From a virus: a stretch of 64,000 nt of DNA. The translations under genes and the position numbers were made by a program. Location of the stretch: the IMG/VR virus record IMGVR_UViG_3300031576_000010, positions 1-64,000 of that record; one strand, given 5' to 3'. The notes under the pieces are model-generated. The model was given only the letters and a program-made list of their open reading frames with translations. It searched no databases and was not told where the DNA came from. How positions within the stretch are numbered: the first letter of the stretch is position 1; each line of letters starts with the position of its first letter. This document shows, piece by piece, positions 1 to 64,000 of the stretch.

Positions 1-1
1 C

Positions 2-670
2 GTTCACGCGGACCTCGGTCGGGTCGAGTGGGAAGGGACCCGCGAGCTAGCCGAGCGACAGGCGAAGCACTACGGTGTCCGGTTCGAGGTCGTGAAGCGG
101 ACCCAGAACGACCTGCTCGACCACGTGGCCGAGCGCGGAATGTGGCCGTCCAGCCAGGCGCGCTACTGCACCAGCGACCACAAGCGCGGCCCAGTTCGTA
201 CCCTCATGACCCGGTTGACCGACGAGATCCGGCGGGTCAACGGTGGCGCCCAGGCCCGCATCCTCAACTGCATGGGGATCCGGGCGCAAGAGAGTCCCGC
301 GCGCGCCAAGAAGGTGCCGTTCGGCTTCGATAAGAGCGCGTCGAACGGGCGCCGCTCGGTCGACACCTGGTTCCCCATCTTCGACTGGTCGGTCGAGGAC
401 GTATGGGCGTGCATCAAGCGGTCGGGCGTCGAGCACCACCGGGCCTACGACCTCGGAATGCCTCGACTGAGCTGTTGCTTCTGTGTCCTGGCCCCCGAGG
501 CCGCCCTGGTGTTGGCCGGCCAGCACAACCGGAAGCTCTTGGACGAGTACGTGGCGGTCGAGAAGAAGATCGGCCACACGTTCCGCAAGAGCCTCCCGAT
601 CCTCAAGGTGCTGGAGAAGGTGGAGGCGGGCGAGCAGGGCGAAGGTGGCGTCGAAAGCTGGTGCATGTGA
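2..670 (+). CDS. PAPS reductase / PP-loop family protein (5'-truncated by window edge)
   Basis: Motifs RYCTSDHKRGP, GIRAQESPAR, PIFDWSVEDVW and YDLGMPRLSCCFC; the frame is open back to base 2 (VHADLGRVEW). Confidence 0.8.
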   Translation, partial: VHADLGRVEWEGTRELAERQAKHYGVRFEVVKRTQNDLLDHVAERGMWPSSQARYCTSDHKRGPVRTLMTRLTDEIRRVNGGAQARILNCMGIRAQESPARAKKVPFGFDKSASNGRRSVDTWFPIFDWSVEDVWACIKRSGVEHHRAYDLGMPRLSCCFCVLAPEAALVLAGQHNRKLLDEYVAVEKKIGHTFRKSLPILKVLEKVEAGEQGEGGVESWCM

Positions 671-1077
671 TGGCCCGGCCGCTCAAACAGATCGCCCGCT
701 ACATCAACGACAACGCCGAGCGCCTCCAGTTGAGCCGCGCGACCGTCGAGGCAACGAGCGTGTCGACCGACCGGCACTGGAGGGGGAGCCGGCTGCGTCA
801 CCCGGGCAAGGGGCGGAAAGGCAACCGCATCAAGGTCTGGGACCTGAAGGGCGAGATCGTACTCGACCACAACGCGGCCGAAACGTACCGGCGCAACGAC
901 GAGGTCGAGCGGTGGCTGGCCGACTGGGAGCGGGGTCGCCGGTGGGCCTTCGACGGGTGGGTAGACCGGAACGGCGTGAAGGCGAAGCCGGCGTTCTGCG
1001 ACTGCCCCGCGTCCGACGAGCCCTACATGATGATGACGGTGCAGCACCTGCCCGGGTGTCCGAGGCTGGAGGGTTGA
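670..1077 (+). CDS. hypothetical protein
   Basis: ATG overlaps the previous TGA (MARPLKQIARY...); phage-like codon usage. Confidence 0.6.
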   Translation: MARPLKQIARYINDNAERLQLSRATVEATSVSTDRHWRGSRLRHPGKGRKGNRIKVWDLKGEIVLDHNAAETYRRNDEVERWLADWERGRRWAFDGWVDRNGVKAKPAFCDCPASDEPYMMMTVQHLPGCPRLEG

Positions 1078-1079
1078 CG

Positions 1080-1631
1080 ATGAACAAGTTGCTCGACGCC
1101 GTCGAATTCGCGACCATCCGGCACGCTGGTCAACTCCGCCAGCGGGCCAAAGGGATCGCGCCCCTACCATACATCGTCCATCCGGTTGGGGTGGCCCGCC
1201 TGGTCGCCGACCACACGGACGTCGACGACGATGTGCTGATCGCCGCCGTCCTGCACGACGTCGTCGAGGACACCGACACGACCGTCGAGGAGGTGGAGCG
1301 CGCGTTCGGCGCCAGGGTCGCCGGCCTGGTCGCCGAGCTGACCGACCCACCAGGTTTGAAGGGGGCGGCCAAGAACGCCAGCCAGCTCGCCCGCATCCAC
1401 GCCATGTCCCACTACGCCCGCATCATCAAGCTGGCGGACAAGACCTACAACGTGCGCGACATCCGGATCAACCCGCCCGGCTGGTCGCGGGCCGCCCGGC
1501 TAGGCTACCTGGAGCACGCCGAAGCAGTCGTGCGCGCGTTCGAGTTCGGGCTGGGGGTCCGGCTGGTCGAGCGATTCGACGCGGAAGCGGCGATGACGCG
1601 CGCCGTCATGATGGATGAAGCGGCCCGCTAG
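1080..1631 (+). CDS. HD-domain (p)ppGpp hydrolase-like protein, stand-alone Mesh1/SAH type
   Basis: FATIRHAGQ, PYIVHP, AAVLHDVVEDT, ELTD and IKLADK motifs of the RelA/SpoT hydrolase domain; no synthetase domain. Confidence 0.85.
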   Translation: MNKLLDAVEFATIRHAGQLRQRAKGIAPLPYIVHPVGVARLVADHTDVDDDVLIAAVLHDVVEDTDTTVEEVERAFGARVAGLVAELTDPPGLKGAAKNASQLARIHAMSHYARIIKLADKTYNVRDIRINPPGWSRAARLGYLEHAEAVVRAFEFGLGVRLVERFDAEAAMTRAVMMDEAAR

Positions 1632-1677
1632 GTAATCCTCTTGCTGGACCGCCACCACTTTGCTAGCTGGGAATCAG

Positions 1678-2397
1678 ATGACCACCTGGCTCGACACCAT
1701 CTGCGACCCGACCGCCAAGAACCGTCCCTCGTTCGTTGCGGCGCCCAAGACCGCGCGGATCAATGGGACGAGCTACACGGTCGCGTCGGACAGCAAGAGG
1801 GTCGTGTTCGTGCCGGGCGACCTCGGGTACGACGCGACCGACCAGCAGGAGGACAACCTGTTGACCGACTTCCACGACCCCGCCGTCGTGGTCGCGACCA
1901 TGGAGGTGGCGGTCGATCGGTTGCGCGGATGGGCGGCCGAACCGGTCGCGTGCGACTACCAGGCGGACCACGGCAAGGGCGTGACGTGTTCAATGTGCCG
2001 GGGGGCGGGCTCGACCGCGTGCGAGTGCGACGCGTGTGGCCACCGCCACCAGTCCGCCTGCGAGGAGTGCCGGGGGACTGGTCGGGGCGGCCTGGCCGTC
2101 TGCCTGGAATGCACGTTCGATCCGGTTGTCGGGCTCCAAACCGAGCGGCTCGGTTGGCTGGCGGACGACGTTCTGGTCAACCGCCACCTGTTCGACGCGA
2201 TCCTCCCGAACGTCACGGACGCGACCATCACGGTCACGACCGGCAACCAATTCGACCCCATCTTCTTGGTGGGGACGTCGTCGGGCATCCGGATCGTCAT
2301 GATGCCCACCAGATCCGACACCAACCGGACGGTCGACAGCCGCTTCAGCCGGTGGCCCACCAGCCCGCCCCGCCGGATGGGCAACTTGCTCGTGTAA
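1678..2397 (+). CDS. hypothetical protein with DnaJ-like CxxCxGxG zinc finger
   Basis: CSMCRGAG, CDACG and CEECRGTG repeats. Confidence 0.6.
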   Translation: MTTWLDTICDPTAKNRPSFVAAPKTARINGTSYTVASDSKRVVFVPGDLGYDATDQQEDNLLTDFHDPAVVVATMEVAVDRLRGWAAEPVACDYQADHGKGVTCSMCRGAGSTACECDACGHRHQSACEECRGTGRGGLAVCLECTFDPVVGLQTERLGWLADDVLVNRHLFDAILPNVTDATITVTTGNQFDPIFLVGTSSGIRIVMMPTRSDTNRTVDSRFSRWPTSPPRRMGNLLV

Positions 2398-2398
2398 C

Positions 2399-3322
2399 AT
2401 GAGTCACCTACAGAACCTACAGCGGCAACGGCAGCGGCGAGAGCGCCGGTCGCTTGGGTTGTGCTGCCGGTGCAGTAGGAAGGCGTTGCCCGACCGTTCC
2501 CTCTGTCAATTGTGTCGAGAGAAAATCTCGCTATCCAGGGCCTGGACCGGACATCGCGCCTGGGCGCAGGTGTGGCGACGTCGCCGATGGGAGCGACGCC
2601 TCTGCTGTGCCGCCTTGTTGGCGGCCGGTCGGGTCGTCCGGTTGACTCGGGTGGACGATCTGGCGTTGTCGCTTGGGATCGCCCGCACCACCGATCTTGC
2701 CCATTTGTACGGGTGCCCGATGTCGATGGTCTCGGCGGCCCGTTGCGAAACCGACACCCGGTATGCGCGCGCTGGACTACGAAAGCTCGGCCTGCTGGAC
2801 CCGACCAAGAGACTCTTGGTGCCAGTCCAGGATGCTCGCCCGCCAGATGATGCATTGTCCGTTCGCGAAGGTCTCGCCCTCTTGCCCGCGATCGTGAGGC
2901 TCGCGCGCGACGAGTACGACCTTACCGATCGCCACATACGTGTGGCTCGCCTGCGTGCTCAAGGATTGCGGTTGAAGCAGATCGGCCAACAGGAGGGGGT
3001 GTCGCGCGAGCGGATCCGCCAGATCGAAGCGGAGGCCATCCGGTTGATGCGTGAGGCGCTCAACCAGTTGAACCGCTTGACCACCGCCGCGGTGATCCAG
3101 TACCGGAAGCGGTACATGATGGAGGCCAATCAACCCCGTCGCCCGTTCCGCACCGCCATTGCCTATCGGGTAGCTGCTGGCGGATGGGCGCTAGGGCTGT
3201 CGTGCGGGCATGTCGTACGGCGCCCGAACATGACCAACGAATCGCTGTGGGATCAGTACGGGAAGGCGTTTCTCGTGCGATGCCAGCATTGCCCGATGGA
3301 ACCGACCGGCGCGACACCATGA
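2399..3322 (+). CDS. sigma-70 region 4 HTH-containing protein
   Basis: LTDRHIRVARLR...LKQIGQQEGVSRERIRQIEAEAIRLMR matches sigma70 region 4.2; Cys-rich N- and C-termini. Confidence 0.65.
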   Translation: MSHLQNLQRQRQRRERRSLGLCCRCSRKALPDRSLCQLCREKISLSRAWTGHRAWAQVWRRRRWERRLCCAALLAAGRVVRLTRVDDLALSLGIARTTDLAHLYGCPMSMVSAARCETDTRYARAGLRKLGLLDPTKRLLVPVQDARPPDDALSVREGLALLPAIVRLARDEYDLTDRHIRVARLRAQGLRLKQIGQQEGVSRERIRQIEAEAIRLMREALNQLNRLTTAAVIQYRKRYMMEANQPRRPFRTAIAYRVAAGGWALGLSCGHVVRRPNMTNESLWDQYGKAFLVRCQHCPMEPTGATP

Positions 3323-3894
3323 CCAAGCCGGTCGACCAGTTCAGCCGGATCCCCGCGAAGGCGGGATGGTGCGACACCACCAAGCTGCCCCGTGGGCCGA
3401 ACGGCAGAGCGCACTGCCGGCAGTGCGGCGCGGAAGTGCCGAAGGGGTCGCGGTCGTTCTGCTCGAACGCGTGCATCCACCTGTGGAAGCTGACGACCGA
3501 CCCGGCCTACCAGCGCCAGCACGTCCACAAGCGCGACCGGGGCGTGTGCGCGATGTGCCGGCTCGACACCGACCAGCTCGAACGCGATTTCCGCGAGGCC
3601 CGGCGGGCCAGCTATCGGGAGCGCTATCCCGATCGCGACCCGCCCCACCACACCTCGGACTACTGGCTGTACAGCAACCGGGAAGGGCCCACCGCCCTAC
3701 TCAAGCGGCTCGGGTTCCTGGCGGGTCGATCGTTCTGGGAGATGGACCACATCGTTCCCGTCGTCGAAGGCGGGGGCGGCTGCACGCTCGCCAACCTCCG
3801 GACGCTCTGCCGTCCGTGCCACCTGGAAGTTACCAGGGCGCTCCGAGCCCGGCGCGCCAAGAACCCGAAAATCCGCAGGAGAGCGATGCCATGA
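3319..3894 (+). CDS. HNH endonuclease
   Basis: RDRGVCAMC...WEMDHIVPVVEGGG...NLRTLCRPCH. Confidence 0.85.
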   Translation: MTKPVDQFSRIPAKAGWCDTTKLPRGPNGRAHCRQCGAEVPKGSRSFCSNACIHLWKLTTDPAYQRQHVHKRDRGVCAMCRLDTDQLERDFREARRASYRERYPDRDPPHHTSDYWLYSNREGPTALLKRLGFLAGRSFWEMDHIVPVVEGGGGCTLANLRTLCRPCHLEVTRALRARRAKNPKIRRRAMP

Positions 3895-4202
3895 AGAACA
3901 TCGGAAGCCACTCGCACGCCGCCATCACCAAGCTGCTGCCCGACCTGGACGCCCAGTACCGTCGCGCGTGCGACGAGCTGGCGGCCGCGCAGGCCAACCA
4001 GGAGATGGCCCGCCAGAAGGTCGAGCAGGCCGAAACGCTCCTGACGACCGCGATGGGCAAGTGGATGGCGGGGTTCCCCCGCCACATCGTCGTCCTGGCG
4101 GCCAGCCAGATCGACGAGCTGGCGGCCCGGCCGTCCGAGCCGCCCGCCGCCCCAACGGTCGAGCCTGGCAACGGGGCCGGCTTGCTGGTCGAGGAGCGGT
4201 GA
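3891..4202 (+). CDS. hypothetical coiled-coil protein
   Basis: ATGA-coupled to the HNH gene; begins MKNIGSHS. Confidence 0.5.
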   Translation: MKNIGSHSHAAITKLLPDLDAQYRRACDELAAAQANQEMARQKVEQAETLLTTAMGKWMAGFPRHIVVLAASQIDELAARPSEPPAAPTVEPGNGAGLLVEER

Positions 4203-4203
4203 A

Positions 4204-4449
4204 GTGAAGCGGCAGCGCCGCCCGCCGAAGGCCCCCCGGTTCCCCCTGACCCTCCCGTTGCTGCCTGGGCTTCGGTGGAAGGGGAAGCTGAAAGTGAGTG
4301 CCCGCTGTCAGGATGGGTACCCGGTCGCGTTCGACGCGGAGATCAATCGACCGGAACCAGAGGTCCGCAACCATCCCGAGCGCTACATCTTCGACCGCAC
4401 CGTCCTGACCGCCAAGCAGTTGAAGGACTGGACCGGATGGAGCGAGTGA
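4204..4449 (+). CDS. hypothetical protein
   Basis: Tightly packed ORF in the operon. Confidence 0.45.
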   Translation: MKRQRRPPKAPRFPLTLPLLPGLRWKGKLKVSARCQDGYPVAFDAEINRPEPEVRNHPERYIFDRTVLTAKQLKDWTGWSE

Positions 4450-4454
4450 TGCTG

Positions 4455-5105
4455 CTACCTTCTGCTCCCGAACGTAGGGGTCTTACGGTGGCACGGGACA
4501 CAGAGGGTTCTGCCGTTCCGGACGTCGAACCGAAGCTCCGGGTATCGCGCGAACGGCTTGATGTGGTCAGCGTTCAGCCGGCCACCACGAGTACCGCATG
4601 TTCGACAGGTGTAGTCGTCCCGCGTGAACACGGCCGTCCGCCAAGTCGCGTACTCAGCGGACATGCGAATTCGAGTGGCTTCCGGAGATGCACCGCCTTT
4701 CCAGTTGTGCGCTTTCTCACCACGTTGAGCCGCAGCGATCTTCGCGCGTGTTTCCGGTCGGCACTCACGTCCAAGCAACGCCTTACGCAGCTTTTCCCTA
4801 ACGCTGGGCCTCGACAGGATCTCCCTGTTCGCCTTCTGAATTCGCTCCAGTGCTTCTGGGCTGTGTCGCCTGCCTGTGTGCTTAGTGATCATCCTGGTGC
4901 GATACGCGGGATCGGCCCATCGCCTCTTCATTCCAGCCGACATCTTCGCGATCGTTTCGGGCGCCTTCTCGACCCCCTTGTTCTGTGTCTTCCCGCGGTG
5001 GGCAGCGGCCATCATCTCGGCATAGCCTGGATCCCTCCAGGACCGAAATTTAGCTTCCGACAGCTTCCTCCTCGTCTCCTTGCTGTGCTTGGACCCCTTC
5101 CGCAC
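4455..5105 (-). CDS. NUMOD3-HNH homing endonuclease
   Basis: Repeated HSxETRxKLS/ETRAKI NUMOD3 motifs, HNWKGG, and RDDYTCRTC...ADHIKPF...NGRTLCVPCH; inserted antisense. Confidence 0.9.
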   Translation of the reverse strand: MRKGSKHSKETRRKLSEAKFRSWRDPGYAEMMAAAHRGKTQNKGVEKAPETIAKMSAGMKRRWADPAYRTRMITKHTGRRHSPEALERIQKANREILSRPSVREKLRKALLGRECRPETRAKIAAAQRGEKAHNWKGGASPEATRIRMSAEYATWRTAVFTRDDYTCRTCGTRGGRLNADHIKPFARYPELRFDVRNGRTLCVPCHRKTPTFGSRR

Positions 5106-5119
5106 ACCAAGAGGATATC

Positions 5120-6754
5120 ATGTACCTCATAGACGGTACGCCACTCCTCTACAGGGCCGCCCACTCCTATACCCTGACAACCTCACGCGGTGAGCCAAGC
5201 GGCATCGTCTACGGAGCGGTTAAGATCCTGTTGGGGCTCATTCGCAAGCTCGACACCACCACCGCGGAGATAGTCGTGTTCTGGGACCATGGGAGATCAC
5301 GTTATCGGACCGCCCGCTACCCCGCCTACAAGGACACGCCCGCCCGCGCCGCATCCAAGGCGATGTTGCCAGGAGGATCGTTCCAGGATCAGCGGGCCGC
5401 CGTCCATGCCATCTTCCAGGCGAAGGGGATCCGACAGGTCTCGGTCGAGGGAATCGAAGCGGATGACCTCATCGCCATCGCGACGACCACCGGCACTCAT
5501 GTGGTCGTGTCGGACGATCTAGACCTTTGGCAGCTCATCGGGCAGCGCGGCACCCAGGTGTACGCGCCCGTCAAGGAGATGTGGGTCCGCGATCGGGACG
5601 ACTGCTTCAAGCTGACGGGCCTGTGGCCCGAGCAGATCGCCCCCTACAAATCACTTTCCGGTGATCCAAGTGACGGACTACCCGGCGTCACGGGCGTGGG
5701 CGACAAGACCGCCAAGCAGCTCCTGTCGGTCGTCCAAGACCTCGCCGAGCTGTACCGACGGCTTCGCACACCTGGCGACCGCTTGCCCGTCAGCGACCGG
5801 ATCGTCAACGCGCTGCTCGCCGAGGAGGATCGAGTCAAGCTGTGGTTCGACCTGTGCCAGCCGCTCGATTGGTCGATGCTGTCGCCCGCCGAGCAGGCCG
5901 GCTTTCTGGCCGGATGGCAGGGCCCCCTCCAGACCGACCGGACCGCCGAGTTCGAGCTGTACGAATCGTGGGAGCTGTACGAGTTCCGCCGGAAGCTATC
6001 GGAAGTCCCGTGGACCCGCCCGATCGCGGAGCCGGAGGTCCCGCGGGGCGATAGGATCGCCCGCCGGGGCATGCCGGCCAACCCGGACGATTGGCAGGTC
6101 CAACAGGCCGCCACCGCCGCGCAGGTGCGAGGCTGTCATGCCTGCACGATGCGACAGGAGTGCAGCGGGCCAGTTCCCGGCAACGTCGAGCGCGCGACTG
6201 AACGGCCGTGGGCCATGATCGTTGGGCGCAACCCAGGCGCCTCGGAGGACCGGGAAGGTCGTGGGTTCGTGGGGCCGGCGGGCAAGCGGCTCAACCAGTT
6301 GCTCGTCGGTCGAGCGGCCGATGAACGTGAGGTCCACGGCCGGTTGATCGAGCGCGCGACCACCTGGGTGACCAACACAGCGAAATGCTGGACAACAGGC
6401 AATCGAGAACCAGAGCCGCATGAGTGGCAGGTGTGCGCGGGGCTATTTCTCCGGGAAGAGATCCGGGCGATTCAGCCACGCCTCATCCTATCGTTCGGCG
6501 CGCTTGCGATGACTGCCTTGACAGGGTATACTGACTCCATCATGCAGCGATCCGGCACGACCGTCGCGGGCGTGGAAGCAAATGGGATAGTACAGTACGC
6601 CGTGCTGGATGGCGGGGAACGCCGGTGGGACCCTGTCATACCGCCCGCCTGCACGATCGTGTTGCTGCCCCACCCTGCCGCCGCGCTACGGACCAGGCAA
6701 GCGGAGCTGAAGCTCCAGCAGGCCGGCAGAGTTGTTGCGGATCTTCTCAAGTGA
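5120..6754 (+). CDS. 5'-3' exonuclease (PolA-N/FEN type) fused to family-4 uracil-DNA glycosylase-like domain
   Basis: N-terminal LIDG...EADD...SDDLDLWQL...GDPSDGLPGVTGVGDKTA; C-terminal CHACTMR...IVGRNPGASEDREGRGFVGPAGKRL, TNTAKC, NREP, LPHPAA. Confidence 0.85.
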   Translation: MYLIDGTPLLYRAAHSYTLTTSRGEPSGIVYGAVKILLGLIRKLDTTTAEIVVFWDHGRSRYRTARYPAYKDTPARAASKAMLPGGSFQDQRAAVHAIFQAKGIRQVSVEGIEADDLIAIATTTGTHVVVSDDLDLWQLIGQRGTQVYAPVKEMWVRDRDDCFKLTGLWPEQIAPYKSLSGDPSDGLPGVTGVGDKTAKQLLSVVQDLAELYRRLRTPGDRLPVSDRIVNALLAEEDRVKLWFDLCQPLDWSMLSPAEQAGFLAGWQGPLQTDRTAEFELYESWELYEFRRKLSEVPWTRPIAEPEVPRGDRIARRGMPANPDDWQVQQAATAAQVRGCHACTMRQECSGPVPGNVERATERPWAMIVGRNPGASEDREGRGFVGPAGKRLNQLLVGRAADEREVHGRLIERATTWVTNTAKCWTTGNREPEPHEWQVCAGLFLREEIRAIQPRLILSFGALAMTALTGYTDSIMQRSGTTVAGVEANGIVQYAVLDGGERRWDPVIPPACTIVLLPHPAAALRTRQAELKLQQAGRVVADLLK

Positions 6755-7539
6755 GAAGGATTTTCTCAACTAAGCAAGAGCGCCACGTTGCCAGGCGATA
6801 CGTGCAAGGAGCCAGTCTGCAAGCCCTGGCCATGTTTTTTGGTGTTTCGACGCCGACGATTTCCACCGCGCTCAAGCACGTAGGTGTGCGCGCCAGGCCG
6901 GCCCATCGTCATCGCACGTATCGCTGTGATGAGAGCGTCTTCGATACACTGACACGGGACACTGCTTACTGGGTTGGGTTTTTGATGGCAGATGGGTGTA
7001 TCTACTATGATGGGAGTTATCGAATAACTGTGGGGCTACAAAGTCAAGATCGCGCGCACCTGCACAAGCTGCGGCGATTCCTGAGATCAGATCACGCTAT
7101 CACCGAAACGGTGAAGAGGACGACTCAACATCGAGGAGTTCGATACAGCATCAGATCCGGACGACTCGCGCTTGCACTTGGCCGATGGGGTGTAACGCCA
7201 AGAAAGTCCTTTTCGGCGAAAGCGCGTGGTGGAATCGATCAGATGGCATCGTTCTGGCGGGGTGTTGTCGACGGCGATGGGAGCGTCATGCTGACCCGTG
7301 GTAGGCGCTACCCGTGCATCAGCCTCGTAGGCGCGTCGCGTGCTTTACTCAACCAGTTCGTTGCCTTTCTCGCCAGACGCGGGCTCGTTGCCAAAAATCG
7401 TTCTGGCGGATCCGGTCGCTGGCAAGTTGCGGTGTACGGTGAGAGCGCCAGTAGGCTTGCCAAGATCCTGTATACGAAGACCGGCCCAGCTCTTGCGCGG
7501 AAGAGGAAGACAGCGAACAAGCTGATGAAAAACGATTGA
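6751..7539 (+). CDS. LAGLIDADG homing endonuclease with N-terminal HTH
   Basis: AYWVGFLMADG and FWRGVVDGDG motifs; GTG start overlaps the upstream stop. Confidence 0.85.
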   Translation: MRRIFSTKQERHVARRYVQGASLQALAMFFGVSTPTISTALKHVGVRARPAHRHRTYRCDESVFDTLTRDTAYWVGFLMADGCIYYDGSYRITVGLQSQDRAHLHKLRRFLRSDHAITETVKRTTQHRGVRYSIRSGRLALALGRWGVTPRKSFSAKARGGIDQMASFWRGVVDGDGSVMLTRGRRYPCISLVGASRALLNQFVAFLARRGLVAKNRSGGSGRWQVAVYGESASRLAKILYTKTGPALARKRKTANKLMKND

Positions 7540-7564
7540 CACCGGCAAGCCGACGTGCTACGTT
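7536..7564 (+). promoter_or_regulatory. sigma70-like early promoter
   Basis: TTGACA-17 bp-TACGTT with an extended -10 TG; shares the TTGACACnnGCAA motif with 11916, 22586 and 25478. Confidence 0.55.
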
Positions 7565-7592
7565 GAAACCAACAAGCTGGAAGGAAGGGGTC

Positions 7593-8264
7593 GTGGAACA
7601 GATCGAAGCCAAGCAGTCGGAGCCCGCCGAAGGCGAGGTCCGGACGATCACGTGGATGAAGGGGCGGAACGACGGGGTCGTCACCTGGGAGCTGGGCAAG
7701 CTGGGCGTGCTCGCCCGGGAAGCGACCGAGCGGCCGAACGTCGGGGAGATGTGGGTCGTGCAGGTCGTCAAGGACACGGCGCCCGGGACCCACGGGGGCG
7801 TCTTGATCCTCCTGCCCGTCCGAAAGGTCACGGCCGTCGAGATCGACGAGAGTGTCGCGGAGAACGCGATCGAGGACGTCACCAACGTGGTCCAGTTGTC
7901 CGTCAATGCGCTGTGCGAAGACGCGACCGTCGAGGTCGTGCGGACCAGCCGGCTGGTCCGCTACACCATCCAGTCGGACCAAGACACCCGCTGGCTGTTC
8001 GGTCACGATGGCGCGACGATTGCGGCGCTCCGGACGGTTGTGGCGGCCATGTTGTTGCGCGCGGGCGCGCGCGGCTGGGTCGACTTCGGTGAGGCCCCCC
8101 CGGCCGCCGAGTGCGAGTGCGGCGAGCGCTACACCGACCCGGTCGACTTCGACATGCGGACGACCGGGCCGAGCGAGACGGAAGAGCGGTTCGAGGACGA
8201 TCGCCCCACATACTACGCGCGTCGCACGTGCGGGTGCGGGGTGGCGGTCTACATGAGGACTTGA
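7593..8264 (+). CDS. KH-domain (KhpA-like) RNA-binding protein with C-terminal Zn ribbon
   Basis: WLFGHDGATIAALRTVV resembles the KhpA GxxG loop segment; CECG...CGCG at the C-terminus. Confidence 0.55.
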   Translation: MEQIEAKQSEPAEGEVRTITWMKGRNDGVVTWELGKLGVLAREATERPNVGEMWVVQVVKDTAPGTHGGVLILLPVRKVTAVEIDESVAENAIEDVTNVVQLSVNALCEDATVEVVRTSRLVRYTIQSDQDTRWLFGHDGATIAALRTVVAAMLLRAGARGWVDFGEAPPAAECECGERYTDPVDFDMRTTGPSETEERFEDDRPTYYARRTCGCGVAVYMRT

Positions 8265-8267
8265 CTG

Positions 8268-8774
8268 GTGGGGATCCCGCTCTACAAGGCGGCCGTCCTG
8301 ATGGGCTACCAGAAGGCCCACGTGGCCGGGCCAAGAGGCCAGCTCATCCGGGTGTCGATTGGGTCGCCCCTGTTCCCCGGCCAATGGACCGAGCTGAAGA
8401 TCGGGGACGGGTCCGGCATGTACATGCACGGCCGCACCAAGAAACCGATGCTCTGGTGGGTCGCGGAGCAGTGGCTGGCGGACGGCGACCTCCTCAAGAT
8501 CGAGACGAAGGTGGGGGAGGCGGGGGTCGGGCGGGACGAAACCCGCTCGATGGAGATGGTGTTCTCGATCGATCCACGCGCCCCTCTCGTCGAGGTCAAG
8601 TGGAAGGGGCTGGGCTATCGGGACTGGCCCCTCCTGAAGGCACGGGTCCGGGAGGTGTCGCGCACGACCCCCCAGATGGAACGGGACATCTCGATCACCG
8701 CGGTCTATGACGACCGGCAGGACGGCCCGCGCGATAGCGAGGCGGTGGCAACCAAGCGGCAGGCTGACGAATGA
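8268..8774 (+). CDS. hypothetical protein
   Basis: Packed ORF with phage codon usage. Confidence 0.6.
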   Translation: MGIPLYKAAVLMGYQKAHVAGPRGQLIRVSIGSPLFPGQWTELKIGDGSGMYMHGRTKKPMLWWVAEQWLADGDLLKIETKVGEAGVGRDETRSMEMVFSIDPRAPLVEVKWKGLGYRDWPLLKARVREVSRTTPQMERDISITAVYDDRQDGPRDSEAVATKRQADE

Positions 8775-9034
8775 GCGGCCGGCCCATCACCGTCTCGATC
8801 GACTACTTGCCAGACGGATCCAACGACTTGGTCGCCGACGACGTCGTGGTGGTGGCGTTCCGGCGGGACGGCCGCGCGAACGTCGAGACCGTTCAGACGT
8901 TCCAACCGCGCCCCGATCGTCGCATCATGCTGAACGCCGCGAAGGCGCTGCTCGCCGAGCTGGCGGAGGATGAGCGTGACATCTATGGGAAAGCGGCGGC
9001 CAGGGCGCTCGAACGGGTCCACCGGAAACTGTAG
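8771..9034 (+). CDS. hypothetical protein
   Basis: ATGA overlap with the previous gene. Confidence 0.55.
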   Translation: MSGRPITVSIDYLPDGSNDLVADDVVVVAFRRDGRANVETVQTFQPRPDRRIMLNAAKALLAELAEDERDIYGKAAARALERVHRKL

Positions 9035-9183
9035 GGTCCGATGGGTCAACGGACGAGGCGGCGGCAGAGTGGTGGGGGGCGACACGATCAAGTGGATCGC
9101 GCCCGCCGAGTTCATTGTGCCGGTCACCATCGTCACCAGGAACATCGAGCAGGCGCTCGACGCGCTGGGTTGGAGGAAGCGAC

Positions 9184-9504
9184 GTGGACACGATCGTCAA
9201 GTACGTGGGGATCCGGCACGAAGGCGTCTGCATGGTCCGGCGGACCGAGCTGCGAAAGGGCGTGGTCATCCGGATGAACGAGATGACCAGCGTGCCCGCC
9301 TTCGACTGGGGGGACGCCGGAGACCATGACGGAGCCGGCCAGCTCGCGCTCGCGATCCTGTCCGACCACCTTCGCGATGACCTGAAGGCCATCCGGTTCC
9401 GTTCGGCCTACCGGGACGCTGTGATCGCAAGACTCCCGCAAGCCACCTGGGAGCTGCCCGCCGAAGAGGTCGAGCGGGTCGTGAAGGAGTTGCGGGTTGG
9501 CTGA
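9184..9504 (+). CDS. DUF6166-like phage protein
   Basis: FDWG...GAGQLALAILSDHL motif. Confidence 0.55.
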   Translation: MDTIVKYVGIRHEGVCMVRRTELRKGVVIRMNEMTSVPAFDWGDAGDHDGAGQLALAILSDHLRDDLKAIRFRSAYRDAVIARLPQATWELPAEEVERVVKELRVG

Positions 9505-9772
9505 CCAGTTCATCTACGTCCACGAGGACGAATACGACCCGGTCGACTGCATCACGGCCGGCGAGTTACGCGCCAGCGGGGTCGCGATCCCCTCGGACGT
9601 GCCGGACTGCGGGTGGGTGCCGCGCGCGTCCATCAAGCAGTCGATCGCGGACGATTGCTCGGTCACACCGGACGGCCGGTTCAACGCGACCATCGAGATC
9701 CAGTTCACCGTGGCGTTCCGGTGGGTCGAGATGGACTGTACGGTCGATCCGCCCGTCCAGGAGGAGCCATGA
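9497..9772 (+). CDS. hypothetical protein
   Basis: Overlapping packed ORF. Confidence 0.5.
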   Translation: MADQFIYVHEDEYDPVDCITAGELRASGVAIPSDVPDCGWVPRASIKQSIADDCSVTPDGRFNATIEIQFTVAFRWVEMDCTVDPPVQEEP

Positions 9773-10167
9773 ACGACGCGACCAAGTGGGGCTGGATGTG
9801 GGACGGGGATGAGGATGCGCACGGCCCGTTCGACTCGCGCGAAGAGGCGCTCGCGGATGCCAACGCCAAGCTGGTGGACATAGGTGACGCGTTCTCCGCG
9901 ACCGTCATGCTGGGTCACTGCCGATACGCCGACCCGGTCGACTCGATCGACATGGAGGTCGATCACGTCCTCGATATGATGGACCAGCGGGCAGGCGAAA
10001 ACGACTTCGGATGGTACGACGACGAGATTTTCGAGGCGAAGGGAACGAAGGTCGACGCCCAGAAGGCGCTCACCGCCTGCCTGGAGGGATGGGCGCGCGA
10101 GTGGGTCGAAACGTCCGTCTGGACGCTCGATGAGGTCGATCGGGTCGAGCTGACCCGGGATTGCTAG
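9769..10167 (+). CDS. hypothetical acidic phage protein
   Basis: GGAGGAG RBS; MNDATKW...HGPFDSREEALADA. Confidence 0.6.
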   Translation: MNDATKWGWMWDGDEDAHGPFDSREEALADANAKLVDIGDAFSATVMLGHCRYADPVDSIDMEVDHVLDMMDQRAGENDFGWYDDEIFEAKGTKVDAQKALTACLEGWAREWVETSVWTLDEVDRVELTRDC

Positions 10168-10173
10168 GGAGGA

Positions 10174-10395
10174 GTGGGTCGGATCAAGGTCGAGGTGAAT
10201 GGCAAACTGGCCATGTTGCGCGAGGAGACGTCCATGGAGACGCGGGAGCGGGAGACTCGCGAGGCGTGGGCGGTTGAGGACCGGCAGACCCTCGTGTGCG
10301 CGGCCAAGAGCCGCCGGGTACCCGGCGCCGACCACATGAGCAGAGCTAAGCTGCTCGACGCTATTGTGGCGATTGAGCTGGGCAAGGATCGATGA
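10174..10395 (+). CDS. small protein with Rho-N/HeH-like motif
   Basis: AKSRRVPGADHMSRAKLLDAI. Confidence 0.45.
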   Translation: MGRIKVEVNGKLAMLREETSMETRERETREAWAVEDRQTLVCAAKSRRVPGADHMSRAKLLDAIVAIELGKDR

Positions 10396-11288
10396 TCACG
10401 CTGGCGGGCGCGGGGCGCGACCGACTCGCCATCTTCCTGGTCGACGAACCCGAGGATGCCGCGGCGGTGATCCGCTCGCTCCTGAACGTCCGGGAGAACC
10501 GGAACCAGACCGGCTTCTTCCTCCCGGTCCACGACTTCCCGATCCTCCGCGAACGGCTCGACCGCCTTGGCATCACCCAAACAACCGGCCGGCGCGAAAT
10601 GGACGACAACGCCGCACTCGCGGTCCGGTCGTACCTGGCCGCGCTCGAACGGAACGATCGCATCAAGGCGGGCGACCTGAACGACGAGATCGTCGCGGAC
10701 ATCGAAGCAGGTGCGCTCAAGAGTCCCCTGTGGACCGACCAGGTCGCGGACGTCCGGTTCATCCTGCGGCACGGGCGTGTCGGGGTGTTCAGCGAGATGG
10801 GGGTGGGCAAGAGCTTGACCGCGCTCGCCGGCTTCGTGGTCTTGCGGGCCCGCCGGCTCGCAAGGTACGCGCTGGTCATCGGGCCCAACGCGGTCAAGCA
10901 GAACTGGATCCGGCAGATCGCCCAGCACACCAGCATGACGGTCGAGGAGCTGGGGAACGGGCGGTCGACCGTCTTGCGCCGCATCAAGAAGCAGGCGGCC
11001 CGCCGGACCGACGTCTGCATCACGCACTACGAGGCGCTCCGGTCCGACGACATCCGCGACCAGCTCGTCAAGATGCCGTTCGACATGGTCATCTTAGATG
11101 AGATTCATCGTGCAAAAAACCTCGACACCGACACGACCAAGGCGGTGGCCGACACGCTCGCGCGGATCCGCCCGGCCGTCGAGCTAGTCGAAGCTGATAT
11201 CGAGCTGGTGACAGAGACTGGCATCGTATTGACGACCGCACTTCTTCCTGCTAGCATGGCCATTGGTGATGAGGTCGAGTTCCTCTAG
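10392..11288 (+). CDS. SNF2-family helicase, N-terminal fragment (motifs I-II)
   Basis: Walker A variant SEMGVGKS, ALVIGP, ITHYEAL and Walker B ILDEIH; stops before motif III. Confidence 0.85.
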   Translation: MITLAGAGRDRLAIFLVDEPEDAAAVIRSLLNVRENRNQTGFFLPVHDFPILRERLDRLGITQTTGRREMDDNAALAVRSYLAALERNDRIKAGDLNDEIVADIEAGALKSPLWTDQVADVRFILRHGRVGVFSEMGVGKSLTALAGFVVLRARRLARYALVIGPNAVKQNWIRQIAQHTSMTVEELGNGRSTVLRRIKKQAARRTDVCITHYEALRSDDIRDQLVKMPFDMVILDEIHRAKNLDTDTTKAVADTLARIRPAVELVEADIELVTETGIVLTTALLPASMAIGDEVEFL

Positions 11289-11919
11289 ACGAAAGTTTAC
11301 CGACAGGCAGGAGAAGGCGATCTGCCGTCGTTACTCGGCCGGCGGAGACGGCTGCGTCATACTTGCCAAGGCGTTCGGCTGCACGCACCAGACCATCTTG
11401 GATGTGTTGCGACGTCACGATGTCGCGGTCCGAGACCACACCGCACCAAAGCCAGGCCGCCGAAAGCTGAAAGGACAGGAGAGACGCGTGCTCGCCGCGT
11501 ATGCGGCTGGAGCCAGCATCAGAAAGCTAGCGGTCAAACACGGGGTCTCGGACGTGGCGGTCAAGGGGCTCCTCGTTCGCAACGCCGTCGAGATCCGCAA
11601 GGTGCGAGGGCCGACGGCTTGGAACTGGAACGGCGGCCGTCATGCGACGAGCGCCGGTTACATCTACGTGCGGTTATACCCTGGCCACCGCTTCTTCCAC
11701 CTGACGAGACGCGGCTTGATCCTTGAACACCGGTTGATCATGGCGCAACTGCTTGGGCGACCACTCACGGCACGCGAGATGGTTCACCATATCAACGGGA
11801 TCAAGGACGACAACCGCCAGGAGAACCTTCAGCTCCACCACAGGAACCACGGATCCGGAGTGGTGCTCAGATGTCAGGCGTGTGGGTCTGTAGATATCAA
11901 ACCGGACAAGATCGCTTGA
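11269..11919 (+). CDS. HNH homing endonuclease with tandem HTHs
   Basis: WNWNGG, ILEHRLIMAQLLGRPL, VHHINGIKDDNRQENL; overlaps the 3' end of the SNF2 N-fragment. Confidence 0.85.
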   Translation: MRSSSSRRKFTDRQEKAICRRYSAGGDGCVILAKAFGCTHQTILDVLRRHDVAVRDHTAPKPGRRKLKGQERRVLAAYAAGASIRKLAVKHGVSDVAVKGLLVRNAVEIRKVRGPTAWNWNGGRHATSAGYIYVRLYPGHRFFHLTRRGLILEHRLIMAQLLGRPLTAREMVHHINGIKDDNRQENLQLHHRNHGSGVVLRCQACGSVDIKPDKIA

Positions 11920-11946
11920 CACACGCAACCCGTCAGCGCCATAACT
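11916..11946 (+). promoter_or_regulatory. putative promoter of the dinG-cas12 unit
   Basis: TTGACACACGCAA followed by a CATAAC-like -10 element upstream of the DinG ATG. Confidence 0.5.
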
Positions 11947-11958
11947 GCCCGAGGATCC

Positions 11959-14049
11959 ATGAGCGACTACATCGACGACGTCTTCGGGGCGAACGGCATC
12001 TTGGCCAAGAGTGACCTGCGCGCCGCCGTCCGGCCCGGCCAGATCGAGATGGCGCGAGCGGTCGACCATTCGCTCCGCGCCCGCGCCAACATGATGTGCG
12101 AGGCGGGAACCGGGACGGGCAAAACGTTCGCCTACCTGGTGCCCGCGATCGCCAACCAGTTGGTCACGATCGTCGTGACGCGCAACAACCTGCTGGCCGA
12201 CCAGCTCTACCTCAAGGACCTGCCGACCCTCCACCGGCTCCTTCCGTGGAAGTTCACGTTCGCGCAGATCAAGGGGAAGGGGCGGTACCTGTGCGTCGCC
12301 AAGTTCCCGGGGCTTCCGGGCTCATCGCCCCCGCCCCTACAACGGTACGATGACGCCGACGTCGACGCCGAGATCCAGCGGTGGGCCCCAACCACCCGGA
12401 CGGGCGACTTCTCGGAGCTGTCGTTCACCATCCCGGACCGCCTGCTCCACCGCTACACCGCCAACCAGGACGAGTGTGAACGGCGCAAGTGCCCCGCGTT
12501 CCAGTCGTGCCACTACTACGCGGCCAAGCGGAACGCGGCAGTCGCCCAGGTGGTCGTGACCAACTACCACGTGTTCTTCTCGCACCTGCGGTACGGCCGC
12601 GTCCTGCCCGACTACGACGTCGTCATCATGGACGAGGGGCACGACGCCCCCGACATCGCGCGCGACTTCTTCGGGTTCCGCGTGACCGCTGGGGCGGTCA
12701 GGAGGATCGCGGGTCTGGTCGGCAGAGCCTCGAAGGCCAGCGGGGACGCGGCCGCCGCGCTCAAGAACGAGTTGATCGACTCGGCCAACACCCTGTTCGC
12801 CGACCTGGCTGCCTACCAGGCGATCGAGCGGGGCATCCGGATCAGGAAACCGATCGCCGTCGAGTACACCGGAACCGTCCGGCTGCTCCGCGATGCCGCC
12901 AGCCAGTTGAAAGACGAGGCCGATGAGCTGGCTGTAGAGGACCCGCCTGGCCGCCAGGAGTTGCTCCGGCATTCCCGCCGCGCCTCCGAACTGGCCCGCC
13001 AGATCACCGAGGCGGTCAACCTCTCGAAGCACGAGTCGTTCATCTACCAGATCGACGGCGATCGCGCCGACCTGGTCAGCCGGGCGATCAACCCGGCCGA
13101 GTTTCTCGCGCGCCATCTCAACGTCGGGCCCGCGCCCGACACCGAGGAGTCGAGCGCGGCCGAGAATGACGATGGCGTCTACGACGACCAACCGGCCGAC
13201 GAGACACCCGAGCCCCACGCGCACGTCATGACGTCCGCGACCATCACGACCCCGACGCTCGGCGGGGCGCCGTCGTTCGAGTTCGTGCGCACCACCATGG
13301 GGATCAAGGAGACGGGCGTCTGCTTGGCCGAGTCGCCATTCCAGCTCGACCGACAGTGCCTCCTGATCATCCCGTGGGAAGCGCCCAGGCCGCCGGAGGG
13401 TCGTCTGTCCCCCGCCACCAGAGCCGAACGGATGAAGGGGTGGCACGCGGGTGTCGCCAGCATGGTGGTCAAGGTGGCGGAGCGGGCGCGCGGCCGTACC
13501 CTCGCGCTCTTCACGTCGAACGCGTCGCTCAACGCATCGTACGACGCGCTCGTGCGCGCGGGCCTGCCGTACCAGATCCTCCGGCAGGGTGGCGGCACCC
13601 CCAACGCCAAGCTGGTCGAGGCGTTCAAGCGGGACGTCAACTCGGTCCTGCTGGGCGTCGACTCGTTCTGGCAGGGGATCGATGTGCCTGGCGAATCGCT
13701 CTCGTGCGTCGTGATCGACAAGCTGCCATACAAGCACAGCGGCATCGACCCCATCCTCGACGCGATCGAAGAGCGGGACGGACGCGACCGTGCGTTCACC
13801 GAGTACAACCTGCCCCGCACCATCATCCAGTTCCGACAGGCGTTCGGCCGGCTGATTCGGTCAGAGGCCGACAAGGGCGTGGTCGTCATGCTCGACCCGC
13901 GCGTCATCGAGCGAAACCGCGCCCAGTTTCTCGGCGCGTTGCCTGGTGTGCGACTCAGCCAGGACCTCGGCGACATCCCATGCTTCCTCGACGGCGCTGC
14001 ACCGATCCCATTCGTGTTGCCGCCTCCGCCGCGGGTTGGAATCCGATGA
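11959..14049 (+). CDS. dinG: DinG/YoaA-family Fe-S 5'-3' DNA helicase
   Basis: Q motif RPGQ, Walker A EAGTGTGKT, Fe-S cysteines (YLC...CERRKCPAFQSC), DEGH, FWQGIDVPG and QAFGRLIRS, all intact. Confidence 0.92.
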   Translation: MSDYIDDVFGANGILAKSDLRAAVRPGQIEMARAVDHSLRARANMMCEAGTGTGKTFAYLVPAIANQLVTIVVTRNNLLADQLYLKDLPTLHRLLPWKFTFAQIKGKGRYLCVAKFPGLPGSSPPPLQRYDDADVDAEIQRWAPTTRTGDFSELSFTIPDRLLHRYTANQDECERRKCPAFQSCHYYAAKRNAAVAQVVVTNYHVFFSHLRYGRVLPDYDVVIMDEGHDAPDIARDFFGFRVTAGAVRRIAGLVGRASKASGDAAAALKNELIDSANTLFADLAAYQAIERGIRIRKPIAVEYTGTVRLLRDAASQLKDEADELAVEDPPGRQELLRHSRRASELARQITEAVNLSKHESFIYQIDGDRADLVSRAINPAEFLARHLNVGPAPDTEESSAAENDDGVYDDQPADETPEPHAHVMTSATITTPTLGGAPSFEFVRTTMGIKETGVCLAESPFQLDRQCLLIIPWEAPRPPEGRLSPATRAERMKGWHAGVASMVVKVAERARGRTLALFTSNASLNASYDALVRAGLPYQILRQGGGTPNAKLVEAFKRDVNSVLLGVDSFWQGIDVPGESLSCVVIDKLPYKHSGIDPILDAIEERDGRDRAFTEYNLPRTIIQFRQAFGRLIRSEADKGVVVMLDPRVIERNRAQFLGALPGVRLSQDLGDIPCFLDGAAPIPFVLPPPPRVGIR

Positions 14050-15959
14050 AAAGAAAACTATTGACTACCGAAACAATGGACGATGACGTCACGCGAGAGA
14101 ATCAAGAGGAAGAGAAAACGGGACCAAAGCGCCATGTCCCGCGAGAGCGAGCAACCGCTGCCCTCCGACTCGATGTTCGACGCGTCACGTCCACCGGCCT
14201 CGTCGGCAAAGAGGCATGGGCATTGCTCACCTCCGAGTATGAAAAGGTCGCGCGGGGCGTCCAAGACGGACTGACACGTGTGTGGTTGCGGATCCACCAG
14301 CTACGTCAACAACACGGTCGAATCAGGTGGCCGTTTACCGCTGAGATGACGGCGTGGCCTGAAGGTACCCCATTACCAGTCGAGTGGTTTCGGGACACCG
14401 ACTTCGACCGGGATCCGACCGTAGGTCCGAGGTATATGCCGCCTATCATTACCGGCAAGACAAGCAAGCCATTGAAGAATCAACCCAAGAAGCCCGACTT
14501 CCTTGCGGCCTACCGGGCCGGCGAATGGTTGGGCGTACAGGACACCATCTACTACGCGCTCCGTGCCCAAGGGGTCGGTAGCGCGATCGCTGCCAGCACA
14601 TCCAACAAGATCGCCGGCTCGGAGCTGTCCTGGTCGAAGTTGATCCGGCTGATCAATGGTGGACTCAAGTATCCGGTGCTCGACCGAACATTCATGATCA
14701 TTCCAGGGAGTGACTGGAGCCTCTCGTTCTCTCCGGTCGAGCGCCCCGTCACCAAGAAGGATGAGCACGGCAACGTCATGGTCGACAAACGCGGCAAGGA
14801 GCTTTACGTACGCGATGCGGCCAAGAAGGTCATGTACGCGCCCGTCTTCGATGAGAACGGCGACCCGGTCCTCGCGCCCGTCATCAATTTCCGCGTCGGT
14901 ATCGACAACCTGCCTTTACGACTCACGTGCGAGCGGTTCCACGGGAAGGGCGCGCGTTCACGCAACGTCATCCTCAACCACTTGGCAGCGATGGGGGCAA
15001 GTGTCGGAGATGTCAACACCGACCAAAAGAAGACGCGAAGGAAGAAACCGCTCGATGCCGACGAAGTGGCCGCTATCATAAAGACTGGCTGGCACCGCGG
15101 AGCCATCACGATCCGTCGTGTCTGTGAGAGGGCCGGGGCCAAGACGTCGTGGCAAGCGATCATCGCATACCACTCGCCAAGACCGGACAAGAACACGGAG
15201 ACAGACGCGGTCGTCGCGGTACACCGAGGCATCGCCAACTTTCTGACGGTTGCGGTGCTGTATCCTAATCGAGACAAGCCGTGGTTTCCGCATGCTTTCT
15301 CCGGCGACGGGATCGTCCGATCGAAAGTGATGTTCGGGGCTGAGCGTGATCGAGCACGACGCCGCGGCGGCGGCGTTGGGCGGCGGGCGCGCAACCGCCT
15401 GATGGCAAAAGTGGGTGACAAGGAAAGACGGCTCAGCAGTCTTCACTGCTGGCGGGCTGCCGCCTGGCTACAACGTATCATCGAGGAGGTAAATCCCAAA
15501 CTAGTCATCCTAGACGATTTCTCCACGCCGATCGTATCGGACTCTGGAGAATCATTGCCAGGGATGATTACCAGGTTTCCGTTCGCCCAACTCAAGCTGA
15601 AGGTGATCGACGCCATCACTAGAAGGGCGGGCGTTGAAGTCATCGAGGTACCGTCGAAGTACGTGTCGGTCCAGTGCCCAGTGTGCAACAACACCGATCA
15701 GGGGAACATTCACAAGCGTGCGGGCGTACGGTGCATCCCGCATTTGGAACGAGATGATCGCAACGCTGGCACGTTCGTGGAATCGGGTGAGTTCCACTGC
15801 ACCATGTGTCACACGGTCGGCGACTTGGATCGGATCGCCGCGCTAAATCTGCTGATTCGAGTAGGTGATCCGGACGGGAAGCTCCGCAAAGGGCTGTGGC
15901 GATACTATGAGCAGATCAACAGGGTCAAGGAGGCGGAAAAGAAGAAGAAGGTCGGATAG
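14046..15959 (+). CDS. cas12: type V CRISPR effector, Cas12f-like, 637 aa, non-canonical RuvC (H-D-D)
   Basis: RuvC-I VVAVHRG, Arg-rich helix RGGGVGRRAR, RuvC-II LVILDDF, FPFAQL, Zn finger CPVC...CTMC, RuvC-III DLDRIAALNL; adjacent to the CRISPR array; ATG overlaps the DinG TGA. Confidence 0.9.
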   Translation: MKRKLLTTETMDDDVTRENQEEEKTGPKRHVPRERATAALRLDVRRVTSTGLVGKEAWALLTSEYEKVARGVQDGLTRVWLRIHQLRQQHGRIRWPFTAEMTAWPEGTPLPVEWFRDTDFDRDPTVGPRYMPPIITGKTSKPLKNQPKKPDFLAAYRAGEWLGVQDTIYYALRAQGVGSAIAASTSNKIAGSELSWSKLIRLINGGLKYPVLDRTFMIIPGSDWSLSFSPVERPVTKKDEHGNVMVDKRGKELYVRDAAKKVMYAPVFDENGDPVLAPVINFRVGIDNLPLRLTCERFHGKGARSRNVILNHLAAMGASVGDVNTDQKKTRRKKPLDADEVAAIIKTGWHRGAITIRRVCERAGAKTSWQAIIAYHSPRPDKNTETDAVVAVHRGIANFLTVAVLYPNRDKPWFPHAFSGDGIVRSKVMFGAERDRARRRGGGVGRRARNRLMAKVGDKERRLSSLHCWRAAAWLQRIIEEVNPKLVILDDFSTPIVSDSGESLPGMITRFPFAQLKLKVIDAITRRAGVEVIEVPSKYVSVQCPVCNNTDQGNIHKRAGVRCIPHLERDDRNAGTFVESGEFHCTMCHTVGDLDRIAALNLLIRVGDPDGKLRKGLWRYYEQINRVKEAEKKKKVG

Positions 15960-15964
15960 GGATT

Positions 15965-16107
15965 CTCGGCGGCGAGAAGGAGCTGTGAAGCGATGGTCCC
16001 CAACAGACGGCCGACTGCACCGGCCGACTGGGTACCGCACTGTCGGTATCGCAAAACCACCGCGAGCATACGGGCCAGCAGCTTCACATCTCCTTCTTGC
16101 CGCAGAG
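15965..16107 (+). ncRNA. candidate tracrRNA
   Basis: A 27-bp imperfect terminal stem (15965-15991 with 16081-16107) encloses two hairpins; CTGCAC (16015-16020) and CCACCGC (16057-16063) are complementary to the repeat 3' end. Confidence 0.65.
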
Positions 16108-16152
16108 TACGGCGTGCGAGCGGTCCAGTGGTGCGTAACCAACAGAACCGAC

Positions 16153-16164
16153 GTTCTTTGACAA
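16153..16164 (+). promoter_or_regulatory. boxA-like antitermination site (or -35 element) in the CRISPR leader
   Basis: GTTCTTTGACAA, 84 nt upstream of repeat 1. Confidence 0.45.
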
Positions 16165-16204
16165 TTCAAAGGTAGCTGACGACGTTTTGCTAGGTGCTCG
16201 CAAT

Positions 16205-16248
16205 CCCGTCGCCAGGTACGCGGATTTGTACCGCTACCTGGCGACGGG
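16205..16248. repeat. leader-terminal inverted repeat
   Basis: Perfect 14-bp arms CCCGTCGCCAGGTA / TACCTGGCGACGGG ending on the first base of repeat 1. Confidence 0.85.
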
Positions 16249-19242
16249 TTCGCATCGGTAGGGACGATGCGGTGGAGTGCAGGAAGCGGATCAGCGAACG
16301 GGAGAAGGACCGCCGGGAGGTTCGCATCGGTAGGGACGATGCGGTGGAGTGCAGGTCGGCCGCTATCAGTGCGATCGCCTCGTTGAGGGTCGTTCGCATC
16401 GGTAGGGACGATGCGGTGGAGTGCAGGAGATAGTGACATCGGAATGGGACCGATTCTGAACCGAGTTCGCATCGGTAGGGACGATGCGGTGGAGTGCAGG
16501 GGCAGCGTCGAAGCGCAATGCGCGGCCGACGCGGAGTTCGCATCGGTAGGGACGATGCGGTGGAGTGCAGGCGGAAACGGAACTGCATGACGCGCATGAA
16601 GCTGGGTGGTTCGCATCGGTAGGGACGATGCGGTGGAGTGCAGGCCGTGGGCCAACCGGGCGAGCCAGTCGGCCTGGTTCGGTTCGCATCGGTAGGGACG
16701 ATGCGGTGGAGTGCAGGCAGTTTTCGGCCCGCCAGGCGGCGCCCGCTCTCACCGTTCGCATCGGTAGGGACGATGCGGTGGAGTGCAGGGTGAAGTAGCC
16801 GTCGGCCGATGCCGCCGCGCACCTGCCGGGTTCGCATCGGTAGGGACGATGCGGTGGAGTGCAGGGAGCGAGTCGCGTTCGATCAACCATCCCGGCCCGA
16901 CGTTCGCATCGGTAGGGACGATGCGGTGGAGTGCAGGGGCGCAAGCTGAAGGTGCTATTCGATGTCGGCTTCTCGTTCGCATCGGTAGGGACGATGCGGT
17001 GGAGTGCAGGGAGAACAAGGACCAGAGCCTGAACGTTGTCCTTGACGTTCGCATCGGTAGGGACGATGCGGTGGAGTGCAGGTGGGCCGAGCGATACGGC
17101 AAGTCCCTCGGGCTGGACGGTTCGCATCGGTAGGGACGATGCGGTGGAGTGCAGGTCCTGATCGGCGGCTCTACGGGATCAACGTGAGTAGTAGTTCGCA
17201 TCGGTAGGGACGATGCGAAGGAGTGCAGGGCGATCGTTTCGCGAACCGGGGTCGGCACCGTCTACTTCGGTTCGCATCGGTAGGGACGATGCGGTGGAGT
17301 GCAGGGGAGGTTCCGACGGCGCCTCCTCCGAAAGACTGGAGTTCGCATCGGTAGGGACGATGCGGTGGAGTGCAGGTCGTGTGGCGCGTCGACGAAGCGA
17401 TGGAGCAGGAGTGGTTCGCATCGGTAGGGACGATGCGGTGGAGTGCAGGATCGGAATGCCGCGCGCCAGCCCCTGCCGCACGATGGGTTCGCATCGGTAG
17501 GGACGATGCGGTGGAGTGCAGGGTCGGACACACCTCGGCCCTCGCGCGGCCAGGCGACAGGTTCGCATCGGTAGGGACGATGCGGTGGAGTGCAGGCACG
17601 AGACGAAACACCCACGACTTGCGCGGGCGGAGAGTTCGCATCGGTAGGGACGATGCGGTGGAGTGCAGGGGGAGTGCGCGGTCTGGGTTGACGATGAGGT
17701 CGCGAGGTTCGCATCGGTAGGGACGATGCGGTGGAGTGCAGGAACGCGGAACCAAGGCGACCGAGTTCCTCCCACTCGGGCGGTTCGCATCGGTAGGGAC
17801 GATGCGGTGGAGTGCAGGGCGTGCTGACCGGTGCCGGGCGGTAGCGATCTGACCGGTTCGCATCGGTAGGGACGATGCGGTGGAGTGCAGGTCCATCGAG
17901 GGCATCCCCCTCCTAAGCGGAGCTATCGGTTCGCATCGGTAGGGACGATGCGGTGGAGTGCAGGATCGGGTGCATCGAGAATGGCCCTGGTCGCTCTCGC
18001 AGTTCGCATCGGTAGGGACGATGCGGTGGAGTGCAGGAACTGGCGGTTCTCGGGGGTGAGGGCGCAACGGACGCGTTCGCATCGGTAGGGACGATGCGGT
18101 GGAGTGCAGGATGGTCGAGGTGTTCATGACGTCGAGCGGAACTGGGGTTCGCATCGGTAGGGACGATGCGGTGGAGTGCAGGATGGTCGAGGTGTTCATG
18201 ACGTCGAGCGGAACTGGGGTTCGCATCGGTAGGGACGATGCGGTGGAGTGCAGGCAGCGCAGCGACGATGGCCACAGGCGTCACTGGTGCGGGTTCGCAC
18301 CGGTAGAAACGATGCGGTGGAGTGCAGGGTTCGCCAACACGATCATGAAGTATGAAGTCTCGGCATCTGCCGATCGCACCGGTAGGGACGATGCGGTGGA
18401 GTGCAGGCGATGAATGGCTGCTCGGCGAGCTTGCCGACTTCGCGGATCGCACCGGTAGGAACGATGCGGTGGAGTGCAGGTGGTAGTGCGACAACGAGAA
18501 GTCGTGGTGACGGACCAGATCGCACCGGTAGGATGCGGTGGAGTGCAGGCCCAACTCCCCTCGAACCAACCGCGCACCAAATCGCCGAGATCGCACCGGT
18601 AGGGACGATGCGGTGGAGTGCAGGTACGAAGCGAGGCACGTCCGAGGCGAGATTCTGGACTGATCGCACCGGTAGGGACGATGCGGTGGAGTGCAGGAAC
18701 AACCCGGGCTGCACCGCAACGTGTGCGAGCGCCTAGGAACGATGTGGTGGAGTGGTGGAGTGGTGGAGTGCAGGAACGTGTTGTCGGTCCACTCGATAGG
18801 AACGATGTGGTGGAGTGCAGGCAGCCAGGTCAGCCAGCACCCTTCAGCACCCTTGCGGTGATGCCTGTTCGCACCGGTAGGAACGATGCGGTGGAGTGCA
18901 GGCAGGCGGGTGCCGCGTCAGGTGCCCAGCTCGGCTCCAGGTTCGCACGATGTGGTGGAGTGCAGGGCACAGATCGCGGGTGACTTGGTGCTCGCGGAGA
19001 CGCACTGGTATGAACGATGCGGTGGAGTGCAGGGGGCGCGACGAGATGCCTGTCGCCCCTAGGATACCGGATCGCAGTAGGAACGATGCGGTGGAGTGCA
19101 GGACCACAACGTGCGGGTCCGTCAACTGCCGGATTGCGCACCGGTAAGAACGATGCGGTGGAGTGCAGGATCTGGTTCTCGTCGTTCTTCGCTTGGGCCC
19201 AGGTTGTTCAGCACCGGTAGGAACGGTGCGGTGGAAGTAAAG
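16248..19242 (+). CRISPR. CRISPR array, about 42 repeats / 41 spacers
   Basis: 36-nt repeat GTTCGCATCGGTAGGGACGATGCGGTGGAGTGCAGG with a CGCATCG/CGATGCG stem; spacers mostly 35-40 nt; 28 near-perfect repeats at the Cas12-proximal end and progressive degeneration distally. Confidence 0.98.
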
Positions 19243-19272
19243 ATCGCACAGGCGTAGGAGAGGAAGACTGAG

Positions 19273-19869
19273 ATGGAAGAGAGAAAAAGCAGGTACACAA
19301 ACTGGCTCACAGAGCTACGTGCGACACGTGCTCAAAGGGCCAAGGACGAGATCGCGTTCTACGCTCGCATCGCCGAGTTCGAGACCGATACGGACTCGTG
19401 GGAATGGACAGGTATCTCGTTCGACCGAATCCTCAAGCTGGAATGCGGCATCTCGCCAGACCGCTACCGCGCGTACGTCAAGGCTGTCCGGCTCATCGGC
19501 CATGAGATGCTGCTTGGACTCGGGATGGACGTTGCGCTACGGCTCCGTCGTTTCATCGTTGATGACATTATACTGGCGACCCGTCTTTATGAGCGGGTTG
19601 CCACCCGCATCATTGGGTTCTCTGCTACGCACGACCGCTACCCAAGCCCAACCTACATCGGCCAGATCCTACGTGAAGAAGCCAAACGGCTCGGCATCGT
19701 CGTGCCGGTCAAGCAGAAGACCGAAGACAAGCTACAAACGGCGATCGGTGCGCTTCGCCGCATCGCTGAAGCGAAGGGTCTGAGCCGCAAAGAGATGCAG
19801 ACGATCGCCGCCGAAACGCTCGTACAAGTGGACATTGAGGTGGATGGTGTGGAGGACCACCCGGAGTGA
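19273..19869 (+). CDS. hypothetical protein downstream of the array
   Basis: RBS-preceded ATG; 198 aa, helical; GTGA overlap with the SNF2 C-fragment. Confidence 0.7.
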   Translation: MEERKSRYTNWLTELRATRAQRAKDEIAFYARIAEFETDTDSWEWTGISFDRILKLECGISPDRYRAYVKAVRLIGHEMLLGLGMDVALRLRRFIVDDIILATRLYERVATRIIGFSATHDRYPSPTYIGQILREEAKRLGIVVPVKQKTEDKLQTAIGALRRIAEAKGLSRKEMQTIAAETLVQVDIEVDGVEDHPE

Positions 19870-20933
19870 AGGGCCGCATCCGCTCCGTCCGCCCGTTCCA
19901 GGAGGCCCGCCGCGTCCTCCTGACCGGCACGCCTGTCAGCGAATCTCCGCTCAACGCGTTCCCCGTCCTCCAGCTCATCGCGCCCGAACGCGTTCCGTCG
20001 AAGACCCGGTTCGACCACCACTTCATCGTCCGGGCCGCCACAAAGGCGGGGCCCGTCACCGTCCAGAAGGCGGTCGGCTACAACAACCTCGACGAGCTGA
20101 AGCGGATGCTGGAGGCGGTGTCGGTCCGGCGCCTGAAGGCCGACATCCGCGGGATGCCCGACCGCGTCGAGACGGTGCGGTACTGCCAGCCATCCGGCCG
20201 CCAACACGACCACTACCGCGAGATCCTCAAGGGCATCCTGGCCGACATCGCCGCGTCGCCCGACTGGGCCCTCACGCTCGACATCGCGTGCGTCAAGTTG
20301 CTGCGGCTCCGCCAGGTGCTCAACTCGCCCGAGATCCTCGGGCTCGACGGGCGGTCCGGCAAGTACGACGAGCTGGATGGAGTGGTCGAGGAGGTGCTCT
20401 CTGATTCCGGCCCATACGAAGCGAAGCTGTTGATCTGGACCGAGTGGAACCGGGCGGTCGACCTCCTAGCCAGCCGGTACTCTGGACACGGAGTCATCAC
20501 GGTCGACCAGCGGACCACTCAGCAGCAACTCGCCGAGTATGAGAGGACGTTTGACCGTTCAGATGAGCGGATTGTGATTGGGACGCCAAAAAAGGCCGGG
20601 ACGGGGATGGACTGGCTGGCTAGGTGTCGGACGGCCATTTACGTCGAGAAGACGTACTCGCTGGTCAACCATGTTCAAAGCATAGATCGGATCGTCCGGA
20701 GGGTCGGGGAGGGTGACCCGGCCGACTCACCGGCTGTTCAGCAGGTCAAGCGAATCAAGCGGTCACCCGCGTCCATCCTGTATCTCCACGTGCAAAACAG
20801 CGTTGACGACGCGGTTGATTTCGTCCTCCGGAGGAAAATCGATCTTGGCGTCGCCCTCCTCACAGAAGATGCTAGACTCATGGAAGATGGGCGTATGGAT
20901 TTACTCCAGATGCTCCAGACGGGCATGAGCTAG
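19866..20933 (+). CDS. SNF2-family helicase, C-terminal fragment (motif III and HELICc)
   Basis: RRVLLTGTP, RRLKADI, LLRLRQ, SGK, KLLIWT, AGTGMD, QSIDRIVR. Confidence 0.88.
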   Translation: MKGRIRSVRPFQEARRVLLTGTPVSESPLNAFPVLQLIAPERVPSKTRFDHHFIVRAATKAGPVTVQKAVGYNNLDELKRMLEAVSVRRLKADIRGMPDRVETVRYCQPSGRQHDHYREILKGILADIAASPDWALTLDIACVKLLRLRQVLNSPEILGLDGRSGKYDELDGVVEEVLSDSGPYEAKLLIWTEWNRAVDLLASRYSGHGVITVDQRTTQQQLAEYERTFDRSDERIVIGTPKKAGTGMDWLARCRTAIYVEKTYSLVNHVQSIDRIVRRVGEGDPADSPAVQQVKRIKRSPASILYLHVQNSVDDAVDFVLRRKIDLGVALLTEDARLMEDGRMDLLQMLQTGMS

Positions 20934-20998
20934 GAGGATGAGGTGCGAAGAGGGGTGGTTTCGACGACATCACAGGTCGGCAGTTCGGCCGACTCAAG

Positions 20999-21691
20999 GT
21001 GGTTCGGAGGGTCGCGAACAAGGGGACCGCTACCGCGTGGGAGTGCGTCTGCGATTGTGGCAAGAAGGTCGTCGTGCTTGGTTACTCCCTCTGCCGAGGG
21101 AACACACGTAGCTGCGGGTGCTTGGCGATGGATCTGCGCCGTGAGCGAAACCGGTCCAAGGGAATCCCACCTGGAACGTTCGGGAAGCTCACGGTCATCA
21201 AGCAGCACGGGTTGTCACGCGGACGAGATGCTACGTACCTATGCCACTGCGCGTGCGGCCGCGAGGTCGTAGCGGTCGGACACCGTCTTCGTAGCGGCAA
21301 GACGGTGAGCTGCCGATGCAAGCGGCGGCTGTTGCCAGGTGAAGCCGAAAAGCACCGGGTCCTCCGCGGGTACATGAGAAATGCAACCACCCGTGGGCAC
21401 AAGTTCACGCTGTCAGAAGACGAAGCCTTCGCGATCTTCGCATCGCTATGCTTCTACTGCGGGGCAGCACCAGCGAACATCTCGGATGGTGGTCGAGGCG
21501 TTTTCGGATCCTTCACCTACAGCGGGATCGATAGGATCGACAGCGACTACGGGTACACGCCAGAGAACGTCCGTCCATGCTGCAAGATGTGCAACACCGC
21601 CAAGCACAACTACTCCGTGGGCGTGTTTCTCGCGTGGGCACGACGGCTCGTTGAGCACCAAGCAGCGCAATGCTTGACAGCCGCAGGATAG
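20999..21691 (+). CDS. HNH-type homing endonuclease
   Basis: WECVCDCG/CHCACG repeats, CFYCG, GIDRIDSDYGYTPENVRPCCKMCN; the true N-terminus probably begins near 20943 across a frameshift. Confidence 0.8.
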   Translation: MVRRVANKGTATAWECVCDCGKKVVVLGYSLCRGNTRSCGCLAMDLRRERNRSKGIPPGTFGKLTVIKQHGLSRGRDATYLCHCACGREVVAVGHRLRSGKTVSCRCKRRLLPGEAEKHRVLRGYMRNATTRGHKFTLSEDEAFAIFASLCFYCGAAPANISDGGRGVFGSFTYSGIDRIDSDYGYTPENVRPCCKMCNTAKHNYSVGVFLAWARRLVEHQAAQCLTAAG

Positions 21692-21731
21692 GTGTGTGAG
21701 AAGGACTGACCAAACTTTGAGGAAGGGGAAC

Positions 21732-22016
21732 ATGGCGACCAAGACGAAGACGACGAAGCGGTCGACCGGCAAGAAGACGGCGATGCAACGGACCAAGACC
21801 AGGGTGGCGGCCCACACCAGCGCCTCGATCGAGAAGAGGGTGCTGACCGCCATCAAGCGGGCGGGCCGCGCGTACATCGCGAGCATGGACCTCGCCCACC
21901 TGACCGCCAGGTCGACCTCGTGGGTCGCGGTGACGATCCGGAGGCTCCGGGACGCCGGCCATTCGATCGAGTCGAAGCGGGGGATCGCGGGGGGCTACAG
22001 GCTCGCGCGCGCCTGA
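21732..22016 (+). CDS. winged-HTH DNA-binding protein
   Basis: Basic N-terminal tail; STSWVAVTIRRLRDAGHSIESKRGIAGGYRL (HTH_11-like). Confidence 0.7.
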   Translation: MATKTKTTKRSTGKKTAMQRTKTRVAAHTSASIEKRVLTAIKRAGRAYIASMDLAHLTARSTSWVAVTIRRLRDAGHSIESKRGIAGGYRLARA

Positions 22017-22028
22017 CCTGGCCGGTTC

Positions 22029-22295
22029 GTGGACCTCCGGTCATCTGATGTCGTGCTGGCCGCCCGGATGGCCGAGAATCCAGAAGTATTGCGCCTAGTT
22101 ATAGGCCGTCAACCCGCCCAACCAACCACTTTGCCGACCGTAGCCCTCCTCGTCCTCCTGGTGGTCGTGGTCGTGGTCGTGCTCGCCTGGCCGCCCAGCC
22201 GCTCCGCTGAGCCACGTTCTAGCCGGCCGGTCCACGAGCGGTCGTCGTGCTGGACGGACGGCTGGGAGGCGGCCAGGCCGGTCTCCCCACGCTAG
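22029..22295 (+). CDS. small membrane protein
   Basis: Long hydrophobic run VALLVLLVVVVVVVLAW. Confidence 0.45.
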   Translation: MDLRSSDVVLAARMAENPEVLRLVIGRQPAQPTTLPTVALLVLLVVVVVVVLAWPPSRSAEPRSSRPVHERSSCWTDGWEAARPVSPR

Positions 22296-22311
22296 CGAAA
22301 GGACGTGCCCG

Positions 22312-22578
22312 ATGACTTCGCCCAGCACGAAGGGGCCGGCCGCCAGCCGGGTGGCCGAGCTGTACATGTGGGTCATCTACGAACGACCCAGCGACTTCCC
22401 GGACGCCTGGGTGGTGCGCAAGTGGCGGACGGGTCCGGGCGGACGGCTGGAAGTGGCGCTCACGTGCAACACGTTCGACTCGCTGGAACGCGCGCGAGCC
22501 GAGGGGGTGCCGGCCGGCACCGTCCGGATCCACCGCGGCCCGAACGACGATCCCGTCATCGTGGAGACGTGGCTGTAA
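22312..22578 (+). CDS. hypothetical phage protein
   Basis: WVIYERPSDFP...DDPVIVETWL. Confidence 0.6.
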   Translation: MTSPSTKGPAASRVAELYMWVIYERPSDFPDAWVVRKWRTGPGGRLEVALTCNTFDSLERARAEGVPAGTVRIHRGPNDDPVIVETWL

Positions 22579-22585
22579 GTTTCTC

Positions 22586-22614
22586 TTGACACACGCAAGC
22601 AACAGCGATATGAG
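22586..22614 (+). promoter_or_regulatory. putative early promoter
   Basis: TTGACACACGCAA, with TATGAG 17 bp after the TTGACA. Confidence 0.5.
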
Positions 22615-22620
22615 TGTCGC

Positions 22621-23319
22621 GTGAACCGGAAGGACCGGGAAGACCGCCGCTACCACCTGCCCATCCTGGGCAAGCGGATGAACCTGCGGCTCGACCGGCT
22701 CCGCCACGACCTCGATGAAGCGGCCAGGAAGGTGGCGGGAGGTGCCAGGAAGGCTGGCACGACCTGCCGGACCGATTGCTTCGGGTGCTGCTACCAACTC
22801 GTCCTCGTTGGCCTAGCGGAGGCGCTCCTGATGGTCCGGTGGCTCAACCGGCACGGCCGCATCACCACCGAGATGATCGACCGGCTCCAGCGGGCCGCCG
22901 GGCAGTCATTCGGCACGACCGCCACCCAGCACTTCCGGCAGGCGATCCCATGCGTCTTCCTCGACCAATCGACACCCGACCACCACTGCACCATCTACCC
23001 GGTCCGGCCGTTCGCCTGCGCGACCTACTGGACCAAGGTGGACGATCCAGCCGTCTGCTACCCAACCGCCAAGCTGGACATCCCGGTGGTCGACACGAGC
23101 GTCGCGGCCGCCTGGTACCTGGTCCATACCGGTGAGGTGGAGGCGGCGCTCCGCAAGACCGACGGGACCGAGATGTACCTCCCAGCCCCATTGCCCATCG
23201 CCCTGCTGGTCGCGATCGACATGATGGCGCGGGGGGTAGGAGCGATCGACGCCTGGACCGCCCGGACACCAGAGGATCAGGCTAGGGCGCGCAGCATCCT
23301 GGACAGGAGCGGAGCATGA
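22621..23319 (+). CDS. YkgJ-family cysteine-cluster protein
   Basis: CxxxCxxCC (CRTDCFGCC), PCVFL, CTIYPVRPFAC. Confidence 0.8.
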   Translation: MNRKDREDRRYHLPILGKRMNLRLDRLRHDLDEAARKVAGGARKAGTTCRTDCFGCCYQLVLVGLAEALLMVRWLNRHGRITTEMIDRLQRAAGQSFGTTATQHFRQAIPCVFLDQSTPDHHCTIYPVRPFACATYWTKVDDPAVCYPTAKLDIPVVDTSVAAAWYLVHTGEVEAALRKTDGTEMYLPAPLPIALLVAIDMMARGVGAIDAWTARTPEDQARARSILDRSGA

Positions 23320-23530
23320 CGCCAGAGGAACGGCTCGCAAAACTGCTGGACGATCGGGACGAAGAAATCGCCCGGCTGAGCGATATGGTCGAGGAGCTGA
23401 AGGATCGGCTCGAAGGACATGAAGAAAGGGGACGACAGCGAAGGTAAAGGGACGCCGTTCCGCATGGGTGCGCGGCGGCTGGGACCACCAACGCCAGGTC
23501 GGACGCGAACACCGACGGGGAGCATGACGG

Positions 23531-23740
23531 ATGCACCGGATCGACAGGATCAAGAAGAAGGCGAACAAGACGCCCGAGGAGAAGTGGTTGCTCGACCTGC
23601 TCGACGTCTTCATCGCGGCGCTGGACGACGAGTGCTCCCACTCGCACCATCCGGGCTCGTGCCACGCGATCGGCAAGCCGTGCGGGTCGAAGAGCTGCGA
23701 GGCGTTCTTCATGCTGGGCGAACAAGAGGCGCGGCGATGA
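23531..23740 (+). CDS. hypothetical protein
   Basis: Small Cys/His-rich ORF, ATGA-coupled to the next gene. Confidence 0.45.
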   Translation: MHRIDRIKKKANKTPEEKWLLDLLDVFIAALDDECSHSHHPGSCHAIGKPCGSKSCEAFFMLGEQEARR

Positions 23741-25481
23741 AGGTCAAGATCCCAGAGCCGCTCTACCGCGTCGAGACCAAGGCGCTCAAGTCCTACCTCA
23801 ACGAGGACAAGTTCCGCTACCAGAAGTACGCGGAGGTCGAGCTGTCCGAGCTGTCGCGGCCACGGTTCCGCGCGCTCGTGAAGATGTGCGAGCCCCACCA
23901 GAAGATCCGGGGGGTCGGCCTTCTCCTCAAGGACATGCGCGCGTGGGAGCGGGTCGCGGCCGGCGACCATTCGGTCAAGCCCCGGTCGGTCGAGCAGTTC
24001 GCCGATATGGCGACCGAACTGATCCGTACGTCGGCGGGCCACCGGCTCTACCGCAAGGACCCCGAACGAGACATCTGGCTCGCCTACTACGTCAACAGGG
24101 TCGCGTACCACCCGCCCGAACATCGCAGCCATGGGTACGAGACGCCCCCGTCATGCAGCATCCGGCTCATCTGGGAGGAATTCGCCCAGCGCCACCAAGA
24201 TAGCCCGACGTGGCACGCGGAGGACTCGCTCCACATCACGCCCGCCGAAGCGCTGGGCCGCAAGGGCTACTTCATCGAGACCGAAGAGATGCGCGCCACT
24301 ACATGGCCGACAGGGACCGGTTCCACCAGCTTGTCGGTCGGGTCGGCCTCCAGGTTCTCGCGACCGGCGTCGCGACCGACGACCTAGATGGCAACCGGGA
24401 GGGGCGTAAGAGTTCATGGTACTGGAGCCGGACGAATCGTATCCGGCTCGAACACGCGGGCGAGCCGGCCCGCATGGTCGTGGACGTGTTCCGCGAAGGC
24501 GACAAGGAAGACGAGGAGCGGGACATTCCGATCGACCCGTGGTTCTGGGACCGCAAGACGACGGCGGTTGGCGAGTGGGACGATGACGACGGCGGTGACC
24601 AAGATGACGACCGCGAGGATCTGGCGCCCGATGACGTCAAGGAGCGCCAGCTCCCAGAGATCCCCCTCCACCCGATGCTCGCCACGTTCGACATGCGGCG
24701 CCACATGCGCCTGCGCGTCCACGTCGCGTGCGTCGAGCCCTACCGCTACGACGAGACGATCGCCACCAGGCTGATCCTTCCGCCGGACGACCGAGGGCTC
24801 GTCGAGATGCTGGTCGCGCACAACGGCGTGTTCCGCGACGTGGTGGCGGGCAAGAGTGGGGGCGCCGTCATCCTGGCGGCCGGGCCGCCCGGCACCGGCA
24901 AGACGCTGACCGCTGAGGTGTACGCCGAGGCGATGAAGCGGCCGCTCTACAGCGTGCAGTGCAGCCAGTTGGGCGTCAGCCCCGAGGAGCTGGAGGAAGA
25001 GCTGCTCAAGGTGTTCGTCAGATCCCAGAGGTGGAACGCGATCCTCCTGCTCGACGAGGCGGACGTGTACGTGGCGGCTCGGGGCAACGACCTCGACCAG
25101 AACGCGATTGTCGGGGTATTCCTCCGGACCCTCGAATACTACGCGGGCGTCCTGTTCCTCACGACCAACCGGGCCGACGCGGTCGACGATGCGGTGGCGA
25201 GCCGGTGCATCGCGCGCATCGACTATCGGGTGCCGGCCAGCGAGGCGCAGCGGCGCATCTGGGAGGTGCTGTCCACGACGGCCGGCATCGCCATCTCCGA
25301 TGCGGTCATCGACCAGGCGGTCGGCGAGTTCCACGACCTGACCGGCCGCGACATCAAGAACCTGTTGAAGCTCTCCCGGATGGTCGGGGCGGCACGCAAC
25401 CAACCCATCACCATCGAAACGATCCGGTGGGTCAAGCGGTTCAAGCCGACCGGACGGGCATCCCGTAGCCGTTTCTATTGA
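23737..25481 (+). pseudogene. AAA+ ATPase with a single-base frameshift near 24297
   Basis: GPPGTGKTLTAE, LLDEADV, FLTTNR; N-part (MKVKIP...EEMRA) and C-part (HYMADRDRF...) join if one C is restored. Confidence 0.75.
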
Positions 25482-25507
25482 CACGCGCAATCATGCTGTG
25501 GTACGGT
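25478..25507 (+). promoter_or_regulatory. putative promoter
   Basis: TTGACACGCGCAA followed by TGGTACGGT (extended -10). Confidence 0.5.
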
Positions 25508-25531
25508 AGAGTCGTAAGCTGGAGGTTGGCG

Positions 25532-26125
25532 ATGAAGAACGTGTTGGTCGCGATGATGCTGGTGCTGGTCGGATGTGTCGGAGTGGATGACGACCCACGC
25601 TGCGGCGCCGGCACGGTCGAACGCGGAGGCGAGTGTGTCGCGGGCGACGGGGATGCCGATGCCGACTCAGACGGGGACGGCGATGGCGACGGGGACGGCG
25701 ACGCCGACGGTGATGCGGACGCGGATGCCGACAGCGACGCCGACGGGGACGGCGACGGGGACGGCGACCTCGATTGCGACGAGGACCAGGACTGCTACCC
25801 AGACGAGGACGGGAACAACTGCACGGTGCCGAGGTGCTCGACGGGCGTCTGCATCCAGAGCCACGAAGAGGATCAGGACGGAGATGGGTACACGTCAATC
25901 GACTGCGGTGGGATCGACTGCGATGACCGCAACCCCGACATCAACCCGGAGCTGCCGGAGATCCCTGGCGACGGGATCGACCAGGACTGCGACGGGGCCG
26001 ATGGCGCCAACCCGGACACCGAGAACATGGACGCGACCTGCTCGGACCGGTCGGACAACGACGACGACGGCTACACCGATTGCGACGATTCCGACTGCGA
26101 CGGAACGGCTCCGTGTTCAGGCTGA
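25532..26125 (+). CDS. lipoprotein with DA/DG repeats and MopE-related metal-binding motif
   Basis: Lipobox LVGC, (GD/AD)n tract, DCDDRNPDINP...GDGIDQDCDG, DNDDDGYTDCDDSDC. Confidence 0.8.
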   Translation: MKNVLVAMMLVLVGCVGVDDDPRCGAGTVERGGECVAGDGDADADSDGDGDGDGDGDADGDADADADSDADGDGDGDGDLDCDEDQDCYPDEDGNNCTVPRCSTGVCIQSHEEDQDGDGYTSIDCGGIDCDDRNPDINPELPEIPGDGIDQDCDGADGANPDTENMDATCSDRSDNDDDGYTDCDDSDCDGTAPCSG

Positions 26126-29100
26126 TTACGGGATGTTCGCGGCGGTCACGGCCGCTCCGAGCGCTGCGGTCCCGTTTACCCCGGCCGAGTTCCTGATGAT
26201 GTTGCCCGCGTAGGTGCAGCCGGTCCCGGCACCCAGGTCCACCTCATCGGTCGCGACATCCGTCCTGGGGAACCGGTTGCCCGTGATCGCGACCCCCTGG
26301 GTCGTGACGACAAGCGCCTGAACCTGTGTGGTATCGCCCGCATCCACCACGTTGCCCGTGACCGTGCAGCCGAACGCCTGGATCCGGATGCCGATCGAGT
26401 CCGAGTCGGACACGACGAACTGGATCTCGTTGCCCGACACGACCGTCGAGGCACCTGACACGTCGATCGCGGCGGCCAGGACGTTGTCCTGCTCGGTCTC
26501 GATGTGGTTGTTCGAGATGACGCAGTTGCCCCCGCTCGTCAGGATGGCGGTCCGAAGGGTCGTGCCCGCCCCCTCGATCGTGAGGTAGTTGCCGGTGATG
26601 ACGACGTCGGGCGACGACGCGATGATGCCGACGTGCGCGTTGGTCGTGTTGTCGGTTGTGAGCGTGTTGCCCGAGATGGTCCCGTGGCCGCTTGAGTTCT
26701 CGATCAGGATACCGCCGATCGTGCTGGTCCCGTACGAGATGACGTTGCCGCTGATGACCCACTCGGTGATCGATTGGGCCAACCAGATGCCCGCCGTCGT
26801 GGACGCCCCAGCAACCTCGTCGATCACGTTGTTGCTGATCTCCACCAGCCGGATGGCATCGCCCGCCGCCGCCCCGATCTGGATTTGACCAGCCGATATG
26901 CTGTTGTCGGAAATCTCGATGTCGTCGCTGGTCGGCGCGCCAACCGGGTGGATCCAGATAGTTGGATCAGTAACCCCGCCGACAGCACCGAAATTGTTGC
27001 CGATGATTTTGAGACCTGCCTGGGCGGCCGCGAAACCAGAGTCGAAGTAGCCGGACGTCGGGCCCGCTTGCGTTTGGAACGTGTTGTGCAGAATGCGAGT
27101 GTTGAGATGCAGGAAAGACGCGCTGCCAGCGAACAGAATGCAACCGAGCGTTGCGGTCGTGGCGCGCTCGATATCGTTGCCTTCGACGAGGAGCCGCGCG
27201 GTAGCGTTGTTGACCCGGATGAACCGCCCCGTGACGAGGAACCGGTTGTTCCGGATGATCCAGTCGTTCCAAGTGGCGTCGATGGTACCGTTGAACGCGA
27301 CGCCACATTCGATATCGCAGTCGTGGACGTGCAGGTTCGCGATCGTTTCGGCGCCCGCGATCGCGCTGTCCGAGTAGAACGAGTCGGTCCCGACGTCGAA
27401 GAAGCAGTTCTCGAAAACGATCTGACTGGTCGATGACCATCCTTCCGCCATCAGGATCATGGTGGAACCGGCGGCTCCTAGGTCGACGTTGCACCCCTCC
27501 ATCCGGAACCCCTTCTCATCCGCCACCGACGTCGTGTTGGTGAAGAGGCCGGCCGACACGGTGATCTCGGCGTCTCGGATCAGCACCCACGAGGCCGTGT
27601 TGCCCCCGTACGAGATGAATCGCTCGCCAGTAATTGCCAGGTCGCCCCCGATCCACTCCAGCGCGCCGTTCGACCCGATCGTGAACTTGACGGCCGCGCC
27701 ACTGAGCGTGACGGTGACGTCCGGGTCGCACGTGATGCGCAACGGGGTCGTGAGCGTCATGGTCGTGATGACCGATTCGCTCACCAGGCTGGTGATGTGG
27801 AGCGCGCGGATCCCCAGGGTCGTGGCGTAATCGACGGCGGCTTGCAGGGAGAAAAACTGGGCCCTGTTGCGCGCGCCCGCCTCGCTCCTCCCGACCGTCA
27901 GGCTGCCGACGATGTTGTCCAGCCGGAAGATGTTGCGCCGGTAGTCCAACAGGGATGTGATCGCACCCGCCGCCGTCACCACCTTGGCGAGCGCGATGCC
28001 ACGGCCCGGTTGATTGGCCGACCCGTCCCCGATGATCTGCAAGAGGGTCGAGATCGAGGTGCTGGCTTGCAGCACGCCATTCAGGTCGAGGTAGAGCCAG
28101 TTGGTCGCGTTGTCGGTAAGGGCGACACCCGTCTGCTCGCCCCGCTCGATCCGCTCGCCGAAGATGTAGGAAATGCCGCCCGCCACGTTGACGTTCAAGC
28201 CGCCCGCACTCGTGACCTTCAGGCTGTTGTCTTCCGGGATCGAGCCGATCTGGTTGTAGCCGACCAGCACACCCGACACCCGCAGCTCATCGAGGTTGCG
28301 CTCGTGGACCGTCCGGCGGATCACCTGGGCGGCCGTCCCATCCCCGAAGATGAAGTAGCGGGAATCCTCGTCGTGGAAGTTGAATTCCTCGGTGGTGCCG
28401 TAGAACCGCTTGTCGAGCGCCCGCTCGGTCGTGACGCCACGGCTCGGCGTGTAACCGAGGAACCCGGTCGCCGAACCGGTCCAGCAGACCATCGCGATCC
28501 GCATGAACGCGTCGGCCGACGCGACCGTCGCGACCGTGATGGAGTCGGTCTGGCTGGCGCCCGGCAGATCGGCCGTGATGACGAATACGTCGATGTAGTC
28601 GCGGTCGTTCGCCGCGACCAACCGGAACCATCCGCCCGCCGCCACTGCAACGGTTGGACCCAAGTCCCACGCGAGCGTCTGGGCGGGGAACACGTAGGCT
28701 AGGTTCTTGGCGCCCGCGGTCGTCCCGTCCGACATGTCGATCATCTCGACGCCCGTCATCCTTGCGGGAGCGGTCGGCCAGGTCGCGCGCGCCGACACTG
28801 AGATGGCGGTGGTGTTGTCGATCAGCACCTCGTACAGCACCGCGGCGACCGGCGCGGTCGTGAACGTCACGATCGTCGACAAGATGGAGGTGAGGCGACG
28901 ACCGTTCACGTAGTAGGTGTCGACACCGGCGGGCGCCGTGACGACGAGGCGGTCGGGCGCGGTCGTCGCATCGATCGCGACCGCCAACGCGGTGCCGCTG
29001 GACCCCCGCCAGATGCCGTTCGAGTGCTGGATGTCCTGGTGGGTCTCCAGCTCCTCCAGCTCGACGCCGCCCAAGTCCGAGATGCGGAGGCCGTGTGGGT

Positions 29101-30004
29101 TGGTTGGAGTGGGGGTGCCGGTCCCAAGAAGGCTGCGGTGCAGCCAGTCCTCCGAGGTGAACCGGGCGATCGTCTGGTTGTAGAGCGCGGTGATCGTGAT
29201 GGAGTCGCTCTGGTTCGAGCCGGGCAGCGATGCCGAGATCACTTCAACGGTGATGCTGGGCGGGCTGCCGCCGCCACCGAACAGCGTGAACGAGCCGCCG
29301 CCCCCGACGTTGACGCCCGCGCCCGCCGAGCCACCTGGTGGCGTCCAGGTCAACAGGGTGCCGACGAACGTGAACGCGAGCGTGCCGGTCCCCGACGCCG
29401 TGTTGGACGAGACGCCCGTGATCGTCACGCCCGTCACGTTGATCGGCTGGGACGAGTAGTTGATCGTGTTGAACGCGGTGGGGCTCGCGATCGAGCCGGC
29501 CGTCAAGGCGCCGCCGGTTGCGGTCACGCGCGCGAGCACGAGGGCGCGGTCCTGCGCGTCGTTCGCGAGGTTCGGGTCGGTGGTGAGGAGGGCGGCGTAT
29601 CCAGCCGCCGTGTAGACCCGGATCCGGACTGACCGGTTCGCGTGGGTGTCGGGCGAGTTGGTGCCGGTCTCGTGGGGCTGTGGGTCGGTCTCGTTTTCCG
29701 TGTAAATCGCGAGCACGAAATTGACGACCCCGAGCACCGAGCTGGCCAACGTGATGGCCGATTGACCGGGGCTCAGCACCACGTAGTTGCCGTCGGGCGC
29801 GTAGCCGGTCCCCGCCGCCACGTCGATCTTGGTGGCGTCCGCGCCGTTCACAGTGACGCCGAACCCGCTCTGCACCCCCATGGCCGCTTCGTCGAGCGAG
29901 CGTTGGATGTGCTCGAAGATCCTGGTATCCCGCTCGAACGCGAGATCGTTCTGATGGATTTCGACGCCCTCGGGGTAGAGGGACCGCTGCGCAGACGCTG
30001 CCAT
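26126..30004 (-). CDS. tail fibre / tailspike with right-handed beta-helix
   Basis: 1292 aa; C-terminal (I/V)SGN, ITGN and ISNN repeats; position at the end of the baseplate module. Confidence 0.8.
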   Translation of the reverse strand: MAASAQRSLYPEGVEIHQNDLAFERDTRIFEHIQRSLDEAAMGVQSGFGVTVNGADATKIDVAAGTGYAPDGNYVVLSPGQSAITLASSVLGVVNFVLAIYTENETDPQPHETGTNSPDTHANRSVRIRVYTAAGYAALLTTDPNLANDAQDRALVLARVTATGGALTAGSIASPTAFNTINYSSQPINVTGVTITGVSSNTASGTGTLAFTFVGTLLTWTPPGGSAGAGVNVGGGGSFTLFGGGGSPPSITVEVISASLPGSNQSDSITITALYNQTIARFTSEDWLHRSLLGTGTPTPTNPHGLRISDLGGVELEELETHQDIQHSNGIWRGSSGTALAVAIDATTAPDRLVVTAPAGVDTYYVNGRRLTSILSTIVTFTTAPVAAVLYEVLIDNTTAISVSARATWPTAPARMTGVEMIDMSDGTTAGAKNLAYVFPAQTLAWDLGPTVAVAAGGWFRLVAANDRDYIDVFVITADLPGASQTDSITVATVASADAFMRIAMVCWTGSATGFLGYTPSRGVTTERALDKRFYGTTEEFNFHDEDSRYFIFGDGTAAQVIRRTVHERNLDELRVSGVLVGYNQIGSIPEDNSLKVTSAGGLNVNVAGGISYIFGERIERGEQTGVALTDNATNWLYLDLNGVLQASTSISTLLQIIGDGSANQPGRGIALAKVVTAAGAITSLLDYRRNIFRLDNIVGSLTVGRSEAGARNRAQFFSLQAAVDYATTLGIRALHITSLVSESVITTMTLTTPLRITCDPDVTVTLSGAAVKFTIGSNGALEWIGGDLAITGERFISYGGNTASWVLIRDAEITVSAGLFTNTTSVADEKGFRMEGCNVDLGAAGSTMILMAEGWSSTSQIVFENCFFDVGTDSFYSDSAIAGAETIANLHVHDCDIECGVAFNGTIDATWNDWIIRNNRFLVTGRFIRVNNATARLLVEGNDIERATTATLGCILFAGSASFLHLNTRILHNTFQTQAGPTSGYFDSGFAAAQAGLKIIGNNFGAVGGVTDPTIWIHPVGAPTSDDIEISDNSISAGQIQIGAAAGDAIRLVEISNNVIDEVAGASTTAGIWLAQSITEWVISGNVISYGTSTIGGILIENSSGHGTISGNTLTTDNTTNAHVGIIASSPDVVITGNYLTIEGAGTTLRTAILTSGGNCVISNNHIETEQDNVLAAAIDVSGASTVVSGNEIQFVVSDSDSIGIRIQAFGCTVTGNVVDAGDTTQVQALVVTTQGVAITGNRFPRTDVATDEVDLGAGTGCTYAGNIIRNSAGVNGTAALGAAVTAANIP

Positions 30005-30017
30005 AATGTTCTCCTCT

Positions 30018-30667
30018 TTACGCGACCAGCCCGCGGCGCGGGATCAGCGCGGACCTGACGTGCAGGCCGCGACGAAGTCGGTACTCGACGAATTCCTCGA
30101 CGGTTTTGCTGTGCTTCATCAAGTTACAGGGCTTGCACGCGCAGCAGATGTTCGAGATGTCGTTCGTCGGATGAATCTCAGCTCTGCTGAGCGGGATCTT
30201 GTGATCGACGGCGTACTCGGTGCGGAGCACGGCTTCGCAGTAGTAACAATGACCACCTTGTTCGGCGAAGAGCCTACGAAGATCGTCGGTTGTGTGCTGA
30301 CCTGGCACACCATGCTCTCGCGAGCGTCGACGGTGGTATTGGATTTCACGGCCGCAGGGTTGTTCCGAGCCCATTGACGGTAGTACTCCCTAACTCCCTC
30401 CGGATCCGCCGCTCTACGTACCTCTGCACACTTCGTCACCATGGCCCGCGCTGCATCTGGATGTGCCAGCCGCCATCTACGAACGCTTCTGCGTGCAGCC
30501 CACTCCGGGTTTTTGGCAGCCATGTCTGCATCCCTGCGACTCACACAGCTCTTGCAGTCGGCCCGAAGACCATCCTTTCCTTTGGCCTGTGAATGAAACT
30601 CCGAGCGCGGCTTCTCTTCGCCGCATTTCGAGCACCGCTTCAACGCTGGCGTCGAACGTCGCATCAA
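30018..30667 (-). pseudogene. HNH homing endonuclease, frameshifted near 30340
   Basis: N-part KRCSKCGEEKP in one frame, C-part CYYC...VDHKIP...CKPCN in another. Confidence 0.75.
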
Positions 30668-33600
30668 GGTCTCAGAATCGGGATCGTGCCGCCCACTCCG
30701 AAGGCATTCAAGCCCTTCGCGCTCACGCTCGACAGCCTGAAGTCCCGAACATCCACGATCCCAGAGATGCTGACACGGTATTGCAAGAAGCGGCCGGTCG
30801 CGGGCAAGACCGCATCCTTCTCGGTCGCGGCGTACGGGGCGGCCGCGAGCGCGATGAGCGTGGCGGCGCGCCGCCGCTCGATCGTGATGGTCGGGACTTT
30901 CGTCGGGTTGGCGCGGAGCGACTGGTAGGTCAGGAAGTAGATCGCGTCCGTGTTGAACTGGTCGGGCGCAATCAAGACGGTCTGGTTATCCAGATATCTA
31001 TACCCGACCGATGGGACCGTCCTGACGTTGAGCCCGTCATTCTCGATGAGCGATGAGGTCGTCTTGTCCTGGTCGCTCCGGTCGCCCAGCCGGGCCCTGC
31101 GGGTCTGCGGGTTGAACACCACCTGACTGGTCCGCGCGACCGTCACGAGCAACGACTCGTACCGGCTCCATGCATGGATGTCCACATAGAAGATATAGTC
31201 GGCGAACGTGCCGGCCAGGTCGATCGAGGCCGACTCGAACCTGATGAGCGCCTGGTAGTCGATCGTGTAGACGGCGCCCGAGTTGTAGCCGGTCAGGACC
31301 CGCACGACCGTCGCGCTGTCGAACTGCCAGCGGGTGTTGGGCATGAGGGTGCCGTCCTCGTACATCCGGGTGGCCGTCTGGTCCTGGTTGCTCGTGATCG
31401 CCAAGGTCGCAACGAACGGGGCGACCGGTGGAGTCGGGAACGTGAGCAGCTCGCCCGACACCAGCGAGATGCGGGCGGCGCGCAGGTATGATCTGCGCGC
31501 GGGCGTCCGGACGACCAGATCGAGGTTTGTGCGGATCCCGCCGAACAGGTCCGCCTCGGTGAACGCGCCCTTCAGGTTTTTCGCGACCCCCACCGTGTAC
31601 TCGGTCACGTCGAACCGGTCGCCCTCCACGTGGGCGGGCAGGACGGTATCGACATGGCCTTTCGGGGTCGCGGGATCGAACGGCAGGCCGATGAGCTGGT
31701 CCTCGGTGGCGGCGAGCGCGATGGGGCTCCAGATGAAGATCAGCTCGCCGAAGTAGGCGCGGTGCTCGCTCCTGGGTGTCGTGTTGACCCCGAGGTTCAG
31801 GGCGGTGACGTTCGGTTGCCGGAGGACCGCGCGCGCCAACTCGATCGTCTGGCCGGCACCAGCGCCATCGTGCCGGACCCGCACCTTGAACTGGGTGGCG
31901 GTCGCGGGCAAGACGGTCGCGAGCGAGATGTAGGTCATCTCGTCGCCCCCGTTCGCGTTGACCGACGGGACCGCAACCGCACCGCTCTCGACCCACCCGA
32001 CCCCGAAGTTGACCCCGACCCGCACGCTGATCGGGGCGGTATGGCGGTTCCGCACCCACACAGAAAACGTGAACGGCCACTCCAGGTACTGGAAGACGCG
32101 ATCGTCCGCGTCGGTCTCCAGGGTGGTGTCGCCGGTCCCATCATTCGCGAGAGCGAGCTGCTGGAAATCGAACCACCCGTACTCCAGCAGGTTGGCGTCG
32201 GCGGACGCAACGTTGTCGGCCAGCCAACCGTCCGGCACGTTCGAGCCGAGCAGCGTGACGGTCTCGGTGTCGTTGATGCCCGGCAGCGACCCCGCCACTA
32301 CCGTGATGCTCGCGCCCTGCTCTTCGTTGGCCGACCCATCAAGCTGGTAGGGGAACGAGCTGTACTGCTCGACCACATCGCCCGCCAGCTTGCCGATCAC
32401 GAGCCCGGGGGCCGGTACTGTCAAGATGTCGGTCGTCCGGTTGTTCGCCGAGATGGTGACGAGTTCCTCGCGGACCGTGTTGCGCGCGACAACCACCTGG
32501 AACGTGTTGCTCGCGTCGGCCGATCGGAAATCGTCCGAGCTGACCAGCTCCAACGAGGTCGACCCGATTGCCTCGGGATTGACGAGGGTGCTGCGGACCC
32601 ACGGGTAGCCCAGCACCGTGAAGTACGCGTCGGCCGCGATGTTTTCCAAGACGATCGAGGCGGTCGCGCCAGCCGTGCTGGCGGGTGTCTGGAGCCGGAC
32701 GCGATCGGTCGTCAGGACGCTCGCGACCGCCCCGTAGGTCGCGCCGTACCGTGTGTCGGCCGTGAGGGCCGCGTTGATGTCGGCGGCGACCTGCGCGCCT
32801 GTACGGGCCCCACCAGCCGTCAGCGTGATCGTGATGGACCCTTTGCCATCCAGGTTGAGTCGGAGCTTGTCGTTGGTCGCCGCGACGATCGCGAACGTCC
32901 CGTTCGTCCGGCCGTCCAGGCGGGCGGGCAGGGCAGGCCCGTTCAGCTCGAACGCGCCCCCCGCCCCCACGTTGACGGCTGGCCCAATCGCGCCCCCCGG
33001 CGTCGTCCACGCGAGCGTCGTGCCAACGAACGTGAACGTCAGGGTCCCGGCACCCAACTGGTTGGCCGGCCCGAACCCGGTTGGCGTGACGCCCGGGATC
33101 GCGGACGCGCGAGTGAACTGGCTGCGGTCCCGCTCCTGAAACCTGGCGTTTCGCACGAACGAGTCGCCCAGCACCCAGCGGGGCCCGAACGTCCGGAACG
33201 GGAACGCCAATGGGGTGGCGGTCGTGATCGATGAGACGGTATTGTCCAGCCCCTTGCGTCGCCCGCCGAACATCCGGTACGCCTGGTGGACTTCCTGGAG
33301 CTGCTCGCGGTACGCCTCGTGCTGGTAGGCGGGCGTATTGAGGTGGAGGAGCCGCTTGCCCCATACGTCCTCGATCTGGCCCCGCTCAGCCGTTTCGAGC
33401 CGGAGGTCGTTGAACGAGTCGGTGATGTTGGCGTCGATGACTTCCAGGACCTCGGCGAGCGCGGCGAGCGCGGTGTGGACATGGCGGGCGTCGACGGTCG
33501 TCTGGATCCGTTCGGCCGTGATGTCGTCTTCCAGGACGATCGTGTTCTTTCCGAGGTCGAGCGTCAGGGAGAACCGGGCAACCGAGTCGGTGTCGGTCGT

Positions 33601-33813
33601 GACGGTCCCGCGGAACCGGTCGTTCGTGAAGATGCCGAACACGCGGTTCGGCTGGCTGGTCTGCATGACCAGGTCGTACGGCCGGGTTCCCTGGTACGGG
33701 ATCCGGATGCCGGTCGCCTGGTAGAACTGTCCATTGGGGATCTCGTCGATGAGGTCGGCGTACCGATTCACATCGGAGCCATCAAGATTCCTGCCTGGAT
33801 TTCCCGGCATCAC
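30664..33813 (-). CDS. baseplate wedge / tail structural protein
   Basis: 1049 aa; downstream of baseplate J; shares beta-rich domains with the sheath and neck proteins. Confidence 0.65.
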   Translation of the reverse strand: MMPGNPGRNLDGSDVNRYADLIDEIPNGQFYQATGIRIPYQGTRPYDLVMQTSQPNRVFGIFTNDRFRGTVTTDTDSVARFSLTLDLGKNTIVLEDDITAERIQTTVDARHVHTALAALAEVLEVIDANITDSFNDLRLETAERGQIEDVWGKRLLHLNTPAYQHEAYREQLQEVHQAYRMFGGRRKGLDNTVSSITTATPLAFPFRTFGPRWVLGDSFVRNARFQERDRSQFTRASAIPGVTPTGFGPANQLGAGTLTFTFVGTTLAWTTPGGAIGPAVNVGAGGAFELNGPALPARLDGRTNGTFAIVAATNDKLRLNLDGKGSITITLTAGGARTGAQVAADINAALTADTRYGATYGAVASVLTTDRVRLQTPASTAGATASIVLENIAADAYFTVLGYPWVRSTLVNPEAIGSTSLELVSSDDFRSADASNTFQVVVARNTVREELVTISANNRTTDILTVPAPGLVIGKLAGDVVEQYSSFPYQLDGSANEEQGASITVVAGSLPGINDTETVTLLGSNVPDGWLADNVASADANLLEYGWFDFQQLALANDGTGDTTLETDADDRVFQYLEWPFTFSVWVRNRHTAPISVRVGVNFGVGWVESGAVAVPSVNANGGDEMTYISLATVLPATATQFKVRVRHDGAGAGQTIELARAVLRQPNVTALNLGVNTTPRSEHRAYFGELIFIWSPIALAATEDQLIGLPFDPATPKGHVDTVLPAHVEGDRFDVTEYTVGVAKNLKGAFTEADLFGGIRTNLDLVVRTPARRSYLRAARISLVSGELLTFPTPPVAPFVATLAITSNQDQTATRMYEDGTLMPNTRWQFDSATVVRVLTGYNSGAVYTIDYQALIRFESASIDLAGTFADYIFYVDIHAWSRYESLLVTVARTSQVVFNPQTRRARLGDRSDQDKTTSSLIENDGLNVRTVPSVGYRYLDNQTVLIAPDQFNTDAIYFLTYQSLRANPTKVPTITIERRRAATLIALAAAPYAATEKDAVLPATGRFLQYRVSISGIVDVRDFRLSSVSAKGLNAFGVGGTIPILRP

Positions 33814-34505
33814 ACACCCTCTTCGCGTACAGGAAGGCCACGATTACGCCTGAACCGCACATACTCATCAGCAGTCTTGTCCTGCTTCTGGAGATTGCAC
33901 GGCGGGCATGCACAGCAAAGATTCTCAACCAGGTTTGATGCTCCTTGCCTGAACACCGGGATCTTGTGATCCACATGAAAAGACGTACCCAACGGAACGC
34001 CGCAGTAGAAACACGACCCAGCCTGCCGCTCGTAGATGGCCGTGACCACTGCTTGCGTCACTGTGCCGGCGAGGTCAGCCTTCCGAGCGCGGCGATTGCG
34101 TACGTGGCAGCGCACCTTTTCTTTGTTTGCCTTCTTCCACTCACGGAGTCTGATTCGCTCCTCTGGTGTCCTGCTGCGACGCGCTGCCCTCTCCCGCTCC
34201 TTCTCAATATTGTCCTTAACCCAAGAGGTCGCCGCCGCTCGGACCTTTCTCTTGTTCTCCGGCCTGATGTACCACTGATTGAACTTGGTCCAACACCGTT
34301 CCGCGTATCGCTTGTGGTACTCCCGATCGCTAGCGCGCTTTCGCTCGACATTGGTCTCACGCCAGCGGGCAACACGGGCGACGACACAGACGCAACACTG
34401 GCTACACAAGCCATCCGAAGATGCTGACTTGCGATGGAAAAACTTGGAGGTGGCCGGCTTTTCCTCGCCGCACTTCGAGCACTGCTTCATCGCCGATCGC
34501 GTCAT
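33810..34505 (-). CDS. HNH homing endonuclease
   Basis: KQCSKCGEEKP; CFYCG...HVDHKIP...NLCCACPPCN. Confidence 0.85.
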   Translation of the reverse strand: MTRSAMKQCSKCGEEKPATSKFFHRKSASSDGLCSQCCVCVVARVARWRETNVERKRASDREYHKRYAERCWTKFNQWYIRPENKRKVRAAATSWVKDNIEKERERAARRSRTPEERIRLREWKKANKEKVRCHVRNRRARKADLAGTVTQAVVTAIYERQAGSCFYCGVPLGTSFHVDHKIPVFRQGASNLVENLCCACPPCNLQKQDKTADEYVRFRRNRGLPVREEGV

Positions 34506-35575
34506 GATAGCAACCCGGGCCGCCCGGCCGTTCGGTTCCGGAGGGTTCGGTCGTTGACGAATCCGATCGACGTGCCCGCATTTGACAGGACGCGGAACTC
34601 GAACGTCAGCAAGTAGGTGAAGGCGTCGACCAGTTCGGTCAGGAACCCGCTGGCCAGGTAGACCCTGAGCGTCACGGTCCTGGGGGTCCGGACCTCCGGT
34701 GACTCGGTCCGGATGAAGTCGGCCGCGACCTCCCGGACGAGCGCCGGCTCATTGGCGAACAGGATGAGGGCTGGCACAACGAAATCGTCGAGTGCAACGG
34801 TGAAATCGTACGGCTGTGTCAGGGACGGGTTGACCGCCCGAAACACGACCGACACGCTGGCGTCTGGATCGAACGGGGCGCCGTCGTAGATGACGAACGA
34901 GTTGGCCCGCACGACCACCCTGTTGCGCACGCGCGTGAGCCGCAGGATGCCGCCCCGCGTATCGTTCGGGACGATGACGTTCTCGACCGTCGCATCCCCC
35001 ATCACGCACGTGATCCGGAAGATGTGGCGGAAACGTGGCGGTAGAGACGCGTCGAACTCGCGCGACACACGGAAGTAGTTGGATGCGTCGACCCGCAGCT
35101 CGAAGTCGAAGAACCGGGTGGTAGCGGCGGGCGGCAGCCCCACCACATTCGTGATGATGTCGAACGAGACCTGCGTCTCGACGATCGGGTCGAACGTCAG
35201 GACGGACGTCAGGACCGCCGAGCTGTTGACGGTCGTGCCGGACCGAAGGCGTAGATCATCGTCCTGCACGACTGTGCCCGACCCCGTCGTACTCGCCGTC
35301 CACTTGGTCGGGTCGATCACGACACCCGTGAAGCTATCGTCCCGGCTGGTGTCGATGAAGACGTTCGGCAGCCCATCCGTCGTTCCACCGATCAACGTCA
35401 GGATGGTGCCGCCCTCGATCGGCCCATCCACCACCGCCTCGATGATGGCGGGGGGCGTCGGCGAAGGTGGCGGTAGCTGCGTGCATACTTGGAACCCCTG
35501 ACTAACTACGGAATCGATAGTGGCTTCGCCAAAAGACGCGCCACTGTCGAATCCCTCGCCAGGAAAGTCCGCCAC
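34502..35575 (-). CDS. virion structural protein (paralog of 36704-37627)
   Basis: Shared KWTAST and C-terminal NDxxLRNxxAGRPG motifs. Confidence 0.65.
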   Translation of the reverse strand: MADFPGEGFDSGASFGEATIDSVVSQGFQVCTQLPPPSPTPPAIIEAVVDGPIEGGTILTLIGGTTDGLPNVFIDTSRDDSFTGVVIDPTKWTASTTGSGTVVQDDDLRLRSGTTVNSSAVLTSVLTFDPIVETQVSFDIITNVVGLPPAATTRFFDFELRVDASNYFRVSREFDASLPPRFRHIFRITCVMGDATVENVIVPNDTRGGILRLTRVRNRVVVRANSFVIYDGAPFDPDASVSVVFRAVNPSLTQPYDFTVALDDFVVPALILFANEPALVREVAADFIRTESPEVRTPRTVTLRVYLASGFLTELVDAFTYLLTFEFRVLSNAGTSIGFVNDRTLRNRTAGRPGLLS

Positions 35576-35576
35576 G

Positions 35577-35735
35577 CTACTCCTCGCACTGGTTCATTTC
35601 TTGAGCTTGTGCCGACGGATCTGGTGAACCCTCACCAAATACCGGCGCCTCGAACGGTTCTCCAGACGGGGGATCGGGCGGTCCTTCGCCGAACGATGTT
35701 GTCGGATCAAACCCCTCTCCCGGGAAGTCGGCCAC
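35577..35735 (-). CDS. small Pro-rich ORF duplicating the N-terminus of the next gene
   Basis: MADFPGEGFDxxxSFGE is shared with 34502-35575. Confidence 0.4.
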   Translation of the reverse strand: MADFPGEGFDPTTSFGEGPPDPPSGEPFEAPVFGEGSPDPSAQAQEMNQCEE

Positions 35736-35736
35736 G

Positions 35737-36699
35737 CTACACCACTGGGACGCTGCCGTCCCAAGGCAGCACCACATCGCCGACGATCACCTTGGTCCTC
35801 GTCCCACCATCGGAGAGCGTGGACATGTTGGCCCGGACCGTCCCCTTCCAGCGCATCTGCGAGCCGAAGCCCTTCCAACCGAGCGAGCTGGCCGTGGACG
35901 TGTCCCGTCCATACGGGATCGGGAAGTGGTTGTCGTCTCCGTCGTAGGGATTCGACCCGGCCCCGTTAGGCGCGATCGTACCGCCGCTACGACGGTACTC
36001 TAACGCGGGCATGTCCACGAACAGCTCAGGTCCGCCGGGACCGACCGTATTCTTGTTGAACCAACCAACAGGTCCGCCGGTGGCGGCAAGGCTCGTACTC
36101 ACGAGCGTCGTGGCTGAGGCCGCTTCGACGTAGTAGACGGCCGGATCGGCGTCCACCGAGTTGAAACTGCCAGCAGCCAGCGGCTCAAAGACGATGGCGG
36201 TCGGGTTTGCGCCGGTCCCGTTCGTTACGCAGAAGAACCAGAACGCGAACGGCGCCGCGTTGTCCGCTCCGATGTGGATCCTGTAGGACGCGGCTGCCGC
36301 GAACAGCGTGGTGCCGACCGTGGTGGTGCCGAAGAGATTCTCGTCGTCGGTGGCGGTCGGCTTGTCGTCCGCGTCGCCGGCCGTCAGCGTGAACCCGTCC
36401 TCGGCCGACATCGTGATCCACCAGAACGCCTCGCCCGAGCTGCCGCGCTGGCAGCAGAACTCACGCCGCGGCACGGCTGAGGGCGGCTGCCGGATGCAGA
36501 ACCAGGCGCGCGAGTTGTTCATGCCGCCCGCCCCAGCGCCGGCAGTCGTGATCCCGTCGGACGCTGCGAAGAACGTGGTGCCGTCGCCTGACGATCGCAC
36601 CACCCAGCCGGCCGACTTCAGCAGTTCCTTGAGCAAGAAGACGGCCTCGGCGCCGCCGTTTGCACCACCCGCGTTGTTCACGTCAAATTGGTACGCCAT
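35737..36699 (-). CDS. putative virion structural protein
   Basis: MAYQFDVNN...LKSAGW; Gly/Thr-rich; located in the tail module. Confidence 0.6.
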   Translation of the reverse strand: MAYQFDVNNAGGANGGAEAVFLLKELLKSAGWVVRSSGDGTTFFAASDGITTAGAGAGGMNNSRAWFCIRQPPSAVPRREFCCQRGSSGEAFWWITMSAEDGFTLTAGDADDKPTATDDENLFGTTTVGTTLFAAAASYRIHIGADNAAPFAFWFFCVTNGTGANPTAIVFEPLAAGSFNSVDADPAVYYVEAASATTLVSTSLAATGGPVGWFNKNTVGPGGPELFVDMPALEYRRSGGTIAPNGAGSNPYDGDDNHFPIPYGRDTSTASSLGWKGFGSQMRWKGTVRANMSTLSDGGTRTKVIVGDVVLPWDGSVPVV

Positions 36700-36703
36700 T
36701 GTT

Positions 36704-37627
36704 TCACCTCGTGAAGCCGGGCCGACCAGCCCGGAGGTTTCGGAGGACCGGGTCGTTCGTGATGGCGATTGAGACGGCACCACTCAATGGCGCCAGCACG
36801 GTGAAGCGGGCGGCGTCATCGTAGGTGAACGCGTTGGTGAAGACGGGCAAGATGGCCGAGCATATCGCCATCTTGATCGCGACCGTCTCGACCCGAGCGC
36901 CTGGTGGCGTCGTGCCGAGAACCCGATCGCTCGTGATCGGATTGGCGTCTAGCATCGGCTCGGCGCCGAACACCACCATCGTGTGGACGAAGAAGTCGTC
37001 GAAGTCGGTGGCGATCGCGTAGGCGGCCGTGAGGTTTCCGACCGTGATGCGCGCGCTCGCGGCGGTCGTGGGAAACCCGCTGCGCCGCAACACCTCGGTC
37101 GTGCCGGCCAGCAGGTAGACGGTTGAACCGGCCCGGATGATTCGCAGGCTCCCGGACAGATCGGAAGTAGACAGGAAGGCCGACTCGATCGTCACGCCCG
37201 CCACCACTACCGTGACCTCGTAGCGGTTGCCGAACGACCCACCCGTCTTGCGCGCGATCTGCGCGTAGTTGTTGGCGTCGATGAAGAGGCGGACGGCCGC
37301 CATCTCGATCGGGCTGGCGGCCGGCAAGGCCGCCACATCGGTCTGGACGTCGAACTCGACCTCGATGTCGGTGTCGAGCAAGGTGGCGACCGAGTCGATG
37401 CGCGCGTAGCTGCCCGCTACCGCGCCTGTCGACAGATGGAGGCGACCGCCCGATTGTGTGGCGGCCGAGCCCGCCCCATTGGTCGAGGCGGTCCACTTGG
37501 CCGGGTTGATCGAACCGGCCGCAAAGTCGTCGTCGCAAGCGATGTCGAGCAGGTTGTTGGGGCTCGCGATCTCGACAGACGTGCCGCCCGTCACTGGTCC
37601 GGCTGTCGGCGTGATGAAGTCGGTCAT
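36704..37627 (-). CDS. virion structural protein (IPT/lectin-like)
   Basis: ITPTAGPVTGGTSV start; paralog of 34502-35575. Confidence 0.65.
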   Translation of the reverse strand: MTDFITPTAGPVTGGTSVEIASPNNLLDIACDDDFAAGSINPAKWTASTNGAGSAATQSGGRLHLSTGAVAGSYARIDSVATLLDTDIEVEFDVQTDVAALPAASPIEMAAVRLFIDANNYAQIARKTGGSFGNRYEVTVVVAGVTIESAFLSTSDLSGSLRIIRAGSTVYLLAGTTEVLRRSGFPTTAASARITVGNLTAAYAIATDFDDFFVHTMVVFGAEPMLDANPITSDRVLGTTPPGARVETVAIKMAICSAILPVFTNAFTYDDAARFTVLAPLSGAVSIAITNDPVLRNLRAGRPGFTR

Positions 37628-37912
37628 GCTACTTCTCGAACTCGATGCCGATTGTTCGGCGGTTCCCAGCGGTTTCGTGTGCGGTCCACGTGAACCGTGC
37701 CCCTTCCACGATCAGACCCCGCTGGTCGGTTGGGACGTACTCGTACCACAGCACTGCCCGGTCGGTCGTTCCATCCTGTGTCGTGACGTCCGCGACGAAG
37801 ACGCGCGCGAGGCATCGCACCACCACACCACGCAGTCGTCTGATGGGATCGGTAACTCCGTCCCCGCCGCATTGTCCTCACCCCTTCTTCTTTTTTGAAG
37901 ATTTGCATCCAC

Positions 37913-39334
37913 CTACACCACCGTGAGCGTCACGTTCGTGCTGGAGATCCTTCCGTACGATGCCTTGTCGATCGGGATGTCGGCGGGCGCGGCGCCCGAC
38001 CCGATGATCCGGAACACCGTGAACACCAGGTTGTCGACCCCCGCGATCTTCCGGACCTCCGCGTTCACGTCCGACTGCTCGTCGTCGTCACCAAGCCCCT
38101 GCCCGTTGATGAACGCGACGATCGATGAGACGGCCGCCGCCACCCCGTTGACCGAGTTGGTGCCGGCCAGGAACGAGATGTTGCCGGCGATCTCGACGTC
38201 GATCTCGGTCCCCTCCTTGAACAGGAGGTCGCGACCGAACACGAACCGGTCCGGGTTGACGAACTCGTCCTGTAGGGTCTGGGGGAGCGTGTTGTAGTTG
38301 TAGGTCACGTTGATGCTGGCGCCGATCGTGGGCGCCGCACCCCCCGCGATGAACACGACCGCGTCCTGCGCGCGGATCGAACCAGCGTTCGGACCCGTGT
38401 CCTTCAGCAAGACGTAGTCGACCCCCTGGATGAACGCGGGGCCGCCCGCGTCGACCGACGCGACCGACGAGACGGGTTGGCGGTCCAGCACAACCATCTG
38501 GCCGACCCCCAGGAAGGTGTGCGACTCGGTCGTCGACACGAGCGACTGGCCGATCAAGTACGCGTCCACCGCGCCCGCGTTGGTGGTGGCGCGCGTGAGG
38601 AGCGGGTCCTGCCCGAACACCATCCCGACCCCCTCGACCGATGTGAACAGGTCGTCGACGTCGCGGCTCAGGCCGAACGGGGTCGAAATGTCGGTGCCGG
38701 CGATCGCGACGAACAGGCGCTCGGCGAACCGCTCGTTCGACTCGCGGTCCGCCCCGTTGATCGTCCGGACCCGGTTGGTCACCTGGTCGAAGCCGGGCAG
38801 GCTGGTCTGCATTTGGGTGATGCGACCTGGCCCCACGTTCCCCGCCTCCCCCACCGCAATCGCCTCGATCGCAACCTCCAGCTCGTAGAAGTTGGTCGCG
38901 GCATTGAAGTAGAGGGCGGCGGTGGCGGACGGGAGCGTTTGGGTCTCGGTCGTCCGAAACGTGATGGCGCGCCCGAGCGTCGCGTCCACGTTGGTGGCGA
39001 GCGGGAAGTTGATCGGGACGGTGAGGTCGGAGCCGGGCGCGATCCTCGCCTGGAAGATGACGGACCCGGCCGCCCGGGTGCCAGACGACCGGAGCAACTG
39101 CTCGTTGAACGCGTACTCGTCCAGCTCCTGCTCGGTGAAATCGCCGACGTTCAGGAGCGACATGATCAGGCTGAGGCGCCGGATCCTGTCGTTCTGCGGC
39201 TCCATGGTGGTGGAGACGGGCGCGATCGTGTCGTGGATGGGGCCGACATCGACGTCCAGGCTGGGGTTCCGGTCGAGCACCGCCGTCTTGATCTGCTCCT
39301 CGAATTCAGCGGCCGTGATCTTTGCGATCGCCAT
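37913..39334 (-). CDS. baseplate J-like wedge protein
   Basis: AAGSVIF, GEAGNVGPGRI, NGADRESNERFAER, RKIAGV. Confidence 0.85.
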   Translation of the reverse strand: MAIAKITAAEFEEQIKTAVLDRNPSLDVDVGPIHDTIAPVSTTMEPQNDRIRRLSLIMSLLNVGDFTEQELDEYAFNEQLLRSSGTRAAGSVIFQARIAPGSDLTVPINFPLATNVDATLGRAITFRTTETQTLPSATAALYFNAATNFYELEVAIEAIAVGEAGNVGPGRITQMQTSLPGFDQVTNRVRTINGADRESNERFAERLFVAIAGTDISTPFGLSRDVDDLFTSVEGVGMVFGQDPLLTRATTNAGAVDAYLIGQSLVSTTESHTFLGVGQMVVLDRQPVSSVASVDAGGPAFIQGVDYVLLKDTGPNAGSIRAQDAVVFIAGGAAPTIGASINVTYNYNTLPQTLQDEFVNPDRFVFGRDLLFKEGTEIDVEIAGNISFLAGTNSVNGVAAAVSSIVAFINGQGLGDDDEQSDVNAEVRKIAGVDNLVFTVFRIIGSGAAPADIPIDKASYGRISSTNVTLTVV

Positions 39335-39337
39335 TCC

Positions 39338-39763
39338 CTACTCTCCAGTGACCGGCGAGATGGAACCGCCGCGCGCGATCTCCTCGCCCGCCTTCGTCGT
39401 GATGGCGGCCCGGAAGATGACGGTGGTGGGGTCGGAGTCGTCGATGCGCGCCTGGTTGAACGCGAGCCTCGCGACCGTCTCGTTCTTCGCGAGGACGGCG
39501 CGAATGCGACGCTGGATACCGATCCAGCGGTCTACCGCGGCCGAAATCCGCTCCATCACGGAGAACGCGACCATCTCGGGCGAGTCGGGCACCGATCCAA
39601 CCAGGCTGACGATCGACGCGCCGAACCCGTTCGCTTGCGTCTCGATCGACAGCAGCTCGCTGAAGTCCTGCCGGGTCTTCGCTAACCCGGAGATCGTCAG
39701 GGGGCGACCGGTCGCATCATCGACCACCCAGTCGCCGTTCTTGATGAAGAGTGAAAGGGCCAT
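39338..39763 (-). CDS. baseplate gp25-like / sheath initiator
   Basis: Size, NGDW...G motif and position before baseplate J. Confidence 0.55.
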   Translation of the reverse strand: MALSLFIKNGDWVVDDATGRPLTISGLAKTRQDFSELLSIETQANGFGASIVSLVGSVPDSPEMVAFSVMERISAAVDRWIGIQRRIRAVLAKNETVARLAFNQARIDDSDPTTVIFRAAITTKAGEEIARGGSISPVTGE

Positions 39764-39772
39764 TCGTTCGCC

Positions 39773-40246
39773 TCACGCGGCTGGGGTGACCAGCTCCACG
39801 ATGATGATCTCGATGAGGGCGCAGACGTCGTCCAGCAGGGTTGTCAGGCTGTTGAGCCGGTCGATCTCCGTGTTGATGTCGTCGATGATGCCGGTGTATT
39901 CGCGGGCCCGGTAGAGCAGGTTGTCGAGCGTGGCCTTGAGCGACTCGATGATCTCCTGGGGGGCCGACAGGAAATCGCCGAACTGCGCGCACGTGTTCAC
40001 CAGCCTGGCGACACCGGTCGGGTAGAACGAGAGGCCCTCGGTGATTGGTGCGAGCGCGCTCTCGTAGAGCGTCTGGACCGTCTCCAGCTTGATGGTTTGG
40101 AGCTGGACCTGGGTCCGGTTGACCAGCAATTTGGTCACGCGGAAGTCGGCAACCGCTTTCTGGGCGGTCGCGGCATCACAGACGGCCCGGAGGGTCGCGA
40201 CCGACAGGGTCCGCAAGATGGTGGCGACGCAGGGTTCCAGGGCCAT
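39773..40246 (-). CDS. hypothetical helical protein
   Basis: Packed ORF preceded by the late-promoter-like motif. Confidence 0.6.
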   Translation of the reverse strand: MALEPCVATILRTLSVATLRAVCDAATAQKAVADFRVTKLLVNRTQVQLQTIKLETVQTLYESALAPITEGLSFYPTGVARLVNTCAQFGDFLSAPQEIIESLKATLDNLLYRAREYTGIIDDINTEIDRLNSLTTLLDDVCALIEIIIVELVTPAA

Positions 40247-40274
40247 CGGGCTCCTACGATACCGCCCAACCGAG

Positions 40275-40288
40275 CGGAACTTTAGAAG
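40275..40288 (-). promoter_or_regulatory. putative late promoter motif CTTCTAAAGTTCCG
   Basis: Variant of the motif at 56492 and 62461; about 30 nt upstream of a - strand start. Confidence 0.55.
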
Positions 40289-40294
40289 TCCAGG

Positions 40295-40762
40295 TCACAG
40301 GAGGGTCGCGACCGTTGGGCCCGGGAACGTGACCGTAACCGTGAGGGTCCAGGCGTGGATCGCGGCCGCCACGTTGGCCGCCACCTCCGCGGATGTCGCG
40401 GCCGCCACGCCCGTCGCAAACACGGCGGCCAGCAGGCTGGAGAGGCCGGGGGGCGCGAGCGTCACGACCCCCGCGCCGAACAGGACCGGCGGCACCATCC
40501 AGAACGCCTGGAACGCCAGCTCCATGGCGGACAGGGTAGTGGTACCCAGAGACGCCACCCCTCCTGCGAATGCGGCGGCCAGCGCGCCAGCCAGCACCCC
40601 CTCCTCCAGGCCGGTGAACGCGGGAATGACCCCGTTGGCCGTCGCGACCGCCGCGTAATCGGCGTACCCGCTTGCCCACGAGGCTGCCGCGTCGGCCATG
40701 TCGCTGGAGCCCGCGAACACGCCCAGCAGCCCAGACGTCAACGTGGTGGGGTCGAGGGGCAC
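40295..40762 (-). CDS. putative baseplate/spike-associated protein
   Basis: Ala-rich; immediately after the spike gene. Confidence 0.5.
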   Translation of the reverse strand: MPLDPTTLTSGLLGVFAGSSDMADAAASWASGYADYAAVATANGVIPAFTGLEEGVLAGALAAAFAGGVASLGTTTLSAMELAFQAFWMVPPVLFGAGVVTLAPPGLSSLLAAVFATGVAAATSAEVAANVAAAIHAWTLTVTVTFPGPTVATLL

Positions 40763-40763
40763 G

Positions 40764-41915
40764 CTAGGGGGTCCCGGGCGACGCGAGCTTCTGGGTGAAC
40801 GACACGTCCGACAGGATCGCGTTGGACGTCAGGTACGTGGCCTTGAGGGCCGACAGGGTCGCGAGGGTCGCGGGGTTGAACGAGGCCGGCCCCATGGCGG
40901 TCGCGATGACCGCGCTGTTGAGCGCATCCATGAGGGCCTGTAGGAACTGGTTGAGCTGGACGCCCAACGGCACGTTCTCGATGGCGCCAGGACCCCCCAG
41001 CTTGATGGTGGTGGAAGGCTGGAGCACGAAATCGCGGAACTGCGCGAGGAACGGGCTCGACAGCCCCGTCAGCTTGACGCCCAGCACGGTCGCGAGGGCC
41101 GACAGGGTGGCCTCCACGTTGCCGAGCGCGTCCACCTCCAGCTCGAACGCGACGGTCGCGCCAGCCGCATCGTAGACGCGTACGTGGGCGCGGAGCGGCC
41201 CCCCTCCCGATCCAACCGTTGGGGCGAACGGGGTCATGTCGTCCACCACATCCCCGAACTTCGCGTCCACCACCGGGAGGGCGACGGGTCCGGCGTCGTG
41301 GGCCAGGTAGGTGCGGTGCTCTCGCAACGCCCCGCCCGACAGAGCCGACTCTTCCGTGTCGGTCGGGAGGAGTTGGCGGCGCACCTCCCCGAACCGCACC
41401 TCCGACCCGAACGCCGTGACCTTGTGGAGCGAGCCGTCCAGGATGCTTTCGAGCCGGTCACGCGACAGCGTGAGGGCGACAGGTCCGCCGGCAAGCCGTA
41501 GGGTGCCATCCGCCCCGCCCCAGATGGTCGCGCGGCCGGCCGACCGCAGCTCGTACTCGCCCGGCTTCAGCTCCCGGATGAGGAACTGGTCGGCCGCGTC
41601 CTCGTCGGCGAGCTGGCCGTAGTTGATCGCCTCGAAGTTGACGATGTGCATCGCGCCATCCATCCCCTGGACGAGCGTGACGGTGTCGCCAACCTGCGGC
41701 ATGAACCGGAACCAGCTCGACCGGCCCAGCGCGAACGAGAACTGGATCATCGGCAGCTTGACGTCGTCACGGACGCTGCCGCCCTGACGGATCCGAACCT
41801 TCAGGATACCGTTCCGCGCGTCGACCGCCGTGATGACGCCGTCGACAGCATCGCCCGGGATCTCATCACGAGACCCGTGGAAGGGATCCTCGTCACCAGG
41901 GATCGGTTCCCTCAT
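40764..41915 (-). CDS. baseplate central spike (gpV/gp5-like)
   Basis: OB-fold GVITAVD...MPQVGDTV followed by beta-repeats. Confidence 0.7.
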   Translation of the reverse strand: MREPIPGDEDPFHGSRDEIPGDAVDGVITAVDARNGILKVRIRQGGSVRDDVKLPMIQFSFALGRSSWFRFMPQVGDTVTLVQGMDGAMHIVNFEAINYGQLADEDAADQFLIRELKPGEYELRSAGRATIWGGADGTLRLAGGPVALTLSRDRLESILDGSLHKVTAFGSEVRFGEVRRQLLPTDTEESALSGGALREHRTYLAHDAGPVALPVVDAKFGDVVDDMTPFAPTVGSGGGPLRAHVRVYDAAGATVAFELEVDALGNVEATLSALATVLGVKLTGLSSPFLAQFRDFVLQPSTTIKLGGPGAIENVPLGVQLNQFLQALMDALNSAVIATAMGPASFNPATLATLSALKATYLTSNAILSDVSFTQKLASPGTP

Positions 41916-44464
41916 ATCGTGACATCTCCTTCCTCGATCTCGCGCAAGTCTAGATCCTCGATCGGCACCATGACGGCGCCCTGCTGGATGGTCGCCTCCC
42001 TGGTGTGCCGCTCTTCTTCATTCAGATCCGGTGTTGTGGTGTCGGGCTGGGCGCCGAACAACACCCGGTAATTAAGTGGACGGCTCGAATGTCCGGAAAG
42101 CGGCGTGTATATCATCTTCGACGTTTTCGAGTTGCTGTCGAACGACATCATGCCGGTCCAGCCGCGGAGATACCGGAGCCCGACGGACGTCCGCCACCCT
42201 CCATTCCACGCGAGCGAATGGGATACGTCCGCGGACGTCCCAATGTGGTTCCGCAGCTTCCACAGATATGGACGGTTCAGCCCGCAGGCAAACCGAGGAA
42301 CGATCGGCAGCCCAACCGAATGGGCATCCGCGTTGACCCGGTTGAGCATGATGTTGGCATAGATGCGAGCCGCCTCTTCGGTGCGGATCCGTCCCTTCGC
42401 GTTGCCCCGCTCCTGTCTGGTCCCGTAGACCGGGAAGAGGGCGGGCAGTTTGACAACGACGTCCGACAGGTTCGCCATGATCTCGTTGCTCGTCTGGGTG
42501 TGGCGCGATGGGGCCACCGGAACTGCCGCGATCGTCCTGACGGCCGCGTCCGAGAAGGTCGACGACGTGGCAAACTGGTCGTCCAGTTCGACGATGTAGT
42601 TGCGCTCGAACACGCCGAAGTCGTCTGGATCGAAGTCGTACAACGGGAACTCGACGATCAGGTCCCCCTTCGGGGTCGCGTAGAATACGAACTCGATGCG
42701 GGCGAGTGCTTCGTAGAGGAGCTGTAGGAAGTTCTGCGATTCCGACTTCATGTTGTACGACTGGACCAGCTCCAACCCGACCACGTCGTTGCCGATCGAC
42801 TCGGCGCCGGACGGCAGCAGCATGAACACGCGGCCTCCGTCGACCGGGAAGTTGACCGGGTCCTCGCCGATCAACGTGATGAGATCCTCGGTGGTCGCTT
42901 CCGAGACGCTCTTGCCCAACCGCTCGCCAGTCCTGAGCCGGTAGTCAGCCTCGTCGGTGTCCTTGTTGATCAATGTGTGGATGTCGCTAAGCTGCACGGG
43001 CCACGAAGTGATCCCCTCCCACTGTTGTAGCGAGACCGGCACGAGACCGTCGGGCAGCGTGTCGCCCCCGTTGATCGACAAGCCGAACACATGGGCACCG
43101 ACGTACGGAGACTCCAGTGCGAGCCGGGCATCGCTGACCCGGTTCTGTGCAACCTGCATGACCGATCGATTCTGTTGTCCCGAAACAACCGTGTCTTGGC
43201 CGGTCGCCTCGGCGGGTGGGACTTGAATGGTCGCACGAAGCGTCTGGATCTCCTCCTCGACCCTCGCGCGCAACTCCACCCGGTCCGTATCCTTGGCCGG
43301 CTTGAACGACCCGATCCCCGAGATACCGAACCGACGCTGGACCCGATCGCCAAACCGGTTGACGAAATCGATGGCGAACGCTTCCTTTTGCAGCTCGCCG
43401 AGACGGGTGCGATCCTCACCGCGTCGCTTGATGTAGCTGTCGAGGTCGCGGCGTTGCGCGTCCGTCAAGGTCTCGCGGATCTCCTCGATCGAGGAGGTCG
43501 GTGAATACCTGGTCGTGTCGATCTGCCCGATGAAACCAGCCTCGATGGCACGCTTCTGCGCGTCCGCCTCGGTGATGTTGGGCGGGGCGATCAAGAGGGT
43601 CTCGAAGATGGGTTCCCGCTGGGTCCCGAATACGATGAAGTCGATGATCTCCGTAAGCGTCTTGTTGGCAAGCGGGTTGGAGAACGCGCTGTACTGCGCC
43701 TGGTCCGCCAACGTCCTGGTGTTGGAGTCGATGAGACCGGGGTTCGAGTAGACGCGGGCGTACCGGAACAGCTTGGTTGGGTCCTCGGACGAGATGTTCA
43801 GGACCTTCTGGTTGTTGACCGAGCAGTCGTCGGTGATGTCGGTCAGGAGACCCGAAAATCCGTAGTACCAGATGGTCGGGTTGAACGGGTCCCGGAGGAA
43901 GATGCGGAGCGGGTCGTTCGGGTGGAAGATGGGCACGCCGTCTGCGTATGGGTAGCGCGACCGCCTGATTCGCCCGATCGTGTTGCCCTTCGCATCGATG
44001 TTGTCGACCGTGATCTTCGTGTGGGCTTGCTTGAGGAAGAAGATTTTGCTCTTGACCGACGCGGAATTGGACAGCCGGTAATCCGCCGTGGTCGTGTCGC
44101 TCGCCGCGTACTGGTCGGACCGCTGACACGCCAGGTCTGCCACCTCCTCGCCGATTTGCGTGACGCCGATGTCCCGACTCCTGACCTGCACGCGCTTCGG
44201 GTCGATGCCGGTCAGGAAGAACATGTCCTCGGTGGTCAGGAGGTACTTGTCCCTCTCGTTGATCAGGGTGATCGAACAGGTGTTCGGCTGGTTGCCGACG
44301 TGGTTCTTGATGTTGACGGCGGTGACGTCGTTGGTGACGTCGAAGCCGTATAGAAAAACACGGTAGGCCGGGAACGCATGCCGCACCTTCGGGAGAGGCC
44401 CCGTCGGAGGCGAAGAACCGAACATGAACGTGAGGGCACGGTCGACCGCTCGATTGTCAGCCAT
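41912..44464 (-). CDS. baseplate hub protein (gp27/gpD-like)
   Basis: NTCSITL, FVFYATPKGDL, terminal HSLAW...WRTSVGL; position after the tape measure genes. Confidence 0.65.
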   Translation of the reverse strand: MADNRAVDRALTFMFGSSPPTGPLPKVRHAFPAYRVFLYGFDVTNDVTAVNIKNHVGNQPNTCSITLINERDKYLLTTEDMFFLTGIDPKRVQVRSRDIGVTQIGEEVADLACQRSDQYAASDTTTADYRLSNSASVKSKIFFLKQAHTKITVDNIDAKGNTIGRIRRSRYPYADGVPIFHPNDPLRIFLRDPFNPTIWYYGFSGLLTDITDDCSVNNQKVLNISSEDPTKLFRYARVYSNPGLIDSNTRTLADQAQYSAFSNPLANKTLTEIIDFIVFGTQREPIFETLLIAPPNITEADAQKRAIEAGFIGQIDTTRYSPTSSIEEIRETLTDAQRRDLDSYIKRRGEDRTRLGELQKEAFAIDFVNRFGDRVQRRFGISGIGSFKPAKDTDRVELRARVEEEIQTLRATIQVPPAEATGQDTVVSGQQNRSVMQVAQNRVSDARLALESPYVGAHVFGLSINGGDTLPDGLVPVSLQQWEGITSWPVQLSDIHTLINKDTDEADYRLRTGERLGKSVSEATTEDLITLIGEDPVNFPVDGGRVFMLLPSGAESIGNDVVGLELVQSYNMKSESQNFLQLLYEALARIEFVFYATPKGDLIVEFPLYDFDPDDFGVFERNYIVELDDQFATSSTFSDAAVRTIAAVPVAPSRHTQTSNEIMANLSDVVVKLPALFPVYGTRQERGNAKGRIRTEEAARIYANIMLNRVNADAHSVGLPIVPRFACGLNRPYLWKLRNHIGTSADVSHSLAWNGGWRTSVGLRYLRGWTGMMSFDSNSKTSKMIYTPLSGHSSRPLNYRVLFGAQPDTTTPDLNEEERHTREATIQQGAVMVPIEDLDLREIEEGDVTI

Positions 44465-44465
44465 A

Positions 44466-45182
44466 TCACTCGCCTCCCACGACCTCTGGGCTCGAAAAGA
44501 CAGAGTCGGCCAGGTCGAGGGCGCCCTGAACTCGCTGGAGCGATGACTCGCTGAAGATGTAGTCGGACACGAAACGAACGAGGTCGTCGAGCGGCGGGTC
44601 AGTCGACTGCACGGTGAACTGGACGCTCCACTGCCGCTGGAACGGTTCCTGCGCCGACTCGCTGAACTGGAGCACGTTCATGAAGAACCCGCGAAACTTG
44701 ACCTGCTTGGGAAACAGGGCGGACGCGTACGTCATCGTGACCATGTTGGGGACGCCCGCCTCCAGGTCGACGATCGGGTCGAGCGTGAGCTTGTAGAACC
44801 GGAGCCACGCGAGAAGATGGTCCTTCGCGCCAGTCCGATCGAACGTCAGGTCGGCGCCCAGGATGCGACCGATCTGCCGCTGGAACGCGCGCGGGTCGAT
44901 GTTGCCGGTCGTCCCAGATAGCGAGAGGGTCAGGATGTCGTTGTTCTGGCCCCTCGCGTTCGAGAAGTGGAAGTAGATCGTTCCCCCAACAACATCCTGC
45001 TTCTGGATCCTCTTGGTCTGGGCGAACTGGACCTGCTGCGGGTTGATGAGCATGCAGAGGGGTGCGACGCCGTTGCGCGCGTTCATGTCGGACTGCCAGA
45101 TGATCGGCACCCGCGTGGTGTTGTCCGGCCCGGCCGTCAGCGTGCTTCGCAGAATCGACCCGATGTCTGCCAGGAGTGCCAT
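44466..45182 (-). CDS. tail tube initiator / baseplate protein
   Basis: LINPQQVQF...TLSLSGTTG...FRGFF...WSVQFTV. Confidence 0.6.
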   Translation of the reverse strand: MALLADIGSILRSTLTAGPDNTTRVPIIWQSDMNARNGVAPLCMLINPQQVQFAQTKRIQKQDVVGGTIYFHFSNARGQNNDILTLSLSGTTGNIDPRAFQRQIGRILGADLTFDRTGAKDHLLAWLRFYKLTLDPIVDLEAGVPNMVTMTYASALFPKQVKFRGFFMNVLQFSESAQEPFQRQWSVQFTVQSTDPPLDDLVRFVSDYIFSESSLQRVQGALDLADSVFSSPEVVGGE

Positions 45183-47258
45183 CTATTGTTGCTTCCTTCC
45201 GGATCGAACCGCTTTGTGTCTGGTCGCGCTGATCGATAGCGCCTGCGTGCCGATCACACCCGTGACGCTTCCGCTCCGTTGAGCCGGTTGAGTAGCGGCA
45301 CCCGCGGGGTCATAGCCGGGCTCGATGGTACCGCCTCGCCGAGGCCCGCCCCCCCGCAGACCAGCCGCCTTTCGAGCGCCCGCCACATCCCCGCGGATCA
45401 ACTTGTTGATCCCGGCGACATCCGTTGGGTCGCCCGCCCCCAGGCCAAAACCGGCCGGTTGGTCGAGCCTACGACCCGTCGCGATGTCCTCGATCTGGCC
45501 GGCCGCCGGGGGATCCTCTTCGCCGATCCCCTCCAGCGCCTTCTTGAGCGGCTGGAGCCCCTCCACGCTGCCCAGGAGATTCTCGCCAGCTCCACCGATG
45601 TCCTTCAAGCCCGCCCACGCCCTGCCGAGTGCGTCGGGAAATATCTTGGCCGTCTCCTTCATCGCCTCGCTGTAGGCCGCCGCCGTCTTGTCCTCGCCCT
45701 TGAGTACCGCGATGGTGTAGCGGACCCCGAGGACCAGCTCGGCCAACCCGGCCATCACGATGTCGAACAGAGCGGTCCCGACCTTGCGGACGCCTTCGAG
45801 CGATTGCCGCATGAACTTTTGGAACTCCTCGGTCTTCTGCGCTTCCGTCTTGAATGCGCCGGCCAGCGCCTTCTTCTCCTCCTTGGAGAGTTGTTCGACC
45901 GTCAAGCCACCCGCCAGTTTGTCGCCGATGTCCATGATGGCCTTCGCGCCCTTGAACCCCATCCGCCCTTCTAGCCACGCGCGAGCGGACTGCGGGTCGC
46001 CCCGCGACATTTCCAGCGCCATGCTGCGCAACTCCGTGATGCTGCCGGCCAGCACTTGCGGGTCAGGTCCACCCTCACGGGTGAGCTGGTTGAGCAAGTG
46101 GGACCGCGCCTCCAGCCCTTTGCCCATCCCGAGCCGCTCGGCCAGCATGACCTGCTCGCCCATCCCGAAGGAACCAAGACCCCCAAGGATCTGCTGGGTC
46201 GCTTGCAACGCCTCGGCACCAGCGAAGTGCTTCTTGACACCAATCGCCTCGTACTGAGCGGTAAGCTGTTGGGTGAGGCCGATCACCTCCTTGGTGTTGA
46301 TGCCCATGTGGCGGACACCACCGGTCGCTTGCGCGATCGCGTTCGTGAACGTGGCGAGTCCAACGCCCGACTTCGCGCCAGCGAAATTCAGCTCGACGAC
46401 CGCCTCGGCCGCTTCCTTGGTGGAATAGCCGTACTTCGTCATGAACTCGCCCGCTTGCCTGGCGGCCGTTCCGCCAGCCAGCTCGAAGTGACGTTCGAGC
46501 CCAAGCGTGAGCCCGTAGAGCGTCTGCATCTGGGTGCCGTACGCCTTCGTGACCCTAGAGCCCGCCTCGCCCGCCGAGATGCCGGCGTCGCCGTACGCCT
46601 TCGCGACCGCCTCCAGCTCTCCGCGCGTCGCGCCAAACTGGATCTCCAACTCCTTCGCGACACCCGCCAGCTTGCCGGCCGCCATGCGATCGGCCTTCTC
46701 GGCCTTCGCGCTGTACGTCCTGGTCGACTCCTCGAAAATCTGGACGAACCGGTTGGCCTCCGCCTCGTACTTCTGGGTCTCCGCAACCCCCCAGAGCATG
46801 AGGCCCAGGATGCCCCCCACCCCCATGGCACCTGGGGTCAGCATGGAGAACAGGTTGCCCGAGACCTTCCGGATGTCCTCCGCGATAGCGTCGGGCGTGA
46901 TGCGGATCTTGCTGACCGCGCCCGACAGCATCCCCCGGATCTTCCGGAGCCACTTGGACCGTTGGCCCTTCTGGCCCTTGCCCTTGTCGACGTCGGTCGA
47001 CTTCTGGTGGACCTCCTGCCAGTCCTTGACGATGTCGTCGATCTCACGACGGCACCGTTCGGTGTACTGGCGGATGTCCTGGATGGGGCCGAGCCCTACC
47101 TCGGCGAGCAGGCGGTCGACCTCGATCTTCTGATCGGCGCCGGTCCCCAGCGACTCGGCCGCCTGGACCATCCGCTGTTGCGCTTGCGCGTACTCGGTGA
47201 CCGCCTCTTCGGTGCCCGAGATTTTGACCTTGGCTTCAAGCAGCTCGGACATCGTCAT
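45183..47258 (-). CDS. tape-measure-like protein 2
   Basis: Long Ala/Gly helical protein, paralogous to 47255-50158. Confidence 0.7.
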   Translation of the reverse strand: MTMSELLEAKVKISGTEEAVTEYAQAQQRMVQAAESLGTGADQKIEVDRLLAEVGLGPIQDIRQYTERCRREIDDIVKDWQEVHQKSTDVDKGKGQKGQRSKWLRKIRGMLSGAVSKIRITPDAIAEDIRKVSGNLFSMLTPGAMGVGGILGLMLWGVAETQKYEAEANRFVQIFEESTRTYSAKAEKADRMAAGKLAGVAKELEIQFGATRGELEAVAKAYGDAGISAGEAGSRVTKAYGTQMQTLYGLTLGLERHFELAGGTAARQAGEFMTKYGYSTKEAAEAVVELNFAGAKSGVGLATFTNAIAQATGGVRHMGINTKEVIGLTQQLTAQYEAIGVKKHFAGAEALQATQQILGGLGSFGMGEQVMLAERLGMGKGLEARSHLLNQLTREGGPDPQVLAGSITELRSMALEMSRGDPQSARAWLEGRMGFKGAKAIMDIGDKLAGGLTVEQLSKEEKKALAGAFKTEAQKTEEFQKFMRQSLEGVRKVGTALFDIVMAGLAELVLGVRYTIAVLKGEDKTAAAYSEAMKETAKIFPDALGRAWAGLKDIGGAGENLLGSVEGLQPLKKALEGIGEEDPPAAGQIEDIATGRRLDQPAGFGLGAGDPTDVAGINKLIRGDVAGARKAAGLRGGGPRRGGTIEPGYDPAGAATQPAQRSGSVTGVIGTQALSISATRHKAVRSGRKQQ

Positions 47259-50158
47259 CCTCTCTTACGGAGAGCAGCGATATACGGGTAGGGATCGATC
47301 GCACCGACCCTCCGCTCCCTCGGATCCGAGGACTTTTTGACGCCCGGATCGACGATCCTGTAGTGAAGATGCGGCGCCCCCTTGTGGAAGGGGGCGCCCG
47401 GGGTCGATGGAGGGCTAAACGACTGCTCCATCAGCTCCCCAACCGGATCGCCCGCCTCTATCTTTTCTCCCCTCTTGATCAGCAACGGGTGTTTCAGGTG
47501 GGCGAGGTAGTGGTCCAGTCCGGTGACTGGGTCGTGGATGGTGGTGCTCGCCTGACCTTTGTGTGAAGGTCGCGCCACTTTCACGATCCCGGTAACGGGC
47601 GAGAACACTGGAGTGCCGCCCGCCGCCCCGATGTCGGACGCGGCGTGGAACGCGCCGATGCTGCCGACCGCCTTCGCGAACGCGTGACCGAACGAACCCG
47701 GTAGGAGCGCGCCTTTGCCGCGCAGGGGGTCCGCTTGGACGACCTTGTCGCCGTGGGGTCCACTGTAGACACCAGAGACATCATCCTCCGCATGGCTGTG
47801 GTCGTGCCCTTCCTCGGCGGCTGAATCGGCGTGGGCGGCGTGTGCGGTAGGGGGCGCCACACTGGTGAGGGCACCGCGCGACTTCTCGGCGCCCGCCCTC
47901 ACCGCCACTCGACGCATCTTGTCGCTCTCGATCGTCACGAAATGGATGGTGACGGGGAGGTTCTCGCCGCGGACCGTCCCGAATTCGACGCCGGTGATCG
48001 CGATGTCGCCCGCGCCAAGATCGGTGCCAGCGAACGTGCTCTGCACCCCGGGCGCCGACTCCGCCGCCTCCGACAGGATGTCCTGGACCGCCTCGAAGTC
48101 CCCTCCCCGCTGCGCCGCGGAGAGAGCGAGCTGTTGCTCGACCCCGAGGGTAGCGGTAGCGCCCACCCCCGCCATTCCCCCTTGTTGTCGCGACACCCCA
48201 CGGATCATCTCACCGCTGGTCCTCATCGCTGCGGTGATCGCCTCCTTGGACCCGGCGCTGAACGTCAGCGCGGCCATCCGCTTGACTGCCTCGGGTGTCG
48301 TGACCGCCCCCATGAACGCATCCATCCCGGCGGACGACGGTAGCAAATCCTTCCCGTGTTTTCCCAGATCGGTGAACCCTTTACCGATGTCCTTGAGGAT
48401 CTTCTCGTTGGCCGTCTCCGCCTCCCAGAACGTGTCTTCCAACCGGCCCATCTGCCTCTTCTCCGACTCGGTCAAGTTGGAGAAGCCGGGGATCGCCGAG
48501 AGCTTGTCCTTGAGGGCGAGGGGGATGTAGCGGAACCCGATGACCAGCTCGGCGAGCCCGACGGCGATCAAGTTGAACAGGCCGAGTCCGATGACCGCGA
48601 TGTCGCGCGAGATGTCCTTGAAGGACGTCTCGAAGTCGGTGTGGGTGGCGCGCTCCTTCTTGAACGCCTCGTTGAACGCCTTCTCGGCGTCGACCCGCTC
48701 CTTCTTGGTCGCGTTGGTGTTGTGGAGCGTATCGACCGCCTGGATCATGATGAGGGCGGATTGTGGACCGAGCTGCGGCATCACCCGTTCGAGCGCGACG
48801 CCGATCTCCTCGCGGGACAACTTCCGGCCCCCACGGAACAGGTCGACAGTCGCGCGCGCCATCTTAAGCGCGACGCCCGGCCCCTTACTCGGGTCCATGT
48901 AGGCGTCGCGGAGCGCGTAGTAGGCGCCCAGGTCTGTCCCGAGCCCCATCTTATCGGCGACCGCCATCTGCATCCCCTTCGACATGCCCGCAAGCCCGGC
49001 GGCGATCTGGCCGGTCGCCATCACGGCGGTCGTGGCGGCGAAATGGGGCTCCAGCCCCTTCTCCTCCAGCATCTTCTGGAGCCCGTACACCATGTTGAGG
49101 CCGTCCTGCACGGTCGCGCCGTACTGGCGCATCTGGCCGGTCGCCGACATCACATCGCTCATGAAGTTCTGGATCCCGATGCCCGAGTCGCGGCCGGCCA
49201 GCGCGAACGTCCCGACCAGCTCGGTCGCCTCCCTGGCGGTAATGTTGTACTGCTGCATCAATTGACCCGCCGTCCTGGCGGCCGTGCCCTCCGGTAGTCG
49301 GAGCGTTTGATCGATCGCGGCGGTCGCGATCGCAACGCTCGCGCGAGCGCCATCTACCCGGATGGACGTCTTGGCCGTCGCCTCCTCGATCGTGACACCA
49401 GCGTCCGTGAGCGAGCGGGTGACCGCCATCGCCTCCCCTTTGGACATCCTGAACGTGTCGACCAGGTTGGCGAACTGGCTGCCCAGCGTTGCCATGTGCT
49501 GCTTGGCAACCGCGTAGCCTTTCGCATCACCTGTCGCGATCGTCTTCTCCCAGAGCTGGGAGTACCGCTCGCCCTCCGCCCGGAGCTTGTCTTCGTAGGA
49601 GAGGCCGTAGAGCAAGAGGCCGACAACGCCCCCCACCCCCATGGTCGTGATGGTGGAGCCGACCATTCGACCGGCGGCCCCGAGCGCCTGGATCGACTGT
49701 TTGCCGACGTTGAAGAAGTCGCCCACCTTCTTGGCGATCGAACCCCGCTTCTTCGCGCCGGTCCTGGCGCCCTCCTCGTCCTCTTCGTCGTCTTCTCCGC
49801 CCCCATCATCCTCTCCATCCTCTTCGAGGACGGCGGCCCGGAGCGTGTCGATCGCCGTGACCAACTGCTTGTACTCGGTGAAAACGCGGGCGAACGCCTG
49901 CGATTGCACCTCCGACTCCTCGCCCGTCTTCTTCGCGATCCCAGCCGCCTCAGAAAACTCGGCGGCCGCCTCTCTCGCCTCCTCGCCCAACCGTTTGGCC
50001 GCCGCGATCTCCGCGTCCGACACGACCGCCTTGTTCCGCTTGATCTCCTCGATCAGCTCCTTGTACTTGTCGACAACGTCGCCGAGACCGACGTGCTGAA
50101 CGATGAGGTCGAGGTCGGCGCCGCCCCCTCCAACCGATCCTGTTTCGGGGGGCGGCAT
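47255..50158 (-). CDS. tape-measure-like protein 1 with C-terminal M23 peptidase
   Basis: Helical body; HAASDIGAAGGTPVFSP...YLAHL...PHLHY M23 motifs. Confidence 0.75.
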   Translation of the reverse strand: MPPPETGSVGGGGADLDLIVQHVGLGDVVDKYKELIEEIKRNKAVVSDAEIAAAKRLGEEAREAAAEFSEAAGIAKKTGEESEVQSQAFARVFTEYKQLVTAIDTLRAAVLEEDGEDDGGGEDDEEDEEGARTGAKKRGSIAKKVGDFFNVGKQSIQALGAAGRMVGSTITTMGVGGVVGLLLYGLSYEDKLRAEGERYSQLWEKTIATGDAKGYAVAKQHMATLGSQFANLVDTFRMSKGEAMAVTRSLTDAGVTIEEATAKTSIRVDGARASVAIATAAIDQTLRLPEGTAARTAGQLMQQYNITAREATELVGTFALAGRDSGIGIQNFMSDVMSATGQMRQYGATVQDGLNMVYGLQKMLEEKGLEPHFAATTAVMATGQIAAGLAGMSKGMQMAVADKMGLGTDLGAYYALRDAYMDPSKGPGVALKMARATVDLFRGGRKLSREEIGVALERVMPQLGPQSALIMIQAVDTLHNTNATKKERVDAEKAFNEAFKKERATHTDFETSFKDISRDIAVIGLGLFNLIAVGLAELVIGFRYIPLALKDKLSAIPGFSNLTESEKRQMGRLEDTFWEAETANEKILKDIGKGFTDLGKHGKDLLPSSAGMDAFMGAVTTPEAVKRMAALTFSAGSKEAITAAMRTSGEMIRGVSRQQGGMAGVGATATLGVEQQLALSAAQRGGDFEAVQDILSEAAESAPGVQSTFAGTDLGAGDIAITGVEFGTVRGENLPVTIHFVTIESDKMRRVAVRAGAEKSRGALTSVAPPTAHAAHADSAAEEGHDHSHAEDDVSGVYSGPHGDKVVQADPLRGKGALLPGSFGHAFAKAVGSIGAFHAASDIGAAGGTPVFSPVTGIVKVARPSHKGQASTTIHDPVTGLDHYLAHLKHPLLIKRGEKIEAGDPVGELMEQSFSPPSTPGAPFHKGAPHLHYRIVDPGVKKSSDPRERRVGAIDPYPYIAALRKRG

Positions 50159-50164
50159 GACGGT

Positions 50165-50659
50165 TTAGTCGTCGAGCACGAAGCTGCTGCGACGCGCGCG
50201 GGCGCGCTGGCCTGGAACGTCCTGCTCGGGAGGAGCTGGGGGATGAACGCCGTCGACCACATGAACGCCCGCGACCGCCAGTACCTGGCGGCGCTCCACC
50301 TCGCTCATCCGCGAAATATCGATCGGCCTGTCGAGGATCTCCATGCCCGTGTCAGTCGACAGCGGCCCAGGCGGAACATCGTCGACCTCCTCGATGACCG
50401 GGGCCTCGACCTCATCTTTGCCAAGCGCGTCGATCGACTTGGCCAGGTAGTCGAGGAACGCGGGCCTCGCGATAGCGGGAAGGATCGGCTGAACCTCCGC
50501 GAACGTCTCGGGCATCCGGATCTTGCCGGTCACAGGGTCGTGGATGGGGATGAGGTGGGCGCCCAGCACACGACCAAACGACGCCTGTAGGAGGTCGGCG
50601 TGTTGCTTCTCGTGCCGCTGGATACCGGTGTACAAAAACGCCCACCTCGTCGGGTTCAT
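50165..50659 (-). CDS. tail assembly chaperone, frameshift extension (gpGT-like)
   Basis: The frame is open upstream to a slippery site at about 50790-50797. Confidence 0.6.
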   Translation of the reverse strand: MNPTRWAFLYTGIQRHEKQHADLLQASFGRVLGAHLIPIHDPVTGKIRMPETFAEVQPILPAIARPAFLDYLAKSIDALGKDEVEAPVIEEVDDVPPGPLSTDTGMEILDRPIDISRMSEVERRQVLAVAGVHVVDGVHPPAPPEQDVPGQRARARRSSFVLDD

Positions 50660-51261
50660 GTCGCGAAGCTGCTGCCATGGATCGCCGGCATTTCCTCCAG
50701 CCCCGTTTCCTCCTCCCCCGCCGAAGAGAGACCATCCTCGACAGATGACGTACTGCTGGATGTCGAGGAGTCGGTCTCCCTCGATGATGCTTTTAGGCGG
50801 GTGATCACCTCCGCGCGCCGCTCCTCCAGCTTGCCGTAGAACTGGAAAAACTCGGTGATGATGGCGTCGTCGAACTGTTGCAGGTACTCGTAGAACCGCT
50901 CGCGGAAGTAGCTCTTCATCTCGTCAGGATCATTCCGGATGAGGCCGAGAAGCTGCTCGTCCTGCGGGAGGGGGAACAGCGCGGAGATGGGGGTTTCGTT
51001 GACGTGGCTGGTGGCGGCCGCGACCGTCGCGCTCTTGCGCGACGACAGAAGCGCCATGTTGGACGCCATCGAGACGTACTGGTCGCGCCAGAGCGCCTCC
51101 CCATCCGACAGGGTGTGGAGGCGGAACCGCCGATCCGCGAACTCGAACGTGTCCTCGATACGACCCTTGAGCAGGTCGGCCTTGAGGTCGAGCAAGATGG
51201 GCGACAAGGGTGGAGGTGCGGGGGGCGCGCTAGGCGCCTTCTTCTTCTTACTTTCGGCCAT
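50656..51261 (-). CDS. tail assembly chaperone (gpG-like)
   Basis: Lies between tube and tape measure; MAESKKKK start with an AGGAGG RBS. Confidence 0.7.
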   Translation of the reverse strand: MAESKKKKAPSAPPAPPPLSPILLDLKADLLKGRIEDTFEFADRRFRLHTLSDGEALWRDQYVSMASNMALLSSRKSATVAAATSHVNETPISALFPLPQDEQLLGLIRNDPDEMKSYFRERFYEYLQQFDDAIITEFFQFYGKLEERRAEVITRLKASSRETDSSTSSSTSSVEDGLSSAGEEETGLEEMPAIHGSSFAT

Positions 51262-51348
51262 TGGTGGCCCTCCTGTTCGCCCTCCGGGACAGCCGGAGGG
51301 GTATGGGGTGGATGGGGCGGCATGGTAGCGCCGACCCACCCGCCCGAG

Positions 51349-51801
51349 CTACTGCAACCGGACCTTCCGGACGTACACGAGGGTGCCCTGCGTCTGGACC
51401 AGGCGATCGCCACCGGCCGTGTAGGTCCGGCCCAGGCTGCTGAACCAGCAGCCGATGTAGCTGCGCCCCTCGGTCGAGTTGTTGGGGAACCGCCAGGTCT
51501 CCCGCACCTCGAACGGGTTGGCCTGGTCGCCCAGCATCTCGAAGTCGGGCGTGCCGAACGCCTGCTCCATCCTGCAGGTGAACAGGTCGTACCGACCGAC
51601 CGAGATGGAAAGGCCGCCCACGTTGCCCGGCACCGTCTCGATCGGCTCGCCGGACGTCGCCTGGTTGATCTCGTACACGTGCGAGACCTGCCGGGTCATG
51701 TTGACGCCCCAGCTCTGGATCGAGCCGACCGTGAGGCCGGACGCCCGGATCGTCATCGCGTGGGACGTCCGATGGACTGTGTTGGGAGGGTTGACAGGCA
51801 T
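51349..51801 (-). CDS. tail tube protein
   Basis: 150 aa after the sheath; VGSIQSW...ETVPG...YIGCWFSS. Confidence 0.8.
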   Translation of the reverse strand: MPVNPPNTVHRTSHAMTIRASGLTVGSIQSWGVNMTRQVSHVYEINQATSGEPIETVPGNVGGLSISVGRYDLFTCRMEQAFGTPDFEMLGDQANPFEVRETWRFPNNSTEGRSYIGCWFSSLGRTYTAGGDRLVQTQGTLVYVRKVRLQ

Positions 51802-51812
51802 GTTTCGTCTCC

Positions 51813-54608
51813 TTACGCCGTCGCGGCGCTCTCACCCACGCTGAAGAACGGCGAGTCCACCGAGAACTCACCGAAGATCCTCTTGGCCGGGTACCGAAGG
51901 TTGAAGAAGAACTTGAAGTCGAACCTGGTCGGATCCGTGCTCGACTGGAACACCTGGATGTCGGACGCGAGGTTGATGTCCCTCGACCTGCCGTTCTCGT
52001 CGCGGAACGGACCGATCGCCCCCGACGCGATCAGGGAAGAGAGTGTGACGGCCACGACCGTCTTGATGTCGAAGATGAAGTCGGTCAGGTCTTCCGGCAC
52101 GATGCCGATCAGGTTGGAGTCGACCGCCTGCGAGACGGTCCGGACCGCGTTGTCCTTCTGGGCGCCCGCCGAAATCTCGGCGAACGAGATGAGACCACCG
52201 CCTCCCGGTTCCGTGGTGATGGGGTCGAGCATGAGGAGGCGGCCGGCATCGTTCGTGACGACCAGGACGCCCGCGGGCGCGAGCAAGTGGCGCTCGGCAT
52301 CCAGGTACGTCTGGAACGTGTCGAGGTCGAACCCGGTGATCGTCTTGCGCAACAGTGAGGTCGCGACCGACACGAAGCTGGTGTGACGGGCCGCCACCGC
52401 GACCGCCAGGTAGGTGGAGTTCAGCTCGACGACCGGCTGTGATCCGTCCGGCAGCGTCAGGGTCTTGTCGATGTTGGGCGGGGCGCACAGGATGAACCGG
52501 CCGCGCCCGGGGCTGTCGGCCGCCACCTGGAAGGTCCGCTTGGCCGCGTAGATGAACGTGTGGGCCGTGTCGATGTCGCCGATGTCCGTGTCCCTGAGCA
52601 TCCCGAACCAGCCCCGCCGGAACTTCTTCTCGGTGATGGACGACTTGTTCGTCACGTGGTTCACGAGGGTCGACTGGATCGAGAGCAACTGGGTCGCCGA
52701 GAGGGTCTGGGGCAGGGGCGTCACGATCGCCACTTCCGTGATGGCGAAGTTGTCGAGCCCGTTGTTGATCGCGTTCTGGAAGTCGGCGACCGAGTAGACG
52801 TCGTCGTCGTTCGAGTCCTCGACCTGCACGACGAAGATGCTGGGCGCGTCGTTCTCGAACGCGATCTGCCCCGCAACCGCGAGCGCGTTGTCGGTCGCGG
52901 AATCGCCCACCTGACCGAACACCTGGTCCTGGTTGAACACGCGGAGCGGCACGTTGTAGTCGGTGGAGGGGCGGACGTAATCGTACGAGACGAAGTAGAC
53001 CGACCCGGTCTCCGGCCGGGTGCCCGTCCCCTCGATCGTGAAGGGGAGCTGGGCGGTCGTGAGGCCCAGCACGTTGAGATGCGCGCTGGCCGTCTGGGCC
53101 TGCTGGATCCGGACCTTGGAGGTCTCGCCCTGGGTGGACGACAGGAGGCGGAGCCGGTCGGTCCCGTCGTTCTGCGCGACCGTCGAGAACGCGGATCCGT
53201 ACTGGCTGTGGTCCGTAAGGCGCGCGTTGATGTCGACGATGATGGCGGCGATCGTGATGGCGGCGCCGACGTCCAGCCGACACTCGACCGACCCGTCGCC
53301 GAGCTGCCGGAGCGGCACCTGCGTGTCGTCCAGCTCGAAGATGGTGGTGTGGGCGTCGGACACGCCCTGGTCGAGGATCTGGACCGAGCTGCCCGCCCCG
53401 GTCGTCGGGCTGGTGAGCCGGACGCGCGTGACACCCACGACCGACGCGACCGTCCCGTAGGTTGCGCCGTAGCTGGCGGACGCCAGGAGCGCCGCATTGA
53501 TCTCCCCGACGATCGTGGCGGCCGTGACGGCCGCGCCGATCGTCAAGGTGATGTCGATGTTGCCGCGACCGTCGATGTTGAGCCGGAGGATGTTGTTGCC
53601 CGCCAGCGTGCTGTACGGACCGGCCAGCAGGGTGGTCCACTCGGCCGCGATGGCGCCGTCGACCAGGTCGTCGATCGCGATCTCCAGGACGGACGCGGTC
53701 AAGGTCGAGACGGTCGTGATGACCGGGGTGCCGACCAGCTCGGCGGCCTGATCGATCGACCAGTCGATCACGTCGCCCGCCACGATGAACGGGAACGCAG
53801 ACAGACCGAAGATGGCGGCCGCCGAATTGGTCACGCCCGAGTTGATGCGGATCTGCGAGACGGGCCCCTGGGTCGGGCTGGTGAGCCGGACCTGGTCGTT
53901 GTTGTACACCTCCGCGACCGACCCGTAGGCCGCCCCGTAGGTGCCGCTGGCGATCAGCGCCGTGTTGATGTCGGACACGACCTCCGCGGCGGTCGTGAGG
54001 GCCGGGCTCGCGCCCGCCGTCGTGATGATGATCTGGGCCCTGCCGTCGATCTGGAGGTAGAGCAGGTTGTTGACCGACAGATCGAACGTGTCGTTGATGT
54101 GCGAGTTGACCCGCGCGCGATCGTCGAGCTGGTAGTCGATGTTCTCGTCGAACGTGGTGACGCCAGCGAACGAGCCGACCCGAACGGCCAACCTGACATC
54201 GTCGTTCGCGAGGTCGTCCCGGTCGGTCGCGATCGCCACGTAGTCGATCGTGTAGGTCGCGCCCGCCACGTACCCGTTGTCGCTGATGCGCACGACCGTC
54301 GCGCTGTCGAACGACCAGAGCGCGACGTTCAGCGGGACCCCGTTGACGAACAGGGTCGAGTCGTTCTGGAGCCCGGTGGATGTGTTGGCGAGCGTGGCGG
54401 TGTGGGCGCCGGGTGTCGCCGACACCGTCAGCGCCTCCCCGTTGATGCCTCCCCGCCTGACCGCCTCGTTGGTCGCGCGCTTGAGCTTGTCGCCAGGCCC
54501 GACGAGCGCGAGCGTCTGGGGGACCGACGCGATCGACAGGGCGTTGGGGACGACGACCTCTTGGATGAGGACGCCTGGATCCGTGTAGGTGGTGACTTGA
54601 ACGGCCAT
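51813..54608 (-). CDS. contractile tail sheath protein
   Basis: YTDPGVLIQE N-terminus; C-terminal DPTRFDFKFFFNLRYPAKRI; inserted repeat domains. Confidence 0.9.
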   Translation of the reverse strand: MAVQVTTYTDPGVLIQEVVVPNALSIASVPQTLALVGPGDKLKRATNEAVRRGGINGEALTVSATPGAHTATLANTSTGLQNDSTLFVNGVPLNVALWSFDSATVVRISDNGYVAGATYTIDYVAIATDRDDLANDDVRLAVRVGSFAGVTTFDENIDYQLDDRARVNSHINDTFDLSVNNLLYLQIDGRAQIIITTAGASPALTTAAEVVSDINTALIASGTYGAAYGSVAEVYNNDQVRLTSPTQGPVSQIRINSGVTNSAAAIFGLSAFPFIVAGDVIDWSIDQAAELVGTPVITTVSTLTASVLEIAIDDLVDGAIAAEWTTLLAGPYSTLAGNNILRLNIDGRGNIDITLTIGAAVTAATIVGEINAALLASASYGATYGTVASVVGVTRVRLTSPTTGAGSSVQILDQGVSDAHTTIFELDDTQVPLRQLGDGSVECRLDVGAAITIAAIIVDINARLTDHSQYGSAFSTVAQNDGTDRLRLLSSTQGETSKVRIQQAQTASAHLNVLGLTTAQLPFTIEGTGTRPETGSVYFVSYDYVRPSTDYNVPLRVFNQDQVFGQVGDSATDNALAVAGQIAFENDAPSIFVVQVEDSNDDDVYSVADFQNAINNGLDNFAITEVAIVTPLPQTLSATQLLSIQSTLVNHVTNKSSITEKKFRRGWFGMLRDTDIGDIDTAHTFIYAAKRTFQVAADSPGRGRFILCAPPNIDKTLTLPDGSQPVVELNSTYLAVAVAARHTSFVSVATSLLRKTITGFDLDTFQTYLDAERHLLAPAGVLVVTNDAGRLLMLDPITTEPGGGGLISFAEISAGAQKDNAVRTVSQAVDSNLIGIVPEDLTDFIFDIKTVVAVTLSSLIASGAIGPFRDENGRSRDINLASDIQVFQSSTDPTRFDFKFFFNLRYPAKRIFGEFSVDSPFFSVGESAATA

Positions 54609-54697
54609 CTTTCAATCCTCGGAGATGCAGCGGTTGAAGCCCGCGCCAGGCGGACTCATCGTGGGCTCATCCTGGACACCCAGTAGTCGACAACCCA

Positions 54698-56458
54698 TCA
54701 GCTCGGCTCCGGAATCTCTTCGCGGTTGAGCGTGATGGAATCGGTGTAGGTCGTCGTGATTGTGATCGAGTCGGATTCGGGCGTGGTGGTCGGTAGGTCG
54801 AGCGGGTCGACCACGACCGTGATGGTGGAGCCGGCCCCACCAGTCAACACGAACGTGCCGCCCGCCGCCACGTTCACGATCGCGCCCGCCACATCGCCGA
54901 ACGGCGCCCACGTCATGTTGCGAGCGAGCCCGACGATCGCGTACGCGAGCGTCCCGACGCCCGCCGGAGCGGTCGCGCCGACCGAATCGATCCGCACGCC
55001 CGTGATGTTGACCGGCTGGCTCGCCCGGTTGACCGGCAGGCCGGCCGCCTGGACCGACACCGCGATGGAGGACCCATCCCCGCCCGGCAGCGTGAACACG
55101 CCCCCCGCCCCCACCGCTACCGCGGCGCCGGGTACAAGAGCACCGGGCGCCTGCCACTGGAGTGTCAGGGCCGCACCCGCCACGTACGTGAGGGTCCCGA
55201 CTCCCGACAGGGTCGCGCCATCCAGCGCAACGATCTTGACGCCCAGGATGTTGAGCGGCTGGGTGTTGGCCTTGTAGGTGTGGTCGCGGAGCTGGTAGTT
55301 GGGCGGGATCAGGTTGGCCGGGATGGTCCGGTCGACGTAGTCGTAGATGGTGATCGGGACGTTGAACCGGTTGACGTAGACCTTCCCTTCCTTCTCGCCG
55401 TCGGGCAGCGGGATGTCGGCCTCGCCGGCCAACGACCAGTCCGACAGGATGACCTGGAAGTACCGCTCGGTCGCGCCGCCCGCCACCGGCTCGGCGTAGA
55501 CGTGCTCGCCGTAGAACGTGAAGTCCCGGTCGGACATGTAGAGCGACAGGAAGTAGATGAGGAGATCGGTCAGCTCGGTGCGCTCGTTGTCCGAGTCGGC
55601 CCCCACGTCGATGCCGATCGTGAAGCTGGCGCCAGTCCCATACCGGTTGGCGGGCCGGCGGGCCGGGTTGTCCGAGTCGTCCGCCTGCCCGACCGTGAAC
55701 CCCAAGGCTGTCAAGAGAGTGGCGGTCCCGCCCGTCACCTCGATCCGGTTGGGTGTCTCGTGGTCGGACGACCGGTAGTTCCGCGGGTTGGTGGCGGCGG
55801 GCAGAGCGATCGGCTTGGTCGCGCGGACCGGCCCACCCGCCACCAGCTCCAAGAACGTGGAGCCGCCGGTCGTGACCGCGCGCGCCCGCGCATACAGCGC
55901 CTGCACGTTGATGATGTCGGCGAGCTGCTGGGCCGTTACGGCCGCGGGTGTGGGGAACGGGAACGACGGCAGCACCATCGTGCTGGTCCGGTAGTTCACA
56001 CCGTCCGGCTTGGTCCTGAACGCCAGAGTCGGGGGCGTCGTGATGTTCAGGATGGCGGATAGGTTGTAGGGCTGCGGGTTGGTCGCGCGGACTCGCGGTG
56101 GGTACTGCACGTGATCGACGAACGCGCCCGTCAGCCCGATGGGCTTGCGCGCCCCACCCGCCTTTGTGACCGAGATGAGGGGCAACTTCTTGAGGATGTC
56201 GGGGTACTCGCGGATGAGGGTGACGAGGTTCTCGAACGGGTCGGTCGACTGCTGGGAGATCCCGTACTTCCCGATCGTCAGGATCTCGGCGAACCGGGCC
56301 GCCGCAACGGTCGGCTGCGCGAAGAACTGGCGCAGCTCCTCGACGAACGAGTCCTTCGCGGTTTCGACCAGTTGACTGAACCGGAAGTTGTCGCGCGTGT
56401 CGACCGCAAGGGTCGGGACGTTGCGCTTGATCGCGAGGTCGTCGGACGTGAAAGCCAC
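54698..56458 (-). CDS. neck / tail-terminator protein with accessory domains
   Basis: EYPDILKKLPLISV motif and position before the sheath. Confidence 0.55.
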   Translation of the reverse strand: MAFTSDDLAIKRNVPTLAVDTRDNFRFSQLVETAKDSFVEELRQFFAQPTVAAARFAEILTIGKYGISQQSTDPFENLVTLIREYPDILKKLPLISVTKAGGARKPIGLTGAFVDHVQYPPRVRATNPQPYNLSAILNITTPPTLAFRTKPDGVNYRTSTMVLPSFPFPTPAAVTAQQLADIINVQALYARARAVTTGGSTFLELVAGGPVRATKPIALPAATNPRNYRSSDHETPNRIEVTGGTATLLTALGFTVGQADDSDNPARRPANRYGTGASFTIGIDVGADSDNERTELTDLLIYFLSLYMSDRDFTFYGEHVYAEPVAGGATERYFQVILSDWSLAGEADIPLPDGEKEGKVYVNRFNVPITIYDYVDRTIPANLIPPNYQLRDHTYKANTQPLNILGVKIVALDGATLSGVGTLTYVAGAALTLQWQAPGALVPGAAVAVGAGGVFTLPGGDGSSIAVSVQAAGLPVNRASQPVNITGVRIDSVGATAPAGVGTLAYAIVGLARNMTWAPFGDVAGAIVNVAAGGTFVLTGGAGSTITVVVDPLDLPTTTPESDSITITTTYTDSITLNREEIPEPS

Positions 56459-56491
56459 GGGCCTGTGCGGACAGGCTACCGCGAGATCGCA

Positions 56492-56505
56492 CGGAATTTT
56501 AGAAG
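56492..56505 (-). promoter_or_regulatory. putative late promoter motif CTTCTAAAATTCCG
   Basis: Identical 14-mer at 62461-62474; both lie upstream of structural gene starts. Confidence 0.6.
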
Positions 56506-56555
56506 GGCGGACCCAGCTTGCACATGCGTCAAGATTCAGCTAAACTGACGTAACA

Positions 56556-57476
56556 GTGAGATTAGACCAGGCCGAAGCACGCAAGCTGCATGAGCAAGGG
56601 TTGAATGGTGCCGAGATCGCCAAACGACTCGGGGTGTGGCGCCAGACCGTCACCCACTATTTTCGCTCGATCGGGATCCGGGGCCACCAGTACGGTTTCG
56701 TCAAGACGCTCACGGATCGTCAACGCGCCATGCTGTATGGGACGGTGCTTGGGGACGGGCACCTCAGCCGCCGACAAGAGTCGTACCTTGCCATGAAGCA
56801 CGGATGGGTGCAACGCGCATACCTCACCTGGAAGGTCGAGGAACTTGCGCCGCTGTTCAAGACCACTAAGTTGCATGAAGGGACAACGACGATCCGACAC
56901 AAGACCTATCGGTTCGCCCAGATACATTCACGAGTACATCCACTACTGGGAGATGCACGCCGGCTGTTCTACACGGATGGCGGCAAGAAGACGGTAACGC
57001 ACGACGTGCTCGACGCCCTCGACAAGCTCGGGCCGTTGCTTTCGCTCGCACTGGCCGTCTGGTACATGGACGACGGGTCGCTGTACGACGATGGTCGCTA
57101 CGCGCAGATCACGCTTGGTGGAATGAGCCAGCCAGCATATCGACGGACTGCCGAGTGGTTTTGTCAACGAGGGTTCGCGGGCGCGATTGGCAAGCACACA
57201 ACCAAGAACAGCGTGGTGTTCCGAATGCACGCTCAAGGATCGCGCAGGTTTGCCAAGACCATCATCCCGCACATCTACCCGAGCATGAGGTACAAGATCC
57301 CATCCTCGTTGGAAGACCCACCAATACGATCTGTCTCGACTACTTGTTCCGCATGTGGATCGTTGATTACGCGTCCGAAGTCGCACGCGAGATCCTACAG
57401 CCTGTTCTGCTCACGTGAGTGTTACCACGAAGCGCGACGCGCTCGGCTCAAGTCGTTAGCCCGAGAACACGGATGA
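56556..57476 (+). CDS. LAGLIDADG homing endonuclease (antisense insertion)
   Basis: LYGTVLGDG and LAVWYMDDGS motifs, N-terminal HTH, C-terminal Zn ribbon. Confidence 0.9.
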   Translation: MRLDQAEARKLHEQGLNGAEIAKRLGVWRQTVTHYFRSIGIRGHQYGFVKTLTDRQRAMLYGTVLGDGHLSRRQESYLAMKHGWVQRAYLTWKVEELAPLFKTTKLHEGTTTIRHKTYRFAQIHSRVHPLLGDARRLFYTDGGKKTVTHDVLDALDKLGPLLSLALAVWYMDDGSLYDDGRYAQITLGGMSQPAYRRTAEWFCQRGFAGAIGKHTTKNSVVFRMHAQGSRRFAKTIIPHIYPSMRYKIPSSLEDPPIRSVSTTCSACGSLITRPKSHARSYSLFCSRECYHEARRARLKSLAREHG

Positions 57477-57996
57477 GAAGGCCCTCGTAGTCCGTGCGGA
57501 GTTTAGTCTGCACGTACTCCTCCATCCCCTTCTCAAGGAAGTGGGTGGGCTCAGATCCTGGATGCCACCACGGTGGACCACCAGGGTTACGAAGCATGTG
57601 CTTCGCGGTGGCAACTCGGAACGTCTTCTCGCCATCGATTATCAGCGGGATCGTCACCGCCTTGGTGCCGTCCCGCAGATACCAGGCGTTGTGTGCGTTG
57701 AGAAGGTACTGCATCTTGTGAGGACGCACGCCTACGGACCTCCAGTAGGCGTAGGGCTTGGTGTTTCCGATGTAGCCCATCGCCTTGGCGACGTCGTACC
57801 GGCTGAACCACGACTGGTCGAGTCCGCCACCCGACGGGTTCTTCCACAGGCGCGACGCGTACGCCCGGATGGTCGCGAGCGCCCCCTCAGTGATCTCGCG
57901 GATGGCGTACATCTTGTAGACCTCCCAGAAGCGCGGGTCCGCCATACGGGCGAGGAAGTTGTGGTCGGCGACCACCTGGAACGTGATGGCGGGCAC
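57448..57996 (-). CDS. neck / tail-completion protein (HK97 gp10-like)
   Basis: PYAYW...GVRPH...WWHPGSEPTHFLEKG; GGAGG RBS before the GTG at 57996. Confidence 0.55.
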   Translation of the reverse strand: MPAITFQVVADHNFLARMADPRFWEVYKMYAIREITEGALATIRAYASRLWKNPSGGGLDQSWFSRYDVAKAMGYIGNTKPYAYWRSVGVRPHKMQYLLNAHNAWYLRDGTKAVTIPLIIDGEKTFRVATAKHMLRNPGGPPWWHPGSEPTHFLEKGMEEYVQTKLRTDYEGLLIRVLGLTT

Positions 57997-57998
57997 CC

Positions 57999-58262
57999 CT
58001 AGCACCTCCGCCGCGCGTACTCGTGGCGGGGCGACAGCGCGACCGATCGGAGCGCTTCTGGTGTGCAAAGACGGAGGGGGATCGAGAAGGACGGGAGCAG
58101 TCCCTTCGTGACCTTGATGTTCTTCAGCTCGAACGCTTGGCCCAACGAGGCGACGTGGTTGTAGCCGTAGTACAGCGGCTGACGACCAGCTCCGCAGCAG
58201 TTGCAGGTCTGGTGGTTCCAGCAGAGCGTCGTGGTGCTGCTGTAGCTGGTGTCGGGCGCCAT
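57999..58262 (-). CDS. hypothetical protein
   Basis: Start overlaps the upstream stop. Confidence 0.45.
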   Translation of the reverse strand: MAPDTSYSSTTTLCWNHQTCNCCGAGRQPLYYGYNHVASLGQAFELKNIKVTKGLLPSFSIPLRLCTPEALRSVALSPRHEYARRRC

Positions 58263-60814
58263 CAGAATACCTGGCCGATCATCTCGTCACGCTGGGGTCG
58301 CCGGCAACTGAACCCCTGCGAGATGAAGATGCCCTTCGGGTCATGATAGTCGAACGCGGTCAGGTCGTACCGGACCCCCACATGCGTGCCCTCGCGGAAC
58401 TCGATGAACGCCTTCTGCTGGATCAGGTTGACCTCGGGGGGCACGACGACGTCTGGATCCTGAGCGACCAGGTCGTCGAAGTGGCGGAGTGGCACGGTCC
58501 ACCAACGATGGTTCCCGTCCGAATCCACCACCCCCATGCCGCCCCGCTCCCTCGTCTTGGTCGGCAACCCCTTGAGCACCCGGATGAACGGCTCGTCGAG
58601 CCGTGGGTACCGGATCCGCGCGATCTCGAAGAACGGGCTCTTGTCGGTCACGAGCGCACGCGTGAGGGTCACGCGCAACTGGATCGTCCCTCCCGCCGCC
58701 ACCGACAGGCTCGGGAGGGTCGCGATCGACACGTACGGGCCCGCGTTGATCGACACCTCGACCAGCACGGACGTGCCGGCTGGTTGTCGGATGTAGCTGT
58801 CGACCCGGAACTGGAACGGGTTGACCGACGCGACGACGCCGGGCGCCCCGATCGTGAAGACGGGTGATGTGATGGTTGCGGTCAGCAGGCCGGTCGCGAT
58901 CTGGAGGCGGTACGGCTGGAACTCGGTGAACAGCGAGGTGCCCACGAGCGTGACGGCCGGGTCGATCGACGCGACGTGCAACTCGTGGTACCCGAACTTC
59001 GTGTAGCCCGGCACGATGCCGGTCCCGTAGCAGTTGTGAACCGTGACACCGTTCGCGACGAACTGATGGTCCTCCTCCACGGTCAAGTCGTACACAGGTT
59101 CGAGGACATCGTTTCGCTCGACGGACCGGACAAACGGAACCTTCCGCTGCACGACGGGCTCGGGTCCACGTCTTGCCGCCCTGGTGCTCTCCGCTTGGTC
59201 AATGCACGCCGCTAGCTTGGCACTCTTGCGCGCGTTGAAGAACCCGACTCGCGTTTGGAACGCTTGCACGTGGGCAAGGGCCGAAATATCCAGTGCGTAC
59301 AGTCTCCGATAGCCGCGCTCCGAACGCCACGTTGCCTTGTACTCGTGGATTGTTGACCGGATTCCGAGCCCCATCAGGAGTAGCTGCACGTCCTGCAAAA
59401 GCGGATAGGAGACGGATGCCAGCGAGAGACTCACCCGGCCGCCGGCCCCACCAACGCTGCCGTCCGTGGAGAACAACCCGGAAAGGAAGCCGCGCACACA
59501 CTCCACGGACGCTCCAAAGATATGCGCAGGCGCGCGACGGGCAGCGGGGTCCGCGCGCTTGTCCAGCCCCAATGCTCCCAGGAAGTCGGCCAGCCCCTTA
59601 ATCCGCCAGGAGACCGTCGCCATTGGCGCCGGCTCCGAGAGGACGAGGTTACTCTGCCGGTCCCACTTACGCTCGATCACCTCCGTCTGCGTCCCACACC
59701 AGCCGTGTACAACCTCTTGTAGGTGGTCGAGGTCCGCGCGGTCCACGATGGAGGAGCAGACCGTCACGATCGGGTACTTGCCCTTTCCCACCGAACCGTC
59801 CCCGAGAACGTAGCCCAGGAGAAGTCCAACATCGAATCCATCGCTATCTGGGAACTTGTAGTCCAGACTCTTGTCCGGACGAGCGGTCAGATCAGAAACG
59901 GCCGCGATAGGGACGGGCAGCGGCGAGACTGATTCCCCCTCTGGGGGGGCGAAGTCGAGTCTGTCGCCCTCCTCCAGGTCGCCCACCTCCAGCCAGCCGC
60001 GTTCCGCCATACGAATGAAGTGATCTGGAGTCGCACGAATGGAGAGCCCCCAGTTCGTCGTGACCGTCATGGTCTCGCGGATACCGGTCTGAAACGCCGT
60101 TGCCCTCCGCCATGCCTTACCGGACCAGACCTCGAACGGTTCACCCACCAAGTCCTCGACAGCGACCAATCCTCGGCCGCGCACGAACACGCGGGTGTCT
60201 CCAGAAACGCACGATCGACACTTGCCGTCCGGCTGTTTGCTTGTTTGCTTGTAGCAGGAGCACAGCGGGTAGACCGCGTTCGTGACGGTCGTCTGATCGA
60301 CCTGCGGGTTGAAGTTGGGGGTGTGGAGCAGCGACCTGGAGAACGTGATCGAGTTGCTGTAGGGACCGCCTGACGACGGCAGGAACGCGCTGTCGATCGA
60401 GACGGTCAGGTAGCTGCCGCTCGACTCCAGCTTGAAGATGCCGCCCGCCCGCACGTCGACCGTCGGGGCGGCGGTCCCGCCGGGCGGCGTCCACACGATC
60501 GTCCTGGCGGCTCCCGCGACCGTCAGGACCAGGGTGCCGGCGCCCGTGGGTGTCCGGTGGGAGAACGCGGCGATCGCGACGCCGGGGATCGGGGTGGCCT
60601 CCAGGATGGCGGACTGGGGGATCTCGTGCCACAGATCGGCCGCCAACCCGACGCCCAACACCTTGTCGATGTGGGCCTTCAGCATCTTGAAGATCGACTG
60701 GTCACCTCGAATGCGCGCGTCTACTCCCGTACCGGAGTATCGACCAAGATAACCAACGGCCAGATGCTTACCTTGCACCCGAACAAACCCACCCCGCCCA
60801 ACACCAGTGGTCAT
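58262..60814 (-). CDS. head-closure/neck protein containing an intein
   Basis: Extein Zn motif CSC...KCRS-[intein]-CYGTGIVPGY; position in the neck module. Confidence 0.7.
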   Translation of the reverse strand: MTTGVGRGGFVRVQGKHLAVGYLGRYSGTGVDARIRGDQSIFKMLKAHIDKVLGVGLAADLWHEIPQSAILEATPIPGVAIAAFSHRTPTGAGTLVLTVAGAARTIVWTPPGGTAAPTVDVRAGGIFKLESSGSYLTVSIDSAFLPSSGGPYSNSITFSRSLLHTPNFNPQVDQTTVTNAVYPLCSCYKQTSKQPDGKCRSCVSGDTRVFVRGRGLVAVEDLVGEPFEVWSGKAWRRATAFQTGIRETMTVTTNWGLSIRATPDHFIRMAERGWLEVGDLEEGDRLDFAPPEGESVSPLPVPIAAVSDLTARPDKSLDYKFPDSDGFDVGLLLGYVLGDGSVGKGKYPIVTVCSSIVDRADLDHLQEVVHGWCGTQTEVIERKWDRQSNLVLSEPAPMATVSWRIKGLADFLGALGLDKRADPAARRAPAHIFGASVECVRGFLSGLFSTDGSVGGAGGRVSLSLASVSYPLLQDVQLLLMGLGIRSTIHEYKATWRSERGYRRLYALDISALAHVQAFQTRVGFFNARKSAKLAACIDQAESTRAARRGPEPVVQRKVPFVRSVERNDVLEPVYDLTVEEDHQFVANGVTVHNCYGTGIVPGYTKFGYHELHVASIDPAVTLVGTSLFTEFQPYRLQIATGLLTATITSPVFTIGAPGVVASVNPFQFRVDSYIRQPAGTSVLVEVSINAGPYVSIATLPSLSVAAGGTIQLRVTLTRALVTDKSPFFEIARIRYPRLDEPFIRVLKGLPTKTRERGGMGVVDSDGNHRWWTVPLRHFDDLVAQDPDVVVPPEVNLIQQKAFIEFREGTHVGVRYDLTAFDYHDPKGIFISQGFSCRRPQRDEMIGQVF
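59033..60211 (-). mobile_element. intein with LAGLIDADG endonuclease (393 aa)
   Basis: Starts CVSGDTRV; block B ATPDH; LGYVLGDG and FLSGLFSTDG; ends VYDLTV...VHN followed by Cys+1. Confidence 0.93.
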
Positions 60815-61560
60815 GCTGTTCGCTCTTGGTTGATCGGAAGACCGCGGTCGCGCCGGTACGCGATGTACTCGTCGTCCGTTCGCTTACCCTTGCTCTGATT
60901 GCATCGAGCACACGCAACAACGATGTTGCTTGGGTAGTTCGTTGGGCCCAGGTCCTTCCTGGCTAGTGGAATCTTGTGATCGATGTGCGGTCTGGTTACC
61001 TCTGCGCCGCAGTAGTAGCAGAGGTGTTGCTGCGCCAACAGTTTCGCAACGACGTCCTTGCTGGTCCATCTGCCCGGTATCGCTCGCTTGGCCGACCGAT
61101 ACCTGTGCGTGATGCCCCTCCGCTTCATCGGGTTCTTCAGGTCGTATCGCCGCTTAATCTGCCTGATGAGATCGGGGTGCTCGTCGGCATACTGTCGGTT
61201 CCTCGCCGCAGCTCTGGCGCGGTTGTGCTGATACCATGCCTTCGAGATAGCCTTGACTTTGACGGGGTGCTCCGCGGCCCATCGCTTTGCTGCGGCGCAA
61301 GCACAAGATCGACACCGCGTCACGAGCCCCGAACAATCACGCTTGTTCCGATGGAAAAACTTGATCGTCGCCGGACGAACGGCACCACACGCTGAGCATG
61401 TTCGCTTCCCCGCGTTCACCGGCTGGAATACCTTCTGCTTGGCAGCATCGTTTCTGCACTGCTTGCAAACCGAAGTGAGACCGAGCGTGCCCATCAAGTT
61501 TCGATGAAAAAATCTGAGCGACGCGGGCTTGCGTTCGCCACATTTCGAGCACGTTCTCAC
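60811..61560 (-). CDS. HNH homing endonuclease
   Basis: Two RTCSxCG repeats; CYYCG...HIDHKIP...NIVVACARCN. Confidence 0.85.
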   Translation of the reverse strand: MRTCSKCGERKPASLRFFHRNLMGTLGLTSVCKQCRNDAAKQKVFQPVNAGKRTCSACGAVRPATIKFFHRNKRDCSGLVTRCRSCACAAAKRWAAEHPVKVKAISKAWYQHNRARAAARNRQYADEHPDLIRQIKRRYDLKNPMKRRGITHRYRSAKRAIPGRWTSKDVVAKLLAQQHLCYYCGAEVTRPHIDHKIPLARKDLGPTNYPSNIVVACARCNQSKGKRTDDEYIAYRRDRGLPINQERTA

Positions 61561-62435
61561 GTGCTCAAGAACCCGCGAAAGAGGATCCCAGAGGGTGCGG
61601 CCGAAAGCAGTTGAAGCAGCCGGAACGACACACCAGCTTGGATGTGAATCGATCCCATCGTCGCGAAGTTGAGCTTGAACAACGGCACCAACCGATCGAG
61701 CCGCTGTTGCAGGAACGATAGAAATGACTGGAGTGGTTGTTGATGGTTGATGCTAAAACTATACCCCTGGTCAGAGTAATTGACAAGATCCGTGTCGATC
61801 GAGAACAACGTCTGGCTCTGGAGCGCCACCAACGTGGCGGTGTCGATGAGGAGCTGGCCGTGCGTCTTGAACGGGTAGTTCTCCAACAGGATGTTGGTGT
61901 TCGGCTGGTACAGGTTGATGACGTTGAGGCCGCCCTCCAGGTACATGAGGAGCTGGGCGTCCGAGTAGCCACCGAACAGGTTGGTCGCCTCCTCGACGAT
62001 CTTGACCGCCTTGTCGATCTGGAGCCGGAAGCTCGGCAGGTAGGCCAGGACCCTCGGGTCCAGCACCTTAACGACTTGGAGGACGACGGCCGGCTCGGTC
62101 CCGACCCCACCGATCGCCCGCCAGATGAAGAAGAGGTCGCGCACCAGGTTGGTCTCGGTTTGGGTCGGCACATTGACGGGTGCGAGCGGGTCGCCCCAGC
62201 CGATGTAGTAGTCGCCGGTCGTGCCGGCCGGCTTGATGATGCGGGTCGGGGGCGACGGCGGCGCGAAGAAGTCGTCCTCGTACAACACCGTCTTGCTCAC
62301 GTCCATGACGCGAAGGTGCAGGTAGGTGGCGTCGACCTTGTCGCCGTTCGCGTCGAACAACGTGATGTTGATGCGCTGGTCGAAGTTCTGGAGGATCAGC
62401 TCGACCGCGTTGGCGTTGAGGAAGGGGGCGGGCAC
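61557..62435 (-). CDS. head-tail adaptor / neck protein
   Basis: YSDAQL...IN, NYSDQGYSFSI; position in the module. Confidence 0.55.
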   Translation of the reverse strand: MPAPFLNANAVELILQNFDQRINITLFDANGDKVDATYLHLRVMDVSKTVLYEDDFFAPPSPPTRIIKPAGTTGDYYIGWGDPLAPVNVPTQTETNLVRDLFFIWRAIGGVGTEPAVVLQVVKVLDPRVLAYLPSFRLQIDKAVKIVEEATNLFGGYSDAQLLMYLEGGLNVINLYQPNTNILLENYPFKTHGQLLIDTATLVALQSQTLFSIDTDLVNYSDQGYSFSINHQQPLQSFLSFLQQRLDRLVPLFKLNFATMGSIHIQAGVSFRLLQLLSAAPSGILFRGFLST

Positions 62436-62460
62436 GAACCCAGCCTAGCGCCACAACGTA

Positions 62461-62474
62461 CGGAATTTTAGAAG
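62461..62474 (-). promoter_or_regulatory. putative late promoter motif CTTCTAAAATTCCG
   Basis: 26 nt upstream of the 62435 start. Confidence 0.6.
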
Positions 62475-62475
62475 T

Positions 62476-62673
62476 CTAGTCGCCAGTGTCGCCCGGCTTG
62501 ATCCGGGAGGGTGTCGTACCTGGTCGAAGGGCGGGCCCGCGCGTCCCCACGTTCGCCGGCTTGATGAGCGGGGCGGTTGTGCCGGGCCGCATGGCTGGCC
62601 CACGCGTCCCCACGTTCGCCGGCTTGATGAACAGGTCTGTGGTCGATCCAGGACGAATACGGCTACGCGTCAT
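62476..62673 (-). CDS. small protein with a 21-aa internal repeat
   Basis: IKPANVGTRGPAxRPGTT occurs twice; 63-bp-period DNA direct repeat. Confidence 0.45.
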   Translation of the reverse strand: MTRSRIRPGSTTDLFIKPANVGTRGPAMRPGTTAPLIKPANVGTRGPALRPGTTPSRIKPGDTGD

Positions 62674-63148
62674 CAGATCGTCCCTCGATCCCGTTCGATG
62701 ACGACACAATCACCATAGCCTGCTCGACCTCACCCTCCCGGATGTCTCCCGCGCGAGCGGACTTGAGACGCCTGACGGCACGACGGATCCGGTACGTCAC
62801 CTCACCCGAGAGCTTCTCCTTGTCGGCCGCCTGCTGCACTACCGACAGGATGGTCCTGACCTCCTCGACCGTGAACTTCAGCTTCACGAGAGCTGGATCC
62901 GCGATCCTCTCATTCACCTCCTTTGCCCACTCACCCACCTCTTCCTTGCCGTAATTAGCAGGCGTGACAAAGGATTCGCACGTGCCATCACCCTCGATCG
63001 CCTCGATGGCATCGCTGTTGCGGTCTGTCGCATCGTCCTTCGGATTGTGAGCCGCGAGGAGGGTTCGCAGGTGAAACCGTTCCTCGAATGTCATCGCGAT
63101 GAACCATACCTGACTCGCCCGCTCCCGCTTCATTTTCGATTCTCCCAT
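62663..63148 (-). CDS. hypothetical protein
   Basis: ORF with a GAGG RBS. Confidence 0.55.
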   Translation of the reverse strand: MGESKMKRERASQVWFIAMTFEERFHLRTLLAAHNPKDDATDRNSDAIEAIEGDGTCESFVTPANYGKEEVGEWAKEVNERIADPALVKLKFTVEEVRTILSVVQQAADKEKLSGEVTYRIRRAVRRLKSARAGDIREGEVEQAMVIVSSSNGIEGRSDDA

Positions 63149-63170
63149 CGTTGGCCTCTTGGGGATCGCC

Positions 63171-63449
63171 CTACCGTGTCTTCGTCGTAGGCGTCAACTC
63201 TTGTGCGATAGCGGCCAGCTCCTCCTTGGTCAGCTCTTCGCTGGGGGTGAGGGTCTGAAGTGCCCAATCAAGCTTGTGCTGGAGCGCCTCTGCCTTGACC
63301 TTGCTGTCGCGTAGCTTCTCGTTGGCATCAGCGTACATACTGGTGACGGCGGTCGGCTCATCATCGTCGGGTACCGTCTTCTTCCGTTTAACGCGCGCGT
63401 GGATCGCGTAGGAGCCACCTTTCTCCTTCCCATCCTTCCCATCCTTCAT
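63171..63449 (-). CDS. hypothetical protein
   Basis: ATGA-coupled to the upstream gene. Confidence 0.5.
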   Translation of the reverse strand: MKDGKDGKEKGGSYAIHARVKRKKTVPDDDEPTAVTSMYADANEKLRDSKVKAEALQHKLDWALQTLTPSEELTKEELAAIAQELTPTTKTR

Positions 63450-63706
63450 CGCCGCCCTCTCGATTCTAGGACCGCATCAACGACAGCCGATAGCTTCGCG
63501 ACCATCGTGTCGAAGTCGTGCTTGACCTCAAGAACCCGATCGGTCACCGCTTTCGCCTCCTCTACCCGTTTGTCCTGTAGCACGTCCTTCTCACGCTGCA
63601 GAGAACGATTCTGCTTCCACTGGAGCCAGTTGAACGCAGCGAGCGCGATGGCGGCGATCGATTGTAGTCCGCCGACCCTGAGGACTTCTGTCAGGAACTC
63701 CCACAC
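63446..63706 (-). CDS. holin-like small membrane protein
   Basis: One N-terminal hydrophobic helix followed by a coiled coil. Confidence 0.45.
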   Translation of the reverse strand: MWEFLTEVLRVGGLQSIAAIALAAFNWLQWKQNRSLQREKDVLQDKRVEEAKAVTDRVLEVKHDFDTMVAKLSAVVDAVLESRGRR

Positions 63707-63716
63707 AAAACCACCG

Positions 63717-63977
63717 TCAGAAGCCCTCGACCTGCTTCACAAGCGCGACCAGGGCCGCAGCCGCGCCGTCGAGAATAGCCTGGTCATCGGGATCGAGAGA
63801 CCCAGGCGGTAGGTCGACCGAGCGGGTCGCGTAGACACTCCCATCGGACACCCGCTTCAGGATGTAGGAGAGCGTCAAGATGACGCCAGTACCGTCCTCG
63901 GTCGGTCGCACGTACACGGCGGTGAAGTCTGCGATCGTCGGCTCGACGATCTCCTCGGTGATCATCTTCGTGGCCAT
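63717..63977 (-). CDS. hypothetical protein
   Basis: GGGAGG RBS; 86 aa. Confidence 0.55.
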   Translation of the reverse strand: MATKMITEEIVEPTIADFTAVYVRPTEDGTGVILTLSYILKRVSDGSVYATRSVDLPPGSLDPDDQAILDGAAAALVALVKQVEGF

Positions 63978-64000
63978 GATACCTCCCTACGATGAGAACG

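What the first reader, a model, noticed from the sequence alone, without database searches (positions are those of the whole stretch)
15207..15854. RuvC catalytic triad is H-D-D on a Cas12f-like scaffold
Seen: RuvC-I VAVHRG (His393, codon 15222) replaces the usual GxDxG Asp; RuvC-II ILDDF (Asp490, codon 15513) replaces the usual Glu; RuvC-III Asp595 (codon 15828) and the CxxC...CxxC finger are intact. Known: Cas12m (type V-M) has an H-D-D triad and binds DNA without cleaving it. The surrounding motifs here (RGGGVG helix, FPFAQL, tracr-like RNA) look more like Cas12f, suggesting independent convergent inactivation. At 637 aa it is larger than typical Cas12f, with a beta-hairpin-like insertion (KDEHGNVMVDKRGKE...FDENGDPV) and a long loop inside the Zn finger that could serve as partner-docking surfaces (inference).
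Basis: partly seen in the sequence, partly recalled or inferred. Interest (0 to 1): 0.85.

Follow-up and report, generated by a model that had tools for sequence, protein, structure and literature searches.

The report
Phage Cas12f-like effector with His-Asp-Asp site
A large phage from a cave metagenome carries a miniature Cas12f-type CRISPR protein whose DNA-cutting site reads His-Asp-Asp instead of Asp-Glu-Asp. The histidine is inherited from a large, uncharacterised, metagenome-only branch of Cas12f, so the protein most likely clamps target DNA rather than cutting it.

Summary
Window 14046-15959 (+) encodes a 637-aa protein with H393, D490 and D595 at the three RuvC positions and an intact CxxC...CxxC finger. 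A profile alignment puts these residues on AsCas12f D225, E324 and D401.

It is not a Cas12m. Sequence profiles match AsCas12f over its full length (E 2e-84) but touch Cas12m proteins only at the C-terminal finger (E 4e-10 to 2e-3). The AlphaFold model ranks Cas12f first (Z 16-17.5) and Cas12m2 34th (Z 13).

The His is not a private event. A strongly supported clade of 117 representative proteins has H, N or R at RuvC-I, never Asp, followed by a near-invariant Arg-Gly. Glu/Asp at RuvC-II flipped at least four times, so H-D-D is a recurrent derived state of an H-E-D family.

The gene sits in a ~100-kb IMG/VR phage record. A highly structured tracrRNA-like RNA and a 42-repeat array follow it. 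No Cas1 or Cas2 was found.

The upstream DinG helicase is housekeeping-type, native in composition and not seen beside relatives. A partnership is therefore unsupported, though not excluded.

Earlier agents of this scan noted the same family on other phage DNA. I rate it a new variant of a known kind, of moderate-to-high interest. Loss of cleavage is inferred, not shown.

The parts
14046..15959 (+). Cas12f-like effector gene, 637 aa (P0002); GC3 0.70 against 0.83-0.90 for the flanking phage genes
15213..15230 (+). RuvC-I motif VAVHRG; H393 (15222-15224) replaces the catalytic Asp and R394-G395 are near-invariant in the clade
15507..15521 (+). RuvC-II motif ILDDF; D490 (15513-15515) replaces the catalytic Glu
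15675..15809 (+). CCCC zinc finger (CPVC 544-547 ... CTMC 585-588) with a 37-residue loop between the pairs
15828..15830 (+). RuvC-III Asp595, retained
14757..14870 (+). Residues 238-275, a lineage-specific insertion in the WED/beta region; low model confidence
14379..14525 (+). Residues 112-160, an N-terminal insertion absent from most relatives; pLDDT below 50
15962..16110 (+). Candidate tracrRNA: -80.3 kcal/mol, z -7.96. CUGCAC sits in a hairpin loop and CCACCGC in an unpaired stretch, complementary to repeat nt 30-35 and 22-28
   Evidence: no Rfam family
16248..19246 (+). CRISPR array of about 42 repeats of 36 nt. The first 28 repeats are identical and the distal ones are degenerate, with their 3' halves best kept. 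Spacers are mostly 35-40 nt
19273..19869 (+). 198-aa orphan helical protein (P0278) ending the low-GC3 cassette (GC3 0.69). DUF3102-like by atlas features and structure only
11959..14049 (+). Fe-S DinG/YoaA-family helicase, 696 aa. Its stop overlaps the cas12 start (ATGA). GC3 0.90, phage-typical
11263..11919 (+). HTH + HNH_3 protein, 218 aa, probably a homing-type endonuclease

Best explanation
This is a phage-encoded, CRISPR-associated effector of the Cas12f (type V-F-like) lineage with a remodelled RuvC pocket.

Proposed mechanism:
- The gene, a structured tracrRNA-like transcript just downstream and the 42-repeat array form one cassette.
- The protein is loaded with tracrRNA:crRNA and finds complementary DNA. 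The likely targets are rival phages or other mobile elements of its host.
- It forms an R-loop, but because the first metal-binding Asp is His and the Glu is Asp it cannot hold the two-metal site needed for cutting.
- Instead the His/Arg-Gly/Asp/Asp pocket grips the displaced strand, and the complex acts as a tight roadblock to transcription or replication, as shown for Cas12m2.

Shown here: the residues, their equivalence to the Cas12f triad, clade-wide conservation, the Cas12f fold, and the array and RNA structure.

Inferred: loss of cleavage, use of a tracrRNA, a silencing mode, and the targets.
For: - The residues and their alignment to AsCas12f D225/E324/D401 hold.
- Full-length profile match to AsCas12f, E 2e-84.
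- AlphaFold model with pLDDT 80.9 and pTM 0.79. Its best structural matches are all Cas12f: Foldseek E 1e-17 with TMt 0.6, and Z 16-17.5 over about 385 residues.
- A clade of 117 rows (support 99) has H, N or R at RuvC-I and never Asp, with R394 in 109/118 and G395 in 115/118. All three substitutes are phosphate-binding side chains, not metal-binding carboxylates. That fits binding rather than catalysis.
- In Cas12m2 the same H-D-D set binds one Mg and the non-target strand, and the protein silences without cutting (PMC10442227; GoCas12m in PMC11013384).
- The system looks maintained: an intact ORF, 28 identical repeats, and a very stable RNA after the gene (z -7.96).
- An H-E-D clade member in GenBank phage Rctr197k also sits beside a CRISPR array.
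- No Cas1 or Cas2 in the 99.9-kb record.
Against: - No biochemical data exist for any member of this clade.
- Strong conservation of H, R, E/D and D would also fit a retained, altered catalysis.
- In Cas12m2, reverting H-D-D to D-E-D did not restore cutting, so the triad alone is a weak predictor of activity in either direction (PMC10442227).
- No spacer target was found, so the biological role is untested.
- The anti-repeat segments are only 6 and 7 nt.
Confidence: 0.6

Rival explanations
1. The remodelled site is still catalytic. The His (with Arg394) and the two acidic residues would support a one-metal or acid-base reaction: nicking, single-strand DNA cutting, or RuvC-dependent pre-crRNA processing as in Cas12c and Cas12j.
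For: - H/R-G, E/D and D are under strong purifying selection across more than 100 divergent proteins.
- RuvC-III Asp and the zinc finger are intact.
- A long array needs some processing activity, and no Cas6-like gene was noticed among the flanking ORFs scanned.
Against: - Position 393 tolerates H, N and R, which share hydrogen-bonding to phosphate but not a common catalytic chemistry.
- The same H-D-D site in Cas12m2 holds one Mg and does not cut DNA, and Cas12m pre-crRNA processing is RuvC-independent (PMC10442227, PMC11013384).
Confidence: 0.18
2. The dead effector is a targeting module for the co-transcribed Fe-S DinG helicase, possibly with the HNH protein. After R-loop formation DinG would load on the displaced strand and unwind or clear DNA. 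This would be a class 2 analogue of type IV-A CasDinG or of Cas3 recruitment.
For: - The DinG stop overlaps the cas12 start, and no terminator-like site was found between HNH, DinG and cas12.
- One PADLOC type IV DinG model matches at 6e-102.
- Cas12m-Cas3 and DinG-HNH hybrids are on record (PMC10910872).
Against: - The helicase is housekeeping-type: NCBIfam YoaA 432 bits against Csf4 69 bits, best solved relative E. coli DinG, and the Fe-S cysteines are kept.
- Its GC3 is 0.90, like neighbouring phage genes, against 0.70 for cas12 and 0.69 for ORF198. It therefore did not arrive with the cassette.
- 43 IMG/VR phage loci carry such a DinG, and none carries a clade member beside it.
- Rctr197k's clade member has no DinG nearby.
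- No contig length is shared between the top 120 DinG homologues and 19 close Cas12 relatives.
- Four-base gene overlaps are common in this phage, for example ORF198/SNF2-C.
Confidence: 0.13
3. It is a member of Cas12m (type V-M), a known subtype with H-D-D variants.
For: - Same triad letters, similar size and no adaptation genes (PMC10442227).
- N-E-D and H-D-D states occur both in the published Cas12m clades and in this clade.
Against: - Profiles hit Cas12m chains only at the C-terminal finger, at E 4e-10 to 2e-3, against 2e-84 full-length for AsCas12f.
- Cas12m2 ranks 22nd or lower by Foldseek and 34th by Z.
- RuvC-I to RuvC-II spacing is 97 residues against 168 in Cas12m2.
- The finger is CCCC, not HCCC.
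- A tracrRNA-like RNA is present, whereas Cas12m uses none (PMC11013384).
Confidence: 0.03
4. It is a decaying relic, a Cas12f gene on its way to loss and without function.
For: - Lower GC than its surroundings.
- No spacer matches.
- No adaptation genes.
Against: - Intact 637-codon frame.
- Confident fold.
- Clade-wide conservation of the altered motifs.
- 28 perfectly identical repeats.
Confidence: 0.04

Closest known systems
Cas12f1 (type V-F1), especially AsCas12f from Acidibacillus sulfuroxidans (PDB 8J12, 7WJU, 8DZJ); also OsCas12f, SpCas12f1, CnCas12f1 and Un1Cas12f1
   Same: - Same fold over about 385 residues (Z 16-17.5).
- Full-length profile homology for the clade (2e-84).
- CCCC finger.
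- G-x-G-R and FPF/W-x-Y motifs.
- RuvC-I to RuvC-II spacing of about 97 residues.
- 36-nt repeat followed by the spacer, and a tracrRNA-like RNA between gene and array.
   Different: - RuvC-I Asp is His and RuvC-II Glu is Asp, with an Arg following the His.
- About 200 residues longer than AsCas12f, with three lineage-specific insertions.
- The protein itself matches solved Cas12f chains only weakly on its own (E 0.05).
- Phage-borne.
Cas12m2 and GoCas12m (type V-M, formerly V-U1)
   Same: - Identical H-D-D letters at the three RuvC positions.
- Miniature size and no adaptation module.
- Cas12m2 is the functional model for binding without cutting (PMC10442227, PMC11013384).
   Different: - No detectable homology outside the C-terminal finger and a lower structural rank.
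- Cas12m2 has a REC2 coiled-coil between RuvC-I and RuvC-II (168-residue spacing), an HCCC finger and no tracrRNA.
Nuclease-dead Cas12f homologues: sigma-E-associated dCas12f (PDB 9N9C) and the CRISPR-linked dCas12f cluster mentioned in PMC13472631
   Same: Cas12f-derived, predicted non-cutting and RNA-guided DNA binders. The clade profile matches 9N9C at 4e-23.
   Different: Those proteins have C-terminal truncations that remove part of the RuvC site, and most lost the CRISPR array. This one keeps RuvC-III, the finger and a 42-repeat array, and has no sigma factor partner next to it.
Survey-level groups in Altae-Tran et al. 2023 (PMC10691335): Cas12f branches with altered catalytic sites, and V-U24 (noncanonical RuvC-I, HTH-protein neighbour)
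   Same: Noncanonical RuvC-I, found mainly in metagenomes, and an HTH-containing gene lies two genes upstream here.
   Different: Identity with any of these groups could not be tested, because no sequences or supplements were available. None has been characterised experimentally as far as I could find.

Membership tests
Cas12f (type V-F) lineage | Sequence homology to Cas12f over WED, REC and RuvC, not only the zinc ribbon | tested here: met
   The A3 profile matches AsCas12f residues 4-419 at E 2e-84. The A1 profile matches at 4e-27. PADLOC Cas12u3/Cas12f models match at 1e-7 to 6e-6.
Cas12f (type V-F) lineage | Miniature bilobed fold with RuvC split by a CCCC zinc-finger TNB domain | tested here: met
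   Model pLDDT 80.9. All top structural matches are Cas12f. Pfam Cas12f1-like_TNB scores 29.3 bits against a cut-off of 26.3.
Cas12f (type V-F) lineage | Catalytic D-E-D triad and RNA-guided dsDNA cleavage | tested here: not met
   The triad is H393-D490-D595. Cleavage itself cannot be tested with these tools.
Cas12f (type V-F) lineage | Adjacent CRISPR array and tracrRNA with anti-repeat | tested here: inconclusive
   The array is certain. The structured RNA has z -7.96 and split 6- and 7-nt anti-repeats. No contiguous anti-repeat exists and there are no RNA data.
Cas12f (type V-F) lineage | Acts as a homodimer on one guide RNA | not tested
   Two copies exceed the size limit of the complex tool.
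Cas12m (type V-M) | Sequence homology to V-U1/Cas12m proteins | tested here: not met
   Cas12m chains match only profile positions of about 303-447 (the finger region) at E 4e-10 to 2e-3. They do not match the A1 profile at E up to 10. The protein's only PADLOC matches are Cas12f, Cas12u3 and Cas12u2 models.
Cas12m (type V-M) | REC2 coiled-coil inserted between RuvC-I and RuvC-II; HCCC finger in Cas12m2 | tested here: not met
   Spacing from H393 to D490 is 97 residues, against 168 from H317 to D485. The finger is CCCC (PMC10442227).
Cas12m (type V-M) | Single crRNA, no tracrRNA | tested here: inconclusive
   A tracrRNA-like structured RNA is present, but its use is unproven.
Cas12m (type V-M) | Noncanonical RuvC triad such as H-D-D | tested here: met
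   This feature is shared by convergence and does not define ancestry.
Type IV-A CasDinG (Csf4), for the upstream helicase | Reaches the Csf4 equivalog score; vestigial Fe-S domain without the cysteines (the second part is recalled from the literature, not read here) | tested here: not met
   TIGR03117 cas_csf4 scores 69 bits against a cut-off of 400, while YoaA scores 432 bits. Four conserved Cys are kept. The best solved relative is E. coli DinG.

The most novel reading that the evidence does not exclude
A phage has assembled a class 2 counterpart of type IV-A or type I interference. A non-cutting Cas12f-lineage effector marks the target by R-loop formation, then hands the displaced strand to the translationally coupled Fe-S DinG helicase. 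The helicase might act with the HNH protein of the same transcription unit or with the 198-aa cassette protein. It would strip, unwind or degrade DNA at a distance.
Probability: 0.12. Interest if true: 0.9.

Novelty: new variant of a known kind. Interest (0 to 1): 0.58.

Why it matters
- **Convergence.** The same His-Asp-Asp solution would have arisen twice, in Cas12m and in a Cas12f branch. That would point to a general route from RNA-guided cutter to RNA-guided clamp.
- **Phage biology.** The clade is large (at least 117 clusters at 50% identity), almost wholly metagenomic and untested. The two members with known context are phage-borne. It would show that phages favour non-cutting CRISPR effectors, perhaps to silence rivals or host genes without damaging DNA that they may recombine with.
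- **Tools.** Natural DNA-binding effectors of 450-640 aa, with a pocket that grips the displaced strand, are attractive scaffolds for CRISPRi and base editing, as Cas12m has been.
- **A clean test.** H393D, D490E and R394A variants would show how much of Cas12f catalysis depends on the first carboxylate.

Tried and rejected
The gene neighbourhoods of the 19 close relatives could not be read.
- **Collection scans for relatives found nothing.** Viral, genome and metagenome scans with alignment A2 or single relatives returned no related locus.
- **Repeat search.** The 19-nt repeat core gave only single chance matches in viral and genome contigs.
- **Other collections.** Plasmids hold no relative. 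'Relatives' cannot be drawn for a virus record.
- **Spacers.** No match in GenBank phages, in the phage's own 99.9 kb or in the fetched loci.
- **L018.** It looked like a second DinG-Cas12 pair but carries an ordinary D-E-D TnpB.
- **SNF2 split.** GenBank phage SNF2 homologues are too distant (22-28% identity) to define the insertion boundaries.
- **ORF198.**
  - It has no homologue by word search or by phage tblastn.
  - Its similarity to the gene beside Rctr197k's clade member is only pairwise E 0.006.
- **Complex prediction.** Cas12 with ORF198 gave no verdict and counts neither for nor against binding. DinG with Cas12 was not tried, because the pair exceeds the size limit and only one job was allowed.
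- **RNA evidence.** No RNA holder is listed among sequencing runs. Rfam has no family for the intergenic RNA.
- **Promoter and terminator scans** were at chance level.
- **Supplements** of PMC10691335 are not held, so identity with V-U24, V-U43 or V-U44 is untested.
Full report
**The object.** The finding lies in an ORF at window 14046-15959 (+) of 637 codons. The window is the first 64 kb of a 99,908-bp IMG/VR virus record that CheckV rates 57% complete. The same protein occurs on a 187,703-bp JGI contig. The stretch is held by two runs of one cave-metagenome sample. A baseplate wedge protein and other large structural genes lie downstream, so this is a large tailed phage of about 65% GC.

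**The observation.**
- These are the RuvC triad positions. In a profile alignment of the family to solved Cas12f chains, His393 falls on the Asp of AsCas12f 'IDLG'.
  - Chain 7wju reads 'IALG' there, which I recall to be the D225A catalytic mutant.
  - Asp490 falls on the Glu of 'QMEDL', and Asp595 on the Asp of 'NADYNAARN'.
- The residue numbers D225, E324 and D401 for AsCas12f are from my own knowledge. The alignment itself is a tool result.

**What family it is.**
- Alone, the protein is very divergent.
  - Pfam sees only the Cas12f1-like TNB finger.
  - PADLOC gives weak Cas12u3/Cas12f hits.
  - A word-indexed search of 5.8 billion proteins finds only the protein itself.
- An exhaustive HMMER pass over 1.84 billion representatives found 141 relatives. 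Seventeen sequences gave alignment A1 and 118 gave A3.
- The A3 profile matches AsCas12f from residue 4 to 419 at E 2e-84.
  - Other Cas12f chains follow at 1e-38 to 1e-76, and sigma-E-type dCas12f at 4e-23.
  - Cas12m proteins (UnCas12m4a, Cas12m, Cas12m2, GoCas12m) match at only 4e-10 to 2e-3, and only over the C-terminal finger.
- An AlphaFold2 model built on A3 has pLDDT 80.9 and pTM 0.79.
  - Foldseek ranks Cas12f chains first (E 1e-17 to 1e-13, target TM about 0.6). Cas12m2 appears from rank 22 (E 1e-9, TM about 0.33).
  - VIA-align gives Z 16-17.5 for Cas12f, 13.0 for Cas12m2 and 12.8 for GoCas12m.
- Three further features follow Cas12f rather than Cas12m2 (PMC10442227):
  - the 97-residue spacing between RuvC-I and RuvC-II, against 168 in Cas12m2;
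  - the CCCC finger, against HCCC;
  - the two long helices between the motifs.
- The refutation condition 'clusters inside Cas12m' is therefore not met.

**The His is a clade character, not a private event.**
- Across A3 the triads are HED 68, NED 15, HDD 10, RED 9, HGD 5, REE 4 and DED 2.
- On a FastTree phylogeny rooted with an ordinary TnpB, 117 rows form one clade (support 99) in which RuvC-I is never Asp.
- The window's protein sits in a 19-row subclade (support 100) of 463-656-aa proteins, with HED 8, HDD 7 and NED 2.
- H-D-D needs at least four changes forced by well-supported branches.
- The residue after the His is Arg in 109 of 118 rows and the next is Gly in 115 of 118.
- History therefore reads as one ancient Asp-to-His/Asn/Arg change in a Cas12f1-like ancestor, followed by repeated Glu/Asp flips.
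- The tree is a quick one and has long outgroup branches. The clade's monophyly is well supported, but the root is not secure.

**How it probably works.**
- Cas12m2 carries the same letters. There His317 and Asp579 hold a single Mg ion that contacts a non-target-strand phosphate. The second metal is missing and the enzyme silences by tight binding (PMC10442227). GoCas12m (H-D-D) behaves likewise (PMC11013384).
- H, N and R at this position share the ability to bind phosphate, not a catalytic chemistry.
- An added near-invariant Arg sits next door.
- The carboxylate never returns in 117 lineages.
- These three observations fit selection for a strand-gripping pocket rather than for hydrolysis. 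This is inference. No member has been assayed, and in Cas12m2 the D-E-D revertant did not regain cutting. I therefore leave about 0.18 for a retained, altered catalysis.

**The RNA side.**
- An array of about 42 repeats of 36 nt runs from 16248 to about 19246.
- The first 28 repeats are identical. The distal repeats degenerate but keep their 3' halves, which places the leader next to cas12 and gives the type V repeat-then-spacer orientation.
- The 149 nt after the stop codon fold at -80.3 kcal/mol (z -7.96, 0 of 200 shuffles as good).
  - CUGCAC lies in a hairpin loop and CCACCGC in an open stretch, complementary to repeat nt 30-35 and 22-28.
  - This suits a Cas12f-type tracrRNA with split anti-repeats, but the segments are short and there are no RNA data.
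- No Cas1 or Cas2 is in the record.
- No spacer target was found.

**The neighbours.**
- The upstream 696-aa helicase matches one PADLOC 'type IV DinG' model at 6e-102. Several results argue against a conserved helicase-effector unit:
  - NCBIfam places it with YoaA/DinG (432 bits), not Csf4 (69 bits against a cut-off of 400).
  - Its best solved relative is E. coli DinG, and its Fe-S cysteines are conserved.
  - Such helicases occur in 43 other IMG/VR phage loci, and none has a clade member beside it. The single apparent exception, L018, is a canonical TnpB.
  - GC3 is 0.90 for DinG and 0.83-0.87 for the flanking SNF2 halves, but 0.70 for cas12 and 0.69 for ORF198. The cas12-RNA-array-ORF198 block looks like a later arrival set down behind a resident helicase gene.
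  - The ATGA overlap is one of several in this tightly packed region.
- I could not inspect the relatives' contigs. The pairing therefore stays possible (about 0.13).
- ORF198 is an orphan with only DUF3102-like resemblance. Its match to the gene beside Rctr197k's clade member is weak.

**Comparison with what is known.**
- The literature has Cas12m H-D-D effectors (PMC10442227, PMC11013384).
- Cas12f-derived dCas12f pairs with sigma-E, and a CRISPR-linked dCas12f cluster is mentioned in passing (PMC13472631).
- Survey notes record Cas12f branches and V-U24/43/44 groups with altered RuvC sites (PMC10691335).
- A Cas12m-Cas3 hybrid is also on record (PMC10910872).
- I found no characterised H-E-D or H-D-D Cas12f. 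One clade member has sat in GenBank since about 2016 as a 'transposase-like protein' of phage Rctr197k, next to an annotated CRISPR.
- Earlier agents of this scan reported the same phage-borne family on other DNA. My tests agree with them on the closest relative and on the clade-wide His/Asn.

**Verdict.** It is a new variant of a known kind: a nuclease-deficient type V effector, here on the Cas12f lineage. Interest is moderate to high because the clade is large, phage-borne and untested. This example adds the H-D-D state, an unusually long array and an intriguing but unsupported DinG adjacency.

Noticed in passing
window 10392-11288 and 19866-20933: An SNF2 helicase is encoded as two ORFs 8.6 kb apart. 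Pfam SNF2-rel_dom positions 23-150 lie in the first ORF; positions 148-289 plus Helicase_C lie in the second. The HNH, DinG, cas12, array and ORF198 genes all lie between them. GenBank phage homologues were too distant to define an insertion boundary.
   Followed up: partly
window 11959-14049 versus 14046-15959 and 19273-19869: There is a sharp codon-composition step. GC3 is 0.90 for DinG, 0.70 for cas12 and 0.69 for ORF198. This suggests that cas12, the RNA, the array and ORF198 arrived as one cassette, separately from DinG.
   Followed up: yes
L002 (KX853510.1, Virus Rctr197k) 8422-9825 and 15379-17247: This 197-kb GenBank phage carries an H-E-D clade member (identical to P0026, annotated 'transposase-like protein') beside a CRISPR array. 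A second, unrelated Cas12-like ORF with a canonical GIDLG motif lies beside a larger array.
   Followed up: partly
window 18111-18146 and 18183-18218: Two adjacent spacers are identical, so one repeat-spacer unit is duplicated inside the array.
   Followed up: no
window 14046-14435: IMG's gene call for this protein starts at residue 131 (507 aa). It omits an N-terminal segment that is conserved in relatives and folds with pLDDT above 90.
   Followed up: yes
window 5054-6754: A single 566-aa ORF combines a 5'-3' exonuclease (FEN-like N and SAM-fold domains) with a uracil-DNA glycosylase superfamily domain.
   Followed up: no
L018 (IMGVR_UViG_3300029267_004887) 9977-13560: Another large phage has a DinG helicase followed 300 nt later by an ordinary D-E-D TnpB of 389 aa, with no array. 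It shows that DinG next to a TnpB-fold gene can arise by chance.
   Followed up: yes
window 19273-19869: The 198-aa orphan protein after the array resembles DUF3102-type phage and plasmid proteins by language-model features (0.89) and structure (TM about 0.5) only. It is a possible DNA-binding accessory.
   Followed up: partly
L033 (IMGVR_UViG_3300011013_000020) 15168-15932: A homologue of the HTH-HNH protein (E 5e-20) lies about 3 kb from the DinG gene of an unrelated phage. This fits a mobile homing-type endonuclease.
   Followed up: no

Follow-up and report, generated by a model that had tools for sequence, protein, structure and literature searches.

A candidate tracrRNA-like scaffold RNA between a phage-borne Cas12f-like effector gene and its CRISPR array

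The window analyzed herein, a stretch of 64,000 nucleotides, covers the initial 64 kb of a virus record in IMG/VR (IMGVR_UViG_3300031576_000010), which is 99.9 kb long and originated from a cave metagenome. As summarized in Table 1, it carries a cassette on the plus strand in which a DinG/YoaA-like helicase gene is followed by a gene for a Cas12f-like effector and by a CRISPR array, and a gene encoding an HTH/HNH protein is located upstream of the helicase and effector genes. The sole sizeable non-coding stretch of the cassette is a 288-nt gap that extends from the effector stop (15959) to the first repeat (16248) and holds the 143-nt element, for which an earlier interpretation made from the letters of the DNA alone (hereafter, the sequence-only reading) had proposed a role as a tracrRNA. 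No adaptation genes were found in the phage record, and an Rfam search of positions 13000-19500 at a permissive threshold matched no family. An SNF2 helicase domain is encoded in two halves (Pfam SNF2-rel_dom positions 23-150 and 148-289) that lie 8.6 kb apart at 10392-11288 and 19866-20933, and the whole HNH-DinG-Cas12f-array cassette sits between them; it looks as if an SNF2 gene had been split, with the cassette inserted or nested within it.

Table 1. Coordinates of the features of the cassette, numbered from the first nucleotide of the window.
Feature	Position	Strand	Basis or remark
DinG/YoaA-like helicase gene	11959..14049	+	stop overlaps effector start (ATGA)
Cas12f-like effector gene, 637 aa	14046..15959	+	Pfam Cas12f1-like_TNB, family profile, Foldseek, VIA
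Candidate scaffold RNA element, 143 nt	15965..16107	+	
Closing stem, 5' arm	15965..15991	+	MFE fold; inverted-repeat ranking
Hairpin A, CGGCCG stem (16008-16013, 16021-16026) with 7-nt loop ACTGCAC (16014-16020)	16008..16026	+	MFE fold
Anti-repeat 1, CTGCAC, complement of repeat nt 30-35 (-7 to -2 from spacer)	16015..16020	+	exact match, hairpin A loop
Hairpin B, GGTACCG (16031-16037) / CGGTATC (16044-16050), separating the two anti-repeats	16031..16050	+	MFE fold
Anti-repeat 2, CCACCGC, single-stranded junction, complement of repeat nt 22-28	16057..16063	+	exact match, predicted fold
Closing stem, 3' arm	16081..16107	+	MFE fold; inverted-repeat ranking
Leader hairpin, 19 bp, adjoining the array and reaching 6 nt into repeat 1	16200..16253	+	predicted fold, inverted-repeat listing
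CRISPR array, 42 repeats	16248..19242	+	28 uniform repeats of 36 nt, followed by about 14 decayed ones

In the effector, Pfam detected a Cas12f1-like TNB domain alone. A HMMER search of 1.84 billion representative proteins retrieved about 14 close relatives of 490-614 aa, and the profile of this family matched all solved Cas12f structures (E 1e-24 to 1e-16), with Cas12g following at E 1e-5, Cas12c2 at E 0.55, and Cas12m being absent at E <= 10. The best matches of an AlphaFold model of the effector (pLDDT 72.5) were AsCas12f, OsCas12f, and SpCas12f1 (Foldseek E 1e-16, TM 0.65; VIA Z 15-17.4, with 17.4 for AsCas12f), whereas its match to Cas12m (VIA Z 11.2, Foldseek E 4e-8) was well below those to Cas12f. 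As judged from the profile and the modeled fold, the effector is a relative of Cas12f, and by profile it is closer to Cas12f than to Cas12m. Its RuvC-I motif reads VHRG, in which His393 aligns with the catalytic Asp of SpCas12f1, and the resulting His-Asp-Asp RuvC site suggests that the protein probably binds DNA rather than cutting it.

No relatives were found among the viral contigs, metagenome contigs, or genome contigs scanned, the protein family of the effector having no relative in IMG/VR, and tblastn gave no match against plasmids. Against phages, tblastn yielded Virus Rctr197k (KX853510.1) alone as a relative, and the remoter matches were ordinary Cas12f or TnpB genes. The one remoter match that was translated, a gene of Alicyclobacillus phage MMB025 (PV686781.1), has an intact active site; this apparently active Cas12f-like gene is annotated as 'transposase', and the region upstream of it (PV686781.1 3400-3940) contains two different mini-arrays separated by a gap of about 190 nt. 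The MMB025 locus may be a canonical phage V-F locus.

Within the array, the uniform repeats lie by the gap and the decayed ones at the far end, indicating that the leader is on the gap side and that the array is read on the plus strand. In the decayed repeats, the deviation from the consensus amounted to about 39% of cells at positions 1-16 and about 4% at positions 17-36, and the 3' 20 nt were intact in 13 of these repeats. The 3' 20 nt are accordingly constrained, in contrast to the 5' arm of the hairpin formed by the repeat, and 13 of these 20 retained nucleotides are covered by the two anti-repeats of the element together. The repeat itself is palindromic, forming one 8-bp hairpin (nt 3-25, -11.9 kcal/mol) followed by an 11-nt tail without a cis partner, in contrast to the non-palindromic repeats usual in tracr-dependent systems (PMC10097598). 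The spacers matched nothing among phages, plasmids, or the phage record itself.

Several repeats and spacers depart individually from this pattern. Repeat 14 (17194-17229) alone reads GCGAAGG instead of GCGGTGG, a change that would break two pairs with anti-repeat 2. The adjacent spacers at 18111-18146 and 18183-18218 are identical, indicating a duplicated repeat-spacer unit, and the decayed repeat at 18723-18774 shows a slippage expansion of GTGGAGTG (8-nt unit, 3.4 copies). A repeat-like 3' half, comprising 17 repeat 3' bases with a 1-nt insertion (ACGATGCG, 3 nt, GGAGTGCAG), was also observed at 6146-6165 inside a gene for a 5'-3' exonuclease/UDG fusion (5120-6754), and is adjoined by an imperfect 30-nt inverted repeat (6185-6214 / 6331-6360).

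The element in the gap is predicted to adopt an exceptionally stable multi-hairpin fold, its minimum free energy (MFE) of -79.6 kcal/mol comparing with -48.6 +/- 3.9 for shuffled sequences (z -7.9). The architecture described in the sequence-only reading was reproduced in the MFE fold: the closing stem pairs over 27 positions with two mismatches (G.A and C.U) and one G.U, hairpin A displays CTGCAC in its loop, and the second hairpin, B, forms from GGTACCG and CGGTATC. The closing stem is at the same time the top-ranked inverted repeat of the whole 64-kb window (89% complementary). The minus strand of the element folded more weakly (z -5.3), and this difference together with the single G.U pair favors the plus strand as the one that would give rise to the RNA. 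The element is present as a single copy in the phage record. Among sequencing runs, two DNA runs of the cave-metagenome sample of origin contained the stretch and showed the element without variants, and no RNA run was listed for it. Neither a promoter nor a terminator was predicted at the element. A MITE was ruled out by the single copy and the lack of a target-site duplication.

Both segments that had been put forward as anti-repeats are exact complements of the repeat, CTGCAC of nt 30-35 and CCACCGC of nt 22-28, and both are exposed in the predicted fold as had been claimed, with probabilities of being unpaired of 1.00 and 0.79, respectively, as compared with 0.32 for the whole element. They are colinear and antiparallel to the repeat and would form separate duplexes of 6 and 7 bp; that of anti-repeat 2 amounts to about -14.8 kcal/mol over its 7 bp (8 counting a G.U) and would compete with the base of the repeat's own hairpin (nt 22-25). 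A short 5-7 nt anti-repeat by the guide (R:AR-1) is thus present in the form of CTGCAC, its pairing being predicted. A long repeat:anti-repeat stem (stem 5, R:AR-2), in contrast, was absent from the gap and from the rest of the locus, with only CCACCGC in its place, and the whole 99.9-kb record contained no longer anti-repeat except for a 13-mer at 25185-25197 on the minus strand. This 13-mer, which lies within an AAA ATPase gene in antisense orientation, was discounted as a chance match.

In the predicted fold, the 27-bp stem seals off the multiloop that encloses both anti-repeats, a situation that RNAcofold cannot represent. The sequence-only reading had further expected the element to provide a direct design for a single-guide RNA; this expectation fails because both anti-repeats lie inside the sealed multiloop, leaving no free 3' anti-repeat end to be fused to the crRNA.

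The extent to which the complementarity exceeds chance varied with the specificity of the test, from ordinary to P ~2-6e-4. The RNAduplex energy between the repeat and the element was unremarkable (20th percentile), and 5.8% of background windows contained a colinear 6+7 chain when the whole repeat was the target, while restricting the complementarity to unpaired bases gave P 0.003-0.013. In the most specific test, which is post hoc since its design was framed after the element had been seen, anti-repeat 1 had to lie wholly in a hairpin loop with its pairing reaching the last or second-last repeat base, and anti-repeat 2 had to lie downstream and pair with the abutting repeat segment at a gap of <= 1 nt. 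The 288-nt gap scored 13 in this test; under nulls built from natural 36-mers, from shuffled repeats, or by shuffling the tail only, P(>=13) was 1.5e-4 to 6e-4. A score of 12 was not reached by any of 1,332 other windows of 288 nt taken from the record (seven reached 10-11), and both the minus strand and the reversed repeat scored 0.

The locus in Virus Rctr197k shows a comparable arrangement, in which a 467-aa homologue, also carrying VHRG, is followed by a 237-nt structured gap and then by a 4-repeat array with a different repeat. In this gap, a GGGCCC/GGGCCC hairpin presents in its loop CCCGC, the complement of nt 32-36 of its own repeat, and GATCGA downstream is the complement of the abutting nt 26-31. 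With the design already fixed in the window, and in a comparison that comprises this one relative, the gap scored 11 against its own repeat (P(any) 0.6%, P(>=11) 0.2%). This replication is ambiguous because the Rctr197k gap also fits the repeat of the window: CCTGCA, located in another hairpin loop (8966-8971), and ACTCCAC downstream (9040-9046) constitute an exact split complement of the tail of the window's repeat (nt 25-36), giving a design score of 12 (P 0.001-0.002). No array with the window's repeat tail was found in the Rctr197k record. Two explanations present themselves: the nulls understate how common such matches are, or a handle is shared across the family.

Apart from these complementarities, a few colinear motifs are common to both gaps, namely a 14-mer (GCGAGCGGTCCAGT at 16116-16129 of the window versus GCGAGGGGTCCAGT at KX853510.1 8877-8890) and the core stem of the leader hairpin, GTCGCCAG/CTGGCGAC, which recurs at KX853510.1 8927-8946. 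Aligning one gap locally with the other gave no overall significance (P 0.08), and a single-sequence covariance model of the element gave no match in Rctr197k. The genome of Rctr197k additionally contains a second, unrelated Cas12-like gene (110803-114219 region) of 622 codons, annotated as a pseudogene yet open, that lies 33 nt from a 1.5-kb array; its intact Asp-Glu-Asp site and different repeat ruled out that it belongs to the same system.

Taken as a whole, these predictions suggest, with a probability of roughly 0.6, that the element encodes on its plus strand a tracrRNA-like scaffold RNA for the phage-borne Cas12f-like effector, which is probably nuclease-dead. In favor of this reading, the effector is related to Cas12f, and Cas12f1 depends strictly on a tracrRNA (PMC11246509). 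What speaks for the original tracrRNA proposal is the Cas12f-type effector, the position in the gap, and the exposed, colinear anti-repeats, and what speaks against it is the absence of a long stem and the palindromic nature of the repeat. For this reading, we infer the ends of the RNA, its expression, its binding by the effector, and the role of the repeat hairpin.

Of the features of known Cas12f guides, the element has the adjacency to the effector gene and the order of the parts, but not the long stem. The order guide-PK(R:AR-1)-stem(R:AR-2), which is conserved from TnpB to Cas12, fits the order of the elements found here (PMC10097598). Like the tracrRNAs of AsCas12f, SpCas12f1, and Un1Cas12f1, which are about 140-160 nt long with several stems, the element lies beside a gene for an effector of the Cas12f fold, and the guide-side anti-repeat would form a short pseudoknot duplex with the second anti-repeat pairing farther upstream in the repeat (PMC10097598, PMC11246509). 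A closing stem joining the 5' and 3' sides is predicted in both the present element and the SpCas12f1 guide, in which a head-to-toe stem links the 5' end to the stem-5 region (PMC12255294). The statement in the sequence-only reading that Cas12f tracrRNAs pair through two short separate duplexes holds for the first of them, since the Cas12f1 guide contains a 5-7 bp pseudoknot duplex, but not for the second, which is a long repeat:anti-repeat stem (PMC11246509). The element differs from the Cas12f1 tracrRNAs in exactly this respect, its second duplex comprising 7-8 bp, as well as in having both anti-repeats in a sealed multiloop, the first of them in a hairpin loop, and in facing a palindromic repeat; the effector in turn differs from Cas12f1 in the His at RuvC-I and in being co-encoded with a DinG-like helicase.

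Two other systems share parts of this design. The omegaRNA of ISDra2 TnpB likewise starts at the nuclease gene's 3' end and shares the guide-PK-stem core, in which the bases immediately 5' of the guide form a pseudoknot of 3-5 bp (PMC10097598); it is, however, one molecule with a fixed guide, whereas here the guide would come in trans from the 42-repeat array. The Cas12c tracrRNA pairs through three disjoint repeat:anti-repeat stems of 4-7 bp (PMC11246509), comparable in length to the 6 and 7 bp predicted here, and the two short separate duplexes are closer to this design than to that of Cas12f, but the present effector is unrelated to Cas12c both in size (637 aa) and in profile.

Among the rival explanations, the one that survives best holds that the effector uses a crRNA only, with the repeat hairpin as its handle, and that the element is a structured 3'-UTR or a processing element whose complementarity to the repeat is incidental. 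The element would then be an mRNA-stabilizing or RNase III-type site that parts the cas transcript from the pre-crRNA, and the 27-bp duplex would indeed be plausible as an RNase III substrate. We regard this explanation as unlikely, although it deserves serious attention. It is in line with the palindromic repeat, which is typical of tracr-independent systems, with the observation that the stem is kept or restored in the oldest, intermediate, and young repeats, and with the shortness of the anti-repeats and their ordinary generic duplex energy. Naturally dead Cas12f homologues examined to date that drive transcription also use single guide RNAs without a tracrRNA (PMC13472631). Furthermore, the type V-M effector Cas12m, a protein of about 600 aa that binds DNA without cutting and carries His-Asp-Asp or Asn-Asp-Asp variants of the RuvC site, operates without a tracrRNA (PMC11013384).

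On the other hand, the repeats of Cas12m form two stems and a cis pseudoknot, whereas the present repeat forms one hairpin, and the effector is Cas12f-like rather than Cas12m-like in its profile, which does not match Cas12m at E <= 10, the fold match being weaker as well (Z 11 vs 17). Tracr-independent guides place the stem and the pseudoknot beside the guide (PMC10097598), whereas here 11-13 nt without a cis partner separate the repeat hairpin from the spacer. The decayed repeats also count against a crRNA-only effector in that they have lost the 5' arm but kept the 3' 20 nt, as does the rarity of complementarity in a loop plus a downstream segment.

That the element acts at the DNA level or in regulation, as an operator, a recombination-type inverted repeat, or an array leader element instead of a guide scaffold, appears quite improbable. 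A long inverted repeat at the boundary of the cas gene and the array, the HTH/HNH protein encoded upstream, and a weak promoter-like site on the minus strand in the 5' arm could be read in its favor; one such promoter-like match, however, is what shuffled sequences give, the inverted repeat is single-copy without a target-site duplication, and an RNA is indicated by the inner hairpins, by the G.U pair, and by the difference in folding between the strands. Least of all do we expect an adaptor or decoy RNA that captures or sequesters crRNAs made elsewhere, such as host crRNAs with a similar handle: the lack of adaptation genes, the split complement of the window's repeat tail in Rctr197k despite its different own repeat, and a repeat outline (a hairpin and a tail of about 11-12 nt starting with GTGGA) that presumably recalls type I-C repeats would all suit it, but the adjacent array is the simplest partner.

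If the element is indeed a tracrRNA-like scaffold, its RNA would be produced along with the dinG-cas12 operon or immediately after it. Closure of the scaffold would fall to the 27-bp stem, which would act in the manner of SpCas12f1's head-to-toe stem and may serve as a processing site. The loop CUGCAC would pair with the spacer-adjacent repeat bases to form a pseudoknot (R:AR-1) as in all TnpB/Cas12 guides, and the junction CCACCGC with the abutting upstream repeat bases to form a short equivalent of stem 5 (R:AR-2). The Cas12f-like protein would bind the composite of element and crRNA, with the spacer directing DNA binding without cutting, and the bound target could possibly be passed to the co-encoded DinG helicase.

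A bolder variant, which we consider improbable, is that the element represents a 'caged' adaptor tracrRNA that keeps both anti-repeats in the sealed multiloop, docks only on a handle of 13-15 nt (GCGGTGGAGTGCAGG), and turns hairpin-type crRNAs, which host enzymes may have processed, into guides with which a Cas12f-DinG machine would act without cutting. This handle may be common to the members of the rare family of phage dCas12f proteins, or may also occur in type I-style crRNAs of the host. Were this true, the split complement of the same handle in Rctr197k would be the same adaptor in a second phage.

Taken singly, the tracrRNA-like scaffold proposed here is a component prediction. If real, the element would supply the guide component that is missing from a system of great rarity, with about 15 relatives among 1.8 billion representative proteins. 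In this system, a Cas12f-like effector encoded by a phage, and probably binding its target without cutting it, is coupled to a DinG helicase, and knowledge of the scaffold RNA is a precondition for reconstituting such a system. It would also mean that no more than two contacts of 6-7 bp with a palindromic repeat are enough for a guide of the Cas12f type to function, and would represent a step between the tracr-dependent and tracr-independent designs of type V systems.
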